From assembly GCF_051903065.1 (NCBI RefSeq), contig NZ_CP178438.1: 64,000 bases of DNA, one strand, 5' to 3'. This document shows positions 1 through 64,000 of this stretch, piece by piece. Each line of letters starts with the position of its first letter. Position 1 is the first letter of the stretch. The DNA is from Escherichia coli (GTDB taxonomy: Bacteria > Pseudomonadota > Gammaproteobacteria > Enterobacterales > Enterobacteriaceae). Below the pieces are notes generated by a model, which saw only the letters and a program-made list of their open reading frames with translations, had not been told where the DNA came from and did no database searches. Position numbers and translations under genes: made by a program.

Positions 1-795
1 GTCAGCACGGTCGCCTTTGGCTTGCTGACTTATATGATTGTCGGCGGCACTCGCGCCAATATCATCATCGCATTCGCTATCTTCCTGTTTATTGGCATTA
101 TTCGCGGCTGGATTTCGTTGTGGATGCTGGCGGCGGCGGGCGTGCTGGGGATTGTTGGCATGTTCTGGCTGGCGCTAAAACGCTATGGAATGAATGTGAG
201 CGGCGATGAAGCGTTCTATACGTTTCTCTATCTCACTCGCGACACCTTCTCGCCGTGGGAGAATCTGGCGTTGCTGTTGCAGAACTACGACAACATCGAC
301 TTCCAGGGCCTGGCTCCAATTGTCCGCGATTTCTATGTCTTTATCCCTTCCTGGCTGTGGCCGGGTCGCCCGAGTATGGTGCTGAACTCAGCCAACTACT
401 TTACCTGGGAAGTGCTGAATAACCACTCCGGACTGGCGATCTCGCCTACGCTTATAGGCTCACTGGTGGTGATGGGCGGCGCGTTGTTCATCCCGCTCGG
501 GGCGATTGTGGTTGGACTGATCATCAAATGGTTCGACTGGCTGTATGAGCTGGGCAACCGCGAGACTAATCGCTATAAGGCTGCGATATTGCACAGTTTC
601 TGCTTTGGGGCGATCTTCAATATGATCGTGCTGGCACGTGAAGGGCTGGATTCGTTTGTCTCACGCGTAGTCTTTTTTATCGTGGTCTTCGGCGCATGTC
701 TGATGATCGCAAAACTGTTGTACTGGCTTTTTGAAAGCGCCGGACTCATTCATAAACGTACAAAATCATCGCTCCGGACGCAGGTTGAAGGATAA
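1..795 (+). CDS. wzyE: 3' portion of a polytopic membrane protein, probably ECA polymerase WzyE (5' end outside window)
   Basis: Frame is open from base 1 to the stop at 795 (first in-frame ATG at 22); very hydrophobic multi-TM product; sits directly upstream of wecG as in the enterobacterial common antigen cluster. Confidence 0.7.
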
Positions 796-797
796 CA

Positions 798-1538
798 ATG
801 AATAACAACACCACGGCACCGACCTATACGCTGCGTGGCTTACAGTTGATTGGTTGGCGTGATATGCAGCACGCCCTCGATTATCTGTTTGCTGACGGGC
901 AGCTTAAGCAGGGAACGCTGGTTGCCATTAATGCTGAAAAAATGCTGACCATTGAAGATAACGCCGAGGTCAGGGAGTTAATTAACGCTGCCGAATTTAA
1001 ATATGCGGATGGCATCAGCGTTGTACGTTCAGTACGTAAAAAGTACCCGCAGGCGCAGGTTTCCCGCGTTGCCGGTGCCGATCTCTGGGAAGAGCTGATG
1101 GCGCGCGCAGGCAAAGAAGGGACGCCGGTATTTCTTGTGGGCGGTAAACCTGAAGTGCTGGCGCAAACTGAAGCTAAACTGCGCAACCAATGGAATGTGA
1201 ATATCGTTGGCAGTCAGGATGGTTATTTTAAACCCGAGCAGCGTCAGGCGCTGTTTGAACGCATTCATGCCAACGGAGCGCAAATCGTCACCGTTGCGAT
1301 GGGATCGCCAAAGCAGGAGATCTTCATGCGCGACTGCCGTCTGGTGCATCCAGATGCGCTGTATATGGGCGTTGGCGGGACTTACGATGTTTTCACCGGT
1401 CACGTAAAACGCGCACCGAAAATCTGGCAAACGCTGGGACTGGAGTGGCTCTACCGCCTGCTTTCGCAGCCGAGCCGCATTAAGCGTCAGCTTCGTTTGC
1501 TGCGTTATTTACGCTGGCACTACACCGGCAACCTCTGA
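798..1538 (+). CDS. wecG: UDP-N-acetyl-D-mannosaminuronic acid transferase (ECA biosynthesis), 246 aa
   Basis: Complete ORF starting 3 bp after the upstream stop; length and sequence match WecG/RffM as I recall it; terminator hairpin follows. Confidence 0.85.
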
Positions 1539-1556
1539 TTTTCCTCTCTTTGTAAA

Positions 1557-1596
1557 GCGACGGAGTGGTCACTCCGTCGCCTGTCTGCTTTTTTAT
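1557..1596 (+). terminator. Rho-independent terminator after wecG
   Basis: Inverted repeat gcgacggagtg/cactccgtcgc followed by a T-run (ctgcttttttatt). Confidence 0.6.
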
Positions 1597-1728
1597 TACA
1601 CAAAGCATTCAAATTTTTAATGCTTTATTTGCCATTTCTCCTGAATTACGAAAACATTCGCAACACTCGATGTACCCATAACGATAACCGGTAACACCGG
1701 AAAGCATGCAAACACAACACGAGGATTT

Positions 1729-3114
1729 ATGGCAGATAACAAACCAGAGCTACAGCGTGGGCTGGAAGCTCGACATATCGAACTCATCGCCCTGGGGGGC
1801 ACCATTGGCGTCGGCCTGTTTATGGGGGCCGCCAGTACCCTGAAATGGGCCGGGCCATCCGTATTGTTGGCCTATATCATCGCCGGGCTGTTCGTCTTTT
1901 TCATCATGCGTTCAATGGGCGAAATGTTGTTCCTCGAACCGGTTACCGGTTCGTTCGCCGTTTATGCGCATCGTTATATGAGCCCGTTCTTTGGCTATCT
2001 CACCGCCTGGTCTTACTGGTTTATGTGGATGGCGGTGGGGATCTCTGAAATCACCGCCATTGGCGTTTATGTCCAGTTCTGGTTCCCGGAGATGGCGCAG
2101 TGGATACCCGCATTGATCGCAGTGGCGCTGGTGGCGTTGGCGAATCTGGCGGCGGTGCGGTTGTACGGCGAAATCGAGTTCTGGTTCGCGATGATCAAAG
2201 TCACCACGATTATCGTGATGATTGTCATTGGCCTGGGCGTGATTTTCTTTGGCTTTGGCAATGGCGGGCAGTCGATTGGTTTTAGCAATCTCACAGAGCA
2301 TGGCGGTTTCTTTGCGGGTGGCTGGAAAGGGTTCCTGACCGCGCTGTGTATTGTGGTGGCGTCCTACCAGGGCGTGGAGCTGATTGGCATTACTGCCGGT
2401 GAAGCGAAGAATCCGCAGGTGACGCTGCGCAGTGCCGTAGGCAAGGTGCTGTGGCGGATCCTGATTTTCTACGTAGGCGCGATTTTCGTTATCGTCACCA
2501 TCTTCCCGTGGAATGAAATAGGCAGCAACGGCAGCCCGTTCGTACTGACTTTTGCCAAAATCGGTATTACCGCAGCGGCGGGCATTATCAACTTTGTGGT
2601 GCTGACGGCTGCGCTCTCTGGCTGTAACAGCGGCATGTACAGTTGCGGACGTATGCTCTATGCACTGGCGAAAAACCGTCAGTTACCGGCGGCGATGGCG
2701 AAAGTTTCCCGTCACGGCGTACCAGTTGCGGGTGTGGCAGTATCTATTGCTATTCTGCTAATTGGCTCATGCCTGAACTACATCATTCCCAATCCGCAGC
2801 GTGTGTTTGTCTACGTCTACAGTGCCAGCGTGCTTCCGGGGATGGTGCCATGGTTTGTGATATTGATAAGCCAGCTGCGTTTTCGGCGTGCACATAAAGC
2901 GGCGATTGCCAGCCATCCGTTCCGCTCAATCCTGTTCCCGTGGGCCAACTACGTAACAATGGCATTCCTGATTTGCGTTTTGATCGGCATGTACTTTAAT
3001 GAAGATACGCGTATGTCGCTGTTTGTTGGCATCATCTTTATGCTGGCGGTGACGGCGATTTATAAAGTTTTTGGCCTTAATCGCCACGGGAAAGCGCATA
3101 AACTGGAGGAATAA
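1729..3114 (+). CDS. yifK: APC-family amino-acid permease, 461 aa
   Basis: Long ORF with about 12 predicted TM segments; matches YifK by length and position between wecG and the tRNA cluster. Confidence 0.85.
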
Positions 3115-3166
3115 GCAGCAAAACGCACAAACCGTAACCAAACGCGCAATTTATTTAAAAAGGGAC

Positions 3167-3195
3167 TAGACAGAGGGGGGGGAAGTCCGTATTAT
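3167..3195 (+). promoter_or_regulatory. Candidate sigma70 promoter of the argX-hisR-leuT-proM tRNA operon
   Basis: TAGACA (3167-3172), 17-bp spacer, TATTAT (3190-3195); A/T-rich tract upstream; tRNA-Arg begins about 22 bp downstream. Confidence 0.45.
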
Positions 3196-3216
3196 CCACC
3201 CCCGCAACGGCGCTAA

Positions 3217-3293
<77 letters not shown>

Positions 3294-3350
3294 TTTAGTC
3301 CCGGCGCTTGAGCTGCGGTGGTAGTAATACCGCGTAACAAGATTTGTAGT

Positions 3351-3427
3351 GGTGGCTATAGCTCAGTTGGTAGAGCCCTGGATTGTGATTCCAGTTGTCG
3401 TGGGTTCGAATCCCATTAGCCACCCCA
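3351..3427 (+). tRNA. hisR: tRNA-His (anticodon GUG), with the extra 5' G(-1)
   Basis: GGTGGCTATAGCTCAGTTGGTAGAGC...CCCATTAGCCACCCCA; anticodon loop region TTGTGAT. Confidence 0.95.
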
Positions 3428-3447
3428 TTATTAGAAGTTGTGACAAT

Positions 3448-3534
3448 GCGAAGGTGGCGGAATTGGTAGACGCGCTAGCTTCAGGTGTTAGTGTCCTTAC
3501 GGACGTGGGGGTTCAAGTCCCCCCCCTCGCACCA
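3448..3534 (+). tRNA. leuT: tRNA-Leu (anticodon CAG), long variable arm
   Basis: 87-nt class II tRNA GCGAAGGTGGCGGAATTGGTAGACGCG...CCCCCCCTCGCACCA. Confidence 0.95.
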
Positions 3535-3576
3535 CGACTTTAAAGAATTGAACTAAAAATTCAAAAAGCAGTATTT

Positions 3577-3653
3577 CGGCGAGTAGCGCAGCTTGGTAGC
3601 GCAACTGGTTTGGGACCAGTGGGTCGGAGGTTCGAATCCTCTCTCGCCGACCA
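3577..3653 (+). tRNA. proM: tRNA-Pro (anticodon UGG)
   Basis: CGGCGAGTAGCGCAGCTTGGTAGCGC...TCTCTCGCCGACCA; anticodon loop TTTGGGA. Confidence 0.95.
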
Positions 3654-3658
3654 ATTTT

Positions 3659-3686
3659 GAACCCCGCTTCGGCGGGGTTTTTTGTT
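3659..3686 (+). terminator. Rho-independent terminator of the tRNA operon
   Basis: aaccccgcttcggcggggtt hairpin followed by TTTTTTGTTTT. Confidence 0.8.
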
Positions 3687-3799
3687 TTCTGTGCATTTCG
3701 TCACTCTCCCTTCGCAATAAACGCCCGTAATAACTCATTGCCCCACGGTATGATTTCGCCCTTAACGTATTGAAGGATGACTTCAGGCAAGGAGCGACC

Positions 3800-5035
3800 A
3801 TGCTGCAACAGGTTCCAACGCGTGCTTTTCATGTGATGGCGAAACCGAGCGGTTCCGATTGTAATCTGAACTGTGACTACTGTTTTTATCTCGAAAAACA
3901 ATCCCTTTACCGCGAAAAGCCAGTCACGCATATGGACGATGACACGCTGGAAGCGTATGTCCGTCACTATATCACTGCCAGCGAACCGCAAAACGAAGTG
4001 GCTTTTACCTGGCAGGGCGGCGAACCAACGTTACTCGGGCTGGATTTTTACCGCCGTGCCGTAAAGTTACAGGCGAAATACGGTGCTGGCAGGAAGATAA
4101 GTAACAGCTTCCAGACTAACGGCGTGCTGCTCGATGATAAATGGTGTGCATTTCTGGCAGAAAATCATTTTCTTGTTGGGTTATCGCTGGACGGTCCGGC
4201 TGAGATCCACAATCAATATCGCGTGACCAAAGGTGGCAGACCAACGCATAAGCTGGTGATGCGTGCCCTGACGCTGCTGCAAAAACATCATGTCGACTAT
4301 AACGTGCTGGTCTGCGTCAACCGCACCAGCGCGCAGCAACCGTTGCAGGTTTATGATTTTTTGTGCGATGCGGGAGTCGAATTCATCCAGTTTATTCCGG
4401 TGGTCGAGCGTCTGGCTGATGAAACAGCTGCCCGCGATGGACTGAAATTGCATGCGCCTGGTGATATTCAGGGGGAACTGACGGAATGGTCGGTGCGCCC
4501 CGATGAATTTGGTGAATTTCTGGTGGCGATATTCGACCACTGGATTAAACGCGACGTCGGCAAGATTTTCGTGATGAATATCGAATGGGCGTTTGCCAAT
4601 TTTGTCGGTGCGCCGGGTGCGGTTTGCCATCATCAGCCAACCTGTGGGCGCTCGGTGATTGTTGAGCACAATGGCGACGTTTACGCCTGCGATCACTATG
4701 TTTATCCGCAATATCGACTGGGGAATATGCACCAGCAAACAATTGCAGAAATGATCGATTCCCCGCAACAGCAGGTGTTTGGTGAAGATAAATTTAAGCA
4801 ATTACCGGCGCAGTGTCGCAGTTGTAACGTGTTAAAAGCATGTTGGGGAGGCTGCCCGAAACACCGCTTCATGCTCGATGCCAGCGGCAAACCGGGACTG
4901 AATTATTTGTGTGCCGGGTATCAGCGTTATTTCCGCCATCTACCGCCATATCTTAAAGCAATGGCTGATTTGCTGGCGCACGGTCGCCCGGCCAGCGACA
5001 TTATGCATGCGCATTTGCTGGTGGTGAGTAAGTAA
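3800..5035 (+). CDS. aslB: Radical-SAM anaerobic sulfatase-maturating enzyme homologue, 411 aa
   Basis: CxxxCxxC radical-SAM motif (CNLNCDYC) near the N-terminus and C-terminal Cys clusters; start trimmed from the track ORF (3770) to the ATG giving MLQQVPTRAF; lies next to sulfatase aslA. Confidence 0.8.
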   Translation: MLQQVPTRAFHVMAKPSGSDCNLNCDYCFYLEKQSLYREKPVTHMDDDTLEAYVRHYITASEPQNEVAFTWQGGEPTLLGLDFYRRAVKLQAKYGAGRKISNSFQTNGVLLDDKWCAFLAENHFLVGLSLDGPAEIHNQYRVTKGGRPTHKLVMRALTLLQKHHVDYNVLVCVNRTSAQQPLQVYDFLCDAGVEFIQFIPVVERLADETAARDGLKLHAPGDIQGELTEWSVRPDEFGEFLVAIFDHWIKRDVGKIFVMNIEWAFANFVGAPGAVCHHQPTCGRSVIVEHNGDVYACDHYVYPQYRLGNMHQQTIAEMIDSPQQQVFGEDKFKQLPAQCRSCNVLKACWGGCPKHRFMLDASGKPGLNYLCAGYQRYFRHLPPYLKAMADLLAHGRPASDIMHAHLLVVSK

Positions 5036-5060
5036 AAAAGCGGCCATTTTGTGGCCGCCT

Positions 5061-5177
<117 letters not shown>

Positions 5178-5202
5178 GGCAGATCTCAGCGATAGCGCCG
5201 GC

Positions 5203-6858
5203 TTAATCAGATTTAATCTGCGCGCGTGGTGGATACTTTTTCAGGATCTCCATATACGCGTGCATTTCGGTCTGTAGCGGTACACCCATCGGAATATGGC
5301 GCACGCCGATAGAGTCGCTCTCCTGCGGATCGGTGTACAGGTTAAACACCGACGATCCGGCTGTTTGCATTACTGTGCCGGTGAATCCACCCTGATATCC
5401 GCTCTGGGTATAAGCGTAAGGTTGCTGAATCAGGACGTGATACTTGAATTCATCCATACGCACAGCAGCGAGTTTACCGTTGAGGAAGTAGTGCTCGGCC
5501 TTACGGTTAGACTGACCATTTGTTCCCAGGAAGAAAGATGTCTGGTCCACACCATCGATAAAGGTGGTTTTCGGCACTAAATTCGCCACTTTCGCGCCAG
5601 GATGCCCTGCCAGATCCAGCGCGGTAGGGAAGAGATCTGCCAGATCGACAATACCGTCAGATTTACGCGGTTGGATCATCCCTTTCCAGTACACGAAAGT
5701 CGGAACGCGAACGCCGCCTTCCCAGGTAGATCCTTTCGCACCACGGAACGGTGTGCGTCCGTGCGGCGGTACTTCGGCTTCCGGTCCGTTATCGGAGGTA
5801 AAGACAATCAGCGTGTTATCAAGCTGACCGTTTTTCTCTAGTGCTTTATACAGATTAGCGAACACATCGTTCATTTCCACCATGCAGTCGCCATACGAGG
5901 TGCGTGCCGGAGAGCTACCCGCATATTTGGCGTTCGGGTAGTTATCGAAGTGACAGCCGCGAGTGCCGTAATAGAGGAAGAAAGGCTTCTCACTCTTCGC
6001 CATCTTGTCGAGGAACTTAACGCCATATTCCATCCAGCGTTGATCCAGATCTTCCATATATTTCGGCGTAATGTCGGCAATGGCCTGTTGTTCGCCGCCG
6101 CGCACCGCATGAACGTCATCTTTGCTAAATGGTAATTGCTTGATGTATTCAGAACGGTCCGGACTCAGGGCCACTTCCGGATTGACGTGAACGTCGCGCC
6201 ATTCGGTGTACATATCAGACACCGAGTTAAAGCCACGGAAATCATCAAAGCCAACGTTCTGCGGCTGCGACTCTTTGTTTTCCCCCATATGCCATTTCCC
6301 GATGGCCTGAGTGACGTAGCCCTGATCGTGCAGCAACTGCGGCAGCGTGGTTAACCCTTGCAGCCCGCCCGGTTGCCCGTACATTGGCGGCATCAGAATG
6401 CCGTGGTGGATGGAGTATTGTCCGGTGAGAATGGTGGCGCGGGTTGGGGAAGAGCTTGGTTGAGAATACGCCGAAGTTAAAATCAGCCCCTGGCTGGCAA
6501 CGGCGTCGATATCTGGTGTAGGGTTACCCACCGCCACGCCGCCACCGTTAAAACCGACGTCCATCCAGCCCACATCGTCCAGCAAGAAAACAACCACATT
6601 CGGTTTCTTACCGGTTTTTTTCTCAAGTTCTGCCAGCTTCTGCTGGGTTTCTTTATCCTGCGCCGGATGCTGCATTACTGGCATCATGTTGTCGGCAATA
6701 GTGGTCGCCGGTTTAACCAGATACTGGTTTGGGTGATCGTATCCGGCAAAGCCTTTGCGTGCGGTGGCAGTTGAAGGGGTATCTGCTGCGCTGGCCATGA
6801 GAGGAAGAGCGGCGGCGACAGCAACAACAAGAAGTTTGGGTGAAAACGAAAATTCCAT
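5203..6858 (-). CDS. aslA: Arylsulfatase-like protein with signal peptide, 551 aa; Ser-type sulfatase signature
   Basis: N-terminal signal peptide ([15 protein letters not shown]); sulfatase signature S-x-P-x-R-xxx-L-T-G present as [11 protein letters not shown]. Confidence 0.85.
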
Positions 6859-7282
6859 GCAAAATGCTCCGGTTTCATGTCATCAAAATGATGACGTAAT
6901 TAAGCATTGATAATTGAGATCCCTCTCCCTGACAGGATGATTACATAAATAATAGTGACAAAAATAAATTATTTATTTATCCAGAAAATGAATTGGAAAA
7001 TCAGGAGAGCGTTTCCAATCCTACCTCTGGCGCAGTTGATATGTAAGGCAGGTTTATTATATCGCGTTGATTATTGATGCTGTTTTTAGTTTTAACGGCA
7101 ATTAATATATGCGTTATTAATTGAATGAATTTTATCATTCATAATAAGTATGTGTAGGATCAAGCTCAGGTTAAATATTCACTCAGGAAGTTATTACTCA
7201 GGAAGCCAAGAGGATTACAGAATTATCTCATAACAAGTGTTAAGGGATGTTATTTCCCGATTCTCTGTGGCATAATAAACGA

Positions 7283-7489
7283 GTAGATGCTCATTCCATC
7301 TCTTATGTTCGCCTTAGTGCCTCATAAACTCCGGAATGACGCAGAGCCGTTTACGGTGCTTATCGTCCACTGACAGATGTCGCTTATGCCTCATCAGACA
7401 CCATGGACACAACGTTGAGTGAAGCACCCACTTGTTGTCATACAGACCTGTTTTAACGCCTGCTCCGTAGTAAGAGCAGGCGTTTTTTT
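7283..7489 (+). ncRNA. glmZ: Small RNA GlmZ (activator of glmS translation), about 207 nt including its intrinsic terminator
   Basis: No ORF; sequence GTAGATGCTCATTCCATCTCTTATGTTCGCC... matches GlmZ as I recall it; located in the aslA-hemY spacer; ends in hairpin aacgcctgctc/gagcaggcgtt plus T7; CATAAT -10 hexamer at 7271-7276. Confidence 0.8.
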
Positions 7490-7536
7490 ATGTGTCAGGA
7501 AGGCCCCGGAGGTGCTTGCCTCCGGGTGAGAAGGAA

Positions 7537-8733
7537 CTACTGTGGTGGGTTGTTCTGCAACGTTAACATCAAACCGTCGCGACGCATCGCTGCAGCTTCT
7601 TCCGGCTTGTGCAGTCTGTCCAGCGCGTCGGCAAGCCATGCGTAATCGTAGGCGTCCGGACGTTGTTTCAGCGCTGCGCGGAAGGCGAGCGATGCTTCCT
7701 GCCATTCTCCGTGCTTCATCAGTGACTGGCCCAGTGTGCTCCACAACAGCGGGCGATCGCCGACGTTTTTGATTTGCTGGCGCAGCACTTTTTCAAGCTG
7801 TTCAGGGTTATTGGTTTTCAGACGCGGGATCGGCAGCAGTAGGCGATCGTCATACTGGCGTTTCAGGCCGTCGATGATAATTTGCTGGGCAGTATCATGA
7901 TCGTCACATTCAATAAGATGTTCCGCCATTGCCACCTGCAACGCTACCTGATGACGCGTTTTCCGGCTTTGGTTTTTCCACCAGTTACGCAAACCTTCGC
8001 TACCGTTATCGGCACGCGCCTGATCCATCAGGCCAATCCATGCCTGTTGTTCCAGCATTGCACGATGTTCTTCATCACCAACATGGGCTTTCGCCATTGA
8101 TGGGATAATATCCAGCAGCGAACTCCATGCACCTGTGCGGATATACGCCTGTTCCGCCAGACGTAATACTTCCGGATGGCGTGGCGTAACTTCCAGCAGC
8201 TTATCCACGCCGTGGCGTGCAGCATGGTTTTCATTACGGGCCAGTTGCAGACGTACACGGGTGATTTCTACCGGAATGGTGTCATTGCCGGCCAGCTCCG
8301 CTGCGCGTTCCAGATGTTGGTTGGCGCGCGCTTCATCACCACGTTGTTGCGCGGCTTCGGCAGCCAGTAGATAGTTCACCACCGGTTGTTCAGCGTGATC
8401 GGCATTTTTCGCCATCAGCTTTTCAACTTGCTGATAATCGCCTTCCGCCAGTTTCAGCAGCGCCTGTTCGGTCTGCTTACGTGCACGGCGACGCTTACGC
8501 CCGACAAACCACCCACGGGTGTGCGCGCCAGTGCGGAAGATCCGCCGCAGTAGCCACTCAATGGCAAACAGCACTACCATCGCCAGAATCAATATGATCG
8601 CCAGGCCCGTGACGCTGGTTTCGATATTGTAGTTGTCGGTCTGGATCAGCACATAACCCTGATGACCGGCAATCATCGGGCCAACCACGATCCCCGCAAT
8701 CAGCAACACAAAGAGCAATAACACTTTTAGCAT
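7537..8733 (-). CDS. hemY: HemY (TPR-like inner-membrane protein of the hem operon), 398 aa
   Basis: ORF with N-terminal TM segment; last gene of the hemCDXY arrangement. Confidence 0.85.
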   Translation of the reverse strand: MLKVLLLFVLLIAGIVVGPMIAGHQGYVLIQTDNYNIETSVTGLAIILILAMVVLFAIEWLLRRIFRTGAHTRGWFVGRKRRRARKQTEQALLKLAEGDYQQVEKLMAKNADHAEQPVVNYLLAAEAAQQRGDEARANQHLERAAELAGNDTIPVEITRVRLQLARNENHAARHGVDKLLEVTPRHPEVLRLAEQAYIRTGAWSSLLDIIPSMAKAHVGDEEHRAMLEQQAWIGLMDQARADNGSEGLRNWWKNQSRKTRHQVALQVAMAEHLIECDDHDTAQQIIIDGLKRQYDDRLLLPIPRLKTNNPEQLEKVLRQQIKNVGDRPLLWSTLGQSLMKHGEWQEASLAFRAALKQRPDAYDYAWLADALDRLHKPEEAAAMRRDGLMLTLQNNPPQ

Positions 8734-8735
8734 GG

Positions 8736-9965
8736 TTATTCTCCTTGCGGCGCGGCTGCCGGAGTATCAGCTTGCGGTGCAGGTGCAGGTGCAGGTGCAG
8801 GTGCAGGTGCAGGTGCAGGTGCAGGTGCAGGTGCAGGTTTAGCTTCCGTTGTCTCCGCTGCCGGTTGTGCCAGCAGGTTACGCACGCGAGTCTGCATCAG
8901 TTTTTCCAGCATCGCCTGGCTTTGCAGGGTTTCCGGAAGATCCATCGAGATATTTTGCTGGCTTAACTGGTCCACCTCGTCGAGGAACGCTTTGGTGGTG
9001 GCATCATCAGTATCGTAGTAAGCACGTACCCAGGTGGAGACGTTCTCCAGCGCCTGGCGATAAGTCTCTTCCTGATGACGCGGTACAGCTTGTGCTGCGA
9101 CCAGCAGGCGAGAGCGAATATTTTCGCGCAGATAGATATCCTGATTTGGCGCTAACAGCGGTACGGCGGTGTCATCACGACGGCGAATCGTAATGAAGTT
9201 GTCCATAAAGTTCTGCCAGCTTTTTTGCAGATTGATACGCCATTCGCTGATGGAACTGGAAAGCTCTTCACCGTCGGAATCCATCGGCGAACCATCGCTG
9301 TCATTATCGGCCAGACGCAGGTTATCTACCTGATTTGAAAGCTGATTAAGCTTAAGGATGATGCCGTCATAATCCACCTGCGATACTGCAGAAAGGCTGG
9401 CGATATCATCGGTAATTGCCCGACGAACGGTAATCAAACTCGGGTCATTCATATCCGCCAGGCTGGCGTCTGCACTTTTCAGCAACGCTGCAGCGGTCGT
9501 GACGTCCTGATCGCTCCACAGCTTCCGTCCGGCGAGTTTCACCAGAAAATCGGCCTGAGCCAGCAGCCAGGTTTTAGCATCGCTGCCGGAAATGGTGGCG
9601 ACCTTTTGTTGGACTTCATCCAACTGTTTTGCCAGCGTTTCTTGCTGACGATTCGCCTGCTTAAGTTGTGCAGCTTGTTGCTTAATAATGCCTTCCAGCT
9701 CGGCTTTTTGGCTCTCCTGGGCTTTTTGCAATGCCGTCAGTTGGTTAGCCAGGGCATCGCTGGTGGCGGTCTGATTGACGGCCTGTTGTTTACCCCAGCC
9801 ATACAAACCGACGCCTGCCGCCAGAGCAATAGCGATAGCCACCGCACTGAGAATCAATGCGGTATTGTTCTTACTCTTTTTTTCTGTTGCGACAGGTTGT
9901 GACGTGGTGTCCACGGCCTCCCTGGTCTCTTCAACCACGGCGGAGGTTTTTTCTTGTTCCGTCAT
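8736..9965 (-). CDS. hemX: HemX (membrane-anchored protein with coiled-coil region and a C-terminal Pro-Ala repeat), 409 aa as called
   Basis: ORF 2 bp upstream of hemY; single TM; Gln/Ala-rich coiled-coil region; C-terminal (PA)n tract; product length may vary with repeat number. Confidence 0.8.
8776..8838. repeat. Perfect hexanucleotide tandem repeat (GGTGCA/TGCACC), about 10.5 units, encoding the (Pro-Ala)n tract of HemX
   Basis: ggtgcaggtgcaggtgca... read directly from the sequence. Confidence 0.95.
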
Positions 9966-9986
9966 TATGGCTTCCTGTTATGAGAG

Positions 9987-10727
9987 TTATTGTAATGCCC
10001 GTAAAAGCGCATCGTTGTCAGCGTTATCGGCGACCTTAATGTCTTGCCAGCCCAGTTCCCGGGCGAGTTTCGCCAAACGCTCACTGACGACCAATAGTCG
10101 ACAGTGTAGTAACCAGTGCTCACGATACCATTGTGGGATCAGCGACCAGAGTTGCTGCAACATTTCACCGCTGGTAACAACGACCGTCGTCACCTCGCGG
10201 GATTGCCAGCGCATCGCTTCTTCTGCACCATCGTAATGGATTGCGCATCGTTGATAACATTCACAAAAAGTGACCTCAGCACCGCGCGCCGTCAGGGTAT
10301 CCCCAATTAGCTCACGACCGCCATTGCCACGTAATATCAGCGCACGTTTGCCCGCAATATTTTGTAATTCAGGTAATTGTAGCAAGACTTCGCTGATTTC
10401 CCGATCCTGTGGGTAGAGAATCTTCTGTCCGCTTACGGTATGTAGCGCCAGTGCGGTGGTGCGTCCAATGGCGAAATAAGTAGGTAGTCGGGGCCATTTA
10501 CGATCTTGCTGATGCAGCTGTGATTGGGCAAAAGCAACCGCGTGTTGCGAGAGGGCAAACAACAGATCGCTCTCCCCCAGCGCTGCCAGTTGATCAGCAA
10601 GTTGCGGTAATTGTCGACCCGGAGAAAACTCAATCAGCGGAAAATGCCAGGCCACCTGCCCCAGTGTGCGCAGACGGCTCACTAACTCTTCTCCAGCGGG
10701 AGACGGGCGGGTGACAAGGATACTCAT
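9987..10727 (-). CDS. hemD: Uroporphyrinogen-III synthase, 246 aa
   Basis: ORF length and position between hemC and hemX; start overlaps the hemC stop by 4 bp. Confidence 0.85.
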
Positions 10728-11665
10728 GCCGGGGCGTCTCCGTTATAGACTTCAGCGAGGATCTCGCGCGCGCCGTTATTCAGTAGCTCTTCTGCCAGCG
10801 AAATCCCCATTTGTTCGGCATCTTGCGGCGCACCGCGGCGTTCACCGCGAATAATCTGCGAACCGTCCGGCGCGCCGACCAGCGCACGCAGCCAGATTTC
10901 GCCATCAATAAGCTCGGCGTAGCTACCAATTGGCACCTGACATCCGCCTTCGAGACGGGTATTCATGGCGCGTTCTGCGGTAACGCGCAGTGCAGTTTCG
11001 TGGTGATTCAGCGCGGCAAGCAGCTCGCGAGTGCGTGAATCATCAAGGCGGCATTCAATACCGACTGCACCTTGTCCTACCGCCGGAAGAGAAATCTCGG
11101 GTGGCAACGCGGCGCGAATGCGGGACTCCAGACCTAAACGTTTTAGTCCGGCTACGGCAAGAATGATGGCATCGTATTCGCCGTTATCCAGTTTGCTCAG
11201 GCGAGTGCCGACGTTGCCGCGCAGGGAGCGGATAATCAGATCCGGGCGGCGTTCAGCCAGTTGGCACTGGCGACGTAAACTGGACGTCCCGACGATACTG
11301 CCTGCCGGTAACGCATCCAGACTGTCATAGTTATTGGACACAAAGGCATCGCGAGGATCTTCACGCTCACAAATAGTGACCAGTCCCAGACCTTGCGGGA
11401 ATTCAACCGGCACATCTTTCATTGAGTGTACGGCGATATCGGCGCGATTTTCGAGGAGCGCGACTTCCAGCTCTTTTACAAATAAGCCTTTTCCGCCTAC
11501 TTTCGCCAGCGGCGTATCAAGAATCACATCGCCGCGCGTCACCATCGGTACCAGTTCAACGACCAGGCCCGGATGGCTCGCCATCAACTTGTCTTTGACA
11601 TAGTGTGCCTGCCAGAGTGCAAGTGGGCTTTGGCGTGTGGCAATTCTTAAAACATTGTCTAACAT
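10724..11665 (-). CDS. hemC: Porphobilinogen deaminase (hydroxymethylbilane synthase), 313 aa
   Basis: Start trimmed to the ATG giving [19 protein letters not shown]...; the track ORF extends 7 codons further to 11686, an alternative start. Confidence 0.85.
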
Positions 11666-12051
11666 GCTTGTTACCGTCATTATCATCCGTGGTCCATCCT
11701 AACATCCTTGCCAGAGTGATGTCAGTGTTGTGGTGAAACGTAGACGCCTGCGCAAACCGTAAAATGAGGTCTGGCAGTGGATCCTGACAGGCGTTTCACG
11801 CCGTCGTAATAAGGAATTTACAGAGAATAAACGGTGCTACACTTGTATGTAGCGCATCTTTCTTTACGGTCAATCAGCAAGGTGTTAAATTGATCACGTT
11901 TTAGACCATTTTTTCGTCGTGAAACTAAAAAAACCAGGCGCGAAAAGTGGTAACGGTTACCTTTGACATACGAAATATCCCGAATGCCGCGTGTTACCGT
12001 TGATGTTGGCGGAATCACAGTCATGACGGGTAGCAAATCAGGCGATACGTC

Positions 12052-14598
12052 TTGTACCTCTATATTGAGACTCTGAAACAGAGACTGGATGCCATAAATC
12101 AATTGCGTGTGGATCGCGCGCTTGCTGCTATGGGGCCTGCATTCCAACAGGTCTACAGTCTACTGCCGACATTGTTGCACTATCACCATCCGCTAATGCC
12201 GGGTTACCTTGATGGTAACGTTCCCAAAGGCATTTGCCTTTACACGCCTGATGAAACTCAACGCCACTACCTGAACGAGCTTGAACTGTATCGTGGAATG
12301 TCAGTACAGGACCCGCCGAAAGGTGAGCTTCCAATTACTGGTGTATACACCATGGGCAGCACTTCGTCCGTAGGGCAAAGTTGTTCCTCTGACCTGGATA
12401 TCTGGGTCTGTCATCAATCCTGGCTCGATAGCGAAGAGCGCCAGTTGCTACAACGTAAATGTAGCCTGCTGGAAAGCTGGGCCGCCTCGCTGGGTGTGGA
12501 AGTCAGCTTCTTCCTGATTGATGAAAACCGCTTCCGTCATAATGAAAGTGGCAGTCTGGGGGGCGAAGATTGTGGCTCCACCCAGCATATACTGTTGCTT
12601 GACGAATTTTATCGTACCGCCGTGCGTCTCGCCGGTAAGCGTATTCTGTGGAATATGGTGCCGTGCGACGAAGAAGAGCATTACGACGACTATGTGATGA
12701 CGCTTTACGCGCAGGGCGTGCTGACGCCAAATGAATGGCTGGATCTCGGTGGCTTAAGCTCGCTTTCTGCTGAAGAGTACTTTGGTGCCAGCCTTTGGCA
12801 GCTCTACAAGAGTATCGATTCCCCATACAAAGCGGTACTGAAAACACTGCTGCTGGAAGCCTATTCCTGGGAATACCCGAACCCACGTCTGCTGGCGAAA
12901 GATATCAAACAGCGTTTGCACGACGGCGAGATTGTATCGTTTGGCCTCGATCCGTACTGCATGATGCTGGAGCGAGTTACTGAATACCTGACGGCGATTG
13001 AAGATTTCACCCGTCTGGATTTAGTACGTCGCTGCTTCTATTTAAAAGTGTGCGAAAAGCTCAGCCGTGAACGCGCCTGTGTAGGCTGGCGTCGCGCAGT
13101 GTTGAGCCAGTTAGTGAGCGAGTGGGGTTGGGACGAAGCTCGTCTGGCAATGCTCGATAACCGCGCTAACTGGAAGATTGATCAGGTGCGTGAGGCGCAC
13201 AACGAGTTGCTCGACGCGATGATGCAGAGCTACCGTAATCTGATCCGCTTTGCGCGTCGCAATAACCTTAGCGTCTCCGCCAGTCCGCAGGATATCGGCG
13301 TGCTGACGCGTAAGCTGTATGCCGCGTTTGAAGCATTACCAGGTAAAGTGACGCTGGTAAACCCGCAGATTTCACCCGATCTCTCGGAACCGAATCTGAC
13401 CTTTATTTATGTGCCGCCGGGCCGAGCTAACCGTTCAGGTTGGTATCTGTATAACCGCGCGCCAAATATTGAGTCGATCATCAGCCATCAGCCGCTGGAA
13501 TATAACCGTTACCTGAATAAACTGGTGGCGTGGGCATGGTTTAACGGCCTGCTGACCTCGCGCACCCGCTTGTATATTAAAGGTAACGGCATTGTCGATT
13601 TGCCTAAGTTGCAGGAGATGGTCGCCGACGTGTCGCACCATTTCCCGCTGCGCTTACCTGCACCGACACCGAAGGCGCTCTACAGCCCGTGTGAGATCCG
13701 CCATCTGGCGATTATCGTTAACCTGGAATATGACCCGACAGCTGCGTTCCGCAATCAGGTGGTGCATTTCGATTTCCGTAAGCTGGATGTCTTCAGCTTT
13801 GGCGAGAATCAAAATTGCCTGGTAGGTAGCGTTGACCTGCTGTATCGCAACTCGTGGAATGAAGTGCGTACGCTGCACTTCAACGGCGAGCAATCGATGA
13901 TCGAAGCCCTGAAAACTATTCTCGGCAAAATGCATCAGGACGCCGCACCGCCAGATAGCGTGGAAGTCTTCTGTTATAGCCAGCATCTGCGCGGCTTAAT
14001 TCGTACTCGCGTGCAGCAACTGGTTTCTGAGTGTATTGAATTGCGTCTTTCCAGCACCCGCCAGGAAACCGGGCGTTTCAAGGCGCTGCGCGTTTCTGGT
14101 CAAACCTGGGGCTTGTTCTTCGAACGCCTGAATGTATCGGTACAGAAACTGGAGAACGCCATCGAGTTTTATGGCGCTATTTCGCATAACAAACTGCACG
14201 GCCTGTCAGTGCAGGTTGAAACCAATCACGTCAAATTACCGGCGGTGGTGGACGGCTTTGCCAGCGAAGGGATCATCCAATTCTTCTTCGAAGAAACGCA
14301 AGACGAGAATGGCTTTAATATCTACATTCTCGACGAAAGCAACCGGGTTGAGGTGTATCACCACTGCGAAGGCAGCAAAGAGGAGCTGGTACGTGACGTC
14401 AGTCGCTTCTACTCGTCATCGCATGACCGTTTTACCTACGGCTCAAGCTTCATCAACTTCAACCTGCCGCAGTTCTATCAGATTGTGAAGGTTGATGGTC
14501 GTGAACAGGTGATTCCGTTCCGCACAAAATCTATCGGTAACATGCCGCCTGCCAATCAGGATCACGATACGCCGCTATTACAGCAGTATTTTTCGTGA
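12052..14598 (+). CDS. cyaA: Adenylate cyclase, 848 aa, TTG start codon
   Basis: Codon at 12052-12054 is TTG; product begins [18 protein letters not shown]...; divergent from hemC. Confidence 0.9.
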
Positions 14599-14637
14599 TG
14601 AACGTGCCGGAAAGCGAGGCTTATCCGGCATGCAATC

Positions 14638-14958
14638 TTAGCGGAAACTGACTGTTTCACCCGCCTGCTGCGTCGCCGCCTGTTCCAGCAAATCCCAGAA
14701 GGTTTCGCCGCTGCGATCGCAAATCCACTCATCGCCTTTCAGATCAAAATGGTAGCCGCCTTGTTTGGTTGCCAGCCATACCTGGTGCAGCGGTTCCTGG
14801 CGGTTGATAATGATTTTGCTGCCATTCTCAAAGGTAATGGTCAGCACGCCGCCGTTGATTTCGCAGTCGATATCGCTGTCGCCATCCCAGTCGTCCAGGC
14901 GTTCTTCAATGGTCAGCCAGAGTTGATCAGCCAGGCGATGAAATTCACTGTCGTTCAT
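14638..14958 (-). CDS. cyaY: Frataxin-like iron-binding protein CyaY, 106 aa
   Basis: 106-aa acidic protein convergent with cyaA. Confidence 0.9.
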
Positions 14959-15040
14959 TGTTGTATCCTGTTTTTAAGTGATGGCGGCAGTATAAGTTGT
15001 TTCGTCTAACAGTGAAATCAACATGGTTCGGCTATAAAAC

Positions 15041-15466
15041 TTAACCTACATACCTCGTCCCATTCCAACGCAAGATTGTATCCTCGTCGCATAAAAGGTT
15101 GTGTACGCCATGATTCTTTTCTTTCATCAGGCTGATTTTGCTACAAAAATAATCAATGTTAATTTTGGAGTTATCCGGGGTCATAATACTGCAAGCCATA
15201 GTTGGTGCGTCACTCGCGGTATATCCACAATCGTCTTTCCCGCAGGCAGCGGGAGGCGTGGAGGGTGAATACGTGCAGTTAAGCGTTTCGGAAATGCCAT
15301 CATCGTTAATGTCGAGGGGACGGCTAATCTCATCGCTGTCAGTGCCTAATGTGGTTGCATCCAGGATGACGTTTGGTTTTTGTATCTCGCTTGTGGCCGC
15401 GTAATTGAAGCTGCTTGCGGCCATTATGCCTAGAGCTATGCCAATCCGTAAGGCTATTTTTTGCAT
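15041..15466 (-). CDS. Small secreted cysteine-rich hypothetical protein, 141 aa (island gene A)
   Basis: ATG with GAGGA RBS upstream; N-terminal signal peptide (ALGIMAASSFNYAA); six Cys in the mature part; start overlaps the stop of gene B; AT-rich. Confidence 0.6.
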   Translation of the reverse strand: MQKIALRIGIALGIMAASSFNYAATSEIQKPNVILDATTLGTDSDEISRPLDINDDGISETLNCTYSPSTPPAACGKDDCGYTASDAPTMACSIMTPDNSKINIDYFCSKISLMKEKNHGVHNLLCDEDTILRWNGTRYVG

Positions 15467-16749
15467 CCTGGTTCCTCTGTAATAATCATAATGTCTCTGT
15501 TTTGAACTTCACGCACATTCTCTTCTCTGACACGAGTTTTCGCCGGACAGGGGGATGGCGTAATCCTGACCTCTGTATCGGTCCAGGTATAAACATTGCG
15601 ATCGTCATAAGCGAAGCGATCGTTTTTAATTAGCGGGCCGTTAGTTGGAATAATTTGCACGCTCTTTGACCGTAATTGGCGGATAAAGTAAACATGTTGT
15701 TTGCCGCCATTAAATGAGTTATCAATGACCAGGTCTGGCGAATCCAGCGGAATTATTTCAAGCTGGTCTTCACCAAAAGTCGATAATTTTGTTACATACA
15801 GACGATCTTTATACTGCGCAATATTGCCAGTAATCAGATGAAATTGTTCAGGTTCAATATCCGGTAGGTCTATCCACTTGCTCCACTGACGGTCGGGCGA
15901 GAGCTGTTTACGCCAGCGAACGCGACTTTCCCCCACTTCAAAAGAGACGTCATCATCTACGGGTATCGCTTTGCCAGATAATTGCCCAAAGGGATAACGA
16001 TGCAGACCATTGTTGTCGCGAAAAACCAGCAGTGAATGAGGTATCCAGCGAATTATCTCAAATGAGTCTGCATTCGCCGTAAGGTGAACGCCATTTAAAT
16101 AAATATTCTGCCCACTGCGGATAAGCAGATCATTGGAATACAAATTTCTGTTTACACTCATAAGACGTGGATTAATACCCCACCATCTTTTTTCTAATAC
16201 AGTAACATTACTGCTGCTCCCCTGACGTCGACCGGACAAATAGAGATTTTTACTATCCACCAGCGTGGTAGAGTTACCTTCGATAGCTTTTAGTGTCGCC
16301 AGATCAACACGTGACGCGCCGCTATTACTTTCGGTGCGCTGTCCATCAAAATAGAGGCTATATTTATCGACCGCGAAGCGGCCCATAGCCTGAAAGCTGG
16401 CAATATCGACAGTGGGTATTCCCGGTGGATTGCTAACGATTTTGCCACGCCAGAGAATAACGCGGCCGTCTGTCACCCAGTGGTATTCCTCATTTTTTAT
16501 GCTTATTTCATCGGTGGGTATATAGCCTTCCACTAACTCCCGCTCCCCGGATATATTTGTCACAAGGCGCAAATCGGCTCTGTTCATCTTCGGAAATTGG
16601 GCAATGATTTTCTCATCCTCCCCATAACCTTTACCGTAAGACATGACACCGTGATCATTGTAATAGTCGAACCCTATGGCCTGTACAGCAGGTGTCAGAA
16701 ATGTGTGCCCCAACAGGATGAGTGCAACTGTGATTATTTGACCATTCAT
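15454..16749 (-). CDS. Secreted repeat protein, DKNYY-like family, 431 aa (island gene B)
   Basis: Signal peptide; repeated motifs DKYSLYFDG, SKNLYLSG, GQNIYLNG, ANADSFEII; paralogous to the upstream 502-aa gene; ATGA overlap with that gene's stop. Confidence 0.8.
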   Translation of the reverse strand: MNGQIITVALILLGHTFLTPAVQAIGFDYYNDHGVMSYGKGYGEDEKIIAQFPKMNRADLRLVTNISGERELVEGYIPTDEISIKNEEYHWVTDGRVILWRGKIVSNPPGIPTVDIASFQAMGRFAVDKYSLYFDGQRTESNSGASRVDLATLKAIEGNSTTLVDSKNLYLSGRRQGSSSNVTVLEKRWWGINPRLMSVNRNLYSNDLLIRSGQNIYLNGVHLTANADSFEIIRWIPHSLLVFRDNNGLHRYPFGQLSGKAIPVDDDVSFEVGESRVRWRKQLSPDRQWSKWIDLPDIEPEQFHLITGNIAQYKDRLYVTKLSTFGEDQLEIIPLDSPDLVIDNSFNGGKQHVYFIRQLRSKSVQIIPTNGPLIKNDRFAYDDRNVYTWTDTEVRITPSPCPAKTRVREENVREVQNRDIMIITEEPGCKK

Positions 16750-18254
16750 TTTGTCGCCTCATTGCGCGGGGCAGGAATAAATTCGCCGTCATCGGTAATT
16801 TTTCCGTCCAGATATCCCGTTTTGTAATTTACCCCGTAGCCATATCCCGAATGTTGTTCCTTCCAGATTAAGCGAACTTGTTTCGGATCAGCGGTGCGGT
16901 ATCGCCAGAGCTGCGCGCCATCAAAGCTGTAAACGTAGCGGTTATCGCGGGCATACCATCTGCGCAAAAAGGGATGGTCATTAAGATGGGCTTCGCGTTC
17001 ATCCGGAGAACGGTTATCCAGTAAGATCAGCGGTCCGTCAGATTCAAACACGTGTAAACCGGAATGGTATGGCCACCCTTCGGCACGCGTAAGTAAATAG
17101 CCGTGGCGTTTCCCGGCGTTGAAACGTTTGTTGATAATAAGATTGGGATCATCAAGTTTCACGATCTCCAGCTTGCGGTCACCAGACTCTGTTTCGATGA
17201 TGGTATAAAGCGAGTCCTGATACTGTGCGACAGCATCACTGATGGGGTGAAACTGTTCCGGATCGAGTCCGGGTAATTCTTCCTGTTTACAGTCAGGCCC
17301 CTGACGCCAGAACACTTTCTTTTCCAGCAGAGAAAAATCCAGACAGTGCTTTGTTAAATCTTCATCCCACGCCAGATTTTCCTTGTCGAGGACTTTACGC
17401 TGCAGCCCGTTTTTATCACGCCAGGTCAAGAGTGAGCCGGGCATCCAGCGCACGACGGAAAAAGTGTCCGGGTCGGCATCAAGCTGTTCGCCGTTGATCA
17501 GGATTTTGGTTCTTGTACGAGCCAGGGTATCCCAGGGGCCAAATGGCATAGCCACACAGGGATTAAACGCGGTAGAAAACTTTCCTCTTTGATCCCATGA
17601 CTTTTGTGCCAGCACACGGAAACTCTCGGGGTCAGCGAGGCGATGCCCATCGACATATAAGAAATTAGCGTCACGTAATATCAGCCCCAGTAAGTCAGGA
17701 TCCCAGGGAGGCCGGAATTCCACCTGATGCAGTGTTTTGATATCTACGCTATTTCCCCCGCCATTGTCATCGGTGCGCTTGCCTTCGAAATAGAGACTGT
17801 GTTTATCTGCGGCAAAATCACCCCATGCCTTGAACGAGGCGACATCGACGGGAGGTTTGTCTGGCGGGTTTTGCACAACTTCACCCGCGTAGAGGATATT
17901 GCGGCCATCGCTATGCCAGGAGTAATGAGGATACCAGGCTTGTGCGCCTTCATAGAGGTAGTCGGTTGTTAGATCAGTCAGAGGTGGTTCTTTATTCCAT
18001 TCATCTTGTGTTGTTGGGTCTATTAATAAATTGGGTAAACGGCGCAAACTCTTGTAATTCACGTCAGGTAGAGAAAGATTTGTTTCTTTATAAGGGCGCA
18101 GGTACACCACGCCTTTTCCCTGTTTCTGGTAAATATTATGTTCAGGTGCATCAAGCCGACATCCCCATGCCGACGATAAGAACAATGAACAAGCCAACAA
18201 ACAAACCACATTGCGATAGTGCATAAAGCCATCCTGGCGCGAGGTGTTGATCAC
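16746..18254 (-). CDS. Secreted repeat protein, DKNYY-like family, 502 aa as called (island gene C)
   Basis: GTG at 18254, or ATG at 18224 giving MHYRNVVCLLACSLFLSSAWG... signal peptide; motifs DKHSLYFEG, DANFLYVDG, ADPESFRVL, ADPDTFSVV; similar to gene B (e.g. NPPDKPPVDVASFKAWGDFAADKHSLYFEGKRT vs NPPGIPTVDIASFQAMGRFAVDKYSLYFDGQRT). Confidence 0.8.
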   Translation of the reverse strand: MINTSRQDGFMHYRNVVCLLACSLFLSSAWGCRLDAPEHNIYQKQGKGVVYLRPYKETNLSLPDVNYKSLRRLPNLLIDPTTQDEWNKEPPLTDLTTDYLYEGAQAWYPHYSWHSDGRNILYAGEVVQNPPDKPPVDVASFKAWGDFAADKHSLYFEGKRTDDNGGGNSVDIKTLHQVEFRPPWDPDLLGLILRDANFLYVDGHRLADPESFRVLAQKSWDQRGKFSTAFNPCVAMPFGPWDTLARTRTKILINGEQLDADPDTFSVVRWMPGSLLTWRDKNGLQRKVLDKENLAWDEDLTKHCLDFSLLEKKVFWRQGPDCKQEELPGLDPEQFHPISDAVAQYQDSLYTIIETESGDRKLEIVKLDDPNLIINKRFNAGKRHGYLLTRAEGWPYHSGLHVFESDGPLILLDNRSPDEREAHLNDHPFLRRWYARDNRYVYSFDGAQLWRYRTADPKQVRLIWKEQHSGYGYGVNYKTGYLDGKITDDGEFIPAPRNEATK

Positions 18255-18333
18255 GATACTGCCAGCAGAACATAAATCCTCACACGTAAGCGTAATTCTC
18301 GCGGCAAATCGTCACTTTTCAGAATCCATAAAG
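18163..18333. repeat. Copy 1 of a 171-bp direct repeat (promoter/leader/signal-peptide module), covering the 5' end of gene C
   Basis: About 93% identical to 19245-19415 at a constant offset of 1082 bp (ccccatgccgacgataa...cacttttcaga). Confidence 0.9.
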
Positions 18334-18590
18334 GTCATTGCTATTTTCTGATAGTTGCTGGGGTAAACGTGATGTTTTCATTCACGATATAAATACGAGG
18401 TACTGCGCCATGGTGTGACTGATCACGTTAAAATGTGCCGGGTTGACGCCGGGAAGGGGTTCAACATGCGACTCTGCCCCCGTTGCCTACTTTATTGTCT
18501 TTCGCGAGTTGTACCCATGTTCCACCACTGGTATCTAACATTCTCCACATTATTACGCTTTCTGCCGAATGTGATTTTTATAGAAATCTA

Positions 18591-19145
18591 TCAATTCATT
18601 TTCCCTGTGCCATAAATTTTATCCTTCACATCCTGCCGAACGCGGGTCTTGTACCCCCCGTTGTGAAGATCTTCATACGGAGAAAAAGAATCTTTACTCC
18701 ACCCCAGCAGCACTTTATCGCCAGGCATAAAATGCACATGCAGAAAATCTTCTCCCCATTCTCTTTTGGGGAGAGGTAACGTCATATTCCGTTTCTCCAG
18801 ACGCATTCCAGCATTATACTGTGTACGAGTAGTACTTAATGTCCAGATAACCTCTGCAGTATCCCCACTGACATCACCACAACAGGTTGTTGAACCTCCA
18901 CCATTTGCAAAAGCATTCGCGCCCGCCACGCCGTTAACACTGAATCCCAGTATCGGACGGTCAATTTCACTGTGGATTTCCAGAATCACTCCACCTCTTG
19001 GACCTCCCCATACTGCCTGCCCTATATTCCACAACACGACCAGTACTGGAACGACAATTAACGTCCGCCATACCCAGCGCCCCCAGCGGGCATAACCGCG
19101 CGTAAGCTTTTGGTCAAATTTTTCCAGTTGGGTAAATAGCCCCAT
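18591..19145 (-). CDS. DUF3304-like membrane-anchored protein, 184 aa (island gene D)
   Basis: ATG with AGGGA RBS upstream; N-terminal TM segment (WRTLIVVPVLVVLWNIG); motifs GFSVNGVAGANAFANGGGSTTCCGD and LHVHFMPGDKVLLGW resemble DUF3304 proteins as I recall them. Confidence 0.6.
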   Translation of the reverse strand: MGLFTQLEKFDQKLTRGYARWGRWVWRTLIVVPVLVVLWNIGQAVWGGPRGGVILEIHSEIDRPILGFSVNGVAGANAFANGGGSTTCCGDVSGDTAEVIWTLSTTRTQYNAGMRLEKRNMTLPLPKREWGEDFLHVHFMPGDKVLLGWSKDSFSPYEDLHNGGYKTRVRQDVKDKIYGTGKMN

Positions 19146-19244
19146 CAGATTTTATTCCCTCTTATCACCAGGTTGGCAAAGTTGTATGTCACTAGCGACT
19201 AAGGTCAGACAACGAAATTGCATGGTGCGCCACTCTATTAAAAG

Positions 19245-19415
19245 CCCCATGCCGACGATAAAAACAACGAACAAGCCAACAAACAAACCACATTGCGATA
19301 GTGCATAAAGCCATCCTGGCGCGAGGTGTTGATCACGAAACTGCCAGCAGAACATAAATCCTCACGAGTAAGCGTTATACTCGCAGCATTTCCTCACTTT
19401 TCAGACTTCATAAAG
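19245..19415. repeat. Copy 2 of the 171-bp direct repeat, upstream of gene D; holds a 32-codon stub of the gene C signal peptide
   Basis: Minus-strand reading from GTG at 19336 gives VINTSRQDGFMHYRNVVCLLACSLFLSSAWGF then a stop at 19238-19240. Confidence 0.9.
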
Positions 19416-19494
19416 AGTCGCTAAACGCTTGCTTTTACGCCTTCTCCTGCGATGATAGAAAGCAGAAAGCGATGAACTTTACAGGCAATCCATA

Positions 19495-19698
19495 ATGAAA
19501 AACGTGTTTAAGGCACTCACTGTATTACTTACTCTCTTCAGCCTGACGGGCTGCGGTCTGAAAGGTCCGCTCTATTTCCCGCCTGCAGATAAAAATGCAC
19601 CGCCGCCGACCAAACCGGTAGAGACGCAAACGCAATCCACGGTGCCGGATAAAAACGATCGCGCCACTGGCGATGGTCCATCCCAGGTGAATTACTAA
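19495..19698 (+). CDS. yifL: Small lipoprotein YifL, 67 aa
   Basis: Lipobox LTGC after a short signal peptide; Pro-rich; directly upstream of dapF. Confidence 0.85.
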   Translation: MKNVFKALTVLLTLFSLTGCGLKGPLYFPPADKNAPPPTKPVETQTQSTVPDKNDRATGDGPSQVNY

Positions 19699-19734
19699 AA
19701 GTCAGTTTCTGTACCCGCGTGATTGGAGTAAATG

Positions 19735-20559
19735 ATGCAGTTCTCGAAAATGCATGGCCTTGGCAACGATTTTATGGTCGTCGACGCGGTAACGCAGAAT
19801 GTCTTTTTTTCACCGGAGCTGATTCGTCGCCTGGCGGATCGGCACCTGGGGGTAGGGTTTGACCAGCTGCTGGTGGTTGAGCCGCCGTATGATCCTGAAC
19901 TGGATTTTCACTATCGCATTTTCAATGCTGATGGCAGTGAAGTGGCGCAGTGCGGCAACGGTGCGCGCTGCTTTGCCCGTTTTGTGCGCCTGAAAGGGCT
20001 GACCAATAAGCGCGATATCCGCGTCAGCACCGCCAACGGGCGGATGGTTCTGACCGTCACCGATGATGATCTGGTCCGCGTAAATATGGGCGAACCCAAC
20101 TTCGAACCTTCCGCTGTGCCGTTTCGCGCTAACAAAGCGGAAAAGACCTACATTATGCGCGCCGCCGAGCAGACAATCTTATGCGGCGTGGTGTCGATGG
20201 GAAATCCGCATTGCGTGATTCAGGTCGATGATGTCGATACCGCGGCGGTAGAAACGCTTGGTCCTGTTCTGGAAAGCCACGAGCGTTTTCCGGAGCGAGC
20301 CAATATCGGTTTTATGCAAGTGGTTAAGCGCGAGCATATTCGTTTACGCGTTTATGAGCGTGGGGCAGGAGAAACCCAGGCCTGCGGCAGCGGCGCGTGT
20401 GCGGCGGTTGCAGTAGGGATTCAGCAAGGTTTGCTGGCCGAAGAAGTACGCGTGGAACTCCCCGGCGGTCGTCTTGATATCGCCTGGAAAGGTCCGGGTC
20501 ACCCGTTATATATGACTGGCCCGGCGGTACATGTCTACGACGGATTTATTCATCTATGA
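19735..20559 (+). CDS. dapF: Diaminopimelate epimerase, 274 aa
   Basis: Start trimmed by one codon to [13 protein letters not shown]; conserved GNDF and catalytic Cys (CGNGARC) motifs. Confidence 0.9.
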
Positions 20560-21263
20560 AGCAACCAGGGGAAGAACTGCAGGAAACACTCACGGAGCTT
20601 GATGACCGGGCGGTTGTCGATTATCTGATTAAAAATCCTGAGTTTTTTATCCGCAATGCGCGCGCAGTAGAAGCGATACGTGTGCCGCATCCGGTACGCG
20701 GCACCGTTTCGTTGGTCGAGTGGCACATGGCCCGCGCACGTAATCATATTCATGTTCTGGAAGAGAACATGGCGCTGTTGATGGAACAGGCTATCGCCAA
20801 CGAAGGCCTGTTTTATCGCCTACTCTACCTGCAGCGCAGTCTCACCGCCGCCAGCAGTCTCGACGATATGCTGATGCGCTTTCACCGCTGGGCGCGCGAT
20901 CTCGGCCTGGCAGGTGCGAGTCTGCGCCTGTTTCCAGATCGCTGGCGCTTAGGTGCGCCGTCGAACCACACTCATCTGGCATTAAGCCGTCAGTCTTTCG
21001 AACCGCTGCGTATTCAGCGTTTGGGGCAGGAACAGCACTATCTTGGGCCGCTTAACGGACCGGAGCTGCTGGTGGTGCTACCGGAAGCGAAAGCGGTGGG
21101 ATCGGTGGCGATGTCGATGCTGGGGAGCGATGCTGATTTGGGTGTCGTGCTGTTTACCAGTCGCGATGCCAGTCACTATCAACAAGGGCAGGGAACGCAG
21201 TTACTTCATGAAATTGCGCTGATGTTGCCGGAGCTTCTGGAGCGTTGGATTGAACGCGTATGA
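20556..21263 (+). CDS. yigA: DUF484-family protein YigA, 235 aa
   Basis: Start overlaps dapF stop (ATGA); upstream of xerC. Confidence 0.8.
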
Positions 21264-22156
21264 CCGATTTACACACCGATGTAGAACGCTACCTACGTTA
21301 TCTGAGCGTGGAGCGTCAGCTTAGCCCGATAACCCTACTTAACTACCAGCGTCAGCTTGAGGCGATCATCAATTTTGCCAGCGAAAACGGCCTGCAAAGC
21401 TGGCAACAATGCGATGCAGCGATGGTACGCAATTTTGCTGTACGCAGTCGCCGTAAAGGGCTGGGAGCAGCAAGCCTCGCGTTACGGCTTTCTGCGCTAC
21501 GTAGCTTTTTTGACTGGCTGGTCAGCCAGAACGAACTCAAAGCTAACCCGGCGAAAGGTGTTTCGGCACCGAAAGCGCCGCGTCATCTGCCGAAAAACAT
21601 CGACGTCGACGATATGAATCGGCTGCTGGATATTGATATCAACGATCCCCTCGCTGTACGCGACCGTGCAATGCTGGAAGTGATGTACGGCGCGGGTCTG
21701 CGTCTTTCCGAGCTGGTGGGGCTGGATATCAAACACCTCGACCTGGAGTCTGGTGAAGTGTGGGTAATGGGGAAAGGCAGCAAAGAGCGCCGCCTGCCGA
21801 TTGGTCGCAACGCTGTGGCGTGGATTGAGCACTGGCTTGATTTGCGCGACCTGTTTGGTAGCGAAGACGACGCGCTTTTTCTGTCGAAACTGGGCAAGCG
21901 TATCTCCGCGCGTAATGTGCAGAAACGCTTTGCCGAATGGGGCATAAAACAAGGGCTGAATAATCACGTTCACCCGCATAAATTACGTCACTCGTTCGCT
22001 ACGCATATGCTGGAGTCGAGCGGCGATCTTCGTGGTGTGCAGGAGCTGCTGGGTCATGCCAACCTCTCCACCACGCAAATCTATACTCATCTTGATTTTC
22101 AACACCTTGCCTCGGTGTACGATGCGGCGCATCCACGCGCCAAACGGGGGAAATAA
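21260..22156 (+). CDS. xerC: Tyrosine site-specific recombinase XerC, 298 aa
   Basis: Tyrosine-recombinase C-terminal motifs ([27 protein letters not shown]); start overlaps yigA stop. Confidence 0.9.
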
Positions 22157-22872
22157 TGCGTTTTTACCGGCCTTTGGGGCGCATCTCGGCGCTCACCTTT
22201 GACCTGGATGATACCCTTTACGATAACCGTCCGGTGATTTTGCGCACCGAGCGAGAGGCGCTTACCTTTGTGCAAAATTATCATCCGGCGCTGCGCAGCT
22301 TCCAGAATGAAGATCTGCAACGCCTGCGCCAGGCGGTACGGGAAGCGGAACCCGAGATTTATCACGACGTGACGCGTTGGCGTTTTCGTTCGATTGAACA
22401 AGCGATGCTCGACGCCGGGCTGAGTGCCGAAGAAGCCAGTGCAGGCGCACACGCAGCAATGATTAACTTTGCCAAATGGCGCAGCCGAATCGACGTCCCG
22501 CAGCAAACTCACGACACCTTAAAACAGCTGGCGAAGAAATGGCCGCTGGTGGCGATCACCAACGGTAACGCCCAGCCGGAACTGTTTGGTTTGGGGGATT
22601 ATTTTGAGTTTGTGCTGCGCGCTGGCCCGCACGGGCGCTCAAAACCGTTCAGCGATATGTACTTTTTGGCTGCGGAAAAACTCAACGTGCCGATCGGCGA
22701 GATCTTACATGTTGGGGACGATCTCACCACTGACGTGGGTGGGGCAATTCGCAGCGGAATGCAGGCCTGTTGGATCAGACCGGAAAATGGCGATCTGATG
22801 CAAACCTGGGACAGCCGTTTACTGCCGCATCTGGAAATTTCCCGGTTGGCATCTCTGACCTCGCTGATATAA
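22156..22872 (+). CDS. yigB: HAD-superfamily phosphatase YigB, 238 aa
   Basis: HAD motif I (FDLDDTL) near the N-terminus; immediately follows xerC. Confidence 0.85.
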
Positions 22873-22881
22873 TCAGCAAAT

Positions 22882-22897
22882 CTGTATATATACCCAG
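22882..22897. promoter_or_regulatory. LexA (SOS) box upstream of uvrD
   Basis: ctgtatatatacccag matches the CTG-N10-CAG SOS box consensus, about 60 bp upstream of the uvrD ATG. Confidence 0.75.
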
Positions 22898-22955
22898 CTT
22901 TTTGGCGGAGGGCGTTGCGCTTCTCCGCCCAACCTATTTTTACGCGGCGGTGCCA

Positions 22956-25118
22956 ATGGACGTTTCTTACCTGCTCGACAGCCTTAATGACAAACAGCGC
23001 GAAGCGGTGGCCGCGCCACGCAGCAACCTTCTGGTGCTGGCGGGCGCGGGCAGTGGTAAGACGCGCGTACTGGTGCATCGTATCGCCTGGCTGATGAGCG
23101 TGGAAAACTGCTCGCCATACTCGATTATGGCGGTGACGTTTACCAACAAAGCGGCGGCGGAGATGCGTCATCGTATCGGGCAACTGATGGGCACCAGCCA
23201 GGGCGGCATGTGGGTCGGCACCTTCCACGGGCTGGCGCACCGCCTGCTGCGTGCGCACCATATGGACGCCAATCTGCCGCAGGATTTCCAGATCCTAGAC
23301 AGTGAAGACCAGCTACGCCTGCTTAAGCGTCTGATCAAAGCCATGAACCTCGACGAGAAGCAGTGGCCGCCGCGCCAGGCAATGTGGTACATCAACAGCC
23401 AGAAAGATGAAGGCCTGCGTCCGCATCATATTCAAAGCTACGGTAATCCGGTGGAGCAGACCTGGCAGAAGGTGTATCAGGCGTATCAGGAAGCGTGTGA
23501 CCGCGCGGGCCTGGTGGACTTCGCCGAGCTGCTGCTGCGCGCTCACGAGTTGTGGCTTAACAAGCCGCATATCCTGCAACACTACCGCGAACGTTTTACC
23601 AATATCCTGGTGGACGAATTCCAGGATACCAACAACATTCAGTACGCGTGGATCCGCCTGCTGGCGGGCGACACCGGCAAAGTGATGATCGTCGGTGATG
23701 ACGACCAGTCAATCTACGGCTGGCGCGGGGCGCAGGTGGAGAATATTCAGCGTTTCCTCAATGATTTCCCCGGTGCCGAAACTATCCGTCTGGAGCAGAA
23801 CTATCGTTCTACCAGTAACATTCTGAGCGCCGCGAACGCCCTGATTGAAAACAACAACGGGCGTCTGGGTAAAAAACTGTGGACCGATGGCGCGGACGGT
23901 GAGCCTATTTCCCTCTATTGCGCTTTTAACGAACTCGATGAAGCGCGTTTTGTGGTTAACCGCATCAAAACCTGGCAGGACAACGGTGGGGCGCTCGCCG
24001 AGTGCGCCATTCTCTACCGCAGCAACGCCCAGTCGCGTGTACTGGAAGAAGCACTGTTGCAGGCAAGTATGCCGTACCGTATTTACGGCGGGATGCGATT
24101 CTTCGAACGCCAGGAAATCAAAGATGCGCTCTCGTATCTGCGCCTGATTGCCAACCGCAACGACGACGCGGCCTTTGAGCGTGTGGTGAATACGCCAACG
24201 CGGGGTATTGGTGACCGGACGCTGGACGTGGTACGTCAGACATCGCGCGATCGCCAGTTAACACTCTGGCAGGCATGTCGTGAGCTGTTGCAGGAAAAAG
24301 CGCTCGCCGGGCGAGCTGCCAGCGCCTTGCAGCGATTTATGGAATTAATCGACGCCTTAACGCAAGAAACTGCCGATATGCCGCTGCATGTACAGACTGA
24401 CCGGGTAATTAAAGACTCCGGCCTGCGCACCATGTACGAGCAGGAGAAGGGCGAAAAAGGCCAGACGCGTATCGAAAACTTAGAGGAACTGGTGACGGCA
24501 ACGCGCCAGTTCAGCTACAACGAAGAAGATGAAGATTTAATGCCGCTGCAGGCGTTCCTCTCCCATGCGGCACTGGAAGCGGGCGAGGGGCAGGCGGATA
24601 CCTGGCAGGACGCGGTGCAGTTGATGACGCTACACTCGGCGAAAGGGCTGGAGTTCCCGCAGGTGTTTATCGTCGGTATGGAAGAGGGCATGTTCCCAAG
24701 CCAGATGTCGCTGGATGAAGGCGGTCGTCTGGAAGAAGAACGCCGTCTGGCCTACGTTGGCGTAACCCGTGCGATGCAGAAACTGACGCTGACCTACGCG
24801 GAAACTCGCCGTCTGTATGGCAAAGAGGTTTACCATCGCCCGTCGCGCTTTATCGGCGAGCTGCCGGAAGAGTGTGTGGAAGAGGTGCGCCTGCGCGCCA
24901 CGGTAAGCCGCCCGGTCAGCCATCAGCGTATGGGTACGCCGATGGTCGAGAACGACAGCGGCTACAAGCTCGGCCAGCGTGTACGCCACGCTAAGTTTGG
25001 TGAAGGCACTATCGTCAATATGGAAGGCAGCGGCGAGCATAGCCGTTTGCAGGTGGCATTCCAGGGCCAGGGTATTAAATGGCTGGTGGCGGCTTACGCC
25101 CGGCTGGAGACGGTATAA
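22956..25118 (+). CDS. uvrD: DNA helicase II, 720 aa
   Basis: Start trimmed to ATG giving MDVSYLLDSLNDKQREAVAAP...; Walker A (GAGSGKT); the track ORF extends upstream through the LexA box. Confidence 0.9.
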   Translation: MDVSYLLDSLNDKQREAVAAPRSNLLVLAGAGSGKTRVLVHRIAWLMSVENCSPYSIMAVTFTNKAAAEMRHRIGQLMGTSQGGMWVGTFHGLAHRLLRAHHMDANLPQDFQILDSEDQLRLLKRLIKAMNLDEKQWPPRQAMWYINSQKDEGLRPHHIQSYGNPVEQTWQKVYQAYQEACDRAGLVDFAELLLRAHELWLNKPHILQHYRERFTNILVDEFQDTNNIQYAWIRLLAGDTGKVMIVGDDDQSIYGWRGAQVENIQRFLNDFPGAETIRLEQNYRSTSNILSAANALIENNNGRLGKKLWTDGADGEPISLYCAFNELDEARFVVNRIKTWQDNGGALAECAILYRSNAQSRVLEEALLQASMPYRIYGGMRFFERQEIKDALSYLRLIANRNDDAAFERVVNTPTRGIGDRTLDVVRQTSRDRQLTLWQACRELLQEKALAGRAASALQRFMELIDALTQETADMPLHVQTDRVIKDSGLRTMYEQEKGEKGQTRIENLEELVTATRQFSYNEEDEDLMPLQAFLSHAALEAGEGQADTWQDAVQLMTLHSAKGLEFPQVFIVGMEEGMFPSQMSLDEGGRLEEERRLAYVGVTRAMQKLTLTYAETRRLYGKEVYHRPSRFIGELPEECVEEVRLRATVSRPVSHQRMGTPMVENDSGYKLGQRVRHAKFGEGTIVNMEGSGEHSRLQVAFQGQGIKWLVAAYARLETV

Positions 25119-25132
25119 TTTACGATCACGGT

Positions 25133-25163
25133 GCCGGATGCGGTGCGCCACACCGCATCCGGC
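25133..25163. repeat. REP-like perfect palindrome between uvrD and the downstream gene
   Basis: gccggatgcggtgcgccacaccgcatccggc. Confidence 0.7.
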
Positions 25164-25172
25164 ATCAGCACC

Positions 25173-26090
25173 TTACTTAGCGCACTTCTTCACATCAATA
25201 TTCCAGTTAGCACCAGACGCAACCTGATGTTTCTGCGCGAAATTATCCATATTCAGCGCCACGGAAACATTCAATAAGCTGTTCAGATACACCATCGGCT
25301 GACCTTCCGGCACATCGCCGAAGCTTGCGACATACGGCATTTTCCCTTCGTATTTTTGCTGGGAACCTTCGGAAATGGTTACACACAACGTGTCGTTGAG
25401 TTTGATTCCTGCCTGATTCAGCAACTCGTCGCTGATATTGCTCCAGACGTTGCCGTACTGAATATCGAGAATCGGGATATTGCCCTTCACTTCACCTTTT
25501 GTTGCTTTGGCTTTCTGATAAGAAAGTTCGACAACTTTTGCCGGAAGCTCTGGCCCCACCTGTTCGAACGTGATCGCTCCGGAAGCCAGGCGTGCACCGG
25601 TGTAGGCATACACGTCACGACCGTGGAAGGTATATGACTTTTCGGAACCTTTCAGGCGGTTGGTTTTTTCATCGATTTGCCGGACGCTCTCAATACCCAG
25701 CGATTCCGCCACCAAAGTGAGCGTACCGTTATCCGGTGAAACGAAGTATTGACCGTTTTTGGTTTTCAGCACTACCGATTTACGGTCTGTACCTACACCT
25801 GGATCGACCACGCTAACAAACACCGAACCTTGTGGCCAATAACTGGCGGTCTGATACAGGCGGTAAGCGCCTTCCCAGATGTTATACGGTGGAATTTCGT
25901 GTGTTAAATCAAAGATTTTAAGATTATGGTCAACACCGAATGCGACCCCTTTCATCGCCGAGACGGCACCATCTTTCAGGCTAAAATCAGTTTGTAAAAT
26001 CAAAGCGTTATCCGCATAAGCGGATGATGATCCCAGACACGTTAATAAAAATAACGTTGCGAGCGTTTTTTCATTTTTGTTTCCCTTCAT
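25173..26090 (-). CDS. Signal-peptide-bearing SAM hydroxide adenosyltransferase family protein (DUF62, fluorinase/chlorinase-like), 305 aa
   Basis: N-terminal signal peptide (LATLFLLTCLGSSSAYA); family motifs TDFSLKDGAVSAMKGV, VDPGVGTDRKSV, SPDNGTLTLV, FHGRDVYAYTGARLASG, YGNVWSNI align with fluorinase FlA as I recall it. Confidence 0.75.
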   Translation of the reverse strand: MKGNKNEKTLATLFLLTCLGSSSAYADNALILQTDFSLKDGAVSAMKGVAFGVDHNLKIFDLTHEIPPYNIWEGAYRLYQTASYWPQGSVFVSVVDPGVGTDRKSVVLKTKNGQYFVSPDNGTLTLVAESLGIESVRQIDEKTNRLKGSEKSYTFHGRDVYAYTGARLASGAITFEQVGPELPAKVVELSYQKAKATKGEVKGNIPILDIQYGNVWSNISDELLNQAGIKLNDTLCVTISEGSQQKYEGKMPYVASFGDVPEGQPMVYLNSLLNVSVALNMDNFAQKHQVASGANWNIDVKKCAK

Positions 26091-26156
26091 TTATCTGATG
26101 ATTTTCCAGCGGTGTAGCCAGCCCCAGTTTGTCTGGCCTCCTCGAGTGTACAATGC

Positions 26157-26921
26157 TTAACCTTTCCGCTCGACGGAAATCATGGTGACAAAAGGATAGC
26201 GTTGCCACGGGATTGCCCCGCCTTTCATATACATATGTGAAATCGTGCCATCAAGATTAAGCAGCTGCTCAACGTTCAGTTTCGCTTTGGCATAACAGGC
26301 AAAATCATAAAAATTTGTCGCCTGCTGGCTCAACAAAAACACGGCATTCCCATGTTTATTAATCCCAACACCGTTACGAATTTTACGTGAGGCGACGTTG
26401 GGATGAATACGCGGATTAATTACACTGTTTTCCATCAACATTGGCCCTGACTGCACCGCAAACTGAATCTCTTTACTGGTTTTGAAGGCATCCAGACGAA
26501 CGATGCCGACTTTATCTCCCGCGACATAAAACACGCCGCCAGGACTGATAAAGAAATTCCCTTCACCTGAAGCGAGATTTAACGCCACCTTCTGCTGACC
26601 GTTTTCGATGTACAAACCGAGCGGCGCATAGCTTTCATCATAGATGCCGCCGTTCATCGCCATCTGCACCTGACCGTGACTATTAATATCCGCCAGCAGA
26701 GCATGTAACGTTCCCCACGCTTCGCCATTGGCTTTTTGCCAGTACATTTTCACCCGCTCTGTTTGAGGATTAACGGTATACGCCTGTACGGTCAGCGTTG
26801 GATCTGAGAGTGCGCAATCATCAGCGGCAACAGCAAACAAGGGAAGTAAGGTGAGAGTGAGAAAAATCCGTTTGAGATTCAAGGTGATCATTCCTTTACC
26901 AATGAGTAGCCGATGCGCCAT
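26157..26921 (-). CDS. yigE: YigE (DUF2233 family), 254 aa, secreted
   Basis: Signal peptide; position between uvrD and corA. Confidence 0.8.
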   Translation of the reverse strand: MAHRLLIGKGMITLNLKRIFLTLTLLPLFAVAADDCALSDPTLTVQAYTVNPQTERVKMYWQKANGEAWGTLHALLADINSHGQVQMAMNGGIYDESYAPLGLYIENGQQKVALNLASGEGNFFISPGGVFYVAGDKVGIVRLDAFKTSKEIQFAVQSGPMLMENSVINPRIHPNVASRKIRNGVGINKHGNAVFLLSQQATNFYDFACYAKAKLNVEQLLNLDGTISHMYMKGGAIPWQRYPFVTMISVERKG

Positions 26922-27290
26922 TATAGGTCCTGGATGTGGGATTTTTTTATCCTGTTAGCGACCTTGACGAGTACCAAAAAGCGCGAAGTTCAACTATTGT
27001 TCTGTGGTGTTCTGTTGCGTGTTGACGGCAAAATTTTGCTGGCGTAACATGCGCGCACGATCACTCTAAGAGGACATTCGCCTTGGACACACCCAGTAGA
27101 TACTGGCTCACTATCCTGTCATCCAGGATCAACTCCTAAGGCTATCCCTTTTTGCTGATAGCCTTAGCGGTTGTCAGCGACCTCAATTTTTCCCGTCGCG
27201 CTGAGTCAGGCTGTTTAATGGTCTGAAACCCAATTTGTTTCTGTGTGCCCACCGAACTGTCCGATATTTTAAGCATTGGGAGTCCCGGTC

Positions 27291-28241
27291 ATGCTGAGCG
27301 CATTTCAACTGGAAAATAACCGACTGACCCGGCTGGAAGTCGAAGAGTCACAACCCCTTGTAAATGCAGTATGGATTGATCTTGTCGAACCGGACGACGA
27401 CGAGCGACTGCGCGTACAATCTGAACTTGGCCAGAGCCTGGCAACCCGCCCGGAACTGGAAGACATCGAAGCATCGGCCCGTTTCTTTGAAGACGATGAC
27501 GGCCTGCACATTCACTCCTTCTTCTTCTTTGAAGATGCGGAAGATCACGCCGGTAACTCCACTGTGGCATTTACCATCCGTGATGGTCGTCTGTTTACTC
27601 TGCGTGAGCGTGAACTGCCCGCTTTTCGTCTGTATCGTATGCGTGCCCGTAGCCAGTCGATGGTAGACGGTAACGCCTACGAGCTGCTGCTGGATCTGTT
27701 CGAAACCAAAATCGAACAGTTGGCAGATGAAATTGAAAATATCTATAGCGACCTGGAGCAATTGAGCCGGGTGATTATGGAAGGGCATCAGGGCGATGAG
27801 TACGACGAGGCGCTCTCCACGCTGGCGGAACTGGAAGATATCGGCTGGAAAGTGCGCCTGTGTCTGATGGATACCCAGCGCGCTCTCAACTTCCTGGTGC
27901 GTAAAGCGCGTTTACCGGGTGGGCAACTGGAGCAGGCGCGTGAAATCCTGCGAGATATCGAATCCCTGCTGCCGCATAACGAATCCCTGTTCCAGAAGGT
28001 GAACTTCCTGATGCAGGCGGCAATGGGTTTTATCAACATCGAGCAGAACCGCATCATCAAAATTTTCTCGGTGGTATCCGTCGTGTTCCTGCCGCCAACG
28101 CTGGTTGCTTCCAGCTACGGGATGAACTTTGAGTTTATGCCAGAACTGAAGTGGAGTTTCGGCTACCCAGGCGCGATTATCTTTATGATCCTCGCGGGCC
28201 TGGCACCGTATCTGTACTTTAAGCGGAAGAACTGGTTGTAA
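27291..28241 (+). CDS. corA: Magnesium/cobalt transport protein CorA, 316 aa
   Basis: Start trimmed to [12 protein letters not shown]; C-terminal TM pair with YGMNF motif. Confidence 0.9.
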
Positions 28242-28254
28242 AAAACGAGAGCGG

Positions 28255-28278
28255 TGGCTTAGTCTGGCTAAGCCACCT
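28255..28278. terminator. Candidate bidirectional terminator hairpin between corA and yigF
   Basis: ggtggcttag tctg gctaagccacc; flanking A-run and T-rich sequence are weak. Confidence 0.45.
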
Positions 28279-28283
28279 GTTAT

Positions 28284-28664
28284 TCAAAGGCTCCAGGTAT
28301 TTAACCCTTTTACCTCTTTCTCATAGAACCATTTGTTCGTGTTAACAGCAACATAGGCTGCTACGGCAATTCCCAGAATGTTAACGCCAATTAATGCACC
28401 AACAAATAGAGATAGAATGCCAAGTAATAGAACTATAATTGCTTTTTTCCATAAGCCCAGAACAAATAAATAGATCCAGGAACAGAAGAAAGCAATGAAA
28501 TTCATTTGAATAGTTAATCGTTGTCTTACTTTTAATGCTTTAAATGCTGCTTTATATTCTGGTGTTGCTCCCCAGAATCCAGGAAAGCCATGTTGATCAT
28601 AAAAATTAAATCGGTATTTCCATTTTTCACTTAATGAACCATCGTTCATATATTCCTTACTCAT
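28284..28664 (-). CDS. yigF: Inner-membrane protein YigF, 126 aa
   Basis: Start trimmed to MSKEYMNDGSL; two TM segments; AT-rich. Confidence 0.75.
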   Translation of the reverse strand: MSKEYMNDGSLSEKWKYRFNFYDQHGFPGFWGATPEYKAAFKALKVRQRLTIQMNFIAFFCSWIYLFVLGLWKKAIIVLLLGILSLFVGALIGVNILGIAVAAYVAVNTNKWFYEKEVKGLNTWSL

Positions 28665-28677
28665 AAATACTCCATAA

Positions 28678-29058
28678 CTATTGTTTTGATGAATCAGTAG
28701 GTGCAAGCATTAGCATACTGAAAGTGGAAAAATAACAAATCAAAAAAATCATCGAACCATTGCCTGAACAGGCAAAATCTTCGGCTATCATTGTGATGAT
28801 AGAGATGATATATACTGCTAATGTACCAAAAACATAAGTTTTTATATAGATGAAACCACTATCACGGAGTCGCTGGCAATTCATGTTGATGACGAGATAA
28901 TGGAGTACGATGGTAGAGACTATAACAAGAAAACCTACTTCCCCATCGTTAAAAAAGATAATAAGAAAGGCAAAAATGAAATTTATTAAAATAAATGAAA
29001 ATATATATCGGCGTCTGGAAATCTTACCGTTAGATGTTGGGATAAACATACGTAACAT
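28678..29058 (-). CDS. yigG: Inner-membrane protein YigG, 126 aa
   Basis: Start trimmed to [11 protein letters not shown]; multiple TM segments; AT-rich. Confidence 0.7.
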
Positions 29059-29152
29059 AAATTTTACATCCTTGTGTGAGTCTCCTGTCAGCATGGCAAT
29101 ATGCCCACTCTCATACAAGAGTCGGCATATTTTTTCAGAATATATTTATTTT

Positions 29153-30043
29153 TTATTTGGACGTTCTACGCTGCGTATAAATCGCATCCATCACAAAAAT
29201 TGCCAGCGCCACCCAAATAAAGGCGAAAGTCACCATCTTATCGGCACCCGGTTTTTCACCATAAAACGTCACAGCCAGCAGGAACATCAGCGTCGGGCCA
29301 ATGTACTGGAAAAAGCCTAACGTTGAGAGACGCAGGCGCGTGGCAGCGGCAGTAAAACACAACAGCGGTACGGTAGTGACAATACCGGCGGCGATCAGCA
29401 GTAAATTCAGCGACATCGGGTTTTGCCCCATATGGCTGGTTGAGCTGTCGGCAATAGCAAACAGGTAAATCGCCGCCACGGGCAGCAGCCACATAGTTTC
29501 GATTAACATGCCGGTTTGCGCTTCAACGGCAATCTTCTTGCGTACCAGACCGTAGAAGGCAAAACTAAATGCCAGCCCCAGCGCGATGATCGGCAGTGAA
29601 CCAAAAGTCCAGAGCTGAACCAACACGCCACATATCGCCAGAATCACCGCCAGCCATTGCATCCGGCGGAATCGCTCGCCGAGGAAAATCATCCCCAGCA
29701 CAATGTTCACCAGCGGGTTAATAAAGTAACCAAGGCTCGCTTCCAGCATATGGTGATTGTTCACCGCCCAGATAAACAGTAGCCAGTTGCCGCCAATCAG
29801 CACGGCAGAGACTGCCAGCATAAAAATTTTCTGTGGCGTCTGAATCAGCGTTTTTAAATAGGACCACTGGCGGCAAATGCTCATCAGCACCACCATAAAG
29901 AAAAATGACCAGATCACGCGATGCGTCAGGATTTCATCGGCGGGCACGTAGTAAATCAACTTGAAGTACGCTGGGGCTATACCCCAAATAAAATAAGCGG
30001 CAAGAGCGAGTAATACGCCCTGCCGCGTTTGTTTTGCATCCAT
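29153..30043 (-). CDS. rarD: DMT-superfamily permease RarD, 296 aa
   Basis: 10-TM EamA-like protein; length and sequence match. Confidence 0.85.
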   Translation of the reverse strand: MDAKQTRQGVLLALAAYFIWGIAPAYFKLIYYVPADEILTHRVIWSFFFMVVLMSICRQWSYLKTLIQTPQKIFMLAVSAVLIGGNWLLFIWAVNNHHMLEASLGYFINPLVNIVLGMIFLGERFRRMQWLAVILAICGVLVQLWTFGSLPIIALGLAFSFAFYGLVRKKIAVEAQTGMLIETMWLLPVAAIYLFAIADSSTSHMGQNPMSLNLLLIAAGIVTTVPLLCFTAAATRLRLSTLGFFQYIGPTLMFLLAVTFYGEKPGADKMVTFAFIWVALAIFVMDAIYTQRRTSK

Positions 30044-30094
30044 CGGGAATACTCATTTTTAATTGGTAACAGCAGTTTACCTGCTTTTATGTCT

Positions 30095-30562
30095 TCAACC
30101 TACCATATAGGTGGCGGTGGCACTGGCAATATAAAGCTGTTCTTCATTGTGTAATTCAACGCGGGCGACGGCGACTTTATTGCCTGCACGCAACAGACTA
30201 CTGGTAGCAGTAAAACGCTCGCCCCTGCCTGGGCGCAGATAATCAACGCGAAGATCAATGGTCCCCATCCGCGATAGCCGCTGGCGTAGTTCATCTTCAC
30301 TGATGGTTTCGTGGCGGGTTAAGGTACTTCCCACGCACACCAGACCGGCGGCGACATCCAGCGCCGACGCAATGACCCCGCCGTGCAAAATGCTTTGCGC
30401 CCAGTTGCCCACCATCATTGGCTGATTTTTAAAGGCCAGCTGTGCGAACTCTTTTTCGTAACGCTCCAGTTCCATCCCCAATGCGCGGTTAAATGGCATG
30501 TGATAAACAAACATCTCACCCACTAATTTCAGGGCTTGTTCAGCGGTCAGTACGGCAGACAT
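30095..30562 (-). CDS. yigI: Hotdog-fold acyl-CoA thioesterase YigI, 155 aa
   Basis: Start trimmed to [12 protein letters not shown]; PaaI-like thioesterase family. Confidence 0.8.
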
Positions 30563-30726
30563 ATCATCCTTACACTTCATTGGTTAATGAAATGTTGATT
30601 TTATGCTTCTTTGTTGTTGGTTTCTACTTTAGGAAGGGATAACTAACGGCTATGGAGTTAAGTATGTAAAATAGCCCGCAGAAAAATATTCACCTTATCA
30701 ATAATTCGTTACGGAGAACACGACCG

Positions 30727-31596
30727 ATGCGGACTCTGCAGGGCTGGTTGTTGCCGGTGTTTATGTTGCCTATGGCAGTATATGCACAAGAGGCAACGGT
30801 GAAAGAGGTGCATGACGCGCCAGCGGTGCGTGGCAGTATTATCGCCAATATGCTGCAGGAGCATGACAATCCGTTCACGCTCTATCCTTATGACACCAAC
30901 TACCTCATCTACACCCAAACCAGCGATCTGAACAAAGAAGCGATTGCCAGTTACGACTGGGCGGAAAATGCGCGTAAGGATGAAGTAAAGTTTCAGTTGA
31001 GCCTGGCATTTCCGCTGTGGCGTGGGATTTTAGGCCCGAACTCGGTGTTGGGTGCGTCTTATACGCAAAAATCCTGGTGGCAACTGTCCAATAGCGAAGA
31101 GTCTTCACCGTTTCGTGAAACCAACTACGAACCGCAATTGTTCCTCGGTTTTGCCACCGATTACCGTTTTGCAGGTTGGACGCTGCGCGATGTGGAGATG
31201 GGGTATAACCACGACTCTAACGGGCGTTCAGACCCGACCTCCCGCAGCTGGAACCGCCTTTATACTCGCCTGATGGCAGAAAACGGTAACTGGCTGGTAG
31301 AAGTGAAGCCGTGGTATGTGGTGGGTAATACTGACGATAACCCGGATATCACCAAATATATGGGTTACTACCAGCTTAAAATCGGCTATCACCTCGGTGA
31401 TGCGGTGCTCAGTGCGAAAGGACAGTACAACTGGAACACCGGCTACGGCGGCGCGGAGTTAGGCTTAAGTTACCCGATCACCAAACATGTGCGCCTTTAT
31501 ACTCAGGTTTACAGCGGCTATGGCGAATCGCTCATCGACTATAACTTCAACCAGACCCGTGTCGGTGTGGGGGTTATGCTAAACGATTTGTTTTGA
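30727..31596 (+). CDS. pldA: Outer-membrane phospholipase A, 289 aa
   Basis: Signal peptide; beta-barrel protein with C-terminal aromatic residue. Confidence 0.9.
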   Translation: MRTLQGWLLPVFMLPMAVYAQEATVKEVHDAPAVRGSIIANMLQEHDNPFTLYPYDTNYLIYTQTSDLNKEAIASYDWAENARKDEVKFQLSLAFPLWRGILGPNSVLGASYTQKSWWQLSNSEESSPFRETNYEPQLFLGFATDYRFAGWTLRDVEMGYNHDSNGRSDPTSRSWNRLYTRLMAENGNWLVEVKPWYVVGNTDDNPDITKYMGYYQLKIGYHLGDAVLSAKGQYNWNTGYGGAELGLSYPITKHVRLYTQVYSGYGESLIDYNFNQTRVGVGVMLNDLF

Positions 31597-31680
31597 TGAA
31601 CGGTTGAGTGGTTGGCAAATCTGGAATCCAGCATCCAGGATTACCCTCTCAGAGACTAAAAGCATTGCAGTTTCTCGCGC

Positions 31681-31710
31681 AGGCGCTGAAAATAGCGCCT
31701 GTTTTTATTT
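31681..31710 (+). terminator. Rho-independent terminator after pldA
   Basis: aggcgct gaaaat agcgcct followed by GTTTTTATTT. Confidence 0.7.
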
Positions 31711-31728
31711 CAGGCAATCGGGGTGAAT

Positions 31729-33558
31729 GTGGCGCAGGCGGAAGTGTTGAATCTGGAGTCCGGAGCTAAACAGGTTTTACAAGAAACCTTTGGCTACCAA
31801 CAGTTTCGCCCCGGCCAGGAAGAAATTATCGACACTGTGCTTTCCGGTCGCGATTGCCTGGTCGTCATGCCCACCGGTGGCGGAAAATCCCTTTGCTATC
31901 AAATTCCTGCCTTATTGCTAAACGGCCTTACCGTGGTTGTTTCACCGCTGATTTCGTTGATGAAAGATCAGGTGGATCAACTGCAAGCCAACGGCGTGGC
32001 GGCGGCGTGCCTTAACTCGACGCAAACCCGCGAACAGCAACTTGAAGTGATGACAGGCTGCCGCACCGGGCAAATTCGTCTGCTTTATATCGCCCCGGAA
32101 CGCCTGATGCTGGATAACTTTCTTGAGCATCTGGCGCACTGGAATCCGGTGTTATTAGCCGTTGATGAAGCGCACTGTATCTCCCAATGGGGCCACGATT
32201 TCCGCCCGGAATATGCCGCGCTCGGTCAGTTGCGCCAGCGGTTCCCGACGCTGCCGTTTATGGCGCTGACCGCCACAGCCGACGACACCACGCGCCAGGA
32301 TATCGTGCGCCTGCTGGGGCTGAACGATCCGCTGATTCAAATCAGCAGTTTTGACCGTCCGAATATTCGCTACATGCTGATGGAGAAATTCAAACCGCTC
32401 GATCAGTTGATGCGCTACGTGCAGGAACAGCGCGGTAAGTCCGGCATTATCTACTGCAACAGCCGGGCGAAAGTAGAAGACACCGCTGCGCGCCTGCAAA
32501 GCAAGGGTATTAGCGCGGCGGCCTATCATGCCGGGCTGGAAAATAATGTCCGCGCCGACGTGCAGGAGAAATTCCAGCGCGATGACCTGCAAATTGTGGT
32601 GGCGACGGTGGCGTTCGGCATGGGCATCAATAAACCAAACGTTCGCTTCGTGGTCCACTTTGATATTCCGCGCAATATCGAATCCTATTATCAGGAAACC
32701 GGTCGCGCCGGGCGTGATGGCCTGCCTGCGGAAGCGATGCTGTTTTACGATCCGGCTGATATGGCGTGGCTGCGCCGTTGTCTGGAAGAGAAGCCGCAGG
32801 GGCAGTTGCAGGATATCGAGCGCCATAAACTCAATGCGATGGGCGCTTTTGCCGAAGCGCAAACTTGCCGTCGTCTGGTGCTGCTGAACTACTTTGGCGA
32901 AGGGCGGCAGGAGCCGTGCGGGAACTGCGATATCTGCCTCGATCCGCCGAAACAATACGATGGTTCAACCGATGCTCAGATTGCCCTTTCCACCATTGGT
33001 CGTGTGAATCAGCGGTTTGGGATGGGTTATGTGGTGGAAGTGATTCGTGGTGCTAATAACCAGCGTATCCGCGACTATGGTCATGACAAACTGAAAGTCT
33101 ATGGCATGGGCCGTGATAAAAGCCATGAACATTGGGTGAGCGTGATCCGCCAGCTGATTCACCTCGGCCTGGTGACGCAAAATATAGCCCAGCATTCTGC
33201 CCTACAACTGACAGAGGCCGCGCGCCCGGTGCTGCGCGGCGAATCCTCTTTGCAACTTGCCGTGCCGCGTATCGTGGCGCTCAAACCGAAAGCGATGCAG
33301 AAATCGTTCGGCGGCAACTATGATCGCAAACTGTTCGCCAAATTACGCAAACTGCGTAAATCGATTGCCGATGAAAGTAATGTCCCGCCGTACGTGGTGT
33401 TTAACGACGCAACCTTGATTGAGATGGCTGAACAGATGCCGATCACCGCCAGCGAAATGCTCAGCGTTAACGGCGTTGGGATGCGCAAGCTGGAACGCTT
33501 TGGTAAACCGTTTATGGCGCTGATTCGTGCGCATGTCGATGGCGACGACGAAGAGTAG
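31729..33558 (+). CDS. recQ: ATP-dependent DNA helicase RecQ, 609 aa, GTG start
   Basis: Product [14 protein letters not shown]...; DEAH motif ([14 protein letters not shown]); C-terminal HRDC region; the track ORF starts two codons upstream at another GTG. Confidence 0.9.
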
Positions 33559-33621
33559 TCAGCAGCATAAAAAAGTGCCAGGATGAAGACTCCGTAAACG
33601 TTTCCCCCGCGAGTCAAATGT

Positions 33622-34242
33622 ATGTTGATGTTATTTCTCACCGTCGCCATGGTGCACATTGTGGCGCTTATGAGTCCCGGTCCCGATTTCTTTTTTGTCT
33701 CTCAGACCGCTGTCAGTCGTTCCCGTAAAGAAGCGATGATGGGCGTGCTGGGTATTACCTGCGGCGTTATGGTTTGGGCAGGGATTGCGTTGCTTGGCCT
33801 GCATTTGATTATCGAAAAAATGGCCTGGCTGCATACGCTGATTATGGTTGGCGGTGGCCTGTATCTCTGCTGGATGGGTTACCAGATGCTGCGCGGCGCG
33901 CTGAAAAAAGAGGCGGTTTCTGCACCTGCGCCACAGGTCGAGCTGGCGAAAAGTGGGCGCAGTTTCCTGAAAGGTTTACTGACCAATCTCGCTAATCCGA
34001 AAGCGATTATCTACTTTGGCTCGGTGTTCTCATTGTTTGTCGGTGATAACGTTGGCACTACCGCGCGCTGGGGCATTTTTGCGCTGATCATTGTCGAAAC
34101 ACTGGCGTGGTTTACCGTCGTTGCCAGCCTGTTTGCCCTGCCGCAAATGCGCCGTGGTTATCAACGTCTGGCGAAGTGGATTGATGGTTTTGCCGGGGCG
34201 TTATTTGCCGGATTTGGCATTCATTTGATTATTTCGCGGTGA
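33622..34242 (+). CDS. rhtC: Threonine efflux protein (LysE/RhtB family), 206 aa
   Basis: 6-TM LysE-type exporter; sequence matches RhtC. Confidence 0.85.
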   Translation: MLMLFLTVAMVHIVALMSPGPDFFFVSQTAVSRSRKEAMMGVLGITCGVMVWAGIALLGLHLIIEKMAWLHTLIMVGGGLYLCWMGYQMLRGALKKEAVSAPAPQVELAKSGRSFLKGLLTNLANPKAIIYFGSVFSLFVGDNVGTTARWGIFALIIVETLAWFTVVASLFALPQMRRGYQRLAKWIDGFAGALFAGFGIHLIISR

Positions 34243-34265
34243 TGCCAGACGCGTCTTCAGAGTAA

Positions 34266-34295
34266 GTCGGATAAGGCGTTTACGCCGCATCCGAC
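34266..34295. repeat. REP element between convergent rhtC and rhtB
   Basis: gtcggataaggcgtttacgccgcatccgac. Confidence 0.75.
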
Positions 34296-34303
34296 ATTAT
34301 TTT

Positions 34304-34924
34304 TCACGCATGCCTCGCCGATGCTAACAGCGCTCCCACCAGCATAAACAACGAGCCGAAAATCTTATTCAGCGCCTTCATCTGCTTTGGTCCTTTAATC
34401 CATAGAGCAATCCGTTGAGCAAGGGTGGCGTAACCGATCATCACAATAATATCGACCACAATAGTGGTGACGCCGAGCACGATATACTGCATCAGTTGCG
34501 GCTGTTGCGGCATGATGAATTGCGGAAATAGCGCCGCCAGAAACACAATACTTTTGGGATTGGTGAGATTCACAAAAACTGCGCGCTGGAACAAATGTCG
34601 ACGCGATTGAGTAGAGGCCAGCGATTTAAGATCAATTGCGCCAGCGGCGCGCCATTGCTGTATTCCTAGCCAAATCAAGTAAGCCGCGCCTGCCCACTTC
34701 AACACTTCAAACGCAATCACTGAGCGGGAAAATAGCGTCCCCAACCCCACGCCAACCAGCACAATATGAATCGCCAGTCCGGTCTGAAGCCCAGCAATAG
34801 ACGCCACCGCGCCGCGATAACCGTGGTTGAGCGAGGTGGTCATAGTGTTGATTGCACCAGAGCCTGGCGACAGGCTTAAAATGATCGATGTCAGCAGGTA
34901 GGCAAACCACCATTCTAAGGTCAT
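34304..34924 (-). CDS. rhtB: Homoserine/homoserine-lactone efflux protein (LysE/RhtB family), 206 aa
   Basis: Paralogue of rhtC in convergent orientation. Confidence 0.85.
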
Positions 34925-35034
34925 GATGAACTCCCGGTGTGTCTATTTTTGTGCCACAATACGCTACTGTCGCAGCGTTGTGTCAGGCACGCTAAAAAAA
35001 ACGATTTTACGTGGTTTAAGAGGCAGATTACCCG

Positions 35035-36057
35035 ATGTTTCAGCAGCAAAAAGACTGGGAAACAAGAGAAAACGCGTTTGCTGCTTTTACCATGGGACCG
35101 CTGACTGATTTCTGGCGTCAGCGTGATGAAGCAGAGTTTACTGGTGTGGATGACATTCCGGTGCGCTTTGTCCGTTTTCGCGCACAGCACCATGACCGGG
35201 TGGTAGTCATCTGCCCGGGGCGTATTGAGAGCTACGTAAAATATGCGGAACTGGCCTACGATTTGTTCCATTTGGGGTTTGATGTCTTAATCATCGACCA
35301 TCGCGGGCAGGGACGTTCCGGTCGCCTGTTAGCCGATCCGCATCTCGGGCATGTTAATCGCTTTAATGATTATGTTGATGATCTGGCGGCATTCTGGCAA
35401 CAGGAGGTCCAGCCCGGTCCGTGGCGTAAACGCTATATACTGGCACATTCGATGGGCGGTGCGATCTCCACATTATTTCTGCAACGCCATCCAGGTGTAT
35501 GTGACGCCATTGCGCTAACTGCGCCAATGTTTGGGATCGTGATTCGTATGCCGTCATTTATGGCACGGCAGATCCTCAACTGGGCCGAAGCGCATCCACG
35601 TTTCCGTGATGGCTATGCAATAGGCACCGGGCGCTGGCGCGCGTTGCCGTTTGCTATCAACGTACTGACCCACAGCAGACAGCGATATCGACGTAACTTA
35701 CGCTTCTATGCTGATGACCCAACGATTCGCGTCGGTGGGCCGACCTACCATTGGGTACGCGAAAGTATTCTGGCTGGCGAACAGGTGTTAGCCGGTGCGG
35801 GTGATGACGCCACGCCAACGCTTCTCTTGCAGGCTGAAGAGGAACGCGTGGTGGATAACCGCATGCATGACCGTTTTTGTGAACTCCGCACCGCCGCGGG
35901 CCATCCTGTCGAAGGAGGACGGCCGTTGGTAATTAAAGGTGCTTACCATGAGATCCTTTTTGAAAAGGACGCAATGCGCTCAGTCGCGCTCCACGCCATC
36001 GTTGATTTTTTCAACAGGCATAACTCACCCAGCGGAAACCGCTCTACAGAGGTTTAA
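35035..36057 (+). CDS. pldB: Lysophospholipase L2 (alpha/beta hydrolase), 340 aa
   Basis: GHSMGG nucleophile-elbow motif; length and position. Confidence 0.85.
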   Translation: MFQQQKDWETRENAFAAFTMGPLTDFWRQRDEAEFTGVDDIPVRFVRFRAQHHDRVVVICPGRIESYVKYAELAYDLFHLGFDVLIIDHRGQGRSGRLLADPHLGHVNRFNDYVDDLAAFWQQEVQPGPWRKRYILAHSMGGAISTLFLQRHPGVCDAIALTAPMFGIVIRMPSFMARQILNWAEAHPRFRDGYAIGTGRWRALPFAINVLTHSRQRYRRNLRFYADDPTIRVGGPTYHWVRESILAGEQVLAGAGDDATPTLLLQAEEERVVDNRMHDRFCELRTAAGHPVEGGRPLVIKGAYHEILFEKDAMRSVALHAIVDFFNRHNSPSGNRSTEV

Positions 36058-36064
36058 ATTTCTT

Positions 36065-36865
36065 ATGTACCAGGTTGTTGCGTCTGATTTAGATGGCACG
36101 TTACTTTCTCCCGACCATACGTTATCCCCTTACGCCAAAGAAACTCTGAAGCTGCTCACCGCGCGCGGCATCAACTTTGTGTTTGCGACCGGTCGTCACC
36201 ACGTTGATGTGGGGCAAATTCGCGATAATCTGGAGATTAAGTCTTACATGATTACCTCCAATGGTGCGCGCGTTCACGATCTGGATGGTAATCTGATTTT
36301 TGCTCATAACCTGGATCGCGACATTGCCAGCGATCTGTTTGGCGTAGTCAACGATAATCCGGACATCATTACTAACGTTTATCGCGACGACGAATGGTTT
36401 ATGAATCGCCATCGCCCGGAAGAGATGCGCTTTTTTAAAGAAGCGGTGTTCAAATATGCGCTGTATGAGCCTGGATTACTGGAGCCGGAAGGCGTCAGCA
36501 AAGTGTTCTTCACCTGCGATTCCCATGAACAACTGCTGCCGCTGGAGCAGGCGATTAACGCTCGTTGGGGCGATCGCGTCAACGTCAGTTTCTCTACTTT
36601 AACCTGTCTGGAAGTGATGGCGGGCGGCGTTTCAAAAGGCCATGCGCTGGAAGCGGTGGCGAAGAAACTGGGCTACAGCCTGAAGGATTGTATTGCGTTT
36701 GGTGACGGGATGAACGACGCCGAAATGCTGTCGATGGCGGGGAAAGGCTGCATTATGGGCAGTGCGCACCAGCGTCTGAAAGACCTTCATCCCGAGCTGG
36801 AAGTGATTGGTACTAATGCCGACGATGCGGTGCCGCATTATCTGCGTAAACTCTATTTATCGTAA
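36065..36865 (+). CDS. yigL: HAD-family sugar/pyridoxal phosphate phosphatase YigL, 266 aa
   Basis: Start trimmed to MYQVVASDLDGTLL (HAD motif I); the track ORF (35939) overlaps pldB. Confidence 0.85.
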   Translation: MYQVVASDLDGTLLSPDHTLSPYAKETLKLLTARGINFVFATGRHHVDVGQIRDNLEIKSYMITSNGARVHDLDGNLIFAHNLDRDIASDLFGVVNDNPDIITNVYRDDEWFMNRHRPEEMRFFKEAVFKYALYEPGLLEPEGVSKVFFTCDSHEQLLPLEQAINARWGDRVNVSFSTLTCLEVMAGGVSKGHALEAVAKKLGYSLKDCIAFGDGMNDAEMLSMAGKGCIMGSAHQRLKDLHPELEVIGTNADDAVPHYLRKLYLS

Positions 36866-36940
36866 TCGTTCTTTATTTGGTCAGTTGTCAACCTGATACT
36901 TCGCTACAATGGATACTCGTTAATCAAAGAGTTTTCCATT

Positions 36941-37840
36941 GTGGCGCTACTTATCATCACCACGATTTTGTGGGCCTTCTCCTTTAGTTTTTATGGCGAG
37001 TACCTTGCGGGGCACGTCGATAGCTATTTTGCGGTGCTGGTGCGCGTTGGCCTGGCGGCACTCGTTTTTCTGCCGTTTCTGCGTACCCGTGGCAATAGCC
37101 TGAAAACAGTAGGCCTGTATATGCTGGTGGGCGCGATGCAGCTCGGCGTGATGTATATGCTGAGTTTCCGCGCTTATCTCTACCTGACGGTTTCCGAACT
37201 GCTGCTGTTCACCGTACTGACGCCGCTCTACATCACGCTGATTTATGACATCATGAGTAAACGCCGTCTGCGCTGGGGATATGCTTTTAGTGCCTTGTTG
37301 GCGGTGATTGGTGCCGGGATTATTCGCTATGATCAGGTCACCGACCATTTCTGGACTGGCTTGTTGCTGGTGCAACTCTCCAATATCACTTTTGCCATCG
37401 GCATGGTGGGTTACAAACGCCTGATGGAAACTCGCCCGATGCCGCAGCATAACGCCTTTGCGTGGTTCTATCTTGGCGCGTTCCTGGTGGCGGTAATTGC
37501 ATGGTTCTTGCTGGGAAATGCGCAGAAAATGCCGCAAACCACGTTGCAATGGGGCATTCTGGTGTTTCTTGGCGTGGTGGCTTCCGGGATTGGCTACTTT
37601 ATGTGGAACTACGGCGCGACGCAGGTGGACGCCGGAACGCTGGGAATTATGAATAATATGCACGTTCCGGCAGGGCTGCTGGTAAACCTGGCTATCTGGC
37701 ACCAACAGCCGCACTGGCCAACGTTTATTACAGGCGCGCTGGTGATCCTGGCCTCACTGTGGGTGCATCGTAAGTGGGTCGCTCCGCGCTCTTCACAAAC
37801 GGCAGATGATCGCAGGCGTGATTGCGCGCTGAGCGAATAA
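36941..37840 (+). CDS. yigM: DMT/EamA-family membrane transporter YigM (biotin uptake, BioP), 299 aa, GTG start
   Basis: GTG at 36941; 10-TM hydrophobic product; 3' end overlaps the metR 3' end. Confidence 0.8.
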
Positions 37841-38681
37841 ACGCTTCTGTAATCGGCTGACGCTGCTCGCCATCGCGCACGGCGGCGTACAGTCGGCTCC
37901 ACAAGCCTTCGCCCAGGGTTTTGGTCACCACCAGACCCTGGCGCTCAAAACTCTCTACTACCCAATGCGGCAGGGCGGCAATACCCATCCGCGCGGCAAC
38001 CATCTGAATCAACAATAAGGTGTTATCGACGCTTTTCAGTGACGGGCTGACGCCTGCCGGCTGAAGAAAATGCCGCCAGACATCCAGTCGGCTACGCTGC
38101 ACCGGATAAATCAACAGCGTCTCGCTGGCGAGATCTTCCGGTGTAATACGCGTTTTTGCCGCCAATGGATGGTCAGGTGCTAACACCAGGCGTACTTCAT
38201 AGTCGAACATCGACGAATAATGCAGGCCACTGCGCGGCAGAATATCGGAGGTCATCACCAGATCCAGCTCGCCCTGTTGCAACGCGGGCTGCGGGTCAAA
38301 CGTCACGCCCGATTTAAAATCCATCTCTACCTGCGGCCAGTTCTTATGGAAATTTTCTAACGCGGGCGTCAGCCACTGAATACAGCTATGGCACTCAATG
38401 GCAATGCGCAGACGTGTCTGCTGCGGTTCATTGCAGGCTTGCAGTGCCTGGCTGATTTGCGGCAGCACCTGGTTTGCCAGTTGCAACAGGATTTCTCCCT
38501 GCGGTGTAAAGCGTAGCGGCTGGCTCTTACGCACAAAGAGCCGGAAGCCAAGGCGTTGTTCCAGATCGCTAAACTGGTGAGACAGGGCGGATTGCGTCTG
38601 ATGCAACGTCGCCGCAGCGGCTGCGAGCGAGCCGCAGTTCCGCAACGCTTGTAGCGTTTTCAGGTGTTTTACTTCGATCAT
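37728..38681 (-). CDS. metR: LysR-type transcriptional regulator MetR, 317 aa
   Basis: N-terminal HTH ([23 protein letters not shown]); divergent from metE. Confidence 0.9.
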
Positions 38682-38742
38682 GAAAGTCCTTCACTTCGGC
38701 ATGAATAATTTGCGCTTGAGGAATATACAGTAACCGCCAATT

Positions 38743-38766
38743 ATGGATGTGTAAACATCTGGACGG
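38743..38766. promoter_or_regulatory. Candidate MetJ operator (tandem met boxes) in the metR-metE divergent promoter region
   Basis: Tandem 8-mers AAACATCT GGACGGCT AAAATCCT, each 4-6/8 to the AGACGTCT met-box consensus. Confidence 0.5.
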
Positions 38767-38916
38767 CTAAAATCCTTCGTCTTTTAAATTTATGGTGCGT
38801 TGGCTGCGTTTCTCCACCCCGGTCACTTACTTCAGTAAGCTCCCGGGGATGAATAAACTTGCCGCCTTCCCTAAATTCAAAATCCATAGGATTTACATAT
38901 AATTAGAGGAAGAAAA

Positions 38917-41178
38917 ATGACAATATTGAATCACACCCTCGGTTTCCCTCGCGTTGGCCTGCGTCGCGAGCTGAAAAAAGCGCAAGAGAGTTATTGGGCG
39001 GGGAACTCCACGCGTGAAGAACTGCTGGCGGTAGGGCGTGAATTGCGTGCTCGTCACTGGGATCAACAAAAGCAAGCGGGTATCGACCTGCTGCCGGTGG
39101 GCGATTTTGCCTGGTACGATCATGTACTGACCACCAGTCTGCTGCTGGGTAACGTTCCGGCGCGTCATCAGAACAAAGATGGTTCGGTAGATATCGACAC
39201 CCTGTTCCGTATTGGTCGTGGACGTGCGCCGACTGGCGAACCTGCGGCGGCAGCGGAAATGACCAAATGGTTTAACACCAACTATCACTACATGGTGCCG
39301 GAGTTCGTTAAAGGCCAACAGTTCAAACTGACCTGGACGCAGCTGCTGGAGGAAGTGGACGAGGCGCTGGCGCTGGGCCACAAGGTGAAACCTGTGCTGC
39401 TGGGGCCGGTTACCTGGCTGTGGCTGGGGAAAGTGAAAGGTGAACAGTTTGATCGCCTGAGCCTGCTGAACGACATTCTGCCGGTTTATCAGCAAGTGCT
39501 GGCAGAACTGGCGAAACGCGGTATTGAGTGGGTACAGATCGACGAGCCCGCGCTGGTACTGGAACTACCACAGGCGTGGCTGGACGCATACAAACCCGCT
39601 TACGACGCGCTCCAGGGACAGGTGAAACTGCTGCTGACCACCTATTTTGAAGGCGTAACGCCAAATCTCGACACGATTACTGCGCTGCCTGTTCAGGGGC
39701 TGCATGTGGACCTTGTACATGGTAAAGATGACGTTGTTGAACTGCACAAGCGCCTGCCTTCTGACTGGCTGCTGTCTGCGGGTCTGATCAATGGTCGTAA
39801 CGTCTGGCGCGCCGATCTTACTGAGAAATATGCGCAAATTAAGGACATTGTCGGCAAACGTGATTTGTGGGTGGCATCTTCCTGCTCGTTGCTGCACAGC
39901 CCCATCGACCTGAGCGTGGAAACGCGTCTTGATGCAGAAGTGAAAAGCTGGTTTGCCTTCGCCCTACAAAAATGCCATGAACTGGCACTGCTGCGCGATG
40001 CGCTGAACAGTGGTGACACGGCAGCTCTGGCAGAGTGGAGCGCCCCAATTCAGGCGCGTCGTCACTCTACTCGTGTACATAATCCGGCGGTAGAAAAGCG
40101 TCTGGCGGCGATCACCGCCCAGGACAGCCAGCGTGCGAATGTCTATGAAGTGCGTGCTGAAGCCCAGCGTGCGCGTTTTAAACTGCCAGCGTGGCCGACC
40201 ACCACGATTGGTTCCTTCCCGCAAACCACGGAAATTCGTACCCTGCGTCTGGATTTCAAAAAGGGCAATCTCGACGCCAATAACTACCGCACGGGCATTG
40301 CGGAACATATCAGGCAGGCCATTGTTGAACAGGAACGTTTGGGACTGGATGTGCTGGTACATGGCGAGGCCGAGCGTAATGACATGGTGGAATACTTTGG
40401 CGAGCACCTCGACGGGTTTGTCTTTACGCAAAACGGTTGGGTACAGAGCTACGGTTCCCGCTGCGTGAAGCCACCGATTGTTATTGGTGACGTTAGTCGC
40501 CCGGCACCGATTACCGTGGAGTGGGCGAAGTATGCGCAATCGCTGACTGATAAACCGGTGAAAGGGATGCTGACTGGCCCGGTGACCATTCTCTGCTGGT
40601 CGTTCCCGCGTGAAGATGTCAGCCGTGAAACTATCGCCAAACAAATTGCGCTGGCGCTGCGTGATGAAGTGGCGGACCTGGAAGCCGCAGGAATTGGCAT
40701 CATCCAGATTGATGAACCGGCGCTGCGCGAAGGTTTACCGCTGCGTCGTAGCGACTGGGATGCATATCTCCAGTGGGGCGTGGAGGCCTTCCGTATCAAC
40801 GCCGCCGTGGCGAAAGATGACACACAAATCCACACTCACATGTGTTATTGCGAGTTCAACGACATCATGGATTCGATTGCGGCACTGGATGCAGACGTCA
40901 TCACCATCGAAACCTCGCGTTCCGACATGGAGTTGCTGGAGTCGTTTGAAGAGTTTGATTATCCGAATGAAATCGGTCCAGGCGTCTATGACATTCACTC
41001 GCCAAACGTACCGAGCGTAGAATGGATTGAAGCCTTGCTGAAGAAAGCGGCAAAACGCATTCCGGCAGAGCGCCTGTGGGTCAACCCGGACTGTGGCCTG
41101 AAAACGCGCGGCTGGCCAGAAACCCGCGCGGCACTGGCGAACATGGTGCAGGCGGCGCAGAACTTGCGTCGGGGGTAA
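38917..41178 (+). CDS. metE: Cobalamin-independent methionine synthase, 753 aa
   Basis: Product [27 protein letters not shown]...; length 753 aa. Confidence 0.95.
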
Positions 41179-41185
41179 AATCCAA

Positions 41186-41216
41186 ACCGGGTGGTAATAC
41201 CACCCGGTCTTTTCTC
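41186..41216. terminator. Bidirectional terminator between convergent metE and ysgA
   Basis: accgggtgg taat accacccggt followed by CTTTTCTC; opposite strand followed by a T-rich tract. Confidence 0.65.
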
Positions 41217-41217
41217 A

Positions 41218-42033
41218 TTACAGCGACTTCTTCCCACCATACTGCTTAAACCATTCCAGCATACGCTGCCAGCCATCTTTCGCAGATTCGGCATGATAGC
41301 TCGGGCGATAATCAGCGTTGAATGCATGCCCGGCGTCCGGGTACACGATAATCTCTGCTTTCGCATTAGCAGCCCGCAGCGCCTGGCGCATGGTTTCAAC
41401 GCTCTCCTGCGGAATACTGTTATCCAGACCGCCATATAAGCCGAGAACCGGCGCGTTAAGATCGGTTGCGATATCAACAGGTTGTTTCGGTGAATTCAGC
41501 GACTTATCGCCCGTCAGTTTGCCGTACCACGCCACTGCGGCTTTTAGCTGTGGATTATGCGCGGCATACAGCCAAGTGATACGTCCACCCCAGCAGAATC
41601 CGGTGATCATTAAACGATGAACATCGCCGCCGTTGCGGGAAGCCCAACTGGCGACATGATCGAGATCGGCCAGCACCTGCGAGTCAGGCACTTTTGCTAC
41701 CAGACCGCTAAGCAACGTGGGGATATCGGCAAAATCATTCGGATCGCCTTCGCGGAAGTAAAGTTCAGGTGCGATAGCCAGATACCCCTCCAGCGCCAGA
41801 CGGCGACAAATGTCGCGGATATGTTCATGCACGCCAAAAATTTCCTGCACTACAATGACCACTGGCAGTGGGCCATCGCTTTGCTTTGGTCTGGCATGGT
41901 AAGCAGGCATGTTATCCCCTTGTGAAGGGATAGAGGTGAAGCCCGCCACAATCGCGTCGTCCGGGGTCTGAACGATGGTCGAAGCGAGAGGCGATGCAGC
42001 AGGTGCAAATCCAGATTGTTGTGTTGTTGCCAT
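41218..42033 (-). CDS. ysgA: Dienelactone-hydrolase-family protein YsgA, 271 aa
   Basis: Start trimmed to [14 protein letters not shown]; alpha/beta hydrolase. Confidence 0.8.
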
Positions 42034-42294
42034 GGTATTCTCCGTACCCTTATAAAAATGTTGCGCAATGTTAACTATAGTCAGCATGCAACAAATCACA
42101 TTGCCTGAATCGGCTCATCTTTTATGCAGTCCTGCAGAATGAAGAGTGATTTATGTGATTTGCATCACTTTTGGTGGGTAAATTTATGCAACGCATTTGC
42201 GTCATGGTGATGAGTATCACGAAAAAATGTTAAACCCTTCGGTAAAGTGTCTTTTTGCTTCTTCTGACTAAACCGATTCACAGAGGAGTTGTAT

Positions 42295-43056
42295 ATGTCC
42301 AAGTCTGATGTTTTTCATCTCGGCCTCACTAAAAACGATTTACAAGGGGCTACGCTTGCCATCGTCCCTGGCGACCCGGATCGTGTGGAAAAGATCGCCG
42401 CGCTGATGGATAAGCCGGTTAAGCTGGCATCTCACCGCGAATTCACTACCTGGCGTGCAGAGCTGGATGGTAAACCTGTTATCGTCTGCTCTACCGGTAT
42501 CGGCGGCCCGTCTACCTCTATTGCTGTTGAAGAGCTGGCACAGCTGGGCATTCGCACCTTCCTGCGTATCGGTACAACGGGCGCTATTCAGCCGCATATT
42601 AATGTGGGTGATGTCCTGGTTACCACGGCGTCTGTCCGTCTGGATGGCGCGAGCCTGCACTTCGCACCGCTGGAATTCCCGGCTGTCGCTGATTTCGAAT
42701 GTACGACTGCGCTGGTTGAAGCTGCGAAATCCATTGGCGCGACAACTCACGTTGGCGTGACAGCTTCTTCTGATACCTTCTACCCAGGTCAGGAACGTTA
42801 CGATACTTACTCTGGTCGCGTAGTTCGTCACTTTAAAGGTTCTATGGAAGAGTGGCAGGCGATGGGCGTAATGAACTATGAAATGGAATCTGCAACCCTG
42901 CTGACCATGTGTGCAAGTCAGGGCCTGCGTGCCGGTATGGTAGCGGGTGTTATCGTTAACCGCACCCAGCAAGAGATCCCGAATGCTGAGACGATGAAAC
43001 AAACTGAAAGCCAAGCGGTGAAAATCGTGGTGGAAGCGGCGCGTCGTCTGCTGTAA
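42295..43056 (+). CDS. udp: Uridine phosphorylase, 253 aa
   Basis: Start trimmed to [16 protein letters not shown]; PNP/UDP family. Confidence 0.9.
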
Positions 43057-43073
43057 TTCTCTTCTCCTGTCTG

Positions 43074-43104
43074 AAGGCCGACGCGTTCGGCCTTTTGTAT
43101 TTTT
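43074..43104 (+). terminator. Rho-independent terminator after udp
   Basis: aaggccga cgcgt tcggcctt followed by TTGTATTTTT. Confidence 0.75.
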
Positions 43105-43196
43105 GCGTAGCGCCTCGCAGGAAATGCCTTTCCAACTGGACGTTTGTACAGCACAATTCTATTTTGTGCGGGTAAGTTGTTGCGTCAGGAGGCGTT

Positions 43197-44624
43197 GTGG
43201 ATTTCTCAATCATGGTTTACGCAGTTATTGCGTTGGTGGGTGTGGCAATTGGCTGGCTGTTTGCCAGTTATCAACATGCGCAGCAAAAAGCCGAGCAATT
43301 AGCTGAACGTGAAGAGATGGTCGCGGAGTTAAGCGCGGCAAAACAACAAATTACCCAAAGCGAGCACTGGCGTGCAGAGTGCGAGTTACTCAATAACGAA
43401 GTGCGCAGCCTGCAAAGTATTAACACCTCTCTGGAGGCCGATCTGCGTGAAGTAACCACGCGGATGGAAGCCGCACAGCAACATGCTGACGATAAAATTC
43501 GCCAGATGATTAACAGCGAGCAGCGCCTCAGTGAGCAGTTTGAAAACCTCGCCAACCGTATTTTTGAGCACAGCAATCGCCGGGTTGATGAGCAAAATCG
43601 TCAGAGTCTGAACAGCCTGTTGTCGCCGCTACGTGAACAACTGGACGGTTTCCGCCGTCAGGTTCAGGACAGCTTCGGTAAAGAAGCACAAGAACGCCAT
43701 ACCCTGACCCACGAAATTCGCAATCTCCAGCAACTCAACGCGCAAATGGCCCAGGAAGCGATCAACCTGACGCGCGCGCTGAAAGGCGACAATAAAACCC
43801 AGGGCAACTGGGGCGAGGTAGTATTGACGCGGGTGCTGGAGGCTTCCGGTCTGCGTGAAGGGTATGAATATGAAACCCAGGTCAGCATCGAAAATGACGC
43901 CCGCTCGCGGATGCAGCCGGATGTCATCGTGCGGCTGCCGCAGGGAAAAGATGTGGTGATCGACGCCAAAATGACGCTGGTCGCCTATGAACGCTATTTT
44001 AACGCCGAAGACGACTACACCCGCGAAAGCGCGCTACAGGAACATATCGCGTCGGTGCGTAACCATATCCGTTTGCTGGGACGCAAAGATTATCAACAGC
44101 TGCCGGGGCTGCGAACTCTGGATTACGTGCTGATGTTTATTCCCGTTGAACCCGCTTTTTTACTGGCGCTTGACCGCCAGCCGGAGCTGATCACCGAAGC
44201 GTTGAAAAACAATATCATGCTGGTTAGCCCGACTACGCTGCTGGTGGCGCTGCGCACTATCGCCAACCTGTGGCGTTATGAGCATCAAAGCCGCAACGCC
44301 CAGCAAATCGCTGATCGTGCCAGCAAGCTGTACGACAAGATGCGTTTGTTCGTCGATGACATGTCAGCGATTGGTCAAAGTCTCGACAAAGCGCAGGATA
44401 ACTACCGCCAGGCAATGAAAAAACTCTCTTCAGGTCGCGGAAATGTGCTGGCGCAGGCAGAAGCGTTTCGCGGTTTAGGAGTAGAAATTAAACGCGAGAT
44501 TAATCCGGATTTGGCTGAACAGGCGGTGAGCCAGGATGAAGAGTATCGACTTCGGTCGGTTCCGGAGCAGCCGAATGATGAAGCTTATCAACGCGATGAT
44601 GAATATAATCAGCAGTCGCGCTAG
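43197..44624 (+). CDS. rmuC: DNA recombination protein RmuC, 475 aa, GTG start
   Basis: GTG at 43197; N-terminal TM then long coiled-coil; C-terminal RmuC domain. Confidence 0.85.
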   Translation: MDFSIMVYAVIALVGVAIGWLFASYQHAQQKAEQLAEREEMVAELSAAKQQITQSEHWRAECELLNNEVRSLQSINTSLEADLREVTTRMEAAQQHADDKIRQMINSEQRLSEQFENLANRIFEHSNRRVDEQNRQSLNSLLSPLREQLDGFRRQVQDSFGKEAQERHTLTHEIRNLQQLNAQMAQEAINLTRALKGDNKTQGNWGEVVLTRVLEASGLREGYEYETQVSIENDARSRMQPDVIVRLPQGKDVVIDAKMTLVAYERYFNAEDDYTRESALQEHIASVRNHIRLLGRKDYQQLPGLRTLDYVLMFIPVEPAFLLALDRQPELITEALKNNIMLVSPTTLLVALRTIANLWRYEHQSRNAQQIADRASKLYDKMRLFVDDMSAIGQSLDKAQDNYRQAMKKLSSGRGNVLAQAEAFRGLGVEIKREINPDLAEQAVSQDEEYRLRSVPEQPNDEAYQRDDEYNQQSR

Positions 44625-44718
44625 CCCATTGGGAGTAGTTAAGCCGGGTAGAAATCTAGGGCATCGACGCCCAATCTGTTACACTTCTGGAACAATTTTT
44701 TGATGAGCAGGCATTGAG

Positions 44719-45474
44719 ATGGTGGATAAGTCACAAGAAACGACGCACTTTGGTTTTCAGACCGTCGCGAAGGAACAAAAAGCGGATATGGTCGCCCACG
44801 TTTTCCATTCCGTGGCATCAAAATACGATGTCATGAATGATTTGATGTCATTTGGTATTCATCGTTTGTGGAAGCGATTCACGATTGATTGCAGCGGCGT
44901 ACGCCGTGGGCAGACCGTGCTGGATCTGGCTGGTGGCACCGGCGACCTGACAGCGAAATTCTCCCGCCTGGTCGGAGAAACTGGCAAAGTGGTCCTTGCT
45001 GATATCAATGAATCCATGCTCAAAATGGGCCGCGAGAAGCTGCGTAATATCGGTGTGATTGGCAACGTTGAGTATGTTCAGGCGAACGCTGAGGCGCTGC
45101 CGTTCCCGGATAACACCTTTGATTGCATCACCATTTCGTTTGGTCTGCGTAACGTCACCGACAAAGATAAAGCACTGCGTTCAATGTATCGCGTGCTGAA
45201 ACCCGGCGGCCGCCTGCTGGTGCTTGAGTTCTCGAAGCCAATTATCGAGCCGCTGAGCAAAGCCTATGATGCATACTCCTTCCATGTGCTGCCGCGTATT
45301 GGCTCACTGGTCGCGAACGACGCCGACAGCTACCGTTATCTGGCAGAATCCATCCGTATGCATCCCGATCAGGATACCCTGAAAGCCATGATGCAGGATG
45401 CCGGATTCGAAAGTGTCGACTACTACAATCTGACGGCAGGGGTTGTGGCGCTGCATCGTGGTTATAAGTTCTGA
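44719..45474 (+). CDS. ubiE: Ubiquinone/menaquinone C-methyltransferase, 251 aa
   Basis: SAM-binding motif ([11 protein letters not shown]); first gene of ubiE-ubiJ-ubiB. Confidence 0.9.
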
Positions 45475-45487
45475 CAGGAGACCGGAA

Positions 45488-47730
<2,243 letters not shown>

Positions 47731-47808
47731 TTTTTTCATCGCTCAAGGCGGGCCGTGTAACGTATAATGCGGCTTTGTTTAATCATCATCTACCACAGAG
47801 GAACATGT

Positions 47809-48078
47809 ATGGGTGGTATCAGTATTTGGCAGTTATTGATTATTGCCGTCATCGTTGTACTGCTTTTTGGCACCAAAAAGCTCGGCTCCATCGGTTCCGA
47901 TCTTGGTGCGTCGATCAAAGGCTTTAAAAAAGCAATGAGCGATGATGAACCAAAGCAGGATAAAACCAGTCAGGATGCTGATTTTACTGCGAAAACTATC
48001 GCCGATAAGCAGGCGGATACGAATCAGGAACAGGCTAAAACAGAAGACGCGAAGCGCCACGATAAAGAGCAGGTGTAA
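47809..48078 (+). CDS. tatA: Twin-arginine translocase subunit TatA, 89 aa
   Basis: Start trimmed to [33 protein letters not shown]; AGAGGA RBS upstream. Confidence 0.9.
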
Positions 48079-48081
48079 TCC

Positions 48082-48597
48082 GTGTTTGATATCGGTTTTA
48101 GCGAACTGCTATTGGTGTTCATCATCGGCCTCGTCGTTCTGGGGCCGCAACGACTGCCTGTGGCGGTAAAAACGGTAGCGGGCTGGATTCGCGCGTTGCG
48201 TTCACTGGCGACAACGGTGCAGAACGAACTGACCCAGGAGTTAAAACTCCAGGAGTTTCAGGACAGTCTGAAAAAGGTTGAAAAGGCGAGCCTCACTAAC
48301 CTGACGCCCGAACTGAAAGCGTCGATGGATGAACTACGCCAGGCCGCGGAGTCGATGAAGCGTTCCTACGTTGCAAACGATCCTGAAAAGGCGAGCGATG
48401 AAGCGCACACCATCCATAACCCGGTGGTGAAAGATAATGAAGCTGCGCATGAGGGCGTAACGCCTGCCGCTGCACAAACGCAGGCCAGTTCGCCGGAACA
48501 GAAGCCAGAAACCACGCCAGAGCCGGTGGTAAAACCTGCTGCGGACGCTGAACCGAAAACCGCTGCACCTTCCCCTTCGTCGAGTGATAAACCGTAA
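48082..48597 (+). CDS. tatB: Twin-arginine translocase subunit TatB, 171 aa, GTG start
   Basis: GTG at 48082; [26 protein letters not shown]. Confidence 0.9.
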
Positions 48598-48599
48598 AC

Positions 48600-49376
48600 A
48601 TGTCTGTAGAAGATACTCAACCGCTTATCACGCATCTGATTGAGCTGCGTAAGCGTCTGCTGAACTGCATTATCGCGGTGATCGTGATATTCCTGTGTCT
48701 GGTCTATTTCGCCAATGACATCTATCACCTGGTATCCGCGCCATTGATCAAGCAGTTGCCGCAAGGTTCAACGATGATTGCCACCGACGTGGCCTCGCCG
48801 TTCTTTACGCCGATCAAGCTGACCTTTATGGTGTCGCTGATTCTGTCAGCGCCGGTGATTCTCTATCAGGTGTGGGCATTTATCGCCCCAGCGCTGTATA
48901 AGCATGAACGTCGCCTGGTGGTGCCGCTGCTGGTTTCCAGCTCTCTGCTTTTTTATATCGGCATGGCGTTCGCCTACTTTGTGGTCTTTCCGCTGGCATT
49001 TGGCTTCCTTGCCAATACCGCGCCGGAAGGGGTACAGGTATCCACCGACATCGCCAGTTATTTAAGCTTCGTTATGGCGTTGTTTATGGCGTTTGGTGTC
49101 TCCTTTGAAGTGCCTGTGGCAATAGTGCTGCTGTGCTGGATGGGGATTACCTCGCCAGAAGACTTACGCAAAAAACGCCCGTATGTGCTGGTTGGTGCAT
49201 TCGTTGTCGGGATGTTGCTGACGCCGCCGGATGTCTTCTCGCAAACGCTGTTGGCGATCCCGATGTACTGTCTGTTTGAAATCGGTGTCTTCTTCTCACG
49301 CTTTTACGTTGGTAAAGGGCGAAATCGGGAAGAGGAAAACGACGCTGAAGCAGAAAGCGAAAAAACTGAAGAATAA
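48600..49376 (+). CDS. tatC: Twin-arginine translocase subunit TatC, 258 aa
   Basis: 6-TM protein immediately after tatB. Confidence 0.9.
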
Positions 49377-49417
49377 ATTCAACCGCCCGTCAGGGCGGTT
49401 GTCATATGGAGTACAGG

Positions 49418-50730
<1,313 letters not shown>

Positions 50731-50851
50731 TTACGCTAAGTTAATTATATTCCCCGGTTTGCGTTATACCGTCAGAGTTCACGCTAATTTAACAAATTTA
50801 CAGCATCGCAAAGATGAACGCCGTATAATGGGCGCAGATTAAGAGGCTACA

Positions 50852-52345
50852 ATGGACGCCATGAAATATAACGATTTACGCGACTTCTTGACGCTGCTTG
50901 AACAGCAGGGTGAGCTAAAACGTATCACGCTCCCGGTGGATCCGCATCTGGAAATCACTGAAATTGCTGACCGCACTTTGCGTGCCGGTGGGCCTGCGCT
51001 GTTATTCGAAAACCCTAAAGGCTACTCAATGCCGGTGCTGTGCAATCTGTTCGGTACGCCAAAGCGCGTGGCGATGGGCATGGGGCAGGAAGATGTTTCG
51101 GCGCTGCGTGAAGTTGGTAAATTATTGGCGTTTCTGAAAGAGCCGGAGCCGCCAAAAGGTTTCCGCGACCTGTTTGATAAACTGCCGCAGTTTAAGCAAG
51201 TATTGAACATGCCGACAAAGCGGCTGCGCGGTGCGCCTTGCCAACAAAAAATCGTCTCTGGCGATGACGTCGATCTCAATCGCATTCCCATTATGACCTG
51301 CTGGCCGGAAGATGCCGCGCCGCTGATTACCTGGGGGCTGACCGTAACGCGCGGCCCGCATAAAGAGCGGCAGAATCTGGGCATTTATCGCCAGCAGCTG
51401 ATTGGTAAAAACAAACTGATTATGCGCTGGCTGTCGCATCGCGGCGGCGCGCTGGATTATCAGGAGTGGTGTGCGGCGCATCCGGGCGAACGTTTCCCGG
51501 TTTCTGTGGCGCTGGGTGCCGATCCCGCCACGATTCTCGGTGCAGTCACTCCCGTTCCGGATACGCTTTCAGAGTATGCGTTTGCCGGATTGCTACGCGG
51601 CACCAAAACCGAAGTAGTAAAGTGTATCTCCAATGACCTTGAAGTGCCCGCCAGTGCGGAGATTGTGCTGGAAGGGTATATCGAACAAGGCGAAACTGCG
51701 CCGGAAGGGCCGTATGGCGACCACACCGGTTACTATAATGAAGTCGATAGTTTCCCGGTATTTACCGTGACGCATATTACCCAGCGTGAAGATGCGATTT
51801 ACCATTCCACCTATACCGGGCGTCCGCCAGATGAGCCCGCGGTACTGGGCGTGGCGTTGAACGAAGTGTTCGTGCCGATTCTGCAAAAACAGTTCCCGGA
51901 AATTGTCGATTTTTACCTGCCGCCGGAAGGCTGTTCTTATCGTCTGGCGGTAGTGACAATCAAAAAACAGTACGCCGGACACGCGAAGCGCGTCATGATG
52001 GGCGTCTGGTCGTTCTTACGCCAGTTTATGTACACTAAATTTGTGATCGTTTGCGATGATGACGTCAACGCACGCGACTGGAACGATGTGATTTGGGCGA
52101 TTACCACCCGTATGGACCCGGCGCGGGATACTGTTCTGGTAGAAAATACGCCTATTGATTATCTGGATTTTGCCTCGCCTGTCTCCGGGCTGGGTTCAAA
52201 AATGGGGCTGGATGCCACGAATAAATGGCCGGGGGAAACCCAGCGTGAATGGGGACGTCCCATCAAAAAAGATCCAGATGTTGTCGCGCATATTGACGCC
52301 ATCTGGGATGAACTGGCTATTTTTAACAACGGTAAAAGCGCCTGA
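50852..52345 (+). CDS. ubiD: 3-octaprenyl-4-hydroxybenzoate decarboxylase UbiD, 497 aa
   Basis: Length and sequence match; upstream of fre. Confidence 0.9.
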
Positions 52346-52390
52346 TGCGCGTTTGTTTTGCCCTATTTATCGATCCGACAGAGAAAGCGC

Positions 52391-53092
52391 ATGACAACCT
52401 TAAGCTGTAAAGTGACCTCGGTAGAAGCTATCACGGATACCGTATATCGTGTCCGCATCGTGCCAGACGCGGCCTTTTCTTTTCGTGCTGGTCAGTATTT
52501 GATGGTAGTGATGGATGAGCGCGACAAACGTCCGTTCTCAATGGCCTCGACGCCGGATGAAAAAGGGTTTATCGAGCTGCATATTGGCGCTTCTGAAATC
52601 AACCTTTACGCGAAAGCAGTCATGGACCGCATCCTCAAAGATCATCAAATCGTGGTCGATATTCCCCACGGAGAAGCGTGGCTGCGCGATGATGAAGAGC
52701 GTCCGATGATTTTGATTGCGGGCGGCACCGGGTTCTCTTATGCCCGCTCGATTTTGCTGACAGCGTTGGCGCGTAACCCAAACCGTGATATCACCATTTA
52801 CTGGGGCGGGCGTGAAGAGCAGCATCTGTATGATCTCTGCGAGCTTGAGGCGCTTTCGTTGAAGCATCCTGGTCTGCAAGTGGTGCCGGTGGTTGAACAA
52901 CCGGAAGCGGGCTGGCGTGGGCGTACTGGCACCGTGTTAACGGCGGTATTGCAGGATCACGGTACGCTGGCAGAGCATGATATCTATATTGCCGGACGTT
53001 TTGAGATGGCGAAAATTGCCCGTGACCTGTTTTGCAGTGAGCGTAATGCGCGGGAAGATCGCCTGTTTGGCGATGCGTTTGCATTTATCTGA
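52391..53092 (+). CDS. fre: NAD(P)H-flavin reductase, 233 aa
   Basis: Start trimmed to [20 protein letters not shown]; RPFS flavin-binding motif. Confidence 0.9.
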
Positions 53093-53103
53093 GATATAAA
53101 AAA

Positions 53104-53122
53104 ACCCGCCCCTGACAGGCGG
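53104..53122 (-). terminator. Rho-independent terminator of the fadBA operon (minus strand)
   Basis: On the minus strand: cccgcc tgtcagg ggcggg followed by TTTTTTT. Confidence 0.65.
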
Positions 53123-53170
53123 GAAGAACGGCAACTAAAACTTTATTCAGTGGCATTTAGATCTATGTCG

Positions 53171-53270
53171 CATCCGGCACACGATGCCTGATGCGACGCT
53201 GGCGCTTCTTATCAGGCCTACATTGGTGCCGGATCGGTAGACCGGATAAGGCGTCACGCCGCATCCGGCA
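53171..53270. repeat. REP/BIME cluster downstream of fadA
   Basis: gcatccggcac...cttatcaggcctac and gccggatcggtagaccggataaggcgtcacgccgcatccggca. Confidence 0.75.
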
Positions 53271-53275
53271 AGTGG

Positions 53276-54448
<1,173 letters not shown>

Positions 54449-56638
54449 TTAAGCCGTTTTCAGGTCGCCAACCGGACGGGCTGGCTCAACCGGGGGATAG
54501 TACGGTTCGTTATGACGCGCTTTATTACGCAGACCTTCCGGCACTTCGTACAGCGGGCCGAGGTGCTGATATTGCTGTGCCATATCGAGGTATTTCGCGC
54601 TGCCGAGGGTGTCCAGCCAGCGGAACGCGCCGCCGTGGAACGGAGGGAAGCCCAGGCCGTAGACCAGCGCCATATCCGCTTCTGCCGGAGTGGCGATAAT
54701 GCCTTCTTCCAGACAACGCACCACTTCGTTGACCATCGGGATCATCATGCGGGCGATAATCTCTTCTTCGCTGAAATCGCGCTTCGGCTGGCTCACTTCT
54801 ACTAGCAGGTCGTCAACAGCGGCGTCTTCTTCTTTCTTCGGCTTACCTTTGCTGTCTTCTTTATAACGCCAGAAACCGAGGCCGTTCTTCTGACCAAATC
54901 GGTTGGCATCAAACAGCGCGTCGATGGCATCGCGATAATCTTTCTGCATCCGCTGCGGGAAGCCTGCTGCCATCACCGCCTGGGCGTGATGCGCGGTGTC
55001 AATGCCCACAACGTCCAGCAGATATGCCGGACCCATAGGCCAGCCAAACTGTTTTTCCATCACTTTGTCGATCTTGCGGAAATCCGCGCCGTCGCGCAGC
55101 AACTGGCTGAAACCGGCGAAATACGGGAACAGCACGCGGTTGACGAAGAAGCCGGGGCAATCGTTAACCACAATCGGCGTTTTACCCATCTTGCTCGCCC
55201 AGGCGACGACTTTCGCAATAGTTTCGTCGGAGCTTTTCTCGCCGCGAATAATTTCCACCAACGGCATTCGGTGGACCGGGTTAAAGAAGTGCATCCCGCA
55301 GAAGTTTTCCGGACGTTCCAGCGCGTTGGCCAGTTCGCTGATAGGAATGGTTGAAGTGTTAGACGCCAGCACGGTATCCGGGCGTACTTTCTGCTCGGTT
55401 TCTGCCAGTACGGCTTTTTTCACTTTCGGGTTTTCGACAACCGCTTCTACCACAACATCCACGCGGTCAAACCCGGCGTAGTCGAGCGTTGGGTGGATTG
55501 TAGAGATCACGCCAGCCAGTTTCAGACCATCGATCTTGCCGCGCTCAAGCTGCTTGTTCAGCAGTTTCGCGGCTTCGGTCATGCCGAGGGTTAACGACTT
55601 GTCGTTGATATCTTTCATGACAACCGGCACGCCTTTCCACGCAGACTGGTAAGCGATGCCGCCGCCCATAATGCCTGCGCCCAGCACAGCGGCCTGTTTC
55701 GGGGTTTCAACGTCTTTGGTGAGTTTCTTCGCTTTGCCTTTTACATATTGATCGTTAAGGAATATGCCGACCAGTGCGCGAGCTTCGTTGGTATGCGCCA
55801 GCGGGACAAAACTTTTGTTTTCCAGGTTTAGGGCTTCTTCACGACCAAAACGGGCCGCAGCTTCAATGGTTTTTACTGCGGTGATGGGGGCCGGATAATG
55901 TTTCCCCGCCGTTTGTGCGACCATCCCTTTAGCGATGGTGAAGCTCATGGTAGCTTCAATCTTGCTCAGTTTTAGCGGTTCCAGCTTCGGCTGACGTTTC
56001 GCTTTCCAGTCGAGGTCGCCGTTAATGGCCTGGCGTAAAATCGCCATCGCCCCTTCAATCAGTTTTTCTGCTTTGACTACGCCATCCACCAGACCGATTT
56101 TCAGCGCCTGATCCGCGCCGACATCTTTACCGGCGGCAATGATTTCCAGCGCACTGTCAGCGCCCAGCATACGTGGCATACGTACAGAACCGCCAAAGCC
56201 CGGCATGATGCCCAGTTTGGTTTCCGGCAGACCGATGCGCAGATCTGGCGTCGCCAGACGATAATCGGTCGCCAGCACGCATTCACAGCCACCGCCCAGA
56301 GCGTAACCGTTAACCGCAGCAATGGTCGGCACCGGCAGATCTTCCAGGCGATTAAACACGCTATTGGCAAAGTGCAGCCACTGACTTAACTGTTCTTCAG
56401 GAACGAGGAACAGGGACAAAAATTCGGTGATATCAGCACCGACGATAAAGGCTGCTTTGTTCGAACGCAGCAGCAGCCCTTTTAGATCTGATTGCTGTTC
56501 CAGCACGCCGATGGCCTCGCCGAGGCTGGCGACGGTCGCAGTGTCGAGTTTATTAACTGAACCTGGGGCATCAAATACCAGTTCGGCAATGCCATCTTCC
56601 AGCCAGTCAAGGTACAGGGTGTCGCCTTTGTAAAGCAT
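54449..56638 (-). CDS. fadB: Fatty-acid oxidation complex alpha subunit (enoyl-CoA hydratase/3-hydroxyacyl-CoA dehydrogenase), 729 aa
   Basis: Start trimmed to ATG at 56638 ([16 protein letters not shown]) with AGGAG RBS; the track ORF extends 42 codons upstream across the FadR operator. Confidence 0.9.
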
Positions 56639-56663
56639 GTCAGTCTCCTGAATCCGCAAGGTG

Positions 56664-56680
56664 ATCTGGTCGTACCAGAT
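56664..56680. promoter_or_regulatory. FadR operator of the fadBA promoter
   Basis: Palindrome atctggtcgtaccagat, which matches the fadB FadR operator ATCTGGTACGACCAGAT as I recall it (reverse complement), 26 bp upstream of the fadB start. Confidence 0.7.
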
Positions 56681-56827
56681 GAGTCGAAGTGTGTATTTTG
56701 TGTTAAAAATATGCAAATAAAAGATTAAAGAAATGCCAATCTGATCACGCTCGGCAGAAATCACGCTCTGGATGAACGATGTGCTAAGATGCGGAGACTT
56801 AAGGTCAAAAAAACAGAAGGGTAAAAA

Positions 56828-58159
56828 ATGGAATCACTGGCCTCGCTTTATAAAAATCATATAGTTACCTTACAGGAACGGACTCGCGATGCGCTGGCGC
56901 GCTTCAAGCTGGATGCGTTACTTATTCACTCCGGCGAACTGTTCAACGTTTTTCTCGACGATCATCCCTATCCGTTTAAAGTGAACCCGCAATTCAAAGC
57001 GTGGGTGCCGGTAACTCAGGTACCAAACTGCTGGTTGCTGGTGGATGGCGTGAACAAGCCGAAACTGTGGTTTTATCTGCCGGTTGATTACTGGCACAAC
57101 GTCGAACCGCTGCCGACCTCCTTCTGGACTGAAGATGTAGAAGTGATCGCGCTGCCGAAAGCCGATGGCATTGGTAGCCTGCTGCCTGCTGCGCGCGGCA
57201 ATATCGGTTATATCGGTCCGGTGCCGGAACGTGCGCTGCAACTGGGTATTGAGGCCAGCAATATCAACCCGAAAGGGGTTATCGACTACCTGCATTACTA
57301 CCGCTCCTTCAAAACCGAGTACGAACTGGCCTGTATGCGTGAAGCGCAGAAAATGGCGGTCAACGGTCATCGCGCGGCAGAAGAAGCGTTCCGTTCTGGC
57401 ATGAGCGAGTTCGATATCAACATTGCCTATCTGACCGCGACCGGTCATCGTGATACCGACGTACCTTACAGCAACATTGTGGCACTCAACGAACACGCTG
57501 CGGTGCTGCATTACACCAAACTGGATCATCAGGCGCCGGAAGAGATGCGCAGCTTCCTGCTGGATGCCGGGGCCGAATATAACGGCTATGCCGCTGACCT
57601 GACCCGTACCTGGTCGGCAAAAAGTGACAACGATTACGCACAGCTGGTGAAAGACGTAAATGATGAACAACTGGCGCTGATCGCGACCATGAAAGCTGGC
57701 GTTAGCTATGTGGATTACCACATCCAGTTCCATCAGCGCATCGCCAAATTGCTGCGTAAACATCAAATCATCACCGATATGAGTGAAGAAGCGATGGTCG
57801 AAAACGATCTCACCGGACCGTTTATGCCGCACGGTATCGGCCATCCGCTGGGCCTGCAGGTGCATGACGTCGCCGGTTTTATGCAGGATGATAGCGGTAC
57901 GCACCTCGCGGCACCGGCAAAATATCCGTACCTGCGCTGCACCCGTATTCTCCAGCCGGGCATGGTGTTAACCATCGAACCGGGTATCTACTTCATTGAA
58001 TCGCTACTGGCACCGTGGCGTGAAGGGCAGTTCAGCAAGCACTTCAACTGGCAGAAAATTGAAGCACTGAAACCGTTCGGCGGCATTCGTATCGAAGACA
58101 ACGTGGTGATCCACGAAAATAACGTGGAAAACATGACCCGGGATCTGAAACTGGCGTGA
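56828..58159 (+). CDS. pepQ: Xaa-Pro dipeptidase (prolidase), 443 aa
   Basis: M24 metallopeptidase metal-ligand motifs; length matches. Confidence 0.9.
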
Positions 58160-58773
58160 TGGAAAGCTGGTTAATTCCTGCGGCACCGGTCACGGTCGTT
58201 GAAGAGATCAAAAAAAGCCGCTTCATAACGATGTTGGCGCATACCGATGGCGTTGAGGCGGCGAAAGCGTTTGTTGAATCGGTGCGGGCAGAACACCCCG
58301 ATGCCCGCCACCATTGCGTGGCGTGGGTGGCGGGTGCGCCGGATGATTCTCAACAGCTGGGTTTCTCTGACGACGGGGAGCCGGCGGGAACGGCAGGTAA
58401 ACCGATGCTCGCCCAGCTAATGGGCAGCGGCGTTGGGGAAATTACCGCTGTGGTGGTGCGCTACTACGGCGGCATATTGCTTGGCACCGGTGGGTTAGTG
58501 AAAGCGTATGGCGGCGGCGTGAATCAGGCGCTGCGGCAGCTAACGACCCAACGCAAGACGCCATTAACCGAATATACTTTGCAATGTGAATATAGTCAGT
58601 TAACCGGCATTGAAGCGTTGCTGGGGCAGTGTGACGGCAAAATTATCAACAGTGATTATCAGGCATTCGTTCTGCTGCGGGTGGCGCTTCCGGCGGCGAA
58701 AGTGGCTGAATTTTCCGCAAAGCTGGCGGATTTTAGCCGTGGTTCATTGCAATTGTTAGCGATTGAAGAATAA
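58159..58773 (+). CDS. yigZ: IMPACT-family protein YigZ, 204 aa
   Basis: Start trimmed by one codon to [10 protein letters not shown]; overlaps the pepQ stop. Confidence 0.8.
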   Translation: MESWLIPAAPVTVVEEIKKSRFITMLAHTDGVEAAKAFVESVRAEHPDARHHCVAWVAGAPDDSQQLGFSDDGEPAGTAGKPMLAQLMGSGVGEITAVVVRYYGGILLGTGGLVKAYGGGVNQALRQLTTQRKTPLTEYTLQCEYSQLTGIEALLGQCDGKIINSDYQAFVLLRVALPAAKVAEFSAKLADFSRGSLQLLAIEE

Positions 58774-58811
58774 TCCCCACTTCGTTTTGCAGAACTAAGG
58801 AAGCGGCAGAG

Positions 58812-60263
58812 ATGCATTTTCGCGCCATTACCCGAATCGTTGGACTACTGGTCATCTTATTTTCAGGGACCATGATTATCCCTGGGCTGGTAGCACTCAT
58901 CTACCGGGATGGAGCGGGCCGCGCTTTTACCCAGACCTTTTTTGTCGCCCTCGCCATTGGCTCTATGCTGTGGTGGCCGAACCGCAAAGAGAAGGGCGAA
59001 CTGAAATCCCGTGAGGGGTTTCTGATAGTGGTGCTGTTCTGGACCGTGCTGGGTAGTGTCGGTGCGCTCCCTTTTATCTTCTCGGAAAGCCCGAACCTCA
59101 CGATTACCGATGCGTTTTTTGAATCTTTCTCTGGCCTGACCACCACCGGGGCCACTACGCTGGTGGGGCTGGATTCGCTCCCTCATGCCATCCTCTTTTA
59201 TCGCCAGATGCTGCAATGGTTTGGCGGGATGGGGATCATCGTGTTAGCGGTTGCGATACTGCCTATCCTCGGCGTGGGTGGGATGCAGCTCTATCGTGCA
59301 GAAATGCCCGGCCCGCTGAAAGATAACAAAATGCGCCCGCGAATTGCGGAAACGGCGAAAACCCTGTGGTTGATTTATGTCTTGCTGACCGTCGCCTGTG
59401 CGCTGGCGTTGTGGTTTGCCGGAATGGATGCCTTTGATGCCATCGGCCATAGCTTTGCGACTATCGCTATTGGCGGCTTCTCGACACATGATGCCAGTAT
59501 CGGTTATTTCGATAGCCCGACTATTAACACTATCATTGCTATCTTCCTGCTGATCTCCGGCTGTAACTACGGTCTGCACTTTTCACTGTTAAGTGGGCGT
59601 AGTCTGAAGGTTTATTGGCGCGATCCGGAATTTCGCATGTTTATCGGCGTACAGTTTACGCTGGTGGTTATTTGTACCCTCGTACTGTGGTTTCATAATG
59701 TCTACAGTTCGGCGCTGATGACAATTAACCAGGCGTTTTTCCAGGTGGTGTCGATGGCGACAACCGCCGGGTTTACGACTGACAGCATTGCCCGCTGGCC
59801 GCTCTTTTTGCCGGTACTGCTTTTATGTTCCGCTTTTATCGGCGGTTGTGCCGGGTCAACGGGCGGTGGCCTGAAAGTGATCCGCATCCTGCTGCTGTTT
59901 AAGCAGGGGAACCGTGAGCTGAAACGACTGGTGCATCCGAACGCCGTCTATAGCATTAAGCTGGGGAATCGCGCACTGCCGGAACGTATCCTCGAAGCCG
60001 TTTGGGGATTTTTCTCCGCCTATGCATTGGTGTTTATTGTCAGTATGCTGGCGATTATCGCCACGGGCGTGGATGACTTTTCTGCTTTTGCCTCGGTTGT
60101 TGCGACATTGAATAACCTGGGGCCGGGGCTTGGCGTGGTTGCTGATAACTTTACCAGTATGAACCCGGTGGCTAAATGGATCCTGATTGCCAACATGCTG
60201 TTTGGTCGTCTCGAGGTCTTTACATTGCTGGTGCTCTTTACCCCGACTTTCTGGCGTGAATGA
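58812..60263 (+). CDS. trkH: Trk-system potassium uptake protein TrkH, 483 aa
   Basis: Polytopic membrane protein with repeated pore-loop-like segments. Confidence 0.9.
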   Translation: MHFRAITRIVGLLVILFSGTMIIPGLVALIYRDGAGRAFTQTFFVALAIGSMLWWPNRKEKGELKSREGFLIVVLFWTVLGSVGALPFIFSESPNLTITDAFFESFSGLTTTGATTLVGLDSLPHAILFYRQMLQWFGGMGIIVLAVAILPILGVGGMQLYRAEMPGPLKDNKMRPRIAETAKTLWLIYVLLTVACALALWFAGMDAFDAIGHSFATIAIGGFSTHDASIGYFDSPTINTIIAIFLLISGCNYGLHFSLLSGRSLKVYWRDPEFRMFIGVQFTLVVICTLVLWFHNVYSSALMTINQAFFQVVSMATTAGFTTDSIARWPLFLPVLLLCSAFIGGCAGSTGGGLKVIRILLLFKQGNRELKRLVHPNAVYSIKLGNRALPERILEAVWGFFSAYALVFIVSMLAIIATGVDDFSAFASVVATLNNLGPGLGVVADNFTSMNPVAKWILIANMLFGRLEVFTLLVLFTPTFWRE

Positions 60264-60274
60264 TGGAGTAATAC

Positions 60275-60820
60275 GTGAAAACATTAATTCTTTTCTCAAC
60301 AAGGGACGGACAAACGCGCGAGATTGCCTCCTACTTGGCTTCGGAACTGAAAGAACTGGGGATCCAGGCGGATGTCGCCAATGTGCACCGCATTGAAGAA
60401 CCACAGTGGGAAAACTACGACCGTGTGGTCATTGGTGCTTCTATTCGCTATGGTCACTACCACTCTGCGTTCCAGGAATTTGTCAAAAAACATGCGACGC
60501 GACTGAATTCGATGCCGAGCGCCTTTTATTCCGTAAACCTGGTGGCGCGCAAACCGGAGAAGCGTACTCCACAGACCAACAGCTACGCGCGGAAGTTTCT
60601 GATGAACTCGCAATGGCGTCCCGATCGCTGCGCGGTCATTGCCGGGGCGCTGCGTTACCCACGTTATCGCTGGTACGACCGTTTTATGATCAAGCTGATT
60701 ATGAAGATGTCAGGCGGTGAAACGGATACGCGCAAAGAAGTTGTCTATACTGATTGGGAGCAGGTGGCGAATTTCGCCCGAGAAATCGCCCATTTAACCG
60801 ACAAACCGACGCTGAAATAA
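60275..60820 (+). CDS. hemG: Protoporphyrinogen IX dehydrogenase (flavodoxin-like, menaquinone-dependent), 181 aa
   Basis: Flavodoxin-like start [25 protein letters not shown]; last CDS before the rRNA operon. Confidence 0.9.
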
Positions 60821-60869
60821 GCATAAAGAATAAAAAATGCGCGGTCAGAAAATTATTTTAAATTTCCTC

Positions 60870-60897
60870 TTGTCAGGCCGGAATAACTCCCTATAAT
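60870..60897 (+). promoter_or_regulatory. rRNA operon promoter P1
   Basis: TTGTCA (60870-60875), 16-bp spacer, TATAAT (60892-60897); A/T-rich UP-like tract aaattattttaaatttcct upstream. Confidence 0.8.
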
Positions 60898-60988
60898 GCG
60901 CCACCACTGACACGGAACAACGGCAAACACGCCGCCGGGTCAGCGGGGTTCTCCTGAGAATTCCGGCAGAGAAAGCAAAAATAAATGC

Positions 60989-61016
60989 TTGACTCTGTAG
61001 CGGGAAAGCGTATTAT
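60989..61016 (+). promoter_or_regulatory. rRNA operon promoter P2
   Basis: TTGACT (60989-60994), 16-bp spacer, TATTAT (61011-61016). Confidence 0.75.
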
Positions 61017-61053
61017 GCACACCCCGCGCCGCTGAGAAAAAGCGAAGCGGCAC

Positions 61054-61073
61054 TGCTCTTTAACAATTTATCA
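61054..61073 (+). promoter_or_regulatory. rrn leader boxA antitermination element
   Basis: tgctctttaacaatttatca in the 16S leader. Confidence 0.75.
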
Positions 61074-61197
61074 GACAATCTGTGTGGGCACTCGAAGATA
61101 CGGATTCTTAACGTCGCAAGACGAAAAATGAATACCAAGTCTCAAGAGTGAACACGTAATTCATTACGAAGTTTAATTCTTTGAGCATCAAACTTTT

Positions 61198-62739
<1,542 letters not shown>

Positions 62740-62807
62740 CCTTAAAGAAGCGTACTTTGCAGTGCTCACACAGATTGTCTGATGAAAATGAGCAGTAAAA
62801 CCTCTAC

Positions 62808-62884
<77 letters not shown>

Positions 62885-62926
62885 AATTTGCACGGCAAAT
62901 TTGAAGAGGTTTTAACTACATGTTAT

Positions 62927-63002
62927 GGGGCTATAGCTCAGCTGGGAGAGCGCCTGCTTTGCACGCAGGAGGTCTGCGGTTCGATCCCGCATAGCTCCAC
63001 CA
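62927..63002 (+). tRNA. alaT: Spacer tRNA-Ala (anticodon UGC)
   Basis: GGGGCTATAGCTCAGCTGGGAGAGCGCCTGCTTTGCACGCAGGAGG...CATAGCTCCACCA. Confidence 0.95.
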
Positions 63003-63176
63003 TCTCTGTAGTGATTAAATAAAAAATACTTCAGAGTGTACCTGCAAAGGTTCACTGCGAAGTTTTGCTCTTTAAAAATCTGGATCAAGCTGAAAATTGA
63101 AACACTGAACAACGAGAGTTGTTCGTGAGTCTCTCAAATTTTCGCAACTCTGAAGTGAAACATCTTCGGGTTGTGA

Positions 63177-64000
63177 GGTTAAGCGACTAAGCGTACACGG
63201 TGGATGCCCTGGCAGTCAGAGGCGATGAAGGACGTGCTAATCTGCGATAAGCGTCGGTAAGGTGATATGAACCGTTATAACCGGCGATTTCCGAATGGGG
63301 AAACCCAGTGTGTTTCGACACACTATCATTAACTGAATCCATAGGTTAATGAGGCGAACCGGGGGAACTGAAACATCTAAGTACCCCGAGGAAAAGAAAT
63401 CAACCGAGATTCCCCCAGTAGCGGCGAGCGAACGGGGAGGAGCCCAGAGCCTGAATCAGTGTGTGTGTTAGTGGAAGCGTCTGGAAAGGCGCGCGATACA
63501 GGGTGACAGCCCCGTACACAAAAATGCACATGCTGTGAGCTCGATGAGTAGGGCGGGACACGTGGTATCCTGTCTGAATATGGGGGGACCATCCTCCAAG
63601 GCTAAATACTCCTGACTGACCGATAGTGAACCAGTACCGTGAGGGAAAGGCGAAAAGAACCCCGGCGAGGGGAGTGAAAAAGAACCTGAAACCGTGTACG
63701 TACAAGCAGTGGGAGCCTCTTTTATGGGGTGACTGCGTACCTTTTGTATAATGGGTCAGCGACTTATATTCTGTAGCAAGGTTAACCGAATAGGGGAGCC
63801 GAAGGGAAACCGAGTCTTAACTGGGCGTTAAGTTGCAGGGTATAGACCCGAAACCCGGTGATCTAGCCATGGGCAGGTTGAAGGTTGGGTAACACTAACT
63901 GGAGGACCGAACCGACTAATGTTGAAAAATTAGCGGATGACTTGTGGCTGGGGGTGAAAGGCCAATCAAACCGGGAGATAGCTGGTTCTCCCCGAAAGCT
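63177..64000 (+). rRNA. rrlA: 23S ribosomal RNA, 5' part (continues beyond the window)
   Basis: Begins GGTTAAGCGACTAAGCGTACACGGTGGATGCCCTGGCAGTCAGAGGCGATGAAGGACG. Confidence 0.95.

Follow-up and report, generated by a model that had tools for sequence, protein, structure and literature searches.

The 64,000-nucleotide stretch of Escherichia coli DNA analysed here, referred to as the window, almost certainly carries near its 3′ end the control region of the rrnA operon (60840-61197, + strand). Directly 3′ of hemG, this region holds the tandem promoters P1 and P2, an UP element, Fis sites, an antitermination leader, and a strand of an RNase III stem, whose functions would be carried over from K-12. 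Tandem rrn P1 and P2 promoters with an UP element, activation by Fis, antitermination through boxA, and RNase III processing are all textbook systems, and the rrnA Fis sites are already recorded in EcoCyc; the K-12 region was sequenced decades ago (de Boer, Gilbert and Nomura 1979, cited in PMC5179076). The control region is of value as an annotation anchor that fixes species, locus, and operon identity. The addition to the known picture is modest and consists of a family-wide invariance in spacing together with a footprint of Fis sites II and III at third codon positions of hemG, which illustrates how two codes can overlap and does not amount to a new type of element.

At its 3′ end, the + strand of the window carries pepQ, yigZ, trkH, hemG, a complete 16S rRNA gene, tRNA-Ile(GAT), tRNA-Ala(TGC), and the start of 23S, in that order. 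The hemG open reading frame, annotated in RefSeq as menaquinone-dependent protoporphyrinogen IX dehydrogenase, lies at 60275-60820 (+), with a GTG start and a TAA stop at 60818-60820. The 16S gene, rrsA, occupies 61198-62739 (+; Rfam RF00177 (SSU), 1575.6 bits; RefSeq annotation) and is followed on the same strand by the spacer genes for tRNA-Ile(GAT) at 62808-62884 and tRNA-Ala(TGC) at 62927-63002, both found by ARAGORN and Rfam. Since hemG lies directly upstream in the same orientation and the spacer tRNAs are of the Ile/Ala type, according to the types of rrn operon distinguished by spacer tRNA (PMC5179076), the operon is rrnA. In the same gene run, the pepQ stop and the yigZ start share 4 nt (58156-58159), and 11 nt separate trkH from hemG (60264-60274). 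A match to Rfam StyR-44 (63070-63169, 104.9 bits) lies in the spacer just 5′ of 23S; StyR-44 is already known from the rrn spacers of enterobacteria.

Positions 60600-61260 align without gaps to the hemG-rrsA junction of K-12 MG1655, with 657 of 661 nt identical (99.4%), and the K-12 record annotates trkH, hemG, and rrsA at the corresponding stretch. When used as a query, these 661 nt, which run from the 3′ end of hemG to the 5′ end of 16S, matched 5425 of 5426 complete E. coli genomes, and the hemG-P1-P2-16S junction was present at no less than 80% of the query length in 5370 of the 5426. The RefSeq features under the E. coli matches are hemG and 16S ribosomal RNA. Thus, identity with K-12 and the annotation at the matches also assign the region to rrnA. 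The window and K-12 rrnA have in common the upstream trkH-hemG pair, the Ile/Ala spacer tRNAs, the promoter hexamers, the UP element, boxA, and the positions of the starts and Fis sites. They differ at four bases (window/K-12): a synonymous T/C in hemG at 60751, T/C between P1 and P2 at 60961, A/G in the P2 spacer at 61007, and A/G just before 16S at 61187. Since the A at both 61007 and 61187 is the allele of K-12 rrnC, rrnD, rrnE, and rrnH, these two differences suggest gene conversion between rrn operons rather than new mutation.

P1 spans 60870-60906 (+) and consists of a -35 hexamer TTGTCA (60870-60875), a suboptimal 16-bp spacer, a -10 hexamer TATAAT (60892-60897), the GC-rich discriminator GCGCCACC, and a +1 A at 60906, nine nucleotides past the -10. 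Upstream of these sigma-70 hexamers lies the UP element AGAAAATTATTTTAAATTTCCT (60847-60868, + strand, -59 to -38), which is identical to that of K-12 rrnB, rrnC, and rrnA P1 and whose function has been established for rrnB P1 (PMC4696680). P2, a second sigma-70 promoter about 120 bp past P1 with a start site of its own, spans 60989-61023 (+), with a -35 hexamer TTGACT (60989-60994), a 16-bp spacer, a -10 hexamer TATTAT (61011-61016), and a +1 C at 61023. An earlier, sequence-only reading of this DNA had proposed TTGTCA-16-TATAAT with an A/T-rich UP-like tract for P1 and TTGACT-16-TATTAT for P2. Both are present, at 60847-60897 and 60989-61016, respectively, and the tract equals the rrnB P1 UP element base for base. 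The check proposed at that time, an alignment with characterised rrn P1/P2 regions, comes out in favour of the assignment through the identity with K-12 rrnA given above and with the UP element of rrnB.

The hexamers match the consensus at 11 of 12 positions in P1 and 10 of 12 in P2. Promoter-like sites in the region number three, against 0.8 ± 0.9 in shuffled sequence, so the P1/P2 hexamer matches are more than chance. Over the whole 64-kb window, two sites on the + strand score at least 11/12 and five at least 10/12, with none on the - strand; the sole 11/12 match other than P1 lies at 22846-22873 (+) and reads TTGGCA-16-TATAAT. A consensus scan is by itself no proof of function, and the hexamers could be imagined as chance matches, with the true rrn start elsewhere. 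The probability of this is negligible: matches of 11/12 occur just twice within 64 kb, the P1 sequence from -17 to +9 is almost invariant across genera (58-64 species), and the mapped K-12 start sites fall where P1 and P2 predict them.

These start sites come from Cappable-seq of K-12, which places the rrnA P1 start at 4033262 and the P2 start at 4033379 of U00096.2 (PMC4782308, Supplemental Table 2). Converted to the window, they fall at 60906 and 61023, 117 nt apart, which is exactly 9 nt past the P1 -10 hexamer and 7 nt past the P2 -10 hexamer, in surrounding sequence that is locally identical. Start-site data had been named beforehand as what might overturn the promoter assignment, and they put initiation exactly at both predicted +1 positions. 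The coordinate conversion was checked in three ways: the Cappable-seq P1 starts of rrnB, rrnC, and rrnE sit a constant 1977 nt from the predicted +1 in NC_000913.3, that of rrnH matches the predicted +1 at zero offset, and three catalogued Fis-site coordinates coincide exactly with predictions. In relative read score, the P1 promoters of rrnA, rrnB, and rrnC (255-289), which the Cappable-seq paper places in one group (group 1), lie about 20-fold below their own P2 promoters (5061-6444), and in rrnD, rrnE, and rrnH the P1 score is above that of P2 (PMC4782308). Because rrnA, rrnB, and rrnC are nearly identical downstream of +1, the assignment of reads among the copies may contribute to their low P1 scores.

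Past P2, the leader begins with a boxB hairpin (GCCGCT...AGCGGC; 61028-61051, + strand), the fold of 61024-61056 having a free energy of -12.3 kcal/mol. This hairpin is found in K-12 rrnA, rrnB, rrnC, and rrnG, and a variant hairpin is found in rrnD, rrnE, and rrnH. It is followed by an exact boxA, TGCTCTTTAACAA (61054-61066, +), the probable nucleation site of the rrn antitermination complex by analogy, and then by boxC, TGTGTGGG (61081-61088, +). boxA is invariant in all seven K-12 rrn operons, which are essentially invariant from boxA to the 16S start, and it is also found 3′ of hemG in the longer related loci. The sequence-only reading had boxA followed by the 16S start, with its region ending at 61197; this end is exact, since 16S begins at 61198 by Rfam. 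boxC is contained in the 5′ strand of the stem for 16S processing, the predicted RNase III substrate, in which 61066-61110 (+) pairs with 62744-62787 (+), just 3′ of 16S. The predicted duplex reaches -57.9 kcal/mol, compared to -25.6 ± 4.0 kcal/mol for shuffled partners. Two RNase III-dependent positions published for K-12, 4035410 in "intergenic (hemG-rrsA)" and 4037115 in "(rrsA-ileT)" (PMC5371410), map to 61077 and 62782 of the window, and thus both published cleavage sites fall within this long duplex.

On the upstream side, the hemG stop and the P1 -35 hexamer are separated by 49 bp, in line with the earlier estimate of about 50 bp. This spacer (60821-60869) is fully occupied by Fis site I and the UP element, and because hemG ends 49 bp before the -35, only these two elements fit within it. 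A search of 60200-61300 for intrinsic terminator-like hairpins returned no sites, and none lies between the hemG stop and P1. With no terminator hairpin at the junction, hemG transcripts must read into the promoter, be terminated by Rho, or meet a block of bound protein.

Four Fis sites at rrnA are listed by EcoCyc in U00096.2 coordinates (Table S3 of PMC3547798, a secondary table). Site I, GAATAAAAAATGCGC (60828-60842; EcoCyc 4033184-4033198), is centred at -71 and is wholly intergenic, 8 bp past the hemG stop. Site II, GACGCTGAAATAAGC (60808-60822; EcoCyc 4033164-4033178), is centred at -91 and covers the last hemG codons, the stop, and 2 nt beyond. Site III, GCCCATTTAACCGAC (60788-60802; EcoCyc 4033144-4033158), is centred at -111 in hemG codons 172-176, and site IV, GGCGAATTTCGCCCG (60766-60780; EcoCyc 4033122-4033136), is centred at -133 inside hemG and is a weak consensus match without the +7C. 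Fis sites were also predicted independently by scoring each 15-mer for G at -7, C at +7, Y/R at -4/+4, A/T at -3/+3, and an A/T centre. The predictions at -71, -91, and -111 are identical to the base with EcoCyc sites I-III and score 13/13, 10/13, and 11/13, respectively, site I being the sole 13/13 match in the whole 64-kb window; site IV was not recovered by this consensus scorer. The rrnB sites catalogued at -71, -102, and -143 served as a control, and the scorer finds all three, though it is crude and overlooked two of the catalogued rrnH sites (-91 and -181). It is close to the published core rules, namely -7G/+7C, -3R/+3Y, no -4A/+4T, and an A/T-rich centre (summarised in PMC3547798), which ask for -3R/+3Y and only bar -4A/+4T. 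Under the published rules, sites I and III conform throughout, site II departs only at -3R, and site IV departs at +7C and +3Y. Going by sequence, sites I-III therefore pass as Fis cores, with site IV marginal. A Fis site at -131, which would continue the 20-bp phasing, was rejected, since site IV is catalogued at -133 and has a poor score.

The sequence-only reading had also asked for a prediction of Fis sites, which yields the three matches above, and had held that any Fis site of the upstream activating region would fall inside hemG. This is right for sites III and IV, and site II straddles the stop codon. However, "any" is too strong, since the promoter-proximal site I is contained entirely in the 49-bp spacer. 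Codons ~164-181 of hemG double as the rrnA upstream activating region, and they lie past the Flavodoxin_5 domain of HemG (amino acids 4-152; Pfam PF12724, E=8.6e-54).

The proposed mechanism is transferred by sequence identity from the established biology of rrnB P1 (summarised in PMC4696680 and PMC5179076). K-12 rrnA and rrnB are identical from about -66 through P1, P2, and the leader to the start of 16S, and the window differs from K-12 rrnB over this stretch by three single bases (60961, 61007, and 61187). Site I is at -71 in both operons, while the sequence upstream of -66 in rrnB is unrelated to that of rrnA, and the four rrnA sites (-71, -91, -111, and -133), spaced 20-22 bp apart, compare with three in rrnB (-71, -102, and -143). 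RNA polymerase with sigma-70 would start at the tandem P1 (60906) and P2 (61023), P1 acting, by analogy, as the strong growth-rate-regulated promoter and P2 probably supplying basal transcription. At P1, the alpha C-terminal domains would bind the A/T-rich UP element, and Fis dimers at -71, -91, -111, and -133 would activate, with the dimer at -71 likely contacting the alpha-CTD and the upstream dimers probably adding to activation. Site II overlaps the hemG stop, and sites III and IV lie within the last ~18 hemG codons. The GC-rich discriminator and 16-bp spacer would make the P1 open complex short-lived, which in turn would render it sensitive to ppGpp/DksA and the initiating NTP; from the identity with rrnB P1 between -66 and +1, we infer that such control probably extends to P1 of the window. 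Downstream, the boxB-boxA-boxC leader would lead to assembly of a Nus-factor antitermination complex nucleated at boxA, and the pairing of a leader segment with the sequence 3′ of 16S would present a stem for RNase III to cut.

Fis sites inside the upstream gene are not peculiar to rrnA, and they have been stated for rrnB/murI and tyrT/purU in a 2024 preprint (bioRxiv 10.1101/2024.03.27.586983). Since the murI stop is at -82 of rrnB P1, rrnB sites II and III lie in co-directional murI. Likewise, the gmhB stop at -77 of rrnH P1 puts the catalogued rrnH sites at -91, -134, and -181 in gmhB, and rrnH site I (-71) touches the gmhB stop codon; the -71/-91 pair is common to rrnH and rrnA. At tyrT, the reading frame of co-directional purU contains one Fis site (bioRxiv 10.1101/2024.03.27.586983). 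rrnH and tyrT both differ from rrnA in the gene upstream and in the sequence of the distal sites. K-12 rrnG is arranged differently: unlike in hemG-rrnA, the clpB stop at -152 is followed by a visible hairpin-T terminator, and rrnG is the only rrn operon with a co-directional neighbour that has room for one.

Conservation was examined at 80 Enterobacteriaceae loci obtained by a HemG search of species-representative genomes, which include Escherichia, Salmonella, Citrobacter, Enterobacter, Raoultella, Kosakonia, Lelliottia, Buttiauxella, and Cedecea. Most of the 80 contigs stop 30-400 bp past hemG, which an rrn repeat would lead one to expect. In every one of the 80 species, P1 +1 lies 631 nt from the hemG start and the alignment to the P1 region is free of gaps, and the P1 core is found at this distance in every locus with enough sequence. 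The T-tract of the UP element at -53 to -48 is 72-100% conserved by column among the Enterobacteriaceae species. At nine loci, in Cedecea, Dryocola, Buttiauxella, and one Enterobacter sp., the P1 -10 after hemG reads TATACT, with the spacing, the -35, the discriminator, and the start region kept. Within the fixed distance, the hemG stop is found at -101, -98, -89, -86, or -80, having moved by point substitution only and without indels; the absence of indels fits helical phasing.

Anchored at +1, six columns stand out: G-78 (100%) and C-64 (99%), both over 79 unique rows, G-98 (96%) and C-84 (100%), and G-118 (100%) and C-104 (97%). They coincide precisely with the ±7 positions of cores whose centres lie at -71, -91, and -111. 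Among 54 species, the Fis score is at least 10 in 100% at site I, 93% at site II, and 96% at site III, compared to a background at 900 upstream coding positions in which the fraction of species has a 99th percentile of 0.19 and a maximum of 0.57. A candidate at -222, which scores 12 in E. coli, reaches 59% of species against 57% for the best coding background and is not claimed as a Fis site.

The conservation upstream of -84 could also reflect only constraint on HemG coding or hemG mRNA, so that site I alone would matter. Codons 164-174 encode the conserved residues V164, F167, A168, E170, I171, A172, and L174, which accounts for a large share of the conservation in the vicinity of sites III and IV. 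Site IV, besides being a weak match to the consensus, displays no conservation beyond that explained by its conserved F-A-R-E-I-A residues, and Ross et al. are said to have found in 1990 that most rrnB P1 activation comes from site I. Such an explanation is nonetheless very improbable, given the behaviour of third codon positions. C-104 occupies the third position of codon 176, and although this codon specifies 13 different amino acids, the base is C in 53 of 54 species, placing it, tied with two others, among the most conserved hemG third positions outside Met, Trp, and start codons. G-98, 96% conserved, either closes codon 178, where 8 amino acids occur, or supplies the G when the stop is TAG. 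The stop codon wanders from -101 to -80 while the alignment gains no indel, and EcoCyc lists the upstream positions as experimentally supported Fis sites. The pattern is direct evidence of non-coding constraint inside the hemG reading frame.

Another explanation, which is compatible with Fis activation of P1, is that the conserved, A/T-rich, phased sites from -91 to -133 serve mainly for H-NS or Lrp, for curved DNA, or as a roadblock that insulates P1 from hemG read-through. H-NS has been reported to bind the promoter regions of rrnA, rrnB, and rrnH, and in reporter assays rrnA belongs to the weaker rrn promoters (PMC4696680). The junction lacks a terminator-like structure, and insulation by Fis and H-NS has been proposed at rrnB P1 (bioRxiv 10.1101/2024.03.27.586983). 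However, the conserved columns are exactly the -7G/+7C contact positions of a 15-bp, A/T-centred Fis core, which is not a signature of H-NS or Lrp, the sites are phased at 20 bp from site I as in Fis arrays, and EcoCyc assigns the -91 to -133 positions to Fis, all of which make a main role other than Fis activation unlikely.

It is tentatively proposed, at clearly less than even confidence, that across the Enterobacteriaceae the C-terminal tail of HemG has been overprinted by the upstream activating region of rrnA and that the Fis array may also bar hemG read-through, since no terminator fits the 49-bp spacer. The hemG/P1 junction offers a quantifiable example of regulatory DNA embedded in coding sequence, in which the helical-phasing requirement of a promoter can keep the 3′ end of the adjacent gene at a fixed length across a whole family. 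At the other end of the gene, the hemG start codon is GTG in 44, ATG in 5, and TTG in 5 of 54 species, GTG being the one in the window.
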